A stretch of 64,000 nt of DNA, from positions 52,204,001 to 52,268,000 of the forward strand of contig NC_059435.1 of NCBI RefSeq assembly GCF_021028975.2, read 5' to 3'. The notes below the pieces were generated by a model. That model saw only the letters and a list, made by a program, of their open reading frames with translations, had not been told where the DNA came from and ran no database searches. Below are positions 1 through 64,000 of this stretch, in pieces. The stretch is from Sphaerodactylus townsendi (taxonomy: Eukaryota). A program made the translations under genes and the position numbers. Position 1 is the stretch's first letter, and each line of letters opens with the position of its first letter.

Positions 1-493
1 TCTTCCTTTATAAGAGTTTTACCTGAAGCCTCAATCTTTAAGTCATTGCCGTAAAAGGAGATTATAAAATGTTTTTAATAAATAAAACAAACTCAAAGCT
101 GCAACTATGACATCAACCTCATTCAATCCCAAGGGGGAAACAAACCTGAATAATCAGATTTGTTTGGGGAGAAGCTCTAAACATGTTATTCCCCCATTTT
201 AAAACAGTTTATTTTTCATATCTAGCAAGACAGAGAGCATTCAAAGAGGTTCACATAATGCCATCAAAACTTTGCTATTGCAATTGGTATAATTCATGGA
301 CTATCAAAAGATTGAATGTGAACCACTCTGGATCATGAATCTTTTACTAAGGCAAAAAATAACAGTAGTTTTAAAAGTTTGACATCTCAGTGTATTCCTA
401 TTAATAAAACTACCCTGCTATTAAAAGCGCCAACCCATTTGGAACTTGGTGGGAGATATTTTTGAGAGATAAAAATGGCATGTCCGGACTTAC

Positions 494-739
494 AGAGCTT
501 GGGCTGGAATGCCGCCTGATTTTTGGAGATTCCTTCCCAGTAGATGAAGTCTTGAAGTTAATGCAGGCATTGTTCTCTGAATGGACCCTTTTCACTTGAT
601 TATTTGGCTTCTCGAATGGATCAAAAGTGCTTTGTGTCCTCTGAACCCTGACTTTTTTGTCCTCTGGAATTGTGTCCAGGGGTTTGATCACAGAATCCAT
701 TCCTTGGCAGTTCCGTGTAGACATCTTTGTGACACATAT
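494..739 (-). CDS. CDK14: CDK14 coding exon 3 (246 nt, phase 0-0): ICVTKMSTRNCQGMDSVIKPLDTIPEDKKVRVQRTQSTFDPFEKPNNQVKRVHSENNACINFKTSSTGKESPKIRRHSSPSS
   Basis: Translation is nearly identical to the recalled human CDK14 N-terminal region. On the minus strand the acceptor is ctcttttttag (AG at 741-740) and the donor gtaagt is at 493-488. The length is a multiple of 3. Confidence 0.97.
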
Positions 740-2689
740 CTAAAAAAGAGGAGGAAAACAAAAATTATGCAAGCGGATAACTTTTCATTGCAAAAATAGG
801 CATTTCAGGGGTAATACAATGATATTGGGCCTGTTTTCAATTATACCAGTAATATGGAGGTTGGAGAGGTGTTTTTAGGAGAGAGGTGACAGGAATAAGA
901 AAGTGATCCTTTCTGTCTCCCTACCCCAGCCCCATTCTCTATCTGCAAATACCCACCACTCTCAATGAACACATCGCCTGTGGGAAAACACTGCTTTACC
1001 TCATCTAAACAGCTAGGTAGCTACACATCAATGTAACCCTCCAAGGTTACTCAGGTGGATTCCATGACAGAGTATAGATTGAGACCTGGGTCTCCCAGAT
1101 CCTAGTATGATATTCTAACCACTAAACCACACTGGGTCTCATTCATACCCAGACTGACACAGATTGGATCAAATTATGAAGATTCCTTTATCATAGACAA
1201 TACTTAGAATAGGAGTGGCATGGACTACAATTTCCAATAGCCCCTACCAGAATGGCCAATAGATTCTCTGCTGTAAATGTTGTCTTAATCTTGCATTCTC
1301 CATTGTATTGGCAAAAAAATATGCTAGGATCATAAGTTTGCTAAAGCAATACATAGTTTGACCCTTCAGTTTTCCAGAACTCAGAAAAATGAAGTATTTA
1401 AGTATCATATGTTTTTGAAACATTATAAAAACACTTCCACATGCACAAAAAACATGAAGCACACACTTGTATAGATATGTATGTGTTACTTTAAAGAAAA
1501 CAGCAGCTAATAAAAAGCACAGTGTAAAAAGTACAAAATTTTGATAGAAGTTGGCAGTTTAACCCTCATGTTAAAGCTACACCTCAAAGTCTTTTTACCA
1601 TCTGGTCACTGGTATCTACCACATAGTGGTCATTTCCATTAGTTTAAATTTAGATAAGATCATATTAAATAAATTATGCCATACATACTATTGTAGCATG
1701 CATAACATGATTGTGTTTTAAACCAATGCTTACCCAATATAATTACATTATATTACTCAGAAAATCAAATTGGTAAATTTCCTAGCCCTGAAACACTGAA
1801 GGTAATTCTCAATGACTCACTAAGGCATATCAATTCAGATTTTTTAAAAGTTTCCAACATTCATGATTAATTATATCACCTGTACCTGCTTATCTTCATA
1901 TCTCTGTGCTGGTCATTTATAAAATTCTTCTTTTCATTGGGGTGTCAATATAAATCATGGCATGATAGTGCTCTGGCATTGTTGAAGCTCAATGTACTAT
2001 TCTCAGTATGATTTGCTTCAAAGGGATTGACCTCATCCATACACTCTTCAAAAACATACTATGTTGTGACTTCAATTATTTTCAGATGCCAAGAGATTTC
2101 AGTTCACAAGTTCTGGCTAAATGTGGCTTTCTCAAGAAACCAAATGGCAAGCGACAGAAATTTAAAAGGTGCCCTAAGTGAGTACTTATTGGGAGGCAAA
2201 CTCAATGCAAGCTCCCAAGTATTCCTTACACAGGGAAGTGAGAAATTAACCCTAGAGCGTGCAAACTTGCTGTCCTGTACATGCATAACATGAAAAACAC
2301 AAAGTGTATGGTTATGAAATATACATCTGAATCTTTATCTCCAGACTGGGGATATGGATGTTCAGAAACTAGTACATTCAAAACAGCCACTTGAGTTTAA
2401 ATTCAAATCAACTAGAAGTGTTTCAATAAAAAGCAATGCTGCCATATTTAAATCATTTTTACTGATTAATGCAATACCACTAATTAATCAGGATCAGGTT
2501 TTTTTAATGCAAGTACGTAAAAATTTCATGACAAGTATACCTTTTCAGCCTCGTCTTTTTAGTAGTAAGAAATGCTTTGTCAGTGAAAATTCCAGCTTTT
2601 ATACAAAAGTATCATCTGAAAACACAGACTAGTTTTATCTTCAGAAGCACTGATTTATTTACTTTATTTATAACCCAAATTATTTTTGG

Positions 2690-2885
2690 GTTATACTTCA
2701 TTTCTCCTAAATGGGAACCCAAAGCATCTTATATAATGTTCTTCTCCATTTTATATTCACAACAACCCTTTGAGGTATGTTAGGCTGAGAATGTGTGACT
2801 AGCCCAAGGTTACTCAGGTGGATTCCATAACAGAGTAAAGATTGAGACCTGGGTCTCCCAGATCCTAGTATGACATTCTAACTGC
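2690..2885 (-). mobile_element. tRNA-derived squamate SINE (Squam3-like), degraded
   Basis: Shares cacaacaaccc...aggctgaga...tgactagcccaaggtcac with the copies at 28736 and 41432. Ends approximate. Confidence 0.7.
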
Positions 2886-2963
2886 TGGGTCTCATTCATA
2901 CTCAGACTGACACAGATTGAATCAAATTAACTAATATTCCTTTACCATGGACAATAATTAGAA

Positions 2964-3087
2964 TAGAAGTGGCCAACCTATGGTGCTCCAGATGTTCATG
3001 GACTAAAATTCCCAACAGCCCCTGCTGCCATGGCCAATTGGAATTGTAGTCCATGAACATCTGGAGCACCATAGGTTAGCCACCCCG
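2964..3087. mobile_element. hAT-type palindromic MITE
   Basis: Long inverted arms (gtggccaacctatggtgctccagatgttcatggact... / ...agtccatgaacatctggagcaccataggttagccac). 8-bp TSD aattagaa/acttagaa. Confidence 0.8.
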
Positions 3088-3321
3088 ACTTAGAAGAACA
3101 CTAACAAGTTACAGTAAAATACTGTTATCAAGAAGTATGAAGATGTGTAACTCTATTATCCAAATCTTTGGTATCTGAATAAAATCTGACTAGATTACAT
3201 CAATTTAAAACATAGTAATCTGTTGAACTCTCCAAACCAGCTTTGTTGAACCCTACGGTGACCCCATAGGTTCACGGCAAGAAACGTTTAGAGGGGGTTT
3301 GCCATTGCCTGCCTCTGTGCA

Positions 3322-3452
3322 GGCTGAGAGAGTTCTGAGAGAACTGTGACTGGCCCAAGGCCACCCAACAGGCTTTATGTAGAAGAGTGAGAAATTGAAC
3401 CCAGTTCTCTAGATTACAGTCCATCGCTCTTAACCACTTTACCACACTGGGT
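3322..3452 (-). mobile_element. Squam3-like SINE fragment, next to an RTE-type tail fragment at ~3257-3320
   Basis: Pol III box-like head (ttaaccact...ccacactgg; ttgaacccagttctc) and SINE body. The adjacent gtttgccattgcc motif is RTE/Bov-B-like. Confidence 0.65.
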
Positions 3453-5567
3453 CTGTACTAAAGAATATCAACTTGGCAGCAAGAGAATTAAAATTCTGAC
3501 CCCAAATATAAGTTGTTGTTGTTATTATTATTTATTCGATTTAATAGACCGCCCTACCCCCAAAGGGTTAGAGAGATTGCAACATGCTGGCTCTATATAC
3601 CTTTCTATGTTCAATTTTGAATCAATATATGAGTAGAAGCAGGAAAAGAAATCAGGACAGGTGATGTTGCATATAGATTTAGAATTAATAAGATACTCAA
3701 GAGCATCAAGCTTCTTTCCTCCAAGCTCTGATGTTTTATCAGATCTTGGCATCTCTACAAGAAGACTACAGAGGGATGTTCTAGGTAAGATGCAAAGAAA
3801 AGGGTGGGAGGGAAGAAACCAATCTGCACTGGCAAAAGCTATTGCTAATCAAAGCTAGCACTGAAGTCAAGTAGATCAAAGGTCCAAAGAGCAACTCCTT
3901 ATTTTTAGAAAGTGAATATGGCTGCAGTTAATGTTTACGGATCTTAAGTTAGTTTGTCTTCATTGTGTACATAATGCTAAGTGGGGGTTTTTACCACTGT
4001 TTTTTAATTGATTGTGAAGCTTTACAATCGTTTATTGTATACAGTAAACAGTTCATTGCATTGGAATCCAACCCTGTAATCCTGCTACACTGTCAGTATT
4101 ATAGTGGTGTAGGTTTTCTGGGAAAAACTGAATGCAACACATTTTCTGGAAAACTTTCCAACTCAACATTAGACAAATTAAATATTTTAAAAATGTTAGC
4201 AAAAGAAGGCATACACACCAGGTCCAAACCAGGATCGTGCTGGGTTTTGTCCTTGCTTTGCATACCACGTTTAGCCCATGTTAAAAAAACTGGCTTGTAG
4301 CACAAAACCCTAACTACTACAGAGAGGCATGCTTTTGAGAATGCCTTTCCCCCTCCCTGAATCTGACATAGTGACAACAATAGTCAGATTACGATATCTC
4401 AAGTGAAAGCCCCTCTGCCCTCTTCATCTTGAGCACAATTTGGAAACCCTGAATGAAAATATCACACATGTGATGAACAAATAAATATATCTGTTCTGTT
4501 GCACTGGTCAACATTTGTTGACCTCAGTGCATATTCTTTGCAAACTGCTCTGGGCAAGGAAAAGCTGACCTAACCACAGAGGAAAAATTCTGTGTCCAGA
4601 AGCTGCACAAAGAAAGTTTAAATCCAGGAATAACACTAACGAGCATAAACTGATACTGCAATAAATCTGCTGGTCTCAATATTAGGAAAGGGGGACACAG
4701 TCTAGGTAGTGGGGCCAACATCTGGAGAGACCTCCAAAGTTCTGCTTTTTAGATCGATGATTTGGGAAATGGACAATCAGGTAAAAATATGAGCTATTTA
4801 AGTGATCAAAAAGGCTTCAAGATTAGCACATTACAAGAACATGAAGGATGACTCCTAACTTCATCTCAAATGAAAGTCAGCTGCTTATGATGTAATCACT
4901 AACTAAAATCTTGTTCAACCTTTTGCCCTTAAGTAACAGGGTCGCACTGTGAATATGCTCCAGAGAATTGCACCTACAAGAGTGTTTCATTATATAAACA
5001 TATGTGGCACTAATTTAAGCCAAAGCCCATTTTGCTGTACAATGGTGGGTGTCACATCTTTCTGCCTAAGATCTCAAGGATGATTCATGCATTGATTTAC
5101 ACTCACGGTCTTGAATATCAAGTGATGACTTGTATGTGTGAATGAACCATCACTCAATTTGCTGTCACCTTTTCACAGCATCAGTTTGCACGCTCAACAG
5201 CCAATGACAGACAACTGACCAAGTGACATGCACACATGCGCATATGAGGGGCCAACACAGGGCTCCTAAATATTCTCTCCCATGCCCAGATCAAAAATGT
5301 ACTACATCAGCTGCATCCAGACCTCTTCTCCAAGGAACAGCAATCAATTCACAGTTGCAGCCCAGAGGCAGTAGTGATTTGAAGACGTTCATGGATCAGC
5401 AGTATTACAGTTTTGCCAAGGATAATAATATTCTCCATAGTGACTGCTCAATTTTCTGTAACGTTTCACATCAAAACTGGCTTACAACAACGGATATTCA
5501 GAATGATAATTATTTGGTGAAATAAAGTAATTGGATTTTGTGGTATGTGAACATTAAGGTCATATGG

Positions 5568-5703
5568 CTGTGGTGGCGAACCTTTGGCACTCCAGATGTT
5601 ATGGACTACAATTCCCATCAGCCCCTGCCAGCATGGCCAATTGTAGGGGCTGATGGGAATTGTAGTCTGTAACATCTGGAGTGCCAAAGGTTCGCCACCA
5701 CTG
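5568..5703. mobile_element. hAT MITE (136 bp), near-perfect palindrome
   Basis: TIR C(A/T)GTGGTGGCGAACCTTTGGCACTCCAGATGTTA. Perfect 8-bp TSD TCATATGG at 5560-5567 and 5704-5711. Confidence 0.92.
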
Positions 5704-8374
5704 TCATATGGGATATGCCAAATGTCATCCAGTTCCCCTCCATAAAGTTCCACCAGAGACTAGTTATCCTGAAGAGGGGGTGGGAGCAAGAGAGGCAAAC
5801 AGAACCATACTTCTTCCATCACAGACTGCTTGAACAAGAGGCTTCATCTACTGTGAACTACTTCTATCATATTTTGTAAATACATCTACAAGCATCATGC
5901 ACCAAGCCCAAAAACTCATGAAAGATAGTTATTACTTGTGCATGTCTATAACTATGAGTAATATTCGTTTAGTCATTTTCTAAAATATCAGATTTCCCAC
6001 AGTAGAGCTTTTAAGACGGTGTGGGGGTGTGGATATATACACTCAGTCTGGAACAAGAGGCATCACTTAGTCTGGGTAAACAATAAAATGGAACAGTATT
6101 TCCATATAACTAATTCCTGCACCTTAAAACCAATTCAATATCCTAATGCAGATCAATTTCACCAGTTTTAAACAAAGCCATTACTGACCTCCAAATAAAT
6201 TACAGTGGCATTAAAAAACTGGTTTACCTACCTCCACTTCAAGCAAGTTCATTTTCATAATGTAAAAAGTTGTAAGTATACATTAACAAGCAAGGAATTG
6301 GCAAGGTCTTGCAAGAGTCACTTAATTTCCTCCTGCATCCTTTCCCCAAACTATGTCCTCTCTCCTCCTAACAGCCCCTTCCTAACAGCCTCCTAACAGC
6401 CTCTACCCTTTTCCTGCTTCATTCCTTCCCACTCACCAACTAACTCTTCTACTATCTGCCACCAAGTCTTCAATTTTATTATGTATATACTTCATTTACA
6501 CCCCATATTTCCCCCAATGGGGACCCAAAGAGGCTCGCAACATTCTCTTCATATAACATCCCAACAACAAATAAGGTTTGCATAATGTTTTCTGTTCGTT
6601 CATTCACAGAGAACATTGATATCAATGTGTATGCATTTTCAGAATCTGATAGGCATGTGGTGCAGGCACCATAAATACATTGCCCTTTAACTATTCTTTA
6701 TCTCACAACCTACAGGTGTCAGATCAGAAAAAGAAACAGAAAATAATTTTGGGCTCATTCTGAATCAAGAAAGCTCCATTCAGAATCTGTGTCCTGACGA
6801 TACCACCACAGCTTGCATCTACCAATGGACCATAGTAGCCTGCTCTGAGATTCTCATCACTCAGTTCAGTGCAAGGCTACATCACAGCAGTGTGGAAGTG
6901 TGGGACACAACCAGTGCTGGCATAGCATGCTTTGAGCAATCATACTTTTCTACAATGGGTGTCAGCAAAAATTCCTGTCGGTTCTGAACGTAGCTACCAC
7001 AGTGACTTTACAAACTCTAACCTGTTCTGAAATTGTCTTCACTCAACCTCATCCCACTGCTGCTGCACTTGTAGAAGTGTGGTCAATATGAGAGAACTGC
7101 TACTCTTGCTAATGAAAACTATGCCTAGGGGACATGAATGAATGTGTTGTTATCCAGACAGTAGTGCTCTACCTGACAGTGATCTATTTGTAAATTGTAT
7201 ACCACATTTATGTGGGTCTGTGAGTGAACAAACGCCTGTTGTATGCTTGAAAAAAGTACTATCTGTGTGTACATACTTGTACATTCACATAATATGTGAA
7301 CCAATGTTTTACATGTGTACAATATAACAACTGAACTCAACTAATATGTAATCCAGCGAAAGGACTCAGGGCAGGTTAAATAGTATGCTTGACAATGATC
7401 ACATAAGGAGGCAAGTCAGGTGTGCCAATGAAACTAGATCTTGACCATCTGAAGGGATAGATGTGCTCCATCACCAAGCAAGAACCTCTGTCTATAAAAT
7501 GGCAGAAGCAAGAGTTGTACAATTTAATTTTATTTGTCAGAAGGCATTATTAAGGCACTTCTTGTTCAAGCACCTCTGCTTCTATCCAGTGTACAAGAAA
7601 AGAGTTCTTCAGTATAAATCAATTACTATAAAGAATTCACAAGACACTCATGGAGATACATAATATGCGTATATAACAGCTCACAAATGTGGTCTACTTG
7701 TGAGAGCTATAAAACCGACAACCAATAAACACACACAAGGTTGCAGTCACTCTTTGCTATAAGGTTTCACATCTGTTGTCTCAACCTACAAGTCAGTTGT
7801 TCTGGAGATTTGCCATCGCAAAAGTACATCTTCATTGCTCAAGCTAGCATATCTACTAGACTGCAGCATTTGGCAGTTCATGCTAAGCTTTTAAATGCTT
7901 TGTGTTTGAGGGATGAGGTTTATACATTTTTTATAGGGATCACCCACTCGTTACTGCACCACTGGCTGATTGCTTACTCAATGCAATGCAAATAAATGTA
8001 CACCATTCCTTCATGAAATACTAGAGATCACCCTTAGGAGGAAGAAAATAATGCAACAATTCTTGGGGAAGAGGAAGATCCTCAGTCTAGTGACCTTTTG
8101 CACACAGAAGCCTCTCATACCTTGTACAGAACCAACCCAATTGCTAAGACATTATGAATCACTTGAAATCGTATGGTACATTTACAGCTTGGTTGTTGTT
8201 CTCATCATTTTAAGCATGAAGTCAACAATGCATAGATTATACTCTCCTTCAGCAGCTTAGCTTTCCAGAACCTACATCTGGAAAGTAGGTCTCCTTCCAC
8301 AAATTTACTTGATCATGCCTGCTCTGATCCCAAACTCAGCCACAGTAATTGCACTGGGTAAGTTCATTAATGTA

Positions 8375-8666
8375 GGAGCCCCAGGGCACAGAGTGTTGCT
8401 GCACTACTGAAGTCAAAGCTCTGCTCATTAACTGAGTTCGATCCTGAAGTCGGTTTCAGGTAGCTGGCTGAAGGTTGACTCAGCCCTCCATCCTTCCAAG
8501 GTCAGTAAAATGAGTACCCAGCTTGCTGGGGGCAAAGTGTAAAAGACTGGGGAAGGAATTGGCAAACCATCCCACAAAGAAACTCTGCCTAGTATGTGTT
8601 GTGATTTGACAGCAGCCATGGGTTCGTAATGACCCAATGCTTGCCCAGGATATAACCTTTACCTTT
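8375..8666 (+). mobile_element. tRNA-derived SINE with central GGTTGACTCAGCC...GGTCAGTAAAATGAGTACCCAG domain and RTE/Bov-B-type tail
   Basis: ggagccc head, B-box-like gagttcgatcc, a core typical of squamate SINEs, a ggggaagg...ggcaaacca tail and an (accttt)n end. Confidence 0.75.
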
Positions 8667-8954
8667 GAGGTTCATTAATTGAAAAAAAAGTATCAATTTA
8701 ATAGAACTTGGGATCTACAAATTACAGCACACTGTTGTATTTCAACAAAATAAAGGTTCACGCTCCTGATCACTGGTTGTGACACTGGTTGTGACACAAA
8801 ATGTTATAAAGTACTGACTCTTGGAGCAGGACTTTAGGCAGCAAATCCAAGGAAGAGAAAGGAGAGAGGAGGTCAAGATAGACTTCTTAAAAAGTAAAAG
8901 CCAGAATTTAAAGAGAGACCAATGTTCTCAAGCCTTGCCTTGAAGAATTATAGG

Positions 8955-9178
8955 ATCATAGAATCATAGAGATGGAAGAGACCACAAGGGCCATCAAGTC
9001 CAACCCCCTGCCATGCAGAAACACAAAATCAAAGCACTCCTGACATATGATCATCCAGCCTCTGTTTAAAAACCTCCAAAGAAGGAGATTCCACCATTCT
9101 CCGGGCAGCTAATTTCACTGTCAAACAGCCCTGACAGTCAGAAAGTTCTTCCGAATGTTTAGGTGGAATCTCTTTTCT
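8955..9178 (-). mobile_element. CR1 LINE 3' end fragment
   Basis: (TTCTATGA)n octamer tail (atcatagaatcataga) followed by typical CR1 3' UTR sequence (agggccatcaagtccaacccc). Confidence 0.8.
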
Positions 9179-9830
9179 TAGGTTTGGTCTTCCTGTTGCC
9201 TTCAACTTTTCCTTGCATTAACTCCTTTTAGTTTATTCAACTTGATATCCTGCCAAATCCAGGCTCAGGGAGGCTAACATATATATTAAATTAAGTTACA
9301 TAGCAAATTACAAATTATATGAATTGCAAAAACAACACTAGGACGTTTGTAAATACTTCCTCCAGAAGGTGATAAATCCATATTACCCATAAAACACATA
9401 CTAACAGCTGGGAAGGGGGGGGGCAGAATTTCCTCTTCACAGAGTCCCACAATTTACTAGCTTCAAGACACAAAAGACAAATCAGACAAAACTATGACAA
9501 ATCCCTTAGCCCACTATCTAAACTAACAATATAGCCCAGTAACAATCCTCCTAACCTAACCCCTTGCTGCGTCTCTGGCATTCTGCCAACAATCTGGCAA
9601 TCAAACACAGATCCTCCAGTAGGTACCTCAAATGGACTAATTTAAAAATCTATGACTCAGTAAACTACACTACCTAGTGGACCCAACAACATCCTTCCCT
9701 AGTCCAGCCAGCCAGAGATCTTATAAAGTACGTCAGTGTCACAACCAGTCAGAGTCAGTTCGGAAGCCCCAGATATCATCAAGCTACCGTTTGAGAGAAA
9801 CGGCTGTGCTATCAACTGTGCTATCAACAA

Positions 9831-10112
9831 GGGAGCAGCAGTGGCGTAGTGGCTAAGAGCAGTGGCTAAGAGCAGGTGCACTCTGATCTGGAGGAACTGG
9901 GTTTGATTCCCCGCTCTGCCGCTTGAGTTGTGGAGGCTTATCTGGGGAATTCAGATTAGCCTGTACACTCCCACACATGCCAGCTGGGTGACCTTGGGCT
10001 AGTCACAGCTCTTCTGAGCTCTCTCAGCCCCACCCACCTCACAGGGTGTTTGTTGTGAGGGGGGAAGAGCAAGGAGATTGTCAGCCCCTTTGAGTCTCCT
10101 GCAGGCGGAGGC

Positions 10113-10168
<56 letters not shown>

Positions 10169-10180
10169 CTGCTTCTTATT
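9831..10180 (+). mobile_element. Squam3-like tRNA SINE, young, with (GCT)18 tail
   Basis: A-box gtggcgtagtgg, B-box ggtttgattcccc, family body, microsatellite tail. Confidence 0.85.
10114..10167 (+). repeat. (GCT)18 trinucleotide repeat
   Basis: Read directly from the sequence. Confidence 0.97.
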
Positions 10181-10539
10181 CTTGTATGCACCCAGTGACC
10201 AGGTTCTGTATTTCTAACAGGAGACGAGCCAGTCTGAATCCTTCCAGGAGCTGTCGAGTCTCTTCAGGGTGGGTGATCCAACTGCAAGTTCTGTGTAGTG
10301 AAAACGAGTAGCAATGGCAACAAGCCAAAGCTTTTGTTGCTGAGATGTTATGAAAATGGAAATGTCCACTGGAGCATCCTCAGTGTCAACAATCTCCCGC
10401 CAGCTGCTCTTATGCATTTTCCTTCAATAATTAACAGAAGCTAGAACCTTGAAATGGACTAATTAAATATTAATTTAAAATAATAAACATAAAAATAATA
10501 GAAAAAAAGGAATCCTGCTCTGCCACCATCCGACTCCAC

Positions 10540-11815
10540 ATTTCCAGTGAATTTTTTCATCCCATGATGTGAGCAAAGTACAACAGCCTCATTTCTGTCA
10601 TTTTAGCTTCTAGGGAGACCTCAGGCTTGATTTGATGTAGAACCAACTTATTTTCCTTTTTTGGTGGTCTACAGTATCCATAAACCTCCCTTCCAGCACA
10701 ATATTTCAAAGGAATCAACTTTCTCCAGTCAGCTGTCTTTACTGTCCAACTTTTATATGCATACACAGTAACTGGGAATATTATGGCATAAATAATTTTG
10801 ATCTTGGTTGCCACTAACACATCCTTGCACTAAAGAATCTTCTCTAGCTCTTTCATGGCCCCTTCCCAGTCTCTGTCTTTTTCTGATTTCTTAGTTTTGA
10901 TTGATGATGGAGCCAAGCAATAGAAAATATCGAACAAATTCAATTTCTTCATCACCAACTTTAAAACTGTATAATTCTTCAGTAGTCATTTCCCTTGTCT
11001 TCTTGATGTTCAGCTATAATCCTACTTTGACCCTTTCTTCTTTAACCATCATCAGTAGTCCTTTCAAGTCTTCACTATTTTCTGCCAGCAATGTGGCATC
11101 ACCTACATGCCTTGAAATTTTCATATTCCTTCCATCAATTTTCACTCCATCTTCATCTAAATCCAATGCAGCTTTCCTTAGGTTATGCATATAGATTAAA
11201 CAGATAAAATATATCCTTGGTCTGACACTGTTACCAATGGACAACCATTTTGTTGCTTCATATTCTGTCCTAATAATAGCCTCTTGCCCAGAGTATAAAT
11301 TGCACCCCAGAATAATGGAATATCGTAGCGCACCCATTTCTTTTAGAACTAGCCATAGCTTTTCATGATCCACACCATCAAAAGCTTTACTGCTTGTCAT
11401 CTATGAAACACAAGCTGATTTTCTTCTGAAATTTTCTCCTATGTTCCAGTAGCCAACTTGAATGTACAATATGACCTCTTTCTTTTCTGAATCCAGATCA
11501 AACATCAGGCATTTCTCATTCCATATATGATAAAAGACTTTGTTGTGAGATTTTGAGTATCACTTTACTTGAGTGAGAAATTAATGTAATGGTTTGTTAA
11601 TTGGTACAGTATTTAACATCTCTCTTTTTTTGAATTGGATTGTCAATTGAGCATTTCCATTGCTTGGTTTTCCATATTTGTTGGCATGTTGAGATTTCTG
11701 GGGCTTGAAGTTACTAATATCCCATCTACTCCTAGTGACTACTTTCTCCCAATAGCTTTGGGTGCTGCTTTCACTTCACTTGCTAAAACTGCAAGTTCTT
11801 CTTCAAAAGATTCTT
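10540..11815 (-). mobile_element. Degraded Bov-B/RTE LINE (RT region)
   Basis: Fragments KAFDGVDHEKLWLVLKEMG, GVKIDGRNMKISRHVGDATLLAEN (decayed YADD) and LEAKMTEMRLLYFAHIM are typical of RTE-BovB. Frameshifted. Confidence 0.88.
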
Positions 11816-12900
11816 GGGCTATCAAAGCACTAGGTTAAGAATAAATGAATACTACACATGCATAAAATATTTTGGCCAACAGAATCAAGACCAAATGTTG
11901 CTATTTACTTTCTGTAAGTGGGTTTATTATTAACACAGGGAGCTCCTGAGTTTATCAAAACAAAATATCCTTGTTCACTCACTTCTTCTCTACAATAGAA
12001 GAAACATGGGATAGTTCATGTAGCTTATTTCCCTGGTTATATTTCTTGGGTGTAAATGTTACCTGAACTAGCTTTTGAGAGCTATGAAATCTACAGATAT
12101 CTCTGTGTATCCAGTGGTATGGGATAGAAATGTTCAGTTTCTAAAGATTATCAGTTGATATTTCAACATCGGGTGTTCATGACAAAATATTTTGATTAGC
12201 TGCAAATCACTCTCCAACATTGTGTTACTCAGTGATTACAGAAGAACAAGGCTTCCACCAGTTAAAGGAATCAGAAGAAGCGTTGGTTTTTATATCCTGC
12301 TTTCCTCTATAATAAGGAGTCTTAAATCGGTTTACAATCACCACCACCACCCACCACCCCACAACAGGCAACTTGTGAAGTAGATAGGGCTGGAAGAGTT
12401 CTGAGAGAACTGTGAATAGTCAAATAGGATGAGACAAAAAAGTTGTTATACTGTCAGCTCACATCAGATTGAGACTTCAGAGGAATCCTGTTTCAGAGTC
12501 TGTCTTTTATAGGAAAGCAGCCAGCACAGGGAATGTTTGAGAAAGAGATGGTTGCTGTATCATGGTCCAATTTCTGAGGAAAGCTGGGTTAAAGATCTGC
12601 AGATGCTGGGGGAAGCGCATCTTCACAGTGTGAGAGATCTGAAGATGAGGGGAGGCTAATGTTTATCTCAAAAATAAAAGCCTGGATGATAACTGTTCTG
12701 TGCACCGAGGAGTTGACAACTGAAACATGATAACATAATGAGCCCAGCAAAAGCTGTGTGTTACCTATAAATAGCTTTAACCATCTTTCCTTAACAATCT
12801 GATTTCTCCTATCACTGGAAGTTAATAAAAGTTACTTTTTAAAATTCTGTTTTCCTGACGTCTTATACGAAATGACTGCATTTGGAAGGCCATTTGGGTT

Positions 12901-13188
12901 TAAAAGGTAAATTTTCCCCTTCAGTCATATCCGCCCCTGGGGTATCATTGCAAGCAGTGATTTTATAGGCAAGCTGCTTCTGTGGGGTAGTTTGCCATTG
13001 CTTTCCCCAGCTATTCTTTACTAGCTACTACCTAGCTACTACCTAGGTACTCATTTACCCACCAAGAAATGGAGGGATGGCTGAGTTGGCCATGAGCCAG
13101 CTGCCAGGATATCTGACCCACAGGGGGCTCGAACTCCTGACCGTGTGAGTGGCAGTGCAAGCACTTAACCACTACGCCACACAGCTCC
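12901..13188 (-). mobile_element. tRNA-derived SINE with RTE-type tail (related to the 8375 copy)
   Basis: Reverse head gcacttaaccactacgccac...gctcc, B-box ctcgaactc, core ggtactcatttacc, tail gtttgccattgc, aaaggtaaa end. Confidence 0.7.
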
Positions 13189-14021
13189 TCACTTGGGTTT
13201 AGTCAGTAAAAGGCTGGAGTAGAGAACAGTCTGATTAAACTACACATCATTCTAATTATTCTGAAATGGAATTTAAAACCTTGACCTTCCAGTCTGAAAT
13301 TCAAATAAAACCTCTTCTCTTTTATTTAGGTGTAGATCTTTACCAGACACAATAGATTTTTAAAACAAAGAGGCTGAGTTTCTGTGTGAAAAGCCACAGG
13401 CAAAAGTCCACAAATCCTAACTGGATTTGTTAGCAAAGTAATGTTTTCTGGTAGCTATCTATGAAATCCAATCCTAGCACTGTATGACTTGTAGGTATTC
13501 CTATATTAATCTAACCTTCTACTAAGTGTTAATAAATCCATATTTTATGTAGAAGGCACATCAAAAACAATGTAAAACACTGTTAATCCCCTGTTAATCC
13601 CCTCCATCCTACAATCTCTGTGAAAAATCAGAGGTAGGAGATAACAAATGGAAAAAATGTCAGTAGGATGTATATTTGAGTAGTGTGAGTGAAATGTTTG
13701 TGGGCTTCCCATTTTCTTTAAAGGGAAGGGAATACAATGAAAGGACCATCAGAAATTTCCCCATTTCTTATGCAATCATATTGACTGGCTTCAATTTCTC
13801 TCCCCACCCTCTACCAAAAAGAAAAAAAAGATTATCTTGCAGAGTTGCTGTGAGAATACAATAAACCCTACTGTGCTCCATGGAGTGAAAATGGAATAAA
13901 ACCATGACACATAGCTAGAGGAAAGCTGTCTTTAAGGTTATTTCCACCCTCCTTATAAAGAAAGTACAAAACCAACAAGAAACAGGACAGTCCCAAGTGA
14001 AAGGGTAGGAAGAAGAGCAGT

Positions 14022-14185
14022 AGGTAAGGCTTCCAACCTCCATATGGTGGCTGGAGATCTGCCACTATTACAACTGATCTGCAGGTAATAGAGATCAGTT
14101 CACCTGGAAAAAATGGCCACTTTGAAAGATGGACACCATGGCATTATACCCAATTAAAGTCCCTCCCTTCCCAAACCCCTACCAC
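14022..14185. mobile_element. Non-autonomous hAT-like element fragment (TAGGGTTGCCAACC-type end); related copy at ~45320-45513
   Basis: Both copies share ccaacctcca..gtggctggaga...attacaa.t.atct.caggt.atagagatcagttcac. The second copy ends in gcaacccta. Confidence 0.6.
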
Positions 14186-15913
14186 ACTACTTGGAGGCAT
14201 TGCTACTACATTTTTGAAAGCTCAGCTGACCTAGAAACAGGTTAACAGAACTACTTACATATCACAGCCAGCTAACAAAAGACAAAATGTGCTATCAGCT
14301 ACACATGTAGGACCAACACTGCCAGCTGGCACTTGGTAAAAAGTTTTTTTCATTAAAAGCTATAATCTGCTACCTGTGAGCATTCAAAACTTTGATGTAC
14401 TGTGAGTCTCTGTTGCCATACTTCAATGAAATATGAAGACTAGAAACAAAACCATCCAAAATGGTTAATGCCATATTAATATTTTATTCTATAGTACATC
14501 TCAAGAAAATAAGCATTGCTTTCTAGTGATGAAGAAGACTTGGGAAGAGGGAATTTGTTTCCCAAGGTAGTTCTCCAAAGCTGCACTGCTTGAACCACTG
14601 ATTTGGAACCTATGCAGCAAAAAATATATTCAGGTAAGAATATTTTTTGTGATTTATTTTCCTTTTTGGGGACTTCCTAGTGATAGCACTGTGTATGGTC
14701 TCGTACACATCCTAGTTTCAGATCTTCAGAGTATCGCATTACCAAGAGTAAGCAAGGGATAAATGCTTTTGTTTGTTTTTAGAAAGATTAGCAATTTGTG
14801 GCCTAGAGAAAAACGCAGTACCTTTGACAGAGTTTTCAGGTGCTAGTCAGAACCCTCGTGTGCAATAACTAGGATATTTCAAGCCTTCTTGAATGTGTAA
14901 CAGGACAAGTTTCTCAGTTTTTCATATTGTTTTTATTCTCCTTCAACAAAACTCAGTTTAGATATCATAAGCAAATTGGACTGTGACTGTGGTACATACG
15001 AACCTGTTTGGGTTGTGTAATCTTAGTTCCTTCTCCTGAAACAGAAGCCCTGTTCACATATTACAATAAATGCACATGCCTCCTGCCTGTATGTGTATAC
15101 ATCTGTTTGTAAGAAACAGTCAACATGTGTTCATTTTTCAAATAATAATAGTAACCACCTTTATTGGCAAGTACATTAAACCATTGTAACTGATATCAAA
15201 TTGAAATATGTAAAATCAATATATAATAGAATTACAGCCCAATTCAGAGGGGGGGAATCCCCCTCTGGAGCCCTGCACCGACGTGAGCGCTCATTCTGGT
15301 TGAAGCAAGGGGCAAATGTGCTGGTAGAGGGGCAACTTATCCAGGTAGCTGAGTGCCACACAGCTCCACAGCTCCATCACCCAGGCCTGCCAGTGCAAAA
15401 TACTGTGCCAGCCTGGCTGGAGGGTGGGCTGGGGGGGCATGGCCAACCTTAGTCAGCCTCCAGTGATTGGTCAGCCCGCCTGCGCTGGCAAAGCCACCAG
15501 TGGAGATACGTCATGGATTTTAAGTTTGTCACTTTCAGTTGACCTGTAAAACAAATAGAAAATCAATTTGGTTCATTGGCACCTAAAACTATTGGTGTAG
15601 GGCAGCGTTTGACTGAATTAAAGCAGAGTCATGACTGACTGTAGAAAAAAGCAAGAGGAGAGAGAAAGAGTACAAATTCAACTATTAACCTTGTCTGTAC
15701 CCAGTCACAAACTTCCTCCAGTTTGTTCTTGATGCTTGGATTGAGACCAAACAACCCTCCTGTTTTGGAATCCACTTATGACACCAGCACAATGGTTCTT
15801 CACTTTTCTTATTCTACAGACCTCTTCAGATAGTTGCCGCTTTCCAGTGACATCAAGAGCAGGGGTGGAAGTGATATTGTAAAGGACTGGGAAATGACCT
15901 AGACTCACTAGAT

Positions 15914-16026
15914 CAAGGGTCTGCAACCTGAGGCTCTCCAGATGTTAATGGACTACAATTCCCATCAGCCCCTGATGGGATTTGTAGTCCATGAACATCT
16001 GGAGAGCCACAGGTTGCAGACCCATG
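15914..16026. mobile_element. hAT MITE (113 bp)
   Basis: TIR CA(G/A)GGGTCTGCAACCTG. Perfect 8-bp TSD CACTAGAT at 15906-15913 and 16027-16034. Confidence 0.92.
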
Positions 16027-19000
16027 CACTAGATAGAACCAGTCTTTGAAATGTTCATATGAGATTAAACCCAAGTAATGCTTAATATATCTCTGAATAA
16101 TCCCTTTTAAACCTGCCTCCAAAAGATCAGATTGGCATTTAATGGATTAGACTCTGTGGGGAAAAGAGAGTTTAAAGATGGAGGAGCAGGTAGTACGATT
16201 TTGTACTCTCATCTGCACCCGCTCTCCACCTACCCATGTTTTGCATTATGCAGAACCACTAGCAGCCTAGATTAAAGTGAATTGAGTGCTAATCTTACAT
16301 GGTGAACACAAAATCTGAAAGCAAGGGCGCCTGCAGTCCCTAAAAAAAATTGTTTCTGTGTATGACTGCATCAGGCAAATGATTTACCCTATGATTTCCA
16401 TAGCTCAGTGAAACTCTCACCTGAGGCTTGCCACATCCCAATGCAATGTCCTAGCATCTACACCATACCAGCTAATAGGACATACCACACAGGAGACTTG
16501 TGACCACCTCCCATCTTTGTGAATGTTAAGATTAATTCAGAAATGAAGCCCAGAGAGAGCTGCCATTTGCCCATGAAAATTAAGCCTCCATTTTCCCAAT
16601 CAAACTAACTTCCACCCCTACTCCCTGGTTGTTTGCCTTGTGAGAAAAACAAACAAAACATAGCCACAGGGAAAGACTAAATTTTCTCTCTGTCTTCTGC
16701 TACTATGTGCAACTGGCAGCCCCCTATCAAATACCCTGACAAATTGTGGTTCTCTTGCATAAACTAGTGGGGCATTGTAGCAACACAATTCTTATCACAA
16801 ACACAGGTTTATCCAGAATGCAGAGATTTCGTGAGTAGCATACATAACTGCAATGCCAACAGGGCATTTTTTTTATAACAACATTTGTTGTATAAGGAAT
16901 ACCAGTATAAAATGTTATTTACTTGTTGATTGGGGCTCACAGACCTCACAAATCTATACTAATGCTTTGTAGGTGAAGCAAAGTTGCTTCCAGTTTGTTT
17001 ATTCAATATTAACAGCCATGTTCATTAAGAAAGCTACACCAACGGGCTTCAGAGTCAAGAAGCCACACTGCCATTCTGTAAATACTTTGTAAAATGCTCT
17101 TGATGAAGCACAACTAGTAAAAATCCCGCATCTTACTCTTCCACGGAGGGAGTGCAATAGGTGGGTTTGTGCGGAGATCTAAAGAAGCCAGACACGGATT
17201 TTATGCATATATAGACATTTTGTATCATAAGTAAAGACAGAATCACTCATACATACACTCGTCACAGAAGTAATTATGTCACTAAAAATTCATGAGATTA
17301 GCATTCAGTACACAGTGAAACACAACTTCTCCTCCTATCAAAATGTAAATTCCTGGCTTAAATACACAGGGGTAAAAAGGTCAGCTCCCGTCACTCATAT
17401 TTAAGAGAAATGCATTTGTAATACATGGCAGAAAGCTTCCAAAGAGGTCTAACTTTCTTCTTCCGTAAGAGAAGCTATCAAAATGATTTATTCCTTAATC
17501 TTAAATGTGCTCTTGAAGAGAAAGTGCCATTGACTTCAATGGGTCTTGCTTCCAGTAATGCATTTTGGGTTAGAGAGCAAAGACAAGAAACAAAATTTTG
17601 TGCTAAATACCTAGATCTGCAAAAAGATATGAATACGATGCTATACTGACGGTGTCTCTAATTTCTTACACTGTTTCTACTGGTACTATTGTCCATTACT
17701 TTCTATATCATGTAGATGTAACTTGATCTCAGTGCTATATTTAAAAACAGTTTAACAGTGCAATTCTTATGCAGAATTACTCCAGTCTAAACCTTTTGAA
17801 ATCAGTGGGCTTTAGATGGAGTAACTCTGCCTAAGACTGTGCTCTAAGGGTATGATGTTCAGTGCACCTTTTCCAGCCCAGGTCTTCTGATTTATTCAGT
17901 GGAATCCACAACAGCAGGGGTTGCAGAAGAACCAGGTGCAAGGAAGACTCCTTCCACACGCCTGCTAAAATGAACTTCATGGCTTGTCTGCTGCTGCAAC
18001 ATATTTGTCAGCCTTTTCCTATGTCCACGAAAGGTTTACATGCTGTTGGTCCTGCACTATCCATTGCCAGGTAAGGGGAGATATAGACAAGCATAGAGAC
18101 ACACACAGAGACACTTAAAAGCATAAGCCAGTACAGCCTCAGGTTGCTGTGCATGCAGAAATATTCTGCTGAGATCTAAAAATCCTCCACGGGCTTTCAT
18201 GAACCACCACACATATATTTTTTTTTACAACAGAAATATAAAGCCGACACAGGTTAACGAACCAAAAAAATATATATTCTGCTGACCTCAGTCATATTGC
18301 TTGGCATTTCCTTCAAGGTTCATTTCAGAACAGCACATTGCTTTCCTCCCATGCACATTAAGGAAAGCCTCTAATTTACTGGAGCCATTTATTCCATCTA
18401 GATCCAGCATGACACAGACTTGTTTGCCACGATGAAAAAGTGATTGGTCACGTCCTTCAGCCACTTGTCCCAGAGGGCACGCAGCCGAGCATATACGAGC
18501 AAAATTGTCTTACGGCATTCTCTTTATACTCTAATAAAGAAGACAGGGAGGAAAAGCCACGGCAGGAAGTGCAGCTCTTAAAACCTTTCCCACCTTTTCC
18601 ACTGGCATTTACAGCAGGGAGGTGATTCCCTCCTGCTTTCCAGGTCATCTCAGGAGGCTGGAGGCTGCATAGTCTCAGGGGTCATTCTGAGCTAGCCAGA
18701 CCATCCTCACACATTCCAGGGAAATCAGAAAGAAAGCCCAGCATGCACGCAGAACGAATACTGCTCAACTTGCAAGCATGTGAGCAGCAGGGTTCGGGTT
18801 AGCAAGACACTCTGGCATTCAATTCACCCCTTATTGTAAAACAAACACAGCCTTACCGTTCTGCTGTAGGATGGATCAGGTTAGTTTCACCTGCGACTCT
18901 TTAGCACGCCTCTAAAAACATTAGCGTTTGGAGTCAGGCCAGGCTCGTTCACAGCAACTGAATTCACAACATCTTTCTGCCCTAGCAAGCTGAAATGCTA

Positions 19001-19217
19001 CGGCTGTACTACAGCTAAGGAAAGGGGGAATCATAAGCAGAAAAACAAAGAAATCCCTTAAGGCAGGATATTCTCAGCAGAGTTGCACTGCAGAGGGTAC
19101 CAACGATTATGAAGGAAGAGGTTCGGCTGCCTGCATTTCAGCAATAGCTCACGGCTCTACGGAAGGAAGAGGGTTTTTCTCTCTCTCGTTTTTTTAAAGA
19201 AAATGTGATGGACTTGC

Positions 19218-19286
19218 CTGTGGAGTTCTCAGGAAGGCAGACTACTCAGGCTCTGCAGCAGCAATGCAGCCAATGTAGCTGTGCAT
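19218..19286 (-). other. CDK14: CDK14 alternative first exon, coding-homologous part MHSYIGCIAAAEPE*SAFLRTPQ, with in-frame TAG (19244-19242) and GC donor
   Basis: 23 codons align without gaps to the recalled human alternative N-terminus MHGYFGCNAAAEPGYSAFVGTPQ. It ends CAG|gcaagt in phase 0, compatible with exon 3. Confidence 0.85.
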
Positions 19287-19347
19287 ATGCTGTCTAGGCG
19301 GTTTACAGTCTCTCTCTTTTCTGGCGGGGGAGGGAGGGTCGAGACTG

Positions 19348-19354
19348 ATTTATA
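19348..19354 (-). promoter_or_regulatory. TATA box (TATAAAT) of the putative internal CDK14 promoter
   Basis: ctgtgcTATAAATcagtc on the minus strand, ~62 nt upstream of the alternative ATG. It implies a TSS near 19320. Confidence 0.55.
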
Positions 19355-20306
19355 GCACAGAGCTTCTTCAGTGAAGTAATGAACTGAAGCCAAAATAAGT
19401 ATAATGGCAATTCAGACAATATTTTCAAGTCAAAGGGTGAAACTAATCACAGCCAGTTCAATAATTTCTCAAGTACGGAAAAAACCACCTGTAAATGAAC
19501 ACCTGAGTGGCAGAGAAAAAGAAACCCCATGAGAGCATTAGGACACAACACAGTAAGTTTGCAGAATAAGTTATAGCACTGTGCAAAATGTAGGCAGTCG
19601 AACCTCTTCATGCCTAGATTAAACATGGCACTTGGAATGAACCTGGCTCCTCCTCCATTGCAGTGGTCCCCAAACAGATGTGAAGCTAAGAACATGAGTG
19701 CATTCAATGATTTGCGTTCAAACCATTTTCCCCAAGCATGCACTCAACAGACATTGTACTTCATGCTGCCATCTCTGAGGGTGTACAGCAGATGGAAAGC
19801 TATTCAACTTACATTATGCCTTCATCCTTCTGTCTGAACTATCTAGCAGATGGCAAGAGTCCACGTTTGATCAAACCACACCAGGCCTGGAAAACTTAAA
19901 TTCCCAGAGCAAAGGTTGCTCAGAGCAAAGTGCACTGTAAACCCATTCATTTGAAGAGGAAAAATAAGCATATAACTTTGCCAATTGTGGCACAAATAAT
20001 ACACACAACCTTTCCCCCAAAGAATCAACCTATATGTATGGTTCCCAGTTGTCTTGGCTTTGTTTTAATCTCAAAAGCAAACTCTTCAGGCAGTTTAATT
20101 TCTAAAAAATATTGTTTGAATCTTGAATGAATCTGAAATGGACCAAAACCAGAACAGAAGATCACATTGCAAAAAAGATCTGGATGAGAGCTGCTACACT
20201 TAGATGGTTCATGCCTAGATTAAACATGACACAGAAGGAGTAAAAACCCAATTCCTTACAGCAAGACACCCCGCCTGCTTCATATTGAAACTGACAACTT
20301 CCTGCC

Positions 20307-20434
20307 CAGAGCCGTAGTGAGAGGGAACTACGCCTGGGGCACATGTGTGCCCTGAGCCCCTGCAATGCCCCGGAACGCCCCCGCACGGCCCCGGTGCAAA
20401 ACACACACACCACTCCCTGGGCGCTACGCCACTG
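20307..20434. mobile_element. GC-rich hAT MITE (CAG(A/T)GGCGTAG-type ends)
   Basis: Ends cagagccgtag / ctacgccactg. 8-bp TSD ttcctgcc/ttccggcc. Confidence 0.8.
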
Positions 20435-22449
20435 TTCCGGCCCCACAAATTCCTGTGCACAGTGACTCTGTTTTAAAGAAGTGCGGAACTCCACGCAGGT
20501 AAAACTGAAGATGCAGTGGGGTTTTTTTCAGATGGAGGGTGTGCTCCATAAGAATGGGGAAGTGGGGATAAGAAATAGCAAGAGAAAGGACCAGCACCTG
20601 TTTGAAGCCTCAGATGCCTCACTGTTCCAACCCCATATGAGTCTTGGGATGCCTGTGTTCTTGCAACTTTGAAGAGATTAAGTGGTATACAAATATTTTA
20701 AACAAATCAATCAAATAAAATGTGACAAATGACCAGGAAAGGAATATGTCCTAACATTGTTAAAAGCTAGTAACTATTACTCTCAAGGTACAAAGATGAC
20801 CTAGTTATGGCTCTAGAGAATCAAATATATTGGAGGGCTGGAGGCAAGTTAGAATAACTAATAAGAGAATGGAAAGACAAACAAAGATTTTTTAATGGAA
20901 ATAAAGGGGCTTCTTAGAGATGCTTTAAGGAAAGGGGAACGAAAAAGGTAAACAGTTGCTAGTAATCAAGGTTGTGTAGTGCACACAGATTTATGCCAAT
21001 GTTGTGAAGCACGCACAGATTTAAGCATTCACAATGGGGGCTCTTCTTTATATCCGGTTCTTATTGTGAGATTCATGTGTGCCACTTCCTAATAAAAGAC
21101 GCACAACCACCAGCATTTTGGCTGTTGAAACTTTACAGATTATTAACCAATGTATCAGTTATAAGTAACTTTAATATTTTCCATTATGCAATGGACCCTA
21201 GCACACAGGGACTTGGTTGATTTCTTCTCCTGTCTTTTGATGTAGTTTGGCTCATTCAGTGTCAAAGGTGACTGACCCCCAGGATAAGATATGGGAAATA
21301 CTATGAGGACTGATTATAGAGGTTCTGTCTTACAGCCAAGTCTAGATATCATGGAATTCAAACTAAATGCATAACAGCATTACATAATGCAGGACTCTGC
21401 TGTGCAGGTATATGACAGCTCCTTACATCTGCATCAATTCATGAAATAAATGTATTGAAATAAATAATACACTATTTTGCCACTCTTTCGTATGCCCACA
21501 TCAGCAAACATGCTGCAAGGGTAGTAATTTTTTTAAGTTAGTAGCATGTACATGCTGGTATCTTTAACACTTAGTTTGCAGAACCTGCTATATTAGGTCA
21601 GGTCATCCAGTCCATCTGTCAGTAGTCTTGCTCCATGAGCAGCTGCTACCCCAGGCAGCTATGGATTCAGCTTTCCTCTACTGGTCACACCCAGCTACTT
21701 GACATCCATAATACAGAGAAGTGTCTCTTGTTACAAAGAAGGACCTGAACTGAATGGAATTCTCACGCTCCACAAGAAAGGGAAAATATCTTCAAATCAA
21801 GCATACCACACGTTTCAGAATGACCGAAAAACAACACCAAAGTATACCAAAACAAATTGGTACAAACTACTAGTTAGTAAGTTAAGCCAACTTTTCAAGA
21901 AAGAGCCAAAAGGTAAAAGATTATAAAAGCACCTTCTACGTTGAGGAACATGGGAGTGTAAGAACAACCATGCTGAATCTGGTAGACAAATGGTCTACCA
22001 AGCACAGCATCCTGTTTTATGCTGAGATCATACAGCACCAAAGACTTACAAGCACAGCTGAGACGCCAACACTTTAGCTGTTCACCAGCACTGTAATTTC
22101 AACAGTAGCTTCCCATTGAATCATTCCAACAAACAGCCATTGGTGAAACTGGATTAACGTGAATCTCCATGCACTGAAGCCACTAGAGCTTTGGTTAATA
22201 TCACAGTCTGTCCAAGCAGAAGTGCTTTGTATCAGCAACATCTTTTGTTACACATAAAATAAATCATCTTCAATAGGTCTCAGTAGAGTTTACAGAGGCC
22301 CTTCATGCAGAAATGTTTACAGAAACCTGTGGTAATTTTTCTTCAAAATAATATAAACCATATAGGAGAGAATCTATAAAAGATACTGAATAATGTTTGA
22401 AGGGATTACACAAAGTTCCCAATTTGACAGGTAACTCATATTATTAAAT

Positions 22450-23060
22450 TCTTTATTGCAGTCAAAGACCAGCACATAATAATACAAACTGAGAAGTGCA
22501 CTTATACACAGTCAGTGACCGTTTACTAAAAGGTCAACTTGCGAAAAAGCAAGTAGTAGATAAAATACATTTGATTATGTCAAAAGATTAAAAAGTTAAT
22601 ATAACTACACTTGTAAAGTGCCTGTGCAGTCTTGCTAAAACCTATAGTGACATTGCTAGAAAACTCCAGCCTCCGACCATATCTTCTAAGGATCACAGTT
22701 TCTTCTCGAAGCCTCTTTCCCTCCCTAAACTATTCAACCGGCAGATGTTTCTTATTGTGTTTGTAGATTAAGAAGGGGAACAAAAAACGGGCTCAAGGTT
22801 GCCTCAATGCTAATTTCTTTGGTCCCTACCTGTCAATATGTAGGCCAGTACATCTTTATAGTTTAGGCCTATTAGACCTGTCATGGCTGGGCTGAGGATT
22901 TCCTTCCGGGGCTTTTCAAAAGTGGGACATCTAAATAGCATGTGTTCTAATGTATCTATTTCGCCTAGAGGGCAGGGGCAGAGCCTCTTTTCATAAGGGA
23001 TTTTCTTGTATTTCCCCTCTAACAGCGAGGAGGGAAGAGAATTACATCTGGCCAAGTTCT
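22450..23060 (-). mobile_element. Non-LTR retrotransposon 3' fragment (L2/Crack/Daphne-like ORF2 C-terminus)
   Basis: ARCNSLPSSLLEGKYKKIPYEKRLCPCPLGEIDTLEHMLFRCP is a CCHC-type C-terminus. The 3' end has ggtctttgactgcAATAAA. Clade is uncertain. Confidence 0.75.
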
Positions 23061-24680
23061 CTTGTTAGTTCCACTGGATATCCATTTGTAATGGACTAAC
23101 ACCATTGCTAGATAAATGCTCCATAGTGACGGAGATATACCTCTTGCTGCTGGGACAATCACTACCATTCATGCTCCCCTGGAGAGACTGTGTATATTGG
23201 TGTGGGTGCTGGGTACACATGAAGTCCTAGCTGTGACGACACAGGTTTAATAAAGCTGGCAAGAAAAGGGGAAAACATGACCACTTCTCTGTTGGAGTAA
23301 CCAAGATGAAAAATAGAGATATGTCATAAATCTCTCTAAAGAAAATAAATGTGCAAGGAAATTCTGCCTGTGACCTCAGGAGGGCCAGGTAATAACTGAC
23401 CAACTTGGATTTATTCATGCATATAAAGAAACAAGCTACATTTACATGAAGTCATGTGATTACTTGACAAACACACAACCTCACCAATTTAAAAAAATCC
23501 CATAGAATATGATTACTGGAGAGTAACAACAATGCACTCCTAAACACTGTTACACCAAAGAGTACCATTTTATATATTAACTAAGTTACAAATTATGCAT
23601 TTTATGTTATTAAAACAATAACATATGTTTTGTTTTGATAGGAAAGCAATTTCTGCATATATTTCCCCAAAATTTCCCCTGTCTTTTTGACCTCCTCCCA
23701 AAAAGTTGTTTTATATCTCTATGGACTTCAAAATTTTCAGAAATTTTACATCATTAGCCTCAGAACACGTGCAATTGCGTGTCTCCCAAAGTAAATTCTC
23801 TGCTTTCTGTGAATTACAGGCAAAAGAAATGTCTGCAATGATACATTATTTTGAATACTGCCATCCTCCTGTGTCCCCCTTTGATAAAGCTACATGCATC
23901 CTTAACTGTTTCACAAAATGAGACACTCTCTGTAATGTGCAGGTAAGGTTGCAGATTTATTTCCTATGTGGTCATTGATGGAAGCTATTTCAAAACAGGA
24001 GCATTGTTTATATTGCAGCTGTCAGTCATAGCCTTCAAAAGCTACGAGCTCATAACCAACTTATATCATCTTTAGACGGAGCAGCAGCCCCATCTCTATT
24101 TCAATATGCATCAATAGATGTGCTTCATAGAAGACCATATCTTGCTGAATTTTTAATCATTAAATTATATCAAGGCTTCTGCTGATCGCACGTAGGGATA
24201 ACATCCCAAGGCTTCCAGGTTTGCAGCCAGATACATAATTTGAGAATACAAAGAGAATACGAAGACCAAAATACAAATGACAATTTAAAGGCAATGTTAA
24301 AGCCTAAATGTATAGCGTACAGCGTCTCAATGGCATTTTCTCAATTTTACATCTCTTTTTTCCATCCAGGACCAGTGGAAGTATTCAGCCCAATTATTTT
24401 CTACCTTTTATTTTTATTGAAGGACACGTAGACAAGCTATTTTATGCATTATTGAAACATACTGCATATGCCAAAATTTGAGTAACTATAACGAACTCTG
24501 ACTATCTCATGAAGTGATTATTTTCAGTTTGCAAAACGTTTTTCCTCTCTGATATATTGCCGGACTGCTTTTAAATATATAGATCCACCTTTAATACTGC
24601 ATATTTCCAAAAAATAATACAAATTTTCCCTGAAAATGTATTTATTTGTTATTAAACATATTAGTAAAGTATTATTTATT

Positions 24681-24794
24681 TGGTTCTGGTGGGTTTTCCG
24701 GGCTGTGTGGCCATGGTCTGGAGGATCTTGTTCCTAACGTTTCGCCTGCATCTGTGGCTGGCATCTTCAGAGGTGTATTACAGAGGGAAGTCTG
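24681..24794 (-). mobile_element. Penelope-like element terminal repeat (pLTR) fragment
   Basis: Same sequence as the copies at 32512, 49998, 52776 and 56139, and it contains a hammerhead motif typical of PLE pLTRs. Confidence 0.8.
24733..24773 (-). ncRNA. Minimal type I hammerhead ribozyme motif (intact core)
   Basis: CCU-CUGAAGA-UGCCAGC(CACAGAU)GCAGGC-GAAA-CGUU-AGG: stem I CCU/AGG, conserved CUGANGA and GAAA boxes, stem II, palindromic ACGU stem III, GUU cleavage triplet. Confidence 0.72.
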
Positions 24795-27105
24795 CTCCAT
24801 CAGCTCCCAGTAGCACAGTGTAGAGAATGTCTTCTTTATTAAGACCCATTCAGTCCACAAAAGGTCTTCACAGCTAACCTCAACTGCAGAGCACTACCTT
24901 GGAGTATCCAAAAGAGTTTCCAAAGTTCAGCCTAAGTCAGAAGAATGGTTTCTACTTTATGTCACACCTAGAGCAGCAAGAGAGCATATAAACATTCTAT
25001 ATAAACAAACAAACCCATCAATAACCCCTGTGAAATAAGTATTTCATTATTTACTGTATGATCCTTGAGACTATGGAAAACTGTGGTTCATCAAAGTAGG
25101 CAATACTGAGTTTGACAGGCTAAAGGCCTGACTCATTATGTCAAGTTTCATGTGTTCACTCCAAGATGCTCTAGCACTAATTATTCAAATTAACACTTGA
25201 AATGAAAACAAAAATGGAATAATCCTACATTTTGTCTTGGGCATTCAAAACTCATACTGATCCCGCTCCCTCAAAATCCAATTTCTTTATCTCTAGTTCT
25301 TCCAGAAGATAACAAAGACCTGTCTTTAAATAAACAACAAAGAAGATGACAAATATCACAAACCAAAGGTTATAATCTACACACACACAAACACACACAT
25401 ACACACAGGTATGTTTTATTTTAGATAAAAGACCTTAAAAATTATCTGTCCTTATGCTGTTTACAAAAGAGATTTTACTCACATTTATCATGGATCTAAA
25501 AATTAATTATGCTTTCCTATTTTCTTATCAGTGGCTAGCTCATTTATCCAGGCGCTAAGGAACTATGCGGTTCACTGCCCAGGAATGGAAGCTCAGCACT
25601 GGAAATTAGAGAGGCTGGAAAATATGGAGACTGAAGAGCTACTGTCAACATGAAAGGTGGATACAGCAGGTTAAAATAGAATTCCATAAGGAATAACAAT
25701 GTCAGTTTGGTTTATTTCTGGCCAGTACACAACAGAAAGGAGATAGTAAGACGGTAGCATCCCCAAGTGTACAAAGACTCCAATAAAAGATGTTACAGAT
25801 TAGTCTCGACTGGCTGTTCTTCCTACCAGAACAATCATGTATGCTTTTTGTAGACCAGACAATCATGTTCGGCACACCCACTCTTTTTAGTGTATGCTTT
25901 CTATATGCTGTATGTGATCAAATGGGGTACCCAAAAATGTGTACCCTATTTCACTTGAACTTAACATCAATAGGGATGAAGAATGGTATTCCATCAGGGG
26001 ATCTCAGCAAAGTGTTTTCACAGCTCATGAAAAATCAGCTCCTGGTATTGATGTGAGAATGGCCCATTAGTTGCAGCCATGGCAGAACAAAACAATGAGC
26101 AGGGCCAATGGAGAAGAGCATGCCCTACAGAAGCCTACAGAACGAACAAAAAAAGTCTTCTATTGTGGCTAGGAACATAAGGTGAAGGAGAAGTGAGTGA
26201 AATACTGTAGCCCTGGTGACAAACTTATGTGGAGGAAGGAAGTGTGGTAGATTTAAACATTTGTAGCTTAACACACTTTGTAACATAAGGAATTACATTA
26301 AGTTTTGAGCAGCTACAACAGATCCAGCATTTATCGATACACCTTTTTCTGCCATCTAATGTTTACAAGACATTCGCATACCACAAATTTCAGTATTCTT
26401 ACAAATTTATCTTATGATTATCATTTTTTCTTTAGCAAATTACAAGTGTTATTCTTTTGACAAGAGGAAGTGTTATTCCCGTCCCTTTGAGATCTCCTCT
26501 GGTTTGCTTCCCATCTCAATTTTGCGTCCCCAGGACTTGTTCTAACCCAGCTCCCCCCTTCCCTCCAAATTAGACTTCCCTGCCTCCTCCTACCAGGTCA
26601 TTCACCCAGACCTAGTTTCACCTTTTGGATGCCTTTTCTGTTTATTTTGGATTGCAAACCGAAATACTGGTTGAAATCCAGGGTGGGATGTTTTTGTTTT
26701 TGGCAGGCTCTGCACATGCAGAGGGGGTTATCCCTAGATTAATTCCTTTTTGTTCAAAGAGACATATTTCATCCTACCTCATAGAAATCCAGCAAGTTCC
26801 ACAGCATGATAATAGAATATCAATCTGTTTTAGTGGTTACACATGTGGGACAGAAGTTAGAACTTCAAAAAATATATAATGAGCCAGAGACAGTATCTAA
26901 TTTACAGAAGTGTGAACTTTAAAATTCTATTTTTAATGAAAATAATTAAAACATTTATATAACAGAATTATATAAATGTTATATAAATGTTTTTATTATT
27001 TTCATTAAAAACAGAAGTTAGAACTCCCAGTTCAAGCACTGGGTTTATTATCTCTTATATCCCTTTCTAAAGACTATACAACAAATGGCATAAATCTAAC
27101 TCTTA

Positions 27106-27222
27106 GGCGGATTCCGCATGGGCCAAAAACAGCGGTGTGAAAACGGTGTAAATCCATTATACTGTTTTAAACCATTTTACACCACTTTCACACTGCTGTT
27201 TTTGGCCCATGAGGAATCCGTC
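27106..27222. mobile_element. PIF/Harbinger-type palindromic MITE
   Basis: ~47-bp inverted arms GGCGGATTCCGCATGGGCCAAAAACAGCGGTGTGAAA..., with a 3-bp TTA TSD on both sides. Confidence 0.82.
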
Positions 27223-28590
27223 TTAATGACACAAAAAGATTACAACAAATTTCAAAGCCAATCTTTCTCCCAGTGGAGACCCAAAGATGCATTGTTCCCC
27301 TGTTGTCCATTTTATTCTCACTACAAGCATGTGAGGTAGGTCTGGCTGAGAGGGTGTATCACCCAGCAACTTTCCATGGGGGATTGGGAATCTGCATATT
27401 AGGAACACATGATAAGGTTGCCTAAAAGCTCTCTTATTACATGTTGCCTCTTGTGAAGTTAACATGGTTCAGCATGTTCCAATTCCCTTCATTTTTTTAC
27501 ACTGTAACTTCCATCATCATTTTGGGGTTGGTGGCCAGTTTGCAAACAAGCAGCATTATTTTGGGATGAACTATGTCTGTCACAAACAGAGACCCTTAGC
27601 TTCCACTGCAAAAACCATGGGGAGGGGGTCGCCCCACCTGGGCCAAGATATTATCAAACCTTCCAATTTTGGCCCTGGAACTACTACAATGGAACTCTTG
27701 AAACTGGTGGCCTATTTTGAGTCCACTAGCTTTATTCTCTGAAGAGTTGTGCCTGTCATAAATGGACAGATGGACAAATAGGTCAATTGTTTTATTGCTA
27801 TAGATTCAGGGTGACAGCAAGTGAAGTGATTTATGGTTACAATATTCGATTTGGATCATCATGGGAGGCCCCAGGTAGAATCTTTGTCTGGGGGCCCACA
27901 GGGATTCTCAGCAGTTCTATTGAAAGATAACACACCTGGGTTTCTGGATAAACAATAAAATTAATATTTCGTTACGATGTTTGGTTCTGCTAGGGGAATT
28001 TTCTAATTTTTCAAGATTGATTTTGACAGTGTTTATTTTTAAAAAATGATATGGTGGAATCAAGACCCACAGTGAATAGTTTAAATTGTTTGCTTTTTCA
28101 GTCAGAGCTGAACTTTACTTTTAACTGATACTTGCAAAGCTCTTCCATGCTGGCTGCTTTGGGACTCTTATGTGACACAACTTAAAAATTCAAACAGCTG
28201 CCTAACAAAGGGAAATGGGTGGGGGAAAGTATGTACCATAGCATTTCAAAATTCCATTTTCTTCAAAAATGTGGTGAGAAGACATGGTCTTTGAATCCGA
28301 ACAATCACATTCAATTAAATCTGGAAAGCCAGTTTGAACACCCCAGGATATAACACTGACAACCTAACTCAAACAGGAAGAAAAGGTTTGAAGCAGAGAC
28401 ATTGGCTCCTTTGAGATTTGATCCCTACCCTGCACAGAGATTCAAAGAAATTCAAAGGCTAAAGGAGTATTTATAGCCATACAGCACCAAGGAAAGATCT
28501 GATAAAGATATTCAGTGCAACACACAATACAAAGAAATATATCAGCCCTGCAGTGAGTGGTTTCTATGTTGTGTATATGGAACATGTAAC

Positions 28591-28735
28591 NNNNNNNNNN
28601 NNNNNNNNNNNNNNNNNNNNNNNNNNNNNNNNNNNNNNNNNNNNNNNNNNNNNNNNNNNNNNNNNNNNNNNNNNNNNNNNNNNNNNNNNNNNNNNNNNNN
28701 NNNNNNNNNNNNNNNNNNNNNNNNNNNNNNNNNNN
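28591..28735. other. Assembly gap (145 N)
   Basis: Run of N at the position of a SINE microsatellite tail. Confidence 0.99.
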
Positions 28736-29002
28736 CCACCTTTCTCTCCTGTAAGGAGACTCAAGGTGGCTTACAAACTCCTTCCCTTCCTGTCCCCACA
28801 ACAGATAGCCTGTGAGAAAGGTGGGGTTGAGACAGTTCTGAAGAACTGTGACTAACCCAAGGTCACCCAGCAGGAATGTGGATGTGCAGAAACACATCTG
28901 GTTCACCAAATAAGCCTCTGCCACTCAGGTGAGGAAGTGGGGAATCAAACCCGGTTCTCCAGATTAGAATCCACCAGCTCTTAACCACTACGCCACACTG
29001 GC
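28736..29002 (-). mobile_element. Squam3-like tRNA SINE
   Basis: Reverse complement is highly similar to 41432-41700, and the A and B boxes are present. Confidence 0.88.
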
Positions 29003-29341
29003 ACTGTGAATATAGTTTGTTGTGATCACACAGCTACAAAGTGAATATAGTGCATCAGGATACAGTGCACAAGGCTAATTCAGGACACTCAAAAGATTAG
29101 AGACTAGCAGGATTATTTTAAAAGAAGACTTCAGATCAATGGCCAATCTGGGAGACTTTACCATTACGCAAACCAGAGGTGGATATTCATACATGAAAGC
29201 AACTGCCCTCTCAAAAAAGGTTCCCTATGCCACATTGCCCACCCATGCAGAACTGCCTAGGGGCACACTGGGCTATTAAAGCATCTGGCTAGAACCCAGC
29301 CAGAGATGCCACTAACAGGCACAGGTTCACATTGCCAGAGT

Positions 29342-29472
29342 CACAGCCGGAGCTAGGGAAAATTGCGCCTGGGGCAAGCGTGTGCCTTTCACCCCTGCCA
29401 TGCCCCTGCACTGTCGCACGCCTGGTACATCACATCCCCCCCCCACCCGCGCTCCTTGGCACTATACCACTG
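29342..29472. mobile_element. GC-rich hAT MITE (family of 20307)
   Basis: Perfect 8-bp TSD GCCAGAGT at 29334-29341 and 29473-29480. It ends ...ctataccactg. Confidence 0.8.
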
Positions 29473-32400
29473 GCCAGAGTCAATGATGGTCATGGCACAG
29501 CCAAGCAGTGTCTGCTGAATGTGCAAGCATCCCATCACCTCCTTCCCCACATTGCTGCTTTAGATCAGGTAGCAGTGGAACAGGAAAAGAAAACACCGAC
29601 AGGGTTTAGTATCTTGTTTCAAACATCCCACTGTTGTATTGGACTAAGATCTGGGAGATGTAGATTGGAGTGTCCCTTCGGAAGTTTGTGGAATAACCCT
29701 GCACCAATCACATATGCACACACAGCCTAATCTACCTTGCAGGGTTGCTGTGAGGATAAAGTGGAAGGCAGAAGAATGAGATGAGCCATTCTGGGCTCTC
29801 ACAAGGAAGAAAGGTAAGACATAAATCAAGTAAACAAATGAAAAGGAATACCTTGTTATCCCTTTCCTGCTTACTTTTTCTAAACTAGCAGGTATCTAAG
29901 TGAGAAACAAAAAAGCCTCTTACAGCATTTGTCCTATGTGGTCTCCTACTCAATATCAAGGAAACAAGTTAAACAGTCTTTAGGGCTTTATAAAATGAAC
30001 ACACATTACACCTTGAAGGATTCCAAGGAAACTAGAAACTACAACATGATTGATATAATCCACTATATTTCAACCTTCTCTCCAATGAATACTGAAATGT
30101 CTATGTTTGAAAAGAACAGTTAATCTGATTAACTAGGATATGAACAGGAAGCAGAAAAGATGAAGCACTCATGAACACATAACTGTGCTTCAGGGCCAAA
30201 ATAAAACAGATAGCATCCTCACGGCCACGATCAAAACACTACCATTTTGAAGACATTTTAAAATGCCATGAGGGCCCAATCCTTTGCTGTGATAAAATGT
30301 TTCCTGGACATTGGTTAGGCAAGATCAGAATTTGTGCAACTTCTTCCCACAGAGCCAGAACTTTTCAAGTGAACCCAGAGTCCCATGCAACGTCAACTAA
30401 CCTTTGTCAAATTTGCTTATATCCCTCCACATGACAACCATATTTCTCAAAAGCCAGTTTTAAATTGTATAGAGACTAGTTTTTGATTGAACTGAATTTT
30501 AGGGAGGAAAAACACACAAGCTATTTTTCCACAAGTATTTTTCTAATGTATTTACAATTGCTGACGCAATTGCAAACTGAGCTGGGATATGTCTGTCCAT
30601 CATTAGAAGTAAAAAGGACACAAACATTATAGTCTGACAGGAGGCCGAACTACAACGATTTATATACATTTGGGTATTCCTAACCTGCTTTTTTCCACTC
30701 CAAGTGGCTTACAACATCAAAAAAGAACAAAAAAGCCAACAAACACCACAAATATTTAAACCTTCGTTTCTTAATAACATAACTGCCTTCAACAGACAAA
30801 TATGCAGACAGCGCTTAAAACATTTCACTATAGGCAGGTGCTATACAATACTCTGCCATCCTCAGAATTAAGAATGAGAAAAAGATGGGAGCCAGCTGGG
30901 AAAAATCTGATATCCCTTTATAGGCATAAGAAAATTTCAAGAGAAGAGCCCAGGAAGACTCTACAGGGGAGCATTGGTAAAAAAAAAAACAGCTACTTCC
31001 ATTGTAGGAAGATGCTCGGTTGCACCTGCCAACATTTTCTGATTGGCCCTGGGATCCCATGGCTCCCCATCTTCAGAATTCCAAAAGTGACTAAGGCTTC
31101 ACACAATTCTGAACTCCTGAAATTAACTAAATTATGTAAACAGGGCAGTCCATAAATATAAACAGGCTTAAGTTTTATAAACCTTGCGAGAAATGTACTC
31201 CTGTATGAATAGCTCATTTATATGAGGCGTCACTCATTCAACATAAGATACGCTGTGTTTAGAACTGTCACTCTGGTTTTCTTCGGTATGTAATTAATTC
31301 AGACAGTAGGTAGAAAAATGCTCAAACATGTTTATTTTGTTTCATCCATTTAATGAACAGAAAGGAGTTAAGAGATAGTCCTGTCACTGAAATTTGACAG
31401 GAAAATATATATGCTGTGCGCTGCATCACTCTTACACAGTAATTCCTGAATCTAATAAGTTTCTACTAACAGCGCATATGTATCTTGTCTCTGAAAGAAA
31501 GATTGAATTAAGTCACAGGATCAGCTGGAAGCCAAAAAAGACATGGTCCTCCTCACAATTGTATAGAATGTGATCCAAACTGACATATGCCAGAAACAAA
31601 GAAAAGGACTGAGCAAAGGATAGCATACTACGTGTAACTGCAGGCTTGGAATGCTTAGTAAAATCATCCAAGGGTCTCAACAGCAAGTTTGCCAAGTCAG
31701 AAAAGCATATGTTTAACTTAAATAAACATGCGACTTAGTGTATTACACCAAAAGGAACGGGATTTTTTGTTTTAGACAATGGGCCACATTGTGTTCTACT
31801 GCATTTCTAGTCTTCATTTTAACGCTATGGATTGGATCTTAACCTGTATTTTCAACAGCCCACGTATTGTTTTCAGCAATGTTCCCTAACTCCTTCAGGT
31901 CTGGATACTTAATGAAATGTCTGCCCTACAGATATGGATGCTTATTATTCTTATTAGCTGGACAGCTGACTTCATGAAGCTCAGAAAAATTCTTCCATCC
32001 TATTTCACCGATAAGCATATTACTTTTAAGACCAATAAAACATGCCTCTGAGAACAGAAACGTCAGTCATATACTATTCACACAGGGTGAACTACAGTTG
32101 TAGGGCAATGAAAGGGCCTCCTCTCTGCAGTGACCAATTTAACCCAGCACTGTATCTTCATGACAACTGTCATGAACAGACTATCAACAGACTGCCTTCA
32201 GGCACAACACACTAGCATTAGGATAGATGATTAATACACCAGATATAGAAATATACAATACAGCAGCATCTTTGAATTTAAAAAAAGCAGAAATCCATCT
32301 TGTATAATCCTAGGGCCTCATCAAGCTCATGATCTCTCTCATTCCTTTCATTATAGCTGTATTGTAGATCAATAATTCAGCAGTGCAAATCCAATATTTT

Positions 32401-32511
32401 CTGTGAATAAAACTATTTTTATACTGTTCTCATTGGAATATTAAAAGGGGTTTTTCAATAAGAGCAACTCATTAAACTCAGTTCATCTATAGCTCGATTT
32501 TCAGAATTGAA

Positions 32512-32720
32512 GTTGTGGTTTTTTCTCCGGCCGTGCGGTCGCGGTCTGGTAAATGCTGAAAGTGCGTAACAGACTTCCCTCTGTGATTCACCTCTGAAGA
32601 TGCCAGCCACAGATGTAGGCGAAACATTAGGAACAAGATCCACCAGACCACGGCCACACAGCCCGGAAAACCCACCACAACCAGTTGAATCCGGCTGTGA
32701 AAGCCTTCGACAATACATTG
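32512..32720 (+). mobile_element. Penelope-like pLTR preceded by a partial inverted copy; hammerhead motif 32591-32631 with stem III mutated
   Basis: cctctgaagatgccagccacagatgtaggcgaaacattagg...gaaagccttcgacaatacattg. The 5' part is an inverted copy of the downstream segment. Confidence 0.8.
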
Positions 32721-34344
32721 ATTCTGGGAACATTAGACTTCAACTTGAAATTTTCTAGGAATATTCTAGCTACACCAGGGGTCCTAACAAGGATATTTTT
32801 ATTGCAATAGGGTTAAGCAGACCAGTGCTGCAAATTAGTGCAAGGAACTGACAACAAACAGAAAAATAAACCTTCTGAAGACAGCCTCTGACCTAACAGG
32901 GCCTCATGCTCCATCTCTCTCATATGCCATTTCCTGTACTGAAAAGTTCGTTTAAGAAGCATTCAAGGAAAACAAAGAAAGTTTGTGCTGCTATCAATCT
33001 TCAATACAACAGCAGATACATTTAAAGCAAAGTTGATCCACAATGTAAAACAGTCATTCTGATATGGAGGGCAATGTAAAAAATAAATACATCCAGGTTT
33101 CTGGATAAGAAGTCTAAAACTTTTCCAAATAAAATATATTGAGAGATATTATGAACATTCCCTATTACAGAGAGAAACAGCATATTTTTTTATAAGTGTG
33201 GCTGACACCAAACTACTGTTGATGAGCAGAAAGGAGAAGAACGAAAGAAAGCTGCTGTTAGTGGTAGACATAATAAATCTAAAGTCTATTTTATAGTAGA
33301 TGGGAGAATTTTAAAGACTGTCTTGAAATCCAACCAGATATCATCACAGCTGCCATGAAATAAAAAGAAACACATAGAATTGGCTTAAAAGACAGCCATT
33401 TATTGTGAACTGGATTGTTCTTCTCCATTCATAATGTTAAGACAGCTGCAGCTGTCAGCTGTCAAATAGAGTTTTCAAAGTAGATGTTTACAGGTAGTTC
33501 ACCATTGCCTGCTTCTGCATAGTGGCCATGAACTGTCTTGTTGGTCTCCCACCCAAATTCTACTTAGCTCTCAGATCTAATGAGATAATATGAGGCAAGC
33601 AATAATTAGATGTACCTTAGACATCTGAACATTTCAGCTTTCTAGTAATTTAAAAGTCTACGACGTAAGAGTAATCCATGTTGATACTTATATCTGAGTA
33701 GATTTGTTCAAGATTATAACTTTACTTAGTGTTACCAGCATTTCTGCAATACAAGTAACTTTTGCTAAACTTGTTTTCGATTTTATAATTGTTTATTTCT
33801 CAATGGGCTTGGAACATTACATTCTGGAGTAACATGGATTTTTAAATTTATTTCATTGATGCAAGTGTTTTAAACTGGACGTTTGTTCATCTATATTATC
33901 AATGCAGAAGGCAGTTAATTTGATCAATGTTCTTCATGACCACCCAAGCCTTCTTCAAGGATATTGAGCTCTGAGGACTTTGAGCAGACTTGCCTCACCT
34001 TAGCTGCTCTCAACATTCTTACAGAAATTGATATTGAGAGAACAAATCTTGTACAAAAATTACTATTTTCTCTGTGGAAGCTTCATCTCACTATCTCCTG
34101 ATTGGTGCTGTGAGATTCAGCATTAGAGGGACAGGCGGGGGAAGGGGGTCCATGAGGCATCATGTGACAAGATAAACAACAGGAAAATATATCCCAAAGC
34201 TGCTTCAGGATACCACCAGTTCTTACAGGATCTGTAGGCTATTTCCCTTTAACTGACTAAATTGCTCTCAACACTCCATGCCTTTTGGAGCAATTATATA
34301 ATCAACCAAGGAAAGGTAAGAAGCCACGTGAGCCTCAAAGAGGG

Positions 34345-34680
34345 GGTATTTCAAAGGTGAAGCCCCACTATTGAAAAGACCTTCCTCTGATAGTTACACA
34401 CTGATAGTTCATGAACAGGAGCACAGATAGCATGGTGGGCTGGACAATATGGAGGCAGGCAGTCCTTCAAATATCCTGGCTCCAAGCCATTTAGGGCCCT
34501 ACAGATAAGAACCAGCACCCTGTAACAAATGGGCAGCCAATGTAGATATCTGTAGCCAGCCCCCAACATTAGCCTGACTATCAAATTATGGATCAACTAA
34601 AGTTTCCCAGCAGATTTCAAAGGCAGCTCCATGTACAGGGTGTTACAGTATTCTAACCTGGATATCATCACTGTGATCAG
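34345..34680 (-). mobile_element. L2 LINE ORF2 3' fragment
   Basis: LHWLPICYRVLVLICRALNGLEPGYLKDCL is the characteristic L2 C-terminal motif. Confidence 0.8.
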
Positions 34681-34811
34681 ATAGGTACCATTCTCTACAG
34701 CACAGTGTTGATTTTTTAGTGATTATAATAGCCTACCAAGACTACCAACTAAATCTTTATTCAGAAATGCAGTACTACTATTTAGCTGTCCAAGCTTTTT
34801 ATCTGTCTGTA

Positions 34812-35647
34812 TGTCCGGGGGTCGCCACGCCGGCTTGCCCCGGACTCGGATGGCCGGGAGGCGGGGCCGACAGCGCGACGACAGCGGGCCAACGCAACGC
34901 CCGGACCCGCGGCAGAAGCACCAGCGGGGGGGCGGAGCAGATGGACGACAGGCGCAAGGAGGCACAGCTGCGGCTTATCCGGCAGCTGCAGCCCCTCTCG
35001 CCATCGACGGGGCGCGGCCGGGACGATGGCTAGGCCGGAAACACCCCCGAAGACCCGGGAAGCCTTCAAAAGGCGAGGACCGCCGGGAGAGCAAGGCTGG
35101 CCACAGCAGGGCGTGGGAGGGTTGTGCGGGAGCCCAAGGAGGTCGGGGAAAGTGTCGTGGGGGAAGGGAGGTGGAGCAGAGAGAGAGAGAACGACGAAAG
35201 CAGAAGGAAGGGGAGTGAGAGAGAGTGGAGAAACCGAAGGAAGGGGAGTGAGAGAGAGTGGAGAAGCTGAAGGAAGGGGAGTGAGAGAGAGTGGAGAGGC
35301 AGAAGGAAGGGGAGTGAGAAAGAGTGGAGAAATGGAAGAGACGGGGGACTGGGAGCGTGGAGGCAACCTGGGGAAAAGAAAGGAGACCAAGGAGGGGAGA
35401 GAGAGGCTGACCGGGAAAGGGACAGCAGACTCCAGTAGGGGAGCTGCCGACCCCAGACACCTGTAGGAAGAGACCAACAGAGATTGAGGACTGCCCTCAC
35501 CCCCGGAGGGCACCCTGTGGTTTAGGCAGCTGACTGCATTGAGACCCCCTAAGACCAGGGCTACAGACGAGGAGTCCAACACCTCGGAAAGGGACGGTGA
35601 GACTGCTTGTCAGCCACGACCACAGGAGGGGGAGGGGGAACGCCACA
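34812..35647. mobile_element. GC/CpG-rich solo LTR (836 bp, Gypsy- or ERV-type)
   Basis: TGT...ACA termini, perfect 5-bp TSD CTGTA (34807-34811, 35648-35652), and a sharp GC transition at both ends. Confidence 0.78.
35200..35331 (+). repeat. 33-bp purine-rich minisatellite x4 inside the LTR
   Basis: Unit approximately gcagaaggaaggggagtgagagagagtggagaa. Confidence 0.93.
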
Positions 35648-37689
35648 CTGTATAATGATGATAGTTATATGCCTCATATTTACAATTTCTACATTCTACT
35701 GTGAGGGATAGGATCCACCTTCCCAGTGGCTCTGCAGGCCATTCATGCACCACACAATACCCACACCTGTTTTCTTGTGATCCACTGGGAAAATGACAAT
35801 GGGTGAACTGTTATGTGAGCTAGCATCTGGATTATTCTGCTTTTACGTTTGATGGTCACCAGTAGAAAGCCACTTTAAAAGAAGTATAGAAACTCATCAA
35901 AAGTGTGAAGACTGGAAGAATAATAGGCAGGAAGTTTCGGGGTATGCTCTGGTTTGGGGGAATCTGGGCAAAGTCATCTCCCACAAGCACCATGGATTCT
36001 TGTGCAGGCCAACAGGATCAAGCACACCCTGCCCACATGCTTTAGCACAAGAATGAGCACAACCATCTAATATGTGCAAAATGTATACATGGTGGTATCA
36101 TCTACATGATTGAGAATGCTGCTTTTTCCAAAATCCCCATCATGGGGATAACGTTCACATATTTGCATGGAGATGTTACGTTCAAATTAGGTTACACAAA
36201 GAGACAGAAAAGAGTGCTCTTTTCTCAGTCCTGCATTCCTGCTATATATGTACATCACGTCTCACTCATGTATGTGCTCAGTGGGCCCCAGCAATCTACC
36301 ACTTTTGTTTACTAAATAAAGCAACTCTTGCAAACTGAAATCACTTGCAATCTGAAATCGGAGAGATCAGCACCCTCATATCATGAAAGTCATTGTTGGG
36401 GTGCCTGGTCTAAACAAAATGGTTTCCTACTCTAACTTCCAATGATACAACAGGGCTTTGACCACAGAAGTGTCGGAATGCCATAAAAAATCACAGCCAA
36501 TGGTAATGTTAACTTTCAAGTTTAGGTGAGTCACGCTCATCCTTTTCTGTTTTTAGGGTATAGATTACTGTGCAGTTTGTTCGATAAAACTGTTAATGTC
36601 TAAAGCAATTAAAAAGGTGTCTGAGAAGCTATTCATTAACAACAGAGTATCTGGTGACAAGGTGAAAAGAAACACCCACAGTAGACCAAAAAACAAAAAA
36701 GCAAAGCAAACACACAAGCTTAGAAAAGTCAAGGACTGTCATCAGAAGTGACAAGACACAACGTGTAAGTGTGAATTCTCCAGTCTTAAACTGGCTACTC
36801 AATGCTCACATTAGCACAACTGGAAGTGCCTGTGATATATTTGACACATTTCCCGCAGATATATAAGAGATGAAGATAGCTTCCAAGCTGCTCCAAAATG
36901 TCTGAAGAGGGGTTAAAATAAAGCACAAAGTTAAACAGACATACATTTAGTCAAGCAAAACCACAGGAGCCAGAAACAACAGATAGATACCACACCAAAC
37001 GATAACCATAAGCCAATGATGCAAAGGAAATACAAGCAGAGAACACTCAACTCTGCCACGCAACCCCACTGAAAACACAAAGGCTCGGTTCCTAGGATAT
37101 TACATCAACAGAACTGCTAGTCTTGCACACTCCATGGAGCCAAGTGGAGTTCAAATAGACAGTACTGCAAAGTCTGAATCTAGGTGAAAACATCAATAGA
37201 CTTGCCCAACTTAGAAATCCAATGTGAGGTGCAGAATGTTCCATAATATGCTGGCATTGTGCTTTCATCTAAAGTCATATAATACTTATTCTCACCTTGT
37301 ATTTTAAAAATCCAATCAATTAGGCCTGTTAGGTCTAAGGCATATAATGCCTATTTTCATTGTACAAAAGTTAAATAACTTTTTAGGGCAAAAAATGCCT
37401 CCTCTTTTAAATGGGCAATCCTCCTAGGGACATCTGTAATGTATTTCAGACCTACTTGTGAGTCTACATTTTTGCATTTATAATTTAATAAAGGGAAGCA
37501 GAATACTCGTATCATTCCCCTTCTTCCATGAGGGACTTTCTTTTACAAACACTTAATCACCATAAGTGTATGTGGTGGAAAGGTTTTAATCAGTGGGTCA
37601 TAAGTACTTTGAATTATAGTTAACCTACTGATAATCAGTCTGCTTTTAAACAAATTACTCAGAAATGACCATTGGGTACTCACTGTGAA

Positions 37690-37998
37690 GGGTCCTTCTC
37701 AGAGTGACAGTGGACATCTTGTGGGCGAGTCCCATCAAATCCTCAAATCATCAGCTCATTTTTTTTCTGTTTTGAGTGAAAATCGTATCAGGGGTTTCCA
37801 GCTTAGATAAGTTCTTTAATCAATGGAGTAAGTTTAGCATCTTGGCCTGTTCAAATATCTTCACAAGCCATTCTTCTATGACAGGCATAGATGAAGTTTT
37901 CAATTTTTGTGCATATAGTATTCTAGTTGTCAATATCATATATAAAAACAAGACACCTAATTTTATAGAAATTCTCTTTGAGACTAGAACTTGATGTA
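37690..37998 (-). mobile_element. L1-type LINE ORF2 C-terminal fragment (3' part, split by CR1)
   Basis: TSSSSLKENFYK and LYMILTTRILYAQKLKTSSMPVIEEWLVKI are typical of non-mammalian L1 ORF2 C-termini. Confidence 0.72.
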
Positions 37999-38003
37999 AA
38001 TTT

Positions 38004-39704
38004 AAGAACATAAGAACATAAGAACAAGCCAGCTAGATCAGACCAGAGTCCATCTAGTCCAGCTCTCTGCTACTCACAGTGGCCCACCAGGTGCCTTTGG
38101 GAGCTCACAGGCAGGAGGTGAAAGCAATGGCCTTCTGCAGCTGTTGCTCCCGATCACCTGGTCTGTTAAGGCATTTTCAATCTCAGATCAAAGAGGATCA
38201 AGATTGGTAGCCATAAATCGACTTCTCCTCCATAAATCTGTCCAAGCCCTTTTTAAAGCTATCCAGGTTAGTGGCCATCATCACCTCCTGTGGCAGCATA
38301 TTCCAAACACCAATCACACGTTGCGTGAAGAAGTGTTTCCTTTTATTAGTTCTAATTCTTCCCCCCAGCATTTTCAATGTATGCCCCCTGGTTCTAGTAT
38401 TGTGAGAAAGAGAGAAAAATGTCTCTCTGTCAACATTTTCTACCCCATGCATACAATTTTTGTAGACTTCTTAATCATATCCCCCCTCAGCCTCCTCTCC
38501 AAACTAAAGAGTCCTGCAACTACGCTGCCAGCCTCTCCTCATAGGGAAGGTGCTCCAGTCCCTCAATCATCCTTGTTGCCCTTCTCTCTGCACTTTTTTT
38601 CTATCTCCTCAATATCCTTTTTTTTGAGGTGCTTGGCTGACTACAGAACTGGACACAGTACTCCAAGTCGCGGTCGCGATCACTTGCTTTATATAAGGGC
38701 ATGACAATCTTTTGCAGTTTTATTTATCGAATTCCTTTTCTAACGCATCCCCAGTGCATAGAGTTTGCCTTTTTCACAGCTTTACTATGCATTTTGAGTT
38801 GACATTCCCATGGGAACTATCAACCTAAGGCGCCTAAATCCACTTTCTCCTGGTTCAGACTGATAGCACTGACCCCTGTAGCAGGTGTGTATGTGAAGTT
38901 TGGATTTTTTTGCCCCTATGTGCATCACTCTTTTATCATTTTAGCTACATTGAACTACCGCATTTGCCATTTTCTGAGCCCACTCACCTAATTCTGTATC
39001 CAAGGCAACCCGGCTTTGGAGCTGTACCTTTCAAGCAATCCTTTGTGGTTCTCTACCAATTCTGCTACACATAATTTGGTATCATCTGCAAACTTGGCCA
39101 CCACGCTACCCACCCCTACTTCCAGGTCATCTATGAATAGGTTAAAGAGCACTGGTCCCAAAACGGATCCTTGGGGGACAATTCCTCACTCCCGACCATC
39201 TCTCCATTGCTTGAAGAACTTCCCATTTACACCCACTCTTTGTTTCCTGTTTCTCAACCAGTTTTTAATCCATAGGAGGACTTCCCCTCTTATTCCTTCA
39301 CTGCTGAGTTTTCTCAACAGTCTCTGGTGAGGAACTTTGTCAAAAGCCTTTTGGAAATCCAAGTAGACAATGTCCACCAGTTCACCCCTGTCCACATGCC
39401 TGTTTACACCCTCAAAGAACTCTAGTAAGTTTGTAAGACAGGATTTGCTTCTGCAAAAGCCATGCTGACTCTTTCTCAGCAGGTCTTGCTTTTCTACACG
39501 TTTAATAATTTTATCTTTAATGATAGATTCTACTAATTTACCAGGAACAGATGTCAAACTAACTGGCCTGTAATTTCCCGGGTCCCCTCTAGATCCTTTC
39601 TTAAAGATTGGTGTGACATGGCCATCTTCCAGTCTTCAGGGATGGAGCCTGATTTCAGGGATAAGTTGCATATTAAAGTGAGAAGATCAGCAATTTCATG
39701 CTTG
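38004..39704 (-). mobile_element. 5'-truncated CR1 LINE (~1.7 kb, RT domain to 3' tail)
   Basis: SQHGFCRSKSCLTNLLEFFE..DIVYLDFQKAFDKVPHQRLL and RTRGHTLK..RKHFFTQRVIGVWNMLP, an (ATGTTCTT)n tail, and flanking duplication AATTTAAGA. Confidence 0.95.
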
Positions 39705-39713
39705 AATTTAAGA

Positions 39714-40330
39714 CCCTTTAACCACATATTATCCCACTGATCCATAATATACCCATAATATACGCAAAGTGAGTGGCCCATTTAATCATACAAACCCATT
39801 CTTCCTTTGTTTAAAATTTCAACAGAAGTATACACATTTTGGCAATAACATAATCATCAGTCATACACAGTTCTACTTCAAATTCAGTTTTAGAATATTC
39901 AAAATCATGAGATATTTTATTTGCTTCAACTCTTTCTAATAATTCTGCATAGAAAAACCAATGATATCTTTCTGCTACCAAATCTTCTCTTAATTTCATT
40001 TTGGATTCTCCTTAAGAGAAATCTAATGTATCACAATATGTTAACCACCTATTGCCTGTACAAGGACTTCCTGTGATGAAAGCTATAACAGAGGTTTCCA
40101 ACCCAAGTCCTTTCCCTTATTTAAATTAAGTTCAAAAATTATTTTTTCTTATAGTCCCGAACAATTATGTCCTTCTGAAATAAAGCTTCATTTAATCTCC
40201 ATCTAAAAGATTTTCTTTTACAAACCAGGCTTACAGGATTATTATCTGAAAATGCCTTCGGTAGGGTTTCCACCTGAGCTTACTAATAAAGTCTTCAGAA
40301 ACCCAGCTCATATTTATTTTGAAAAAGATC
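39714..40330 (-). mobile_element. L1-type LINE ORF2 fragment (5' part, split by CR1)
   Basis: WFFYAELLER..KTEFEVELC..IAKMCILLLK and WDNMWLKGLKF continue into the 37690-37998 piece. The 5' boundary is approximate. Confidence 0.72.
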
Positions 40331-40389
40331 TATCTCTTTCTGAGAAATAGCGGTAGTCTCTTGAGTTTTCATTTTTATGTCCCCATATT

Positions 40390-40525
40390 CAGGGGTCTGC
40401 AACCTGCGGCTCTCCAGATGTTCATGGACTACAGATGTTTATGAACTACAATTGGCCATGCTGGCAGGGGCTGATGGGATTTATAGTCCATGAACATCTG
40501 GAGAGCCGCAGGTTGCAGGCCCCTG
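40390..40525. mobile_element. hAT MITE (family of 15914)
   Basis: TIR CAGGGGTCTGCAACCTGCGGCTCTCCAGATGTTCATGGACTA. Imperfect TSD cccatatt/ccatatat. Confidence 0.88.
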
Positions 40526-41431
40526 CCATATATCAATCAAACCCATGTTGTCCATCAAATCAAAAAAAGTTTTCTTAAAATGGCATTACCTACTTTTGTC
40601 CAGCACGGCTTTACACATTCAAGGTAACATTGTTAGACACGCATGCAGAGAAGAAAATTGGTGTCTGGAGAAGCACACTGAAAGTTGGCATGACACACTC
40701 ACAATAACCAACTGTTTTCATTTCCGTAATTAAGATCTCCTGCCGTTATAGGAGCTGACGCTTCCAAACCTCTTTGCAGGGAAAAGCCCATAAAGGAACA
40801 ATTATTTATATTAACTCTGAACAGTCTTCAGCTTCCAATAAGCAAGAGAGAAAGCCAGGCACCATGGGGTGCCTTCACACACATCCGCAGAGTGTGCCTG
40901 AATGACAAAGAATTTATCACTTTGAATGCCACTATTAAAGCAGAGAATTCCTCATTCTTCACCAAGCAGAAGTCCACGTCCTTGCTTTTGCATCATTTAC
41001 GCTGCCAAATGTCATGCAAATTGTTGGAAAAGTCTGCCTAGTTAAACAGCCTCATTTCAGATTGTGCTTACATAAAAAGGAGCATTTATTGTATTGCAAT
41101 CAGCACCACTGAGGAACACCATAAAAAGCAGCAAGTGTCCAATTGCCTGAATATGGGCTGGCAAACAAGAGATTAATTTGTTTTATTAGGTCCCAGATGT
41201 CTTAGAATTCCTGTTACACATTCACAGCATGTTAGAATGCCCATCATCATATAAATCACATAATCTCATTAAAGAAAATATTGGTAGTCATAAGGGCACG
41301 ATAAACATACTAAATAGCAGGATACAGCACTTAACAGACAAATGTGTACAATGACTAATCATTCAGCGTCCATATACTGCAAAAGCAAGAATGGGAGAAA
41401 AGTCAGCATATACTGAGACAATAATTAGTAA

Positions 41432-41737
41432 AGCCAGTGTGGTGTAGTGGTTAAGAGCAGGTGGATTCTAATCTGGACAACCTGGTTTGATTCCCCACTT
41501 CACCTGAGTGGTGGAGGCTTATCTGAGTCAGATGTGTTTCCGCACTCCTATATTCCTGCTGGGTGACCTTGGGCTAGTCACAAATATTCAGCACTCTCAC
41601 AGCCCCACCTACCTCACAAGGTGGCTGTTGTAGGGAGAGGGAGGGAAAGGAGCTTGTAAGCCACCTTGAGTCTCCTTACAGGAGAGAAAGATGGGATATA
41701 AATCCAAACTCCTCCTCCTCCTCCTCCTCCTCCTCCT
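41432..41737 (+). mobile_element. Squam3-like tRNA SINE with (CCT)n tail
   Basis: A-box gtggtgtagtgg, B-box ggtttgattcccc, full body, microsatellite tail. Confidence 0.88.
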
Positions 41738-41922
41738 CAAGTACTCTTATCAAATTCTGATAACGAATGAGAGTCACCTTACATTTCTTTCATATTCCAA
41801 AAGTATCTTCACATGGTATACCTTAAAAGGCTTCGAAACATTCAGTTGCTTGTACATGCTCACTGCATTGTCCCCCAGATCTCCCGTTCTCATTTTCTCA
41901 CATAAGCACGTACATTTTAGAG

Positions 41923-42265
41923 GAAGAGTTTCCAAAGTGGTGCCTACCAACACCTTAACCTTGTGCCCACCAAATCTTTTTAGAAAGTGGGTGGAACCAG
42001 GCAGGACTCTTGTCTTGCACTGCTTCTGAAGTGGTTCACTGATTGACCATGCAAATTAAAATAAGGTTGCTTTGGCAGCAGCTACCGACAATGTTGGTTT
42101 CATTCTCTCTCTTCTTTTCTAATGTATTTTTTAAAATTATGTTTCTTCTCCCCTGTACTTGGGTGTGTGTGTGGTTGTATCTCCCATGGCATTTTGTGAC
42201 TGTGCTCATCACCTGTGCTAGAATTCTAAAGGTGCCCACAAGTTCAAAAAGGTCGGGGACCCCTG
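41923..42265. mobile_element. Old hAT-Charlie-like non-autonomous element
   Basis: Right end aaaaaggtcggggacccctg, degenerate left end, 8-bp TSD ttttagag/ctttagag. Confidence 0.65.
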
Positions 42266-42984
42266 CTTTAGAGTCACAGGATCAGCAGGCAGCCCAGTAC
42301 CAACCCTAATAAACTGATTATGAACAATAAAACCCATGACGTTTGCACACTAAAATCATGTCAAAATGAAAAAAATGTATTTCACGTCTGTTGCTTGTTG
42401 TCAGAAACATTCAAATGGCATTTTTGTACCCGTCTGCTTGATGAATTTGCAATGCTGAATATGCTGTTCATAAAGTTCTTCCCTTTGGAGTTTAGCTGCC
42501 AAATTATATTATGTCACAAAAATCTCACAATTCCCTTGTTGCTGCCTGCCATTCAGCTGTATTGCATTCAAGCATCTTAACAAGCAGCACAGAATGTGCA
42601 CCACAGGACATCTCCAGCTATGGGATTTTATACTTGAATATAATAAGCGGTACTTCACACACTGTGCATTTCCTAAACATAAATCACTTTGTGAAGAAAG
42701 AGACTTGAGAACCTCGTGTGTATTTACTTTATTTAACACATCTATAGATGAGACTTTTCTCCCAGAAAAATGGGACCCAATAAGGCCAATACACCACAAA
42801 AAAAGAGAATAACCATTAAAGCAGCAGCAAGTTTAAAAACAGAGTCTCAGCAGCTGCCCTTCACAGTCAGTTTAAAAAAACCACACATTCAGATGAGCCA
42901 AAAGGCCTGCTAAAAAGACCATATTGTGCAGACTCTACACAGATACTTAAACAAGCACCATGGCATGGATGGGAGTGATGGGAG

Positions 42985-43510
42985 TGTAACCCCCATGCTC
43001 AGAATGGGTTGACCCAGAAAGGGGTGGAGACTCAAAGCAGCAGAAGGCTGCAGAGCTCATAGTTTGGAGGAGACAAGGCTACCAGACTCAGACCTTGGTT
43101 TGTATAAGCCCTTAACACCTTGTTAAGGTAACTGCAATGTTGTTGGGAACTACTGGGAAGGTAATTGTTTATTTTTGCTATGTTGTAAATGTTGGAGTTT
43201 ATTGTTTCAGGGTTTCTTTTTGTGGTTGTAATGGGTGAGAGTTCTCCTGGAAACCTTCATCATGTTGAATCCTGTTCATCAAGCCCTTGGAGTCTTCAGG
43301 AGCCAACCCAATTGCAAAGAAGAACTGGACTTGGCAGTATCAGTAGACTGTAAATATAAGGACTTGAAAATGCAACCTGAACAGGACCTTGAAGTGTGAT
43401 GTTAAAGGTAGATGCTATATGTTAAGAAAGTAAACAATTTTGTTTTTAAAATTTGTTGTTGCAAACTCATTCCAAGTTCTGCCCCACAGAACCCACAGTT
43501 AGAGGTTACA
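42985..43510 (+). mobile_element. Solo LTR, copy 1 (526 bp)
   Basis: TGTAACC...GGTTACA termini, 4-bp TSD ggag/gaag, TATA-like tataag and AGTAAA signal on the plus strand. Colinear with 55367-55916. Confidence 0.85.
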
Positions 43511-46250
43511 GAAGCAGGAGAGCTATGCCATTTTGGCCTCAGTATGTCTCTACCTAGGCTTGAGAGCCCCTCCTTTGAGATATTCAGGAATCCCATGATA
43601 CCCAGGAATCAGTGCTTGAAAACAAACTGAGACTCCCCCTCCTTGGAAGAGATCGCTTTTCAGTCAAGGCCAGTACCTTGGCCTCATTAGAAGGGACACA
43701 GATCCTGGCTAAAGTCGCACACCCTTTCTTGCCCCAGCCTCACAGGAAGGGAAGCAGCTCATGGTTGTTAGCTGGTACTGTGGGCTGCACACCATGTTTC
43801 TGTGGGCCACACTTGGTTCACATTTATTTTATTTACATTATTTGTCAGTTACCTTTGCCACTTGCATTCAAGGTAGATTACACATTTTGTTCATCTGTTG
43901 AAGACAAAGATCTGCCCCTGAGCCTGGGGGCGGGTGCAGGGGGAGCGCGCAGAGAAGGAGTTGTCTCTGGGCGCCATTCCCCCCCCCCCATACGCCTCTG
44001 TGCCGAACAATGCACATTCAATCCACTTTCACAATTGTTTGCAAGTGGATTTTGCTATACTGCACAGTAAAATCCTGCTGCAAAGTGCACTGAAAGTGCA
44101 TTATTCTGCATGTGTGGAAGAGGCCTGAGAGAGACCAACCCAAGTAACTCAGCAAGTTTCCACAGTAGCATACGGATTCAGACTTGGGTATTCTAAATTC
44201 TAGTCTGAGACTCCAGCCACTGCACCATACTAGCTGTCTACAGATGCTTAGTATGTTCTACAGTACTGGCCAATTATAAAGATATGTTAAAAATTCCTAA
44301 ATATTTGCCATGCTTATATCACAACATTCTATGATCAGGAGAAAGAAGCCCTGTACAATAAAACCATTTTAAAGTTAGATGAGTTTCAAAAAGCACACAA
44401 TTTCACTAGTGACATATAAACATTCCTACCCCAAATGAAAACAACATATCAAACAAACTTTAATGATCAGCTCTAAAAGTTTCAGCTATTTTAATTACAG
44501 TGCTACCTTTGCTAAATTTGCCAAACCAGCAAGTATTTACTATGCCCTTACTATGTTCTTACTAGGGAGATACTTAAAGGCATTTTACAGGATCTAATTC
44601 TTTACAGGATCTAATTTTACAAAACTAATCAAATCAGCCAATTCCTAGCATGGAAAAACTGTACTTTGAGACTGAACACTACACTGACTGTAGGAGACCC
44701 CATCCATAAACCTAGTTTAACAGCATAATAGTGTAGCTATCAGGAAGCAAATAATATGGCCAGATCTGAAACGAAGCAGATTCTTTCCTCCCAGACAAAA
44801 CAGTTTTGCCCACATGCAGTTCTTCCTGCGCCTTCCTTCTTTTCCCAGAAGTATGAACACTCCCTTTTAAAATGCTTTTAAAAACTTATTCTATTAAGTA
44901 ATTCAGGCTGTGATCCAAAAACATTATAAGAACAAGCACTTAGATTTCTGACATCTATCAAAATGAAAGGCACCAACCACTTTCACATTTAAGTACTATG
45001 GAATGGCTGCAATTAAAAAGAAAGAAAAAAGCCAAAATGTGAAAGTTTTGTTGTGATTTTGAACATCTAAAAAAGCAGCAAACATATATTTAAAAAGCTA
45101 AAATCACTAAGTCACCCAGCTTTAGTTACAAGCTACAGAGGTTGAAACCACACCTGGGACACCATTTCCCAACACCCAATATTTTTCAAAAAACACAAAT
45201 CAACATGGTCAGTACAAGAAGAGTCAAAAGGGGGGATAATTCCCTGTAAATTGCAGCGAGTTTTTAAATGGAAGAACATTCAGAATATGGTTACTTCCTC
45301 CTGCAACTGTCATATAGCTACCATGGCCAACCTCCAGATGTTGGCTGGAGAGCTCCCATTATTACAATTAATCTCCAGGTGATAGAGATCAGTTCACTTG
45401 CAGAAAACGGCATTAAATTCTGTTTAAACCTCTCCCCTCCTTCATCCCTCACTCTCCTCAGGCTCCACCCCCAAAATCTTCAGGTATTTCCAAATCCAGA
45501 GCTAGCAACCCTACTCCTTCTTACCACTTCGGAATTCTGTAAACTCTCCTGTAAACCAGCCCTGAATACCAGACAAACGAAGAATTGCAGACAATGTTTG
45601 CATCTGAATTCCCAGGTTAAATTATTCCATTAAAAGAACAAAAAGTTAGTCTAGTTACATTAAAATTAAAAGTTAGTCCCTGACCTTCATTAAAAGGCCA
45701 TTTCAATTTAACTTCACAGAAAGTAAGATGCGGCCTGAAGGTTTAGAAAACACAGTACACAAACAAGCATAGAGAGAATTGTGGTGTAAGGGTTCTCCTT
45801 ACATTTGCTTACATTTCCAGGACTGTCCCCAAGGAATTTCATATTTCCACAATAAATGGGAAAAAGGCTGACCAACACAATTATGCATGTAAAAGATTAG
45901 AAAGTTCTGTCGATCACTCATTCACAGCATTGAAGAGAAGATCAATAGAAAACTCTGGATAAACAAATGAGAAAAGCAATCAGCTCTTATCTTTTGATGA
46001 GAAAAGGTTCTGTTTTACCACCGAAAGACTATTAGATTTAGGAAAATGGGCTGGTAATGGCTACATCAAAGACAAGACTTCATTACCAGAAGAGTACAAA
46101 TGCATTTTAAATTCTCACATGAGTTTATGCAATTACATTATCCACACCAGGAAACATTTTGTGCTAAATGTTAAATAAAACCTGAAGTACCCTTGAAAGG
46201 AGATGCCCCAAAACTGATTTTCCTGAACAACTAAGCAAGTCAAACTATTG

Positions 46251-46877
46251 CAGAGGCGTTCCTCCCATTGGGCAAAGTGGGCAGCTGCCCAGGGCGCCAC
46301 CTTGTGGTGGCCGACAAAATTGTAGGTTCATTTGTGGGGGATTTTGTATTTTCAGTGTTTTTTCTGCTTTTTGGCCTGCAAGGGGCGTGGATTTTAGCCT
46401 AGTAGCACCAAAATTTCAGGGATTTTTTGGGAGACTCTCCTGATGATATGACCCGGGTTTGGTGAGGTTTGGTTTAGGGAGTCCAAAGTTATGAACTCCC
46501 AAAGGGAGTGCCCCATCCCCCATTGTTTCCAACGGGAGCTAATAGGAGATGGGGGCTACACCTTTGAGGGTCCATAACTTTGGACTCCCTGAACCAAACT
46601 TCACCAAACTTGGGTGATATCATCAGTAGGGTCTCACAAAGATACTCTGAAATTTTGGTGCTGCTATCTTAATAATTGCACCCCTGACAACAGGCACCCC
46701 CTAAATTTCTCCAGATTCTCTTTTTAAATCCAGATTTGTGAGTTGGGGGATGTTCTAAAATATGATGGTTTTGATCAAAATCATTGTTTGATCATGGTGG
46801 GGGAAGGTGGCCGCCCATGGGAGGGGCATCAAATCCAGGTTTTGCCCAGGGCTCCAGTTTGCCTAGGTATGCCTCTG
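46251..46877. mobile_element. Non-autonomous hAT transposon (627 bp) with long internal inverted repeat
   Basis: Termini CAGAGGC / GCCTCTG and perfect 8-bp TSD AACTATTG (46243-46250, 46878-46885). Confidence 0.88.
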
Positions 46878-47699
46878 AACTATTGTGATTTATATTGTAC
46901 ACAGATATGTGTATACTACACCTGTGATCTACTATTATTATTATTCAGATTGAACAACGTCCCTACTTAGTCTTTGGCTTCACAGAGGGAATGGCATATA
47001 CTGAACCTAGCGTTCTGCGAAGGGTTAACATACACTTTGTGTTATTATTCAGGCTCTACAGTTCTGTACAAGACATTTTCTTTTAATCTGCACACATGTT
47101 GCCCAATGAGACAGTACCTTCTTTGCATGCACAAGGTCTCAGGTCCAATTTCTGACACAGAAGGCAGTTGGTAATATGAAAGACCTCAACCTGCAAAACT
47201 GGAGAGTTGCTGCCAATCGACAGTAAACCAGTGACTTCCCTACAAAGTGGTAGCTGCTTGCTTACGGCTTTGTTCCATCTCACTGGGAGCAGAAGGAATT
47301 TTAGAAAAATGCCAGGAAGATTTGGATCTGTGAAGATGGCCATTCAGAACAGTTTCCCCTACTGTAACAGGATGCTTGGCTTGGAACCTCCAAACATTTT
47401 GCAATTGCCTCCCATGGCAGTCATTTTGTGGAGGTACCCACTACTTTTTCTCCAAATTCCAAGAGTTTCCATAGGTTCAACAAGAATAGAGACCCTCGAA
47501 TAGACAGTGCTGACCCTGACAGACCAATGGTCTGATGAAATATGCAGTCACATGTGACACTTACATACATACTCATTCAACTGATGAAACGTGATATTTC
47601 TAACCCACTCATACATTTTTTGTTTTTAAGATGCCTCAGGATTCTTGACTGTTGACCAACCAATGTCATAATTGGAATGAGATCTACATATATTTAATA

Positions 47700-48733
47700 C
47701 TAGCAGGGCCCGGCCATGCGTTGATGTGGCAATTGTCCTTCTCATCACAGTCTGCAACGCACACAGATGTCCATGCAGGTCCAATGATCCGCAGCATAGC
47801 CTTTTGGGGTGATCAAATGGAATCCCTCTTTTCCTTTTCAATTCACATTGTTATATGGTGGTGTCTTGTTTTTTTAGTATAAGGTAACCCTTTCCATTCC
47901 ACAACGGAACTGTCCAGAGTGCGAATCCCACTGTCCATGAGGCTAGTTGACACGCACAGTCCTGGCTTGGGGAAGGCAGAACTGGGGCAAGGAGGCTATC
48001 ACAGTCAGGCAGCAGAGGCAGGGTGGTGAGGTGCTCAGATCAAGGCCAGCTCCCTGGGTTCTTAAAGGGCCATGTGCAAAAGAAGCGGAGCCAGTATTGT
48101 TGGTTCGCCCCCACCCTGCGGATTTTCTTAGAAGAAAAAGGCAAACTCCAACTCGCTTTTAGTAAAAGAGAACTGTGGCGAATATGGGTGAGGAAGTGGG
48201 TAAGTGGTGGTTGGATGTGAGGGAGGGCAGAGGGAGGTGTGTGAGGATGAGCTGGATGTGTATGAAAGTATGTGTGTTATGTGGTAGCAGTGGGTGAGGC
48301 ACAGAGAATGAAAGTTACCTGTGTGTGAGGGGGGGAACCCCACCTGGTGTCTCACATGGCAAAGTGTGTATGGGTTTAACTTCGTCATATTACCTAACAG
48401 TATTACCTATTTACTGTTTTCAATGCTCATCTCTGCCCATCTGTGCGAACATTCTAAGGGCATACCAAGCCCTCAGGCTAGAGATAGTGCGAGGCTACGC
48501 GAACATTCCTAAAATTTGACAGAAGTTAAACTGAAAATAGCTTCATGGCCTGAATGCGTAGGAAAAAAAGATGTTTTACCTGGCTCAGGTATGGGCTTTC
48601 GGTGATTTGAAGGTCTGATTACCTGCCCGTAACAGGGAGGAGCGTCATGTGAAAATTTGGAAGCAATCCATCCAGCCATTTCGGCGTTAGGGCGTGACTA
48701 ACAGAGTCACTGTTAGCTTTTTATATAGATAGA
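47700..48733 (-). mobile_element. Non-autonomous Helitron (~1.03 kb)
   Basis: Minus strand reads A|TCTATCTATATAAAAAGC ... GCCACATCAACGCATGGCCGGGCCCTG-CTAG|T: 5' TC, 3' CTAG with a subterminal GC hairpin, inserted between A and T, no TSD. Confidence 0.8.
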
Positions 48734-49997
48734 TTCTGAAAAGCTACTGACTCATATCTCTTCCCCAAAATTTTATTTATAATCTAGGAATACCAACATT
48801 AGCACAAGGCCCTCTTTTGCTTTGAAACCATGATGCATGTACGATTAACCAATAAATTTTATCTAGCCTTCCATTCTTCTTAGGAAAAAAACCCCTCCAA
48901 ATCAGATGTTATTTACAGCAAGTCATAGTAATAATGGTGTCAGAGTCTCCGTCAATAACTCAGCCCCAACAATTAGCATTCTCCATGGATGTGATAAATC
49001 ACCAGATTATACACGTGAATCCCACTGATCTTAATAGAAGAGATGCTTACAAACTCTACTTGAAGTTTTTATGACTAAAATGTGTTTTACTTGAGCTCTA
49101 CAGATGGCCCTTTTGTGGAATCAATGCTAGCAAAATACCAGTATTAGGAAGCAACATCGAGGAAAGGTCTTGGATACTGTGCTCTGTTTTTCGGATTTCA
49201 AGGGCAACTAATATCTACAGTGTGAAACAGTTAGAGTACAGCAGCAGCTCAGAGGCAGCAAGAATTTTAGTGTATAAACTTTAGAGAGTCAAAGCTCTCT
49301 TCCTCATACATGGGCAGATCCACTGGTTTAGTTCAGCAGGACTGTCCTTATGTTCACAAATTCTGACTAGCAAGCAAATATTGAACGCTCTCTTCCTTAA
49401 CATCCAACATGACATTCATATTTCTTGTACAGCTAAAAAAAATGCTGAGACAACATTTAAAAACAATTCAAGAAAAGGTGGAATTAAGCTGTGGCTGAAA
49501 TGACTGCTACTGAAGCACTGGCTGCTAGAGCAAACCTCTCAGAAACACCACTTTATATGCTGCTCAATCACATTAAACTAAAATCAGATTAAATTATGAA
49601 TCTGAAAGGAGCAACCACAGATAATGTAATAAACTGGATGTGAGAGACTACGGTTAACTGTGACACAAATTCAAGGACAGGATTTTTGCACACAGACAAA
49701 ACACAACTCAATGTCATCCTAAATGGAAGTGTGCAAGAGATAACAGTACTATAAATTTTCTAGGCAAGAAAAAAGGTAATCATACAGAACCCACATCAAT
49801 TTAGTCTTTGTTCACTACAATGCCTGCACCATGCCCACCTTGTTTCCTCAGTAGAAATCTACATATATTACCAAGTCATTTTTTAATGCATGCATTTATA
49901 TTTCCCTCAGTTGCAAGACCTGAGCAAGGCTATTAATGATAGAATGTTTTGGAGGACCATGGTTCATAGGGTTGCCATGTCGGAAATGACTTAAAGA

Positions 49998-50191
49998 TGG
50001 TTCTGGTGAGTTTTCCAGGTCTGGTGGATCTTGTTCCTAACAGAGAAAAAGGTGTGATACACCTCTGAAGGTGCCAGCCACAGATGCAGGCGAAATGTTA
50101 GGAACAAGATCCACAAGACCACGGCCAAATAGCCTGGAAAACCCACCAGAACCAGTTGAATCCGGCCGTGAAAGCCTTCGACAATACATTG
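49998..50191 (+). mobile_element. Penelope-like pLTR with inverted 5' part; mutated hammerhead 50062-50102
   Basis: Same family as 24681 and 32512. The core reads CTGAAGG and GAAATGTT. Confidence 0.8.
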
Positions 50192-50629
50192 ACTTAAAGA
50201 TGCTTAACACACATATGTATTTATTAAGGATATTTCAATGCCATCTCTTCAGAGTCCTGCTCAAGGCAGCCTACAATTAAAACAATGTAACAGTAACAAA
50301 CAAACCATTAAAATAAACCACTGGTCAAACTACAAGTTCTGAAGTCTGATCTGTACCCAAGGAACTAAAGCCCGTGGTTGTGTCACACTGGGGAATCTAC
50401 AAATATATTACCAGTTCATTTCCCATTTTCATCTAATTTTATCTTTTATCACGTTCAATTAACACTGCATACGTCTCAGTTTCACCCTCATAGTACACAA
50501 CTACCTCTGGCAAGCCAGTGACCATCATGTATTTCCTTCTCTTATCTGTTCACTTCTCAAGACACCACCACAACCTCAAAAAATAAAAAACCTTTGGGAC
50601 AAGGGAAAAAATATTCATTTTCCTTAACC

Positions 50630-50644
50630 AGAGAGAGAGAGAGA

Positions 50645-50684
<40 letters not shown>
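50630..50684 (+). repeat. (GA)n microsatellite, interrupted
   Basis: Read directly from the sequence. Confidence 0.95.
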
Positions 50685-50687
<3 letters not shown>

Positions 50688-50881
50688 AGCAAAATAAAGT
50701 CTAGGCTTAACATAGATCTTACATATTATATGAATGCTTAGGAAAAACAAGCCTTGTTTGATAGCAGGAAACAATCAAGCTCCTTATCTTTAAGTAAATC
50801 AGGAAACAAGTTTGAAGAAGAAAGTTAGGATAATGCTTGCCTTTCTAACAGTTACTTCCTTCCAAGACAATTTTTCCATAT

Positions 50882-51465
50882 TTTTTAAAAGGGCCAGATA
50901 TCAACAACTATTAACCATAAAACTTTCTCTTTTCAGAAGCAGTATATTTGTATAATAGTTGTATGATCTGTATTATAGATTATTACCAAAGTGAATAAGA
51001 AGCAGAAGGTTGGGTGACTGATAAGTGGTGGATTTTTGTCTTTTTAAGCACAAATATTTTTCAGCAAGTAAGGGAAGGATATAATATATTTGTGTGTGTG
51101 TGTGTGTGTGTGCGTGTGTGTGTGTGTGTGTGTAATAATAGTGCTTAGCATCTGGAATAAGACAACAGTTGTACAAAGTTTACTCTTAGAAAAGAATCAG
51201 CCAGGATGTATTGAACTCTCTCTTCTTCAGACTGCTCACAGGTAGAGAATATACTGAAATATAATCATCCTTCCCTTACTTGCTGAAAAATATTTGTGCT
51301 TAAAAAGACAAAAATCCACCACTTATCAGTCACCCAACCTTCTGCTTCTTATTCACTTTGGTAATAATCTATAATACAGATCATACAACTATTATACAAA
51401 TATACTGCTTCTGAAAAGAGAAAGTTTTATGGTTAATAGTTGTTGATATCTGGCCCTTTTAAAAA
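50882..51465. repeat. Inverted repeat: 199-bp arms (50882-51080 and 51267-51465), 186-bp spacer containing (TG)n
   Basis: The arms are reverse complements with no mismatch found by eye. Confidence 0.95.
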
Positions 51466-51646
51466 CTATCAAAGTACCAGGCTTCACCAGACTTTGTGAC
51501 AATTAATTCCTAAGTTCATTTCTTGTTGTATATAACATTACCTTGTGAGGCGGCCTTAATTTATTCTGCCCTTTTGTAACTGTGTATGTGAGACTCAGAA
51601 AAGAAGAAACCCAGAGTGTGCCACAGCAGCAGGTGTTAGACTAGGA

Positions 51647-51740
51647 CAGTGGTGGCGAACCTTTGGCACTCCAGATGTTATGGACTACAATTCCCATCAG
51701 CCCCTGCCAGCATGGCCAATTGGCCATGCTGGTGACTGAT
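51647..51740. mobile_element. Truncated half of the hAT MITE family seen at 5568
   Basis: cagtggtggcgaacctttggcactccagatgttatggactacaattcccatcagcccctgccagcatggccaatt. Confidence 0.85.
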
Positions 51741-52775
51741 AATGTCTCCCTCTGAGTACCAGATTATGAACTCATGCCTAGTTTTAGAAGGTACCCATTG
51801 GCCTTCTCCTCAGTTGGTGGTTCTTACTAGGCCAGATCCTAATGTAAATTATTTGTATCCAGCTTTTCTCCCAACAGGGACTCAAAGTAGGTTACAACAT
51901 TGTTATCCCCTCCATGATATCCTCACAACCATAACTTTATGAGAGCCAGTAACTGGTTCAAGATTGCCCATTGCTGCATGGCTAAGTGGGGATTTCACCA
52001 GTCCAACAGGCACAGAAACTGGACAGAAAACCATCTTGTCTGTCTCCAGCATCAACATGGAGATTCCATAATATATCGTGGATAACTGCTTGAACTGTTC
52101 TATCAAACAATGGAGCATAAGTTCCAAACTTAGTGTATTACATATCTTAAATAGGAACAACAACTAGGGCAACACTCAGTAAAATAGACTAGACCCAGGC
52201 CAAATTCTACTTCCTGTCCTACCTGATCACCTCTCTCAGCAAGTAGTACTTCTAAATATAGTTGGCACTACATTTAAGATCACCACTAAAGTTGGAAGGA
52301 GCAGTTTTACAGGGTAGACAGGATGTATAGGACTGTTCAGAGGCACCAGCTGTCCCTGACACTACGCCTTTAGGCTTTCTTTATAAATAGTCAATTTCCA
52401 GAACAGGGTTTATACATTTCTGTTTATAAATAGAAAGAGCGTTTTGATAAGGGATCACTCCAATAAGCACTCTTCCTACACCCAACTATTTCCCATCACC
52501 CCTCTTACTGCTGTGGCTCTCAGCCACAGAATATTAAGGTCCTATAGTAAAGTAGCATTTCTAAAGCAAGGATTCAGGTGGTCAAACCAGCCTCTGTCAC
52601 TTAATGCAGTTCACCTAAACAACAAGTAGAACTCATTGCTCATCAGACCCTTCCCTTCCCTGGTCAGGAGTAAAACTAGATGGCTCAAGCCATACCCATA
52701 AGGGTTTAGCTCAGATCTTTTAAAAAATGTTTTCACGGTTCCTTCCAGCCTTGGGCAGAAAGAGAAAAATCATTA

Positions 52776-52884
52776 TCAAAGGCCTTCATTGCCAGAATCA
52801 ACTGGTTGTTCTGGGTTTTCCAGGTTGTGTGGCTGTGGTTTGATAGCTTTAGCTCAGAATATTTCGCCTTCATCTGTGGCATCT
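52776..52884 (-). mobile_element. Degraded Penelope-like pLTR
   Basis: Divergent copy of the 24681 family. Confidence 0.65.
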
Positions 52885-54070
52885 AAAATTTAAAATTCAA
52901 GCAAATGATGGCTGAAAGTTTCAGAGCTTCTTAAGGGGGAAAAATAGCCCAAAGAAAAAAGAAATAGTCTGGGACTCAGTGAGTTACATTCCACTTCAAA
53001 GAAAGATGTTATTTTAGAAGGAATAAAATCAGTAGGAGAAGAATTCTTCTGGTATGGCTTCTAAGCTAGTCTATACTCAAGCAGATAAAGAGTGCATCAT
53101 AGAAGAAACTGTAGTAGCAGCAGTAGTCATAGTAATAATAGGGAGAATTAGCAAGACACCAAGTGCCTCAGCTGTCCTGGCAACTGAAAAAGTCAGACTC
53201 TTGAGCTACATATAATCTCTATACAAATTCAGTTTAATTAAAATGGTAATTAACTCATTTTATAAGGCATGTCTTTTACATGTACGTAAGAACGAAGTTA
53301 CCTTAGATAAGGTCTTCAGCTACCCCTTTGTTCTCCCAAGTTACTGTTTCTAGAATTGTCCCAACACCACCACCCCCTTTCCCTGTTCCTGTCCCTAAGT
53401 TTCCAGGGAACATCTGGGGTTCAAGTGAAGGGGGAAAAAGCAATTTTCTCTGTCCTTCTGTTTGTTAAATAACTGTCCTTCAGTTTATTAAATAACAGGT
53501 TATTATTTTGCTGTTTTCATATACAGCAACAAGCTTATACAAAGCTCTGGTCCTTCTATTATCTACTCCTCAAGATACACAAAAGAATGTGAAGGGGAAG
53601 GACACCCAATATAGCAATAATAGTCTGATAACATTCAAGAGTCCTTGAAAAAACAAATTCTCAAAACTTCTACAAATCATAGCTATTTGAGGACAACATA
53701 TTGCTGGGAAAAACGAGACATCTGTAACAGAAATCATTTCAGCTTTCCATAACGAAATGTTGGCAGTCCAGCTGTTCAAACAAGAAAAGGTCACAATACT
53801 TTGTGTTCCACTGGGAATAAGGCTTACAGCATATTTCTTACAAGCATTTTGGGATACACACCCTCAAAAATTTTCCATCATAACATTATCAATATCTACA
53901 TACTCAAGACTCATATATTTGATATTCCATTTGCAATGATACCTATAGCCCATAACTACTAGATTACTTCTCATCACATCCTTGATTCTTCCTTCAATAA
54001 AGTGACAAAAATGCTTTGGTTTGCTTGTATTTTTCCTAAGGCAGATCTGAGTTATAATGATAAAATTCTG

Positions 54071-54072
<2 letters not shown>

Positions 54073-54115
<43 letters not shown>
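54073..54115 (+). repeat. (CA)n microsatellite
   Basis: Read directly from the sequence. Confidence 0.97.
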
Positions 54116-54118
<3 letters not shown>

Positions 54119-54341
54119 AGAAACAGTACCTGTAGCTTTAAGGGGGGGAAATGTCCACTGTGTCCATTATTAGGCAACTACAATAGCAGTGCCAGTTGAA
54201 GCCTTGTGCCAGTTGAAGACAGGATGCTGTTTAGCCTTTGAGAAAAACTCATTAGGACCAGGCCAGGTAGCTATTACCAGATGACTTGCTACAAACCCAG
54301 TCCTAATTGCTTGCTACTGTTCAACAACAGCTACCACACAA

Positions 54342-54475
54342 AAGTCAGTGTGGTGAAGTGGTTAGAATGTCAGACTAGGATATAGGAGAACAGGTTCAAA
54401 TCCCCACTCTGCCTTAGAATCTTACTGCTGACTCTGAGCAAATCATACACTCCTGGCCTAACCTACCTCACAGGT
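54342..54475 (+). mobile_element. Old tRNA-derived SINE (Squam3/MIR-like) fragment
   Basis: gtggtgaagtggttaga...caggttcaaatccccactctgcc...acctacctcacagg. Confidence 0.65.
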
Positions 54476-55366
54476 TCAAGATAATATAAGTTGTTTTGAA
54501 TCAACAGTGTGAAGAAAGACGAGGCATAAAGGTAGTAAATAATAGACAAGTGAAAAGGGGCAGATAAGCAGTAGGTTGGTTGATGGACAGGAAAGGAGGG
54601 AAAAGTGAGGATATGGAGGGCTGTTAGGAGGAGGGAAAGAGGAAATAGTATTGGGACAAGGATATAGGGAAAACTGTGGTGCCCTTTGCAAGTCTTTGCA
54701 AGTTCCTGTAGCACTGGGCTTGGTCTGGCAGTCTGCACTGGGCAACTTGGCCAGACTTTTCCTAGGAGGAGGTGGCTAGCGGTCGGGAAGGAGGGGAAAA
54801 TGAAGGAAGGAGGAGTGACCAGTTAGGCTGGTGACTGAAAAAGAGAGAATGAGGTAAGCAGAGGTGGGAAGCTATGGAGGCTTTCAGGGAAAGGAAAGAG
54901 GGAATAATGGGCAAGGAGAAAATTAGATTTCACACACACACACACAGACAAATCCTCACGGGTCCCCCACTTGTATAACTCAAGAGTTACTATACTGCAA
55001 GATTCAAAAGCCAAGAAACCTAATTTGCTTAATGGGCAAATCAAAGACATCAAATGCACGATTTCAGTTTGCCAGCTCCTGGAGAACAGGAATAGTCCAC
55101 AGCAAAATAAGTTGGGGAGAGGGGAAAAAGCAGCTATAATTTTTGATCACTATGTTTTTGCTGCTTTTAATAGTACATGCTTTTATAAAAAGCCTCTTCA
55201 ATTAATGTAGAAGGGAAGGGAAGCTATTTTCCTCATAAGTCCTGCATTCTTGTGCAGTAAGCAATTCCCCTTAGTTCGTTCCAAAGCAATTCCAAAGCAA
55301 TTCTCCTTGGTTTGCAGAGAGTTAGGAGAGAGTACTTCTGCTGATCAAGGACATAGCGAGACTTAG

Positions 55367-55916
55367 TGTAACCCCCATGCCCAGAATGGGTTGGCCCAGA
55401 ATGGGTTGACCCAGTAAGGGGGTGGAGACTCGGAGCAGCAGAGAGGTTGCAAGAGCTCTTTTGCAGAGGACAAGGCTACCAGACTCGGACCTTGATTTCT
55501 ATAAGCCCTTAACACCTTGATGAGTAATTGCAATATTGTTGGGAACTACTGGGAAGGTAGTTGTTGTTTTTGCTATGTTGTAAATGTTGGAGTTTATTGT
55601 TTCAGGGTTTTCTTTTGTGGTTGTAATGGGTGAGAGTTCTCCTGGAGACCTTCATCATGTTGCAACCTGTTCATCAAGCCCTTGGAGTCTTCAGAGCCAA
55701 CCCACTTGCAAAGAAGAATTTGGACTTGGCAATATCAGTAGACTGTAAATAGAAGGACTTGAAATGCAACCTGAACAGGACCTTGAATTGTAACGTTAAA
55801 TGTTGATGTTTTACAAGTGTTAATTGTAAAGAAAAGTAAACCATATTGTTGTTTAAAAATTGTTGTTGCAACTCATTCCAAGTACTGCCCCACAGAACTC
55901 ACAAGCTGAGGTTACA
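55367..55916 (+). mobile_element. Solo LTR, copy 2 (550 bp)
   Basis: TGTAACC...GGTTACA termini and perfect 4-bp TSD TTAG (55363-55366, 55917-55920). Confidence 0.88.
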
Positions 55917-56138
55917 TTAGCAGACAATTTTCAAACCCGTACTTGAGTAGCTGCTACTGCATTCAACAGGATTTCACTGCTTTCTTTATAAATCAGGTGT
56001 TAAAACAGAAATCAGAAGTTCTTGCCAGGAAAAGGAGGTAGTAATGACCTCTTCTAAAACCTTTGGCTGTCATGTGTGAACTGGGAAGGTAGGCTCACTC
56101 ACATGTCTCACAAGTCCAGATCATGCACACGTCAACAA

Positions 56139-56275
56139 CAATGTATTGTTGAAGGCTTTCACGGCCAGACTCAACTGGTAGTTGTGGGCTTTCTGGACTG
56201 TGTGGCCGTGGTCTGGTAGATGGGAACAAGATCTACCAGACCACGGCCACACAGCCCAGAAAACCCACAACAATC
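56139..56275. mobile_element. Penelope-like pLTR ends in inverted arrangement, hammerhead part absent
   Basis: gttgtgggctttctggactgtgtggccgtggtctggtagat pairs with atctaccagaccacggccacacagcccagaaaacccacaac. Confidence 0.8.
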
Positions 56276-59200
56276 TCACAGTTTATATCACTACTTCAAG
56301 AAATGAACTATCAGTTACCAACCAGCTGATCTTTACCTCCAAAAAAAAGTATACCTATCATTAATATTTTGAGGCAAACATAACCCTCACCCAAAATCTA
56401 GACTAATTTTTGGCTCAACCTTTCCTTTAGTTTTAAGATAGCTCTACACTTGCTTTACCTTCATCATTTATCATTCTTATCTTCATCGTAACCAAACCTG
56501 CCTTTTTAAAAAATACTCTCGACTTCCATTTGGACTCTTTTTCCTTTTCAGTTTCCTGGTGCAGTCTCTACATAGCTATCCTGGCATGCAGGGCAATAAG
56601 AATGACCTCCTTTTTACCAACAAAGCATTGTTCATGTGTAAAAATCAATAGCCTGATATATAAAGCACAGAAATAGCAAAAGAAAAAAAATTATTATTGC
56701 CTATCTTGCCTTCCACTGGAGGGTTAGCAAAATCAACTGCTCTCTAGTACAATGCCCAGCTCTCTGCAACTGGTCCCCAGACAGAGCTTCAAAAATGAAG
56801 CAATATAAACTTGAACTAGTAAGAGAGATAGGTTGTAAATTTAAGCATAGGAGAAGGAATGGCTTAAACTGCTAAGATTTCAAATCTCTATCCACATCTT
56901 GTTGGATATTGTGATAGCATGCTGCAGCAATCAATCACGACAATTGTCTGTCTTGTCCCCACAGAAAGATCAAGTTGTAAATTGTTCCTATAATGCAAAA
57001 ATTGCACAGCGCTCAGCAACGGGTGTCACAGCCCAAGGTGGCTCCAGTATTTCTGTATATCCTATTGCAGAAAAAAAGAGAAGAAGCTTTTTCATTTTAG
57101 GACTGTACTCTACAACACTGGGCCAGAAAGAAGGTATGCAGAAATAGCTATTACAGATTGCCCTACCCTGTAATAATGTATGCCCTGTCTCTGATGTGGA
57201 GATCACACTCTGATATCACTCATTAGCAAGAAAGGAAGTGGTCCAGAAAGCAGAGTCTTAATTAAACTCTATATGTAGAACAATACAGCCTTGGCATTTC
57301 AGCTAAATAATCTATAAGACCTTAGCACTAAGCTAGAAGAGAAAATTTATCTTCGTTGGGCCTTTTTTTCCTCACAGCTGACAGCAGCCCAGGTTGAAGT
57401 CACCAGCAGCATGACCCATTTTGCATTAAAGGAGTGGGGTTTCATGATACACAGGGATTTTGGTCTTAAGTGCCATGTACTGCCTAAGCCTACTACAATA
57501 AAATGAAATAAAACACACCAGCCAAAAATCATACTGATGCAAGAGACGGCATGTGGTTTCTAGGAGGTGAGCTGACAATCTGATGTGAACTGGTTCTTGC
57601 TTCACGCTTTTCTTAGTCACTTATGTATCGTTTGACTTTGCTCGGTTTTCGTCCCAGGCATGATCTTGGCTTTATACAAGGTACTATTCTTTCAGTATCA
57701 GGATAACAATGGCCCAACCTGACAAGGTTATTTTTTGGGTCACCAAGGCATCTCTGAACACTCTGCAGGGCTTAACTATTATACAGGCTACCATATGCAG
57801 TGAAACAAAGCAGGTAGGACAGAAACTATAATGCACTTAAAGCCACACTTTTCTTGAGCAAGGACAGTCATTCAGTATATTTTGGTGTCACCTTTAGGCA
57901 TGTGAAGGAAAAGAAAGGTGATATGTTCAAAATAAATCCCCTTGGTTTCCCCATATTCCCAACTCCTGTGAAATATTTTTGGTTTTGTAATGGGTGAAAC
58001 ACTTTAAGACAAGTTTTGCTCACTCAAAAAGAAAAAAAATGTTGTGTAACATAATCTAGAGAATTAGATAACTCCTGTGTACACTATATTCCACTGGTCC
58101 CTAACAAGGTGTCCAATGAATTTTCTGGTTCCCCCTGCTTATTCCTCGAAGAACCTCTTCCTCAAAGCCAAACCTGACTTCTCTGTACTTAATTGGAGCA
58201 GGAGGTGCTTCAGAACAGCTTAAAAATCATGCTTTGTTTCTAGGAAGCACCCATTTAAAAACAGCTACCTCCAACATGGAATCAGCCAACATTTAGTGAC
58301 TGGTGCCTATACCAGCTCTCTCCTGGTTTTAGCCTCAGCCCCAGTTTAAATGCTGAAATTTGTTGGGGTGGGCTCAATGTGGGTATGTATTTTTTTTGGG
58401 AGGGGGGGGGGGGCTAGGCTGAGGAATGAGGACAATGTATTAAAGTGGTTTTAGGATGGTTTGATATGTTTGTATTTCTACAATTGTACCCTGCCCAGGG
58501 ATTTTGGTGATGGGCAGGAAATAAATGTACCAAAAATAAATAACTAAAATTGATAACCCAAATATACAGCTAGTTCTCTAGTAACTGCTTGGAACAGCTT
58601 CAGTTCAAATAAGACACTTCTGGTTTACTACAAAATTTATTTCCCAATTTCTTCTCAGATGGTAAAAATTGAAACACATCCTAAGGTAATATACGATAAG
58701 ATGCAGCAGTTTGCATCTGAATCACTCAGTCCAGCACTGAAAAATATTTTCTGTTTCTGTTTTTTCAGTGTGTTCCAAAATTCCTCAATTTTTCCTTGGA
58801 AAACTTCGGGGGTGGGGGGTTACATAAGTGTGTATAGTCACTAAAAAGTTACTAACATCTTGTTAATTTTGTTGTCAACATTTTAGATTCTTTCAAAGAC
58901 CAAAAAACAAACAAGCAAGATGGAAAATTTGCAAGAAAACAGGCCAAGAGGGTTTATTGGTAGAATTCATGAGCCCAGCTTTAATGAGTTACAGTGCTTA
59001 TACTATAATGTCATTTCCAATACTTTCTCAGAGTTACATACATAGATCAAGAACTGAACACAGGGAGACTCACTGATTTTCTATTACCTCTGGATACTTT
59101 CCATTTTCAGAGTACTGCAATGTTCTTCCTTAAACTTCCAATTCACACTACCCCAGACCACCTGCTTCAATATTTTCAAAGCACAGAAACTCAAACACTG

Positions 59201-59495
59201 AAAATCCTGAAACAGGGAGGATCAAAATTGCCTTGTCTAAACCAATTCTTCTAATTTTTTAAAGCCTTGCCTTTGGGATCATTATACACCTGCTGCCAAT
59301 CCTCCCCATTGTCACTGTCAGGATCAGTGTGAGTAAAAGGGACAGAGTTTAACAGCTTGTTGAGACATAGTTCCAGGACATCAAGTTACAAGCATGCCCA
59401 GCTGTGGCCTCAAGGCTTACTCTGCCTTGTAGCATTCAGTGGAAGGAGTAATTAAAAAACATGGGGCTAAAGGGAAAAGATACTCTTCTGGGACG

Positions 59496-59667
59496 AGGGG
59501 CTATTGCTCTGAGGAAGAATCTCTGTTTTGCATGCAGAAGGTTCCAGATTCAATTCTTGGCATCTCCAGTTTAAAAAGACCTCCAGATATGAAAGACCTC
59601 TATGAGATACCCAAAACTAACCTCGATGGGCCAGTGATCTAACTCAGCATCAGGCAGCTTCATGTGC
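59496..59667 (+). mobile_element. tRNA(Ala)-like SINE with CR1-type tail; related split copy at ~47105-47555
   Basis: Head tttgcatgcagaaggttccagattcaattcttggcatctcca and tail gatgggccagtgatctaactcagcatcaggcagcttcatgtg. Confidence 0.7.
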
Positions 59668-60941
59668 TATGTGTGCTCCATTCAGCTAGTACAGTAGTTC
59701 CATTCAGTGGTAGTACAGAATACTGTCCAATTTGTTTTTCGACTGTTTGAGCTTGTCTTTATTGCACTGTTATTGATGCCTACTGTCACCACAAGCCACC
59801 TCGAAGATACCTGTATGACCAATAGGGTATATTTCAACGAACAAACAAATGATATGTTATTGCCCCTCCCCCTCAAAGTATGTGCACAGAAGGTATTTGA
59901 GTACCAATTCTTTGGCAAGCTCATTGGAATATTCTTCACTTGGGTCTAATGCAGGCACAGTGTGTGAGGGTATCAACAAAGAATACACTATCTTAGACCT
60001 ACATCTTTTGTGCCACTGTCAGGTTTCTTTTCTTCCTTTAGATACAAACTGTTCAGCTGTGTCGTATTTCTGTTTAAAAAATGAAGAAACAGTGCATCCA
60101 TGGGGAAAAAATCCATGGAACAATGGTGTGCTTTTTTGTAAGGACCAACTACAATATCACAAAATACTGAGTAAAACTTCCTCTCGGAATTCTTCATTAG
60201 GCTGGATGTTAAATGGAAAGGTGGGTGGGATGTTATAAGAGCCCATAAAATCTATAGGTTGTCATTTTCTTAAAATAGAGGCAAGGAGGTGCCGCAAACT
60301 TAATTAATAACACATGTTGTTGGGTATAAATTTTATTTTATTTATTTATTTTCAATTTCTAGGCCGCCCATTCCCGGGAAGGGCTCAGGGCGGCATCCAA
60401 GAGGAAGTTGGTATTAATTAGAAAAATTACATTTCCCTTTTTGAAAATAATAAAAACGCACAGTTCACCAGTTCTCATTTCTACAAGCAGATAACAACAC
60501 AGAGAACAAGATATCCAACAGAATGAATTCTCACATCTCTTGTGGGCCCCGCTGCCCACGATTGACCACTTCTGGTGGCACAAAGCAATCCTGTCATCAA
60601 ATGACACAGTATCATGGAACTGGTTGTCCAGATCTCATCCTAACAAAGATAAATCTATTATTTAGCACCCAGTCACTAAGCACCAGAGTATGGATTACAT
60701 GTATATGTTTTCCACAAAAGTGACTAGGCTTAAACATTAAGGTTAATGCAGCACACTGACTTTGAAAAGTACTTGATAAACATCAGTCTAATCTTATATG
60801 GAAATCAATACTCATCCCAGCGTCCTCTGTGAAGCACAACATTCAAAGGTCAAGAAAATCAGAGATACCAAACATATCCACAAATGTCAGTGTCAGACAT
60901 TTCCACAGCTTTTAGTAGCACAATTAAGCCATTTAACTTAC

Positions 60942-60973
60942 CTCGTCGAAACCGCTGTCATCTTTCTTCAAGG
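60942..60973 (-). CDS. CDK14: CDK14 coding exon 2 (32 nt, phase 1-0): (A)LKKDDSGFDE
   Basis: Minus strand reads tcttctttttttaaag|CCTTGAAGAAAGATGACAGCGGTTTCGACGAG|gtaagt. It matches human ...IALKKDDTTFDE, which directly precedes ICVTKM, and joins exon 3 in frame. Confidence 0.93.
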
Positions 60974-61199
60974 CTTTAAAAAAAGAAGACAGAAAGAGTT
61001 ATTTGTAATGCATTAATAAGTTACGGAATGCTACAATACAGTCAGAAAAACTATTCCTGTGCATCTATAAAACATCAACATTCATAATAAATTCTGCACA
61101 CCAATATCAAGGTAAGCAAGAAACAGAGAAAATACATTAAAATATCTTAACTAATATGTAACACAATATTCAGCTATCTTCAATTGTATCTGATATTGT

Positions 61200-61465
61200 T
61201 GGACCCCATTGGAGACATAGTCTAGCTTACAACATTGTTTGCTCCTTCTCCATTTTATCCTCACAACAAACCTGTGAGGTATATTAGGCTGAGTGTGAAT
61301 GAGGGGCCCCGCCACGCCCACACCACTCCCACACACGGCACACGCCCAGGTCATCCCGCCCCCCCTGTCCCATTGGCGCTACATCATTGCCCAAGATCAC
61401 CCAGCAAGCTTTCATGGAAGAGTGGAGATTTGAACCTGCATGTTCCAGTAGTTAGTCTGACACAC
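61200..61465 (-). mobile_element. Squam3-like SINE interrupted by a GC-rich hAT MITE remnant (~61300-61390)
   Basis: SINE body on both sides of a GC-rich block ending ggcgctacatcattg. Confidence 0.6.
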
Positions 61466-62949
61466 TGATGTACTTAATTCTAATTGAACATTCTCATGTT
61501 TATGCAAGATTTCGAGCGAGCTGGCAGCTACTGCATAAAGGCCCAACCATACAAAGGAAATTCACAATGTTCCCAGTTCACACCTGATTCCAAACTAAAG
61601 CTAATATTTCCAAAATAAGAAACAGCGCTCAAGGTGTTGGCCAACACAGGGTAAGTACCGTCTGTAATTTTTTCCTATCCTTCCCAGTCACTCAAGTGAT
61701 TCAAGTACTGAAGAGTCACAGCCAACATTAGAGGACTGCCACTAATAATGCTGTATCTCAGAAAGAAAGGAGATTCTAGCATAGGTGACTGGAAATCAAG
61801 GATTTCTGTCCAGATGCCTTCCAAAAAGTGAATGCCTCCAGGTATTCTGGCTGAGTATTAATATACTACTCTCTGAAACCCTTTTTCTACTTCTTGAATT
61901 TATCAACCGAGGGGGGCAAGAGGGTTAATTGCCTCAGAAAGTCAGAACAAAAAAAAATTAACAGTGCAATGTTAAGCAGCTACTCCATTCGAAGACCATT
62001 CTAAGGTGGAACTCGGCTTAAGATTGTACCGTAAGCCTATTATCCTGTCTCTGCCCTAAAGACAGAACTAACAAACGCAACCCACACTAACTTTGAATTT
62101 CCTGGCAAGTTAGTAAAAGTTATTTCAAGAACACTAGGCAGAACTACAGGCTGAATGGGAGAGACTCTCTCCAAGTCTTATATCTTGAATATAGTTTATT
62201 ACAGCTAGCATTATCAGCTTCCTAGCCAAAGCACTAGACAAGCTGGGCACTTTTGCTGGCAAGGCCTGGTTTTAAACAACAAAATTATCAAAATGCTTCT
62301 CTTTTCTGCTGCACAGTACACATTTTTCCACTGAAAATCTGTTTAAGGCTTTATTAGGATGGAAGCAAAGAGAATGGGAGCACAGGAGAAGAGTGGAAAC
62401 GGAACTGCAAATAGCTGTAATTCTGCATCCTATGTGCGCCAGCCAAATTGGATGGTGGTAATCCAAGCTTCGAGCACAGAAAAAAGAAAGTCCTGAATTT
62501 TACACTAAGGGCTGGCAATTACTCTTCTGTAAGAGTTCTGGTGTTGGCACAGACTCTTGCACTTCCACATCCCCTGCTTTTATGAAAGAGTATCCCCTTG
62601 ACAAAAACACACACTGAACAACTGCAAAAGCATAAAAACCAGAGGAGCTGTAATGAGGGGTTTTTGTGTGGATATACTTCAGCTTTCTTAGACTTTGTCC
62701 AACTGGCAGGTGGCCATTTTAGTCCTACTGAGCCCCATTTGGTATCACTACCACAATGAAGCCACACAAGTAGTATCAATGACATAAAGACAGCATATAG
62801 TCTGCTCAGTGAAGTCATACTCTCAGACTCCCTTCATCAGCAAGCTGTGCATATAAGAAAACCAGCAGATGTAATAGGTTAGTTCAGAACTGTCACATCA
62901 AAAAGCCCTGCTTGCAGAAAGTTAGCATATAGTTTTTCATTAGCAGCAA

Positions 62950-63960
62950 GCCTTTATTGGTATAGACAACAATACAACAATAGTAAAGAACTGATTTAAA
63001 AAAAACATAAATGTACAATGCAGGAAATAAATGTTAAGTGGAGGGAAATCTACTGGCGTTTAGTAATTTCCAGGCTGCCACTATCACACAGAGAGAAGGA
63101 TCAGGACTGTCCAGCAAGTAGTGTAATCTAAATAAATCAAGGAGATTGGGTAAGTGTAAAGGAGTAAGATTTACATACTTGGATCTGATTTTCTTAAATC
63201 TGGGACAGTGTAATAATTGGCGGGCCAGAGATTCAATTGAGCCAGCATTACACAGGCACAATCTTTTAGACTTTTCTTGCTTGTTAAATCTGCCACGTTA
63301 ACAAGACGGAAGGTACAACATTAAACCTGGTGAGCATTATGGCTCTCCTTTGAACCGGGTTTATTAAGCAATACAGGTAGTGTGGCAAGTGCCCTGTTCA
63401 AATGGGATAGAAAAATACAGGGGAGAGCAAGTTTTCTTGGCTGCAGTGATTAGGGTAGAGAACTCTCTGTCCAATTGTTGACCTTTTAATTTTGTATAAG
63501 CTTCTGAATAGGACAAAGGGCAGATTGAATCCACTGACAGTCCAATAGAAGCCATTTTTTCTTCAATTATGGAAAACCAGGGTGTCAGAGAGCAGGCGGT
63601 GGACCAGGGAATTACAGTCTGAGAGAAAATGAATTCGCAGTCAGAATCTAAAAGCCCTCAGCCAAGCGGCTGATTCCAAGGAGTTTTGACCTAACTCTAG
63701 TCTAGGCAAAGGGCTGTGTAGGGCACGCAATTCGGGAGTTCAGTTATCTTATGAAAAAATGTGAATTGAAGAGAATTCAAGAAGTGGTTAACAGCTTGAA
63801 TCCAAACTGGAACTCCATAAAGCAATCTCAAGGCAACTTTGGCATTGAAAAATTTGAGGGTATGATGAATAAAGGAATGGCCACAGCTGTAGAAGAAGCG
63901 AGGTAACACTGAAATACTGTTGGATGTGGCTAGGAGGGCGGCCTTCCTAGAAAACTAGCA
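62950..63960 (-). mobile_element. Non-LTR retrotransposon 3' fragment (same L2/Crack-like type as 22450)
   Basis: FNAKVALRLLYGVPVW..LPNCVPYTAL and LCLCNAGSIESLARQLLHCP, with AATAAA at the 3' end. Multiple stops. Confidence 0.75.
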
Positions 63961-63975
63961 TATAAAATGCAAGAC

Positions 63976-64000
63976 CAGAGGCGTAGCAAGGGGGAAAGCA
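63976..64000. mobile_element. Left end of a CAGAGGCGTAGC-type hAT element, running off the window
   Basis: Terminus matches the 20307 and 46251 families. Confidence 0.5.

What the first reader, a model, noticed from the sequence alone, without database searches (positions are those of the whole stretch)
19218..19354. CDK14 alternative first exon has an in-frame amber stop, turning a coding N-terminus into a 14-codon uORF
Seen: TATAAAT, then ATG CAC AGC TAC ATT GGC TGC ATT GCT GCT GCA GAG CCT GAG TAG TCT GCC TTC CTG AGA ACT CCA CAG|gcaagt. Established (recalled): a human CDK14 isoform starts MHGYFGCNAAAEPGYSAFVGTPQ-ICVTKM, and the TAG sits at the second Tyr. The first ATG has a weak context (C at -3 and +4). 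After splicing, the exon 3 ATG of MSTRN (A at -3) is only 39 nt past the stop and in the same frame. Inference: this promoter would give a shorter kinase by leaky scanning or reinitiation under uORF control. Alternatives are amber readthrough, A-to-I recoding of UAG to Trp, or NMD. It also suggests the exon may be conserved for regulatory rather than coding reasons.
Basis: partly seen in the sequence, partly recalled or inferred. Interest (0 to 1): 0.8.

Follow-up and report, generated by a model that had tools for sequence, protein, structure and literature searches.

The report
CDK14 alternative first exon lost its frame
In this squamate reptile, an old alternative first exon of the kinase gene CDK14 that still codes for protein in birds carries a real stop codon and six other amino-acid changes, so it can now serve only as an untranslated leader; this is an ordinary lineage-specific loss, and its use in mRNA is not yet shown.

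Summary
On the minus strand, ATG 19286-19284 opens 14 codons, TAG sits at 19244-19242, and the exon ends at 19218. It is in frame with the CDK14 exon at 739-494, whose MSTRN ATG lies 39 nt past the stop.

- **The TAG is real.** A depth-60 contig from the same species has it, and so does a diverged contig from a relative.
- **The exon is the CDK14 alternative first exon.** Two birds have it open (MHGYFGC...GTPQ) at 59/69 nt identity.
- **The GC donor is ancestral.** Both birds share it, with 12/12 following bases identical.
- **Coding constraint looks lost.** Seven of the eight changed codons alter the protein.
- **Conservation extends beyond the exon.** About 1 kb around it is conserved, including a more conserved exon-like block at 19014-18857.
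- **Splicing is not shown.** RNA from a related species covers only about 19340-18888. It runs through the 19218 donor, and no spliced read was seen. The evidence is 9 read pairs, and a filter may remove spliced reads.
An out-of-frame ATG at 737-735 precedes the main start.

Verdict: the alternative N-terminus was lost in this lineage and the exon persists as a leader or regulatory DNA. A selected uORF switch is unproven. Interest is low to moderate.

The parts
19346..19352 (-). TATAAAT motif 60 nt upstream of the ATG; possible core promoter element
   Evidence: Read. Birds have TGTAAAT here. RNA reads of a relative reach to about 19335, closer to the box than the usual ~30 nt. Its role as a TATA box is therefore unproven.
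19218..19286 (-). Exon 1b, the coding-equivalent part of the CDK14 alternative first exon (23 codons, phase-0 end)
   Evidence: 59/69 nt identical to the exon of Mesitornis (L001:10001-10069, NCBI model P0056) and of Turdus (L003).
19242..19286 (-). 14-codon ORF plus stop (candidate uORF): ATG 19286-19284, TAG 19244-19242
   Evidence: The TAG is confirmed in the X1 contig (depth 60.6) and in the diverged X8 contig. Birds have TAC at this codon.
19206..19217 (-). GC-type splice donor and start of the intron (gcaagtccatca)
   Evidence: 12/12 identical in both birds, and the bird gene model splices here. No spliced read was seen in the RNA laid.
19061..19205 (-). Non-conserved spacer between the two conserved islands; highest RNA depth in the relative
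   Evidence: 66/153 aligned columns identical to Turdus. Summed depth of the two orientation columns is 5.7-7.7 in X15.
19015..19060 (-). Conserved polypyrimidine tract ending in TTAG (acceptor-like)
   Evidence: 38/46 identical to Turdus.
18857..19014 (-). Exon-like conserved non-coding block X. It begins CTG TAG, a stop in phase 0. Candidate donors are GCAG|GTGAAA at 18891|18890 and AACG|GTAAGG at 18857|18856.
   Evidence: 108/124 identical to Turdus over 19014-18891, about 95% over the first 80 nt, falling to about 57% after 18856. The bird copies differ in length by numbers not divisible by 3. Its function is inferred only.
18888..19340 (.). Stretch covered by RNA-seq reads of a related species (run X15); strand not determined
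   Evidence: 18 reads (9 pairs), all lying fully on the stretch, with no joints or loose ends. Nothing lies at 18400-18880 or 19376-20200.
494..739 (-).
   Evidence: Fragments 92-100% identical to CDK14 from many vertebrates.
60942..60973 (-). Small canonical CDK14 exon 2 coding (A)LKKDDSGFDE, phase-0 end. It places exon 1b inside the intron between exons 2 and 3.
   Evidence: Compare the canonical N-termini in P0054, P0059 and P0101.

Best explanation
Exon 1b is an old alternative first exon of CDK14. In birds, and in human by recall, it encodes a 23-residue alternative N-terminus.

- **What happened.** In the squamate lineage of this window the exon lost its reading frame. Tyr-15 TAC became TAG, and six more residues changed. 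The start codon, the GC splice donor and about 1 kb of surrounding non-coding sequence stayed conserved.
- **What the exon can do now.** It can act only as a non-coding leader.
- **Consequence for the protein.** If transcripts from this promoter are spliced to the exon at 739, the kinase must start at the MSTRN ATG (724-722) or at the next in-frame ATG (700-698). That gives the short N-terminal form, which gene models in other species also predict.
- **The 14-codon ORF.** It is most likely a by-product of the loss. Together with the out-of-frame ATG at 737-735, it would dampen translation by the usual leaky-scanning and reinitiation rules.
- **Shown:** the sequence, the reality and shared ancestry of the TAG, orthology, the open frame and GC donor in birds, the conservation pattern, and transcription of the region in a relative.
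- **Inferred:** that the exon is spliced to exon 3 in this species, where translation starts, and any regulatory effect of the short ORF.
For: - Sequence and frame.
- The TAG is present in an independent read-derived contig at depth 60.6 and in a relative's diverged contig.
- Bird protein P0056 (NCBI, Mesitornis) starts MHGYFGCNAAAEPGYSALLGTPQ joined to ICVTK. Its DNA (L001) and that of Turdus (L003) show the open frame and the same GC donor.
- Eight codons differ from the birds and seven of them change the protein. The 10 differences versus Turdus split 3/2/5 over codon positions 1/2/3, so there is no third-position bias.
- The exon body (59/69) is no better conserved than its non-coding neighbours: donor +12 nt 12/12, block X 108/124.
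- RNA reads of a related species start near 19335-19340, just downstream of the TATA-like motif, and are confined to 18888-19340. The region is therefore a discrete transcription unit, not intron background.
- Models starting at MSTRN exist in other species: P0012 'CDK14 isoform 7' of Pongo, and P0057 of Naja.
Against: - No read spliced at 19218 was seen. All 18 RNA reads lie fully on the genome and cross the donor, so the exon as drawn may be little used in this clade.
- The RNA is from a related species, not this one. Depth is very low (about 2 over the exon) and the library gives no strand.
- The tool silently drops human-like reads. That would preferentially remove reads reaching into the conserved exon 3, so neither presence nor absence of splicing can be concluded.
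- Only two birds could be compared. No other squamate, turtle, crocodilian or mammal DNA of this exon could be reached, and the human peptide is recalled, not fetched.
Confidence: 0.55

Rival explanations
1. Dead exon inside a conserved regulatory block. The exon no longer contributes to CDK14 mRNA in this clade. The sequence is kept because it overlaps a conserved non-coding element, such as an enhancer or a promoter for a short unspliced RNA. The reads in the relative would be that unspliced non-coding RNA.
For: - RNA coverage in X15 is continuous over 18888-19340 and highest in the non-conserved spacer. There are no joints and no partly laid reads.
- Conservation extends about 900 nt beyond the exon, and parts are more conserved than the exon.
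- Coding constraint is gone.
Against: - The GC donor and the next 10 bases are identical to birds (12/12), and the ATG is kept. This fits continued use as an exon.
- No poly(A) signal was seen by eye near 18888.
Confidence: 0.28
2. Selected uORF switch. The TAG was fixed because a 14-codon uORF usefully controls translation of a short CDK14 from this promoter.
For: - The ATG is kept in the window species and the TAG is shared with a diverged relative.
- The geometry permits it: a short ORF, then 39 nt to an in-frame ATG with A at -3.
Against: - The weak start context is ancestral, not new.
- The out-of-frame ATG at 737-735 with G at -3 lies only 26 nt after the stop and overlaps the main start.
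- The ORF's residues drifted: G3S, F5I, N8I, G14E.
- No translation data exist.
- If the leader runs on to 18891 or 18857, four more upstream ATGs follow.
Confidence: 0.1
3. Recoding keeps the long isoform. Either amber readthrough occurs, or A-to-I editing of UAG to UIG (Trp) at 19243 restores a 23-residue N-terminus.
For: Eight in-frame codons after the TAG remain open up to the donor, and five of them are identical to the Turdus codons.
Against: - There is no stable local duplex: MFE -52 kcal/mol against -54.2 for shuffles, z = +0.52.
- The bases after the stop (UCU GCC) match no readthrough motif that I know of (recall).
- Six replacements at otherwise invariant residues, plus L19P in the relative, argue that the peptide is unconstrained.
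- The tool lists no mismatch at 19243, but depth was only about 2, below its listing threshold.
Confidence: 0.03
4. Assembly error or rare allele: the true sequence is TAC or TAT.
For: None was found. Logan contigs can hide minor alleles.
Against: The X1 contig at word depth 60.6 and the diverged contig of organism D both read TAG.
Confidence: 0.02

Closest known systems
CDK14 (PFTK1) isoform with the alternative N-terminus MHGYFGC...GTPQ (human isoform recalled; bird model P0056 from NCBI, Mesitornis unicolor)
   Same: Same gene, same position upstream of the ICVTKMSTRN exon, same start codon and context, same phase-0 GC donor, and 59/69 nt identity.
   Different: The frame is closed by TAG at codon 15 and six other residues are replaced, so this isoform cannot be made here without recoding.
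Short CDK14 forms starting at MSTRN (e.g. P0012 'CDK14 isoform 7' of Pongo abelii; P0057 of Naja naja)
   Same: This is the protein expected from a leader that carries no open upstream frame. The ATG at 724-722 has A at -3.
   Different: Those are database gene models from other transcripts. Nothing here shows that this exon feeds that start.
Upstream-ORF control by leaky scanning or reinitiation (GCN4/ATF4 type; established knowledge)
   Same: A short ORF with a weak start ends shortly before the main ATG.
   Different: No stress-responsive arrangement of several uORFs is shown. An overlapping out-of-frame ATG intervenes. There is no evidence of translation or of selection on the ORF.
GC-AG introns (a minor class of U2-type introns with an otherwise near-perfect donor, often alternatively spliced; established knowledge)
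   Same: CAG|GCAAGT is the textbook strong GC donor, and it is conserved from birds to this squamate.
   Different: Use of this donor has not been observed in the reads available.
Amber/W editing (hepatitis delta virus) and programmed stop-codon readthrough
   Same: An in-frame UAG is followed by an open frame.
   Different: There is no supporting structure and no known context motif, and the peptide is not conserved.

Membership tests
CDK14 alternative first exon (exon 1b) | Lies on the gene's strand in the intron upstream of the ICVTKMSTRN exon | tested here: met
   Exon 2 is at 60973-60942, exon 1b at 19286-19218 and exon 3 at 739-494, all on the minus strand.
CDK14 alternative first exon (exon 1b) | Sequence orthology to the annotated exon of other species | tested here: met
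   120 nt at 85% identity, E 1.6e-33, to L001 at the first exon of NCBI model P0056. The Turdus locus L003 aligns across the whole region at 70% over 968 nt, and the exon itself is 59/69 identical to Turdus.
CDK14 alternative first exon (exon 1b) | Phase-0 donor that joins in frame to ICVTK | tested here: met
   CAG|GCAAGT at 19218|19217. The same GC donor is in both birds, with 12/12 following bases identical.
CDK14 alternative first exon (exon 1b) | Open reading frame from the ATG to the donor | tested here: not met
   TAG at codon 15, confirmed in reads.
CDK14 alternative first exon (exon 1b) | Transcribed and spliced to the next coding exon | tested here: inconclusive
   RNA of a relative covers 18888-19340 but is unspliced at 19218. 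There are only 9 pairs, and the filter may remove spliced reads.
Regulatory uORF | An ATG and an in-frame stop upstream of the main start in a real mRNA leader | tested here: inconclusive
   The ORF exists and the region is transcribed in a relative. The leader's structure is not established.
Regulatory uORF | Start and stop kept in related species | tested here: inconclusive
   The TAG is kept in organism D's diverged contig. The ATG lies in the end zone of that contig, where differences are not listed.
Regulatory uORF | Ribosome occupancy, or an effect on translation of the main ORF | not testable with these tools
   No Ribo-seq or reporter data are available.
Stop-codon recoding (readthrough or A-to-I) | Stable duplex or a known context around the stop | tested here: not met
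   Fold of 19340-19100 gives z = +0.52, and 136 of 200 shuffles fold as well.
Stop-codon recoding (readthrough or A-to-I) | A>G mismatches at 19243 in RNA only | tested here: inconclusive
   Depth is about 2 in X15, below the tool's listing threshold, and the RNA is from another species.
GC-AG intron | GC at +1/+2 with consensus at the other donor positions, conserved in orthologues | tested here: met
   CAG|GCAAGT in the window, Mesitornis and Turdus.
GC-AG intron | Observed splicing at this donor | tested here: inconclusive
   No joint or loose end at 19218 in 18 reads.

The most novel reading that the evidence does not exclude
Exon 1b and the exon-like block X (19014-18857, which begins with an in-frame stop) may form an ancient, conserved non-coding leader or unproductive-splicing module of CDK14, at least as old as the bird-squamate split. 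It would set how much short-form kinase is made from an internal promoter. In this squamate lineage the coding option of exon 1b was given up entirely, and the remnant 14-codon ORF was kept as a working uORF.
Probability: 0.15. Interest if true: 0.45.

Novelty: new member of a known kind. Interest (0 to 1): 0.25.

Why it matters
This is a clean example of an alternative N-terminus being lost in one lineage while its promoter, start codon and unusual GC splice site stay conserved. It suggests that the 23-residue CDK14 N-terminus is dispensable in at least some squamates. It also suggests that much of the exon's conservation is at the DNA or RNA level. For annotation, gene models in this clade should not carry the MH..GTPQ isoform over by homology. 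It does not open a new mechanism: turnover of alternative first exons and accidental uORFs are both common.

Tried and rejected
- **Word searches.** Three protein word searches looked for other alternative N-termini: exon 3 alone, a spliced fragment P0035, and the N-terminus of P0056. Only P0056 carried it. The tool's length window excludes full-length 451-aa isoforms, so this blank says nothing about them.
- **Other loci.** The Naja naja locus (L002) and the panda locus (L004) reach only 10 kb and 18.7 kb upstream of exon 3 and do not contain exon 1b. The Weddell seal gene range was too long to fetch. So no other squamate and no mammal DNA of the exon was compared.
- **Non-coding RNA.** An Rfam scan of 17500-20500 found nothing.
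- **Repeat check.** The transcribed stretch is not repeated elsewhere in the window.
- **RNA run X14.** It laid no read at all, so it is no test.
- **Big search not used.** The protein's identity is not in doubt, and clustering at 50% identity would hide N-terminal isoforms.
- **Literature.** Searches gave no paper on CDK14 N-terminal isoforms or uORFs.
- **A GT>GC donor lesion.** I considered this and rejected it once the birds showed the same GC donor.

Full report
**1. Observation**

- TATAAAT lies at 19352-19346.
- ATG lies at 19286-19284, with C at -3 and C at +4.
- Fourteen codons follow (MHSYIGCIAAAEPE), then TAG at 19244-19242.
- Eight more in-frame codons follow (SAFLRTPQ), ending CAG at 19218, then gcaagt.
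- The next CDK14 coding exon starts at 739 behind a long pyrimidine tract and ends at 494. It codes ICVTKMSTRN...SSPSS.
- Its MSTRN ATG (724-722) has A at -3. In a 19218>739 splice it would lie 39 nt past the TAG, in the same frame.
- A small canonical exon coding (A)LKKDDSGFDE lies at 60973-60942. Exon 1b therefore sits in the intron between canonical exons 2 and 3. Canonical exon 1 is outside the window.

**2. Is the TAG real?**

I laid four runs on 18400-20200.
- Run X1 has the same species label as the window. It gives one 1899-nt contig at word depth 60.6 that matches 18431-20200 with a single difference, at 18756. The TAG and the GC donor are therefore in the reads. X1 may be the sample the assembly was built from.
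- Run X8 (organism D) holds both near-identical and diverged contigs; one has 33 differences in 428 nt.
- The diverged X8 contig over 19189-19308 differs in the listed part only at two places. At 19231, CTG becomes CCG (Leu>Pro, after the stop). At 19248, CCT becomes CCA (synonymous). It keeps TAG.
- The stop is therefore fixed and older than that split.
- Four further differences of that contig lie within about 30 nt of its ends, where the tool does not list them. The state of its ATG and donor is unknown.

**3. What the exon is**

Word searches with exon 3 and with a spliced fragment found one protein with the alternative N-terminus. This is P0056, an NCBI model from the bird Mesitornis unicolor. 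It starts MHGYFGCNAAAEPGYSALLGTPQ joined to ICVTK.
- Its contig (L001) has the exon at 10001-10069.
- A second bird locus, Turdus rufiventris (L003), has the same exon open, with ...SAFLGTPQ.
- The window aligns to both at 59/69 nt in the exon.
No tool fetched it.
- The exon-3 region aligns to Naja naja at 85% over 345 nt, including intron flanks. Birds align there only over the exon itself. The window is therefore from a squamate.

**4. What changed**

- Both birds have the same GC donor, CACAG|GCAAGTCCATCA, and the 12 bases after the junction are 12/12 identical to the window. The GC donor is therefore ancestral and still constrained, not a lesion. CAG|GCAAGT is the strong consensus expected of functional GC donors (established knowledge).
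- The weak start context (C at -3 and +4) is also shared with the birds, so it is not new.
- Against the birds, eight codons differ. One is synonymous against both (H2). Codon 18 varies between the birds themselves (Leu or Phe). Five are replacements: G3S, F5I, N8I, G14E and G20R. One is the nonsense change Y15*.
- The 10 nucleotide differences versus Turdus fall 3/2/5 on codon positions 1/2/3. The two birds differ at a single base.
- If the recalled human peptide is right, all five replacements and the stop fall on the squamate branch, at residues unchanged in birds and mammals. That is the pattern of lost protein-level constraint.

**5. Why it is still conserved**

- Conservation does not stop at the exon.
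- The exon with its flanks is one island.
- A spacer at 19205-19061 is unalignable (66/153).
- A second island follows. It starts with a pyrimidine tract ending TTAG at 19015 (38/46).
- It continues through 19014-18891 at 108/124, about 95% over the first 80 nt.
- It reaches two donor-like sites: GCAG|GTGAAA at 18891|18890, present in Turdus but deleted in Mesitornis, and AACG|GTAAGG at 18857|18856, present in both birds.
- Identity then drops to about 57%.
- This block looks like a non-coding exon. It begins CTG TAG, and its length differs between species by numbers not divisible by three.
- More conserved patches follow down to about 18400.
The whole neighbourhood, not the 14 codons, carries the signal.

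**6. Expression**

- No RNA run of the window's species was offered. Two RNA runs of a related species (organism C, sharing about 55% of 31-letter words) were laid.
- X14 gave nothing, so it is no test.
- X15 gave 18 reads (9 pairs), all lying fully on the genome with no joints or loose ends. They are confined to about 18888-19340. Nothing lies in the 480 nt below or the 820 nt above.
- This is a discrete transcribed unit that begins just downstream of the TATA-like motif. It runs through the 19218 donor and is deepest in the non-conserved spacer.
- It is not a repeat.
- Caveats:
  - The RNA is from another species.
  - Depth over the exon is about 2.
  - Both read orientations occur, so the strand is unknown.
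  - The tool removes human-like reads without notice. That would hit reads reaching into the highly conserved exon 3.
- I therefore cannot decide between three readings: a long first exon spliced at 18891 or 18857, mixed use of the GC donor, or an unspliced non-coding RNA.

**7. Translation logic (inference)**

- For local bookkeeping only, a script listed the ATGs of four possible leaders.
Searches were done exon by exon, by reference, and the joined search was left out.
An ATG at 737-735 follows (G at -3), 26 nt after the stop and out of frame. It opens 38 codons ending at 623-621, and so overlaps the main ATG at 724-722.
- It would capture part of the scanning or reinitiating ribosomes.
- A further in-frame ATG at 700-698 has a strong context (G at -3 and +4).
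- If the leader runs on to 18891 or 18857, four more upstream ATGs are added.
- Any kinase made would be the short form beginning at MSTRN or MDSVIK. Database models in other species also predict this (P0012, P0057, P0035).

**8. Recoding alternatives**

- The 241 nt around the stop fold no better than shuffles (z = +0.52).
- Rfam finds nothing.
- The bases after the stop match no readthrough motif I know (recall).
- The peptide has drifted. I rate recoding at about 3%.

**9. Verdict**

- The best reading (0.55) is lineage-specific loss of the alternative N-terminus. The exon survives as a non-coding leader, and the short ORF is a by-product.
- The main rival (0.28) is that the exon is no longer used in CDK14 mRNA and persists as part of a conserved regulatory block.
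- A selected uORF switch (0.10) is possible but has no positive evidence.
- This is an ordinary kind of event, and its interest is low to moderate.

Noticed in passing
window 18857-19060 (minus): An exon-like conserved non-coding block 200 nt downstream of exon 1b. A pyrimidine tract ends in TTAG. About 125-160 nt follow at 87-95% identity to birds, and then come conserved GT donors. The block begins with an in-frame stop. It may be a conserved untranslated or 'poison' exon of CDK14, or a conserved enhancer.
   Followed up: partly
window 18400-18700 (minus); L003:10001-10075: Gene models of two passerines, Turdus rufiventris (P0053) and Pitangus sulphuratus (P0100), place a different first coding exon (MRPLGSHPGEIPQ..REK) in this conserved region, about 600 nt downstream of exon 1b. 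In the window that ATG is absent, and the donor-like AAAAG|GT is out of phase with respect to the nearest window ATG (18648).
   Followed up: partly
run X8 laid on window 18401-19308: Organism D's run gives both near-identical contigs (1 difference in 157 nt) and strongly diverged contigs (33 in 428 nt) over the same stretch. This may be two deep haplotypes, a hybrid genome or a mixed sample.
   Followed up: no
window 34700-35600: A G+C-rich island (51% against about 40% around it) with a 33-nt tandem repeat at 35196-35362 (4.1 copies, 91% matches). It lies in the long CDK14 intron. It may be a CpG island or a minisatellite.
   Followed up: partly
window 39189-39635 (minus); also 38201-38470 and 11017-11400 (minus): Retrotransposon remains. 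The first stretch matches Pfam RVT_1 (E 2.7e-15). The other two look like LINE reverse-transcriptase or C-terminal fragments but gave no Pfam hit.
   Followed up: partly
window 24733-24773: Another first-stage note on this window (s1-740390) reports a minimal hammerhead ribozyme motif in the sense of the CDK14 pre-mRNA. I did not examine it.
   Followed up: no
window 698-700 (minus): The in-frame ATG of MDSVIK has the best Kozak context in the region (G at -3 and +4). Several database models start there (P0034, P0035, P0084, P0086).
   Followed up: no
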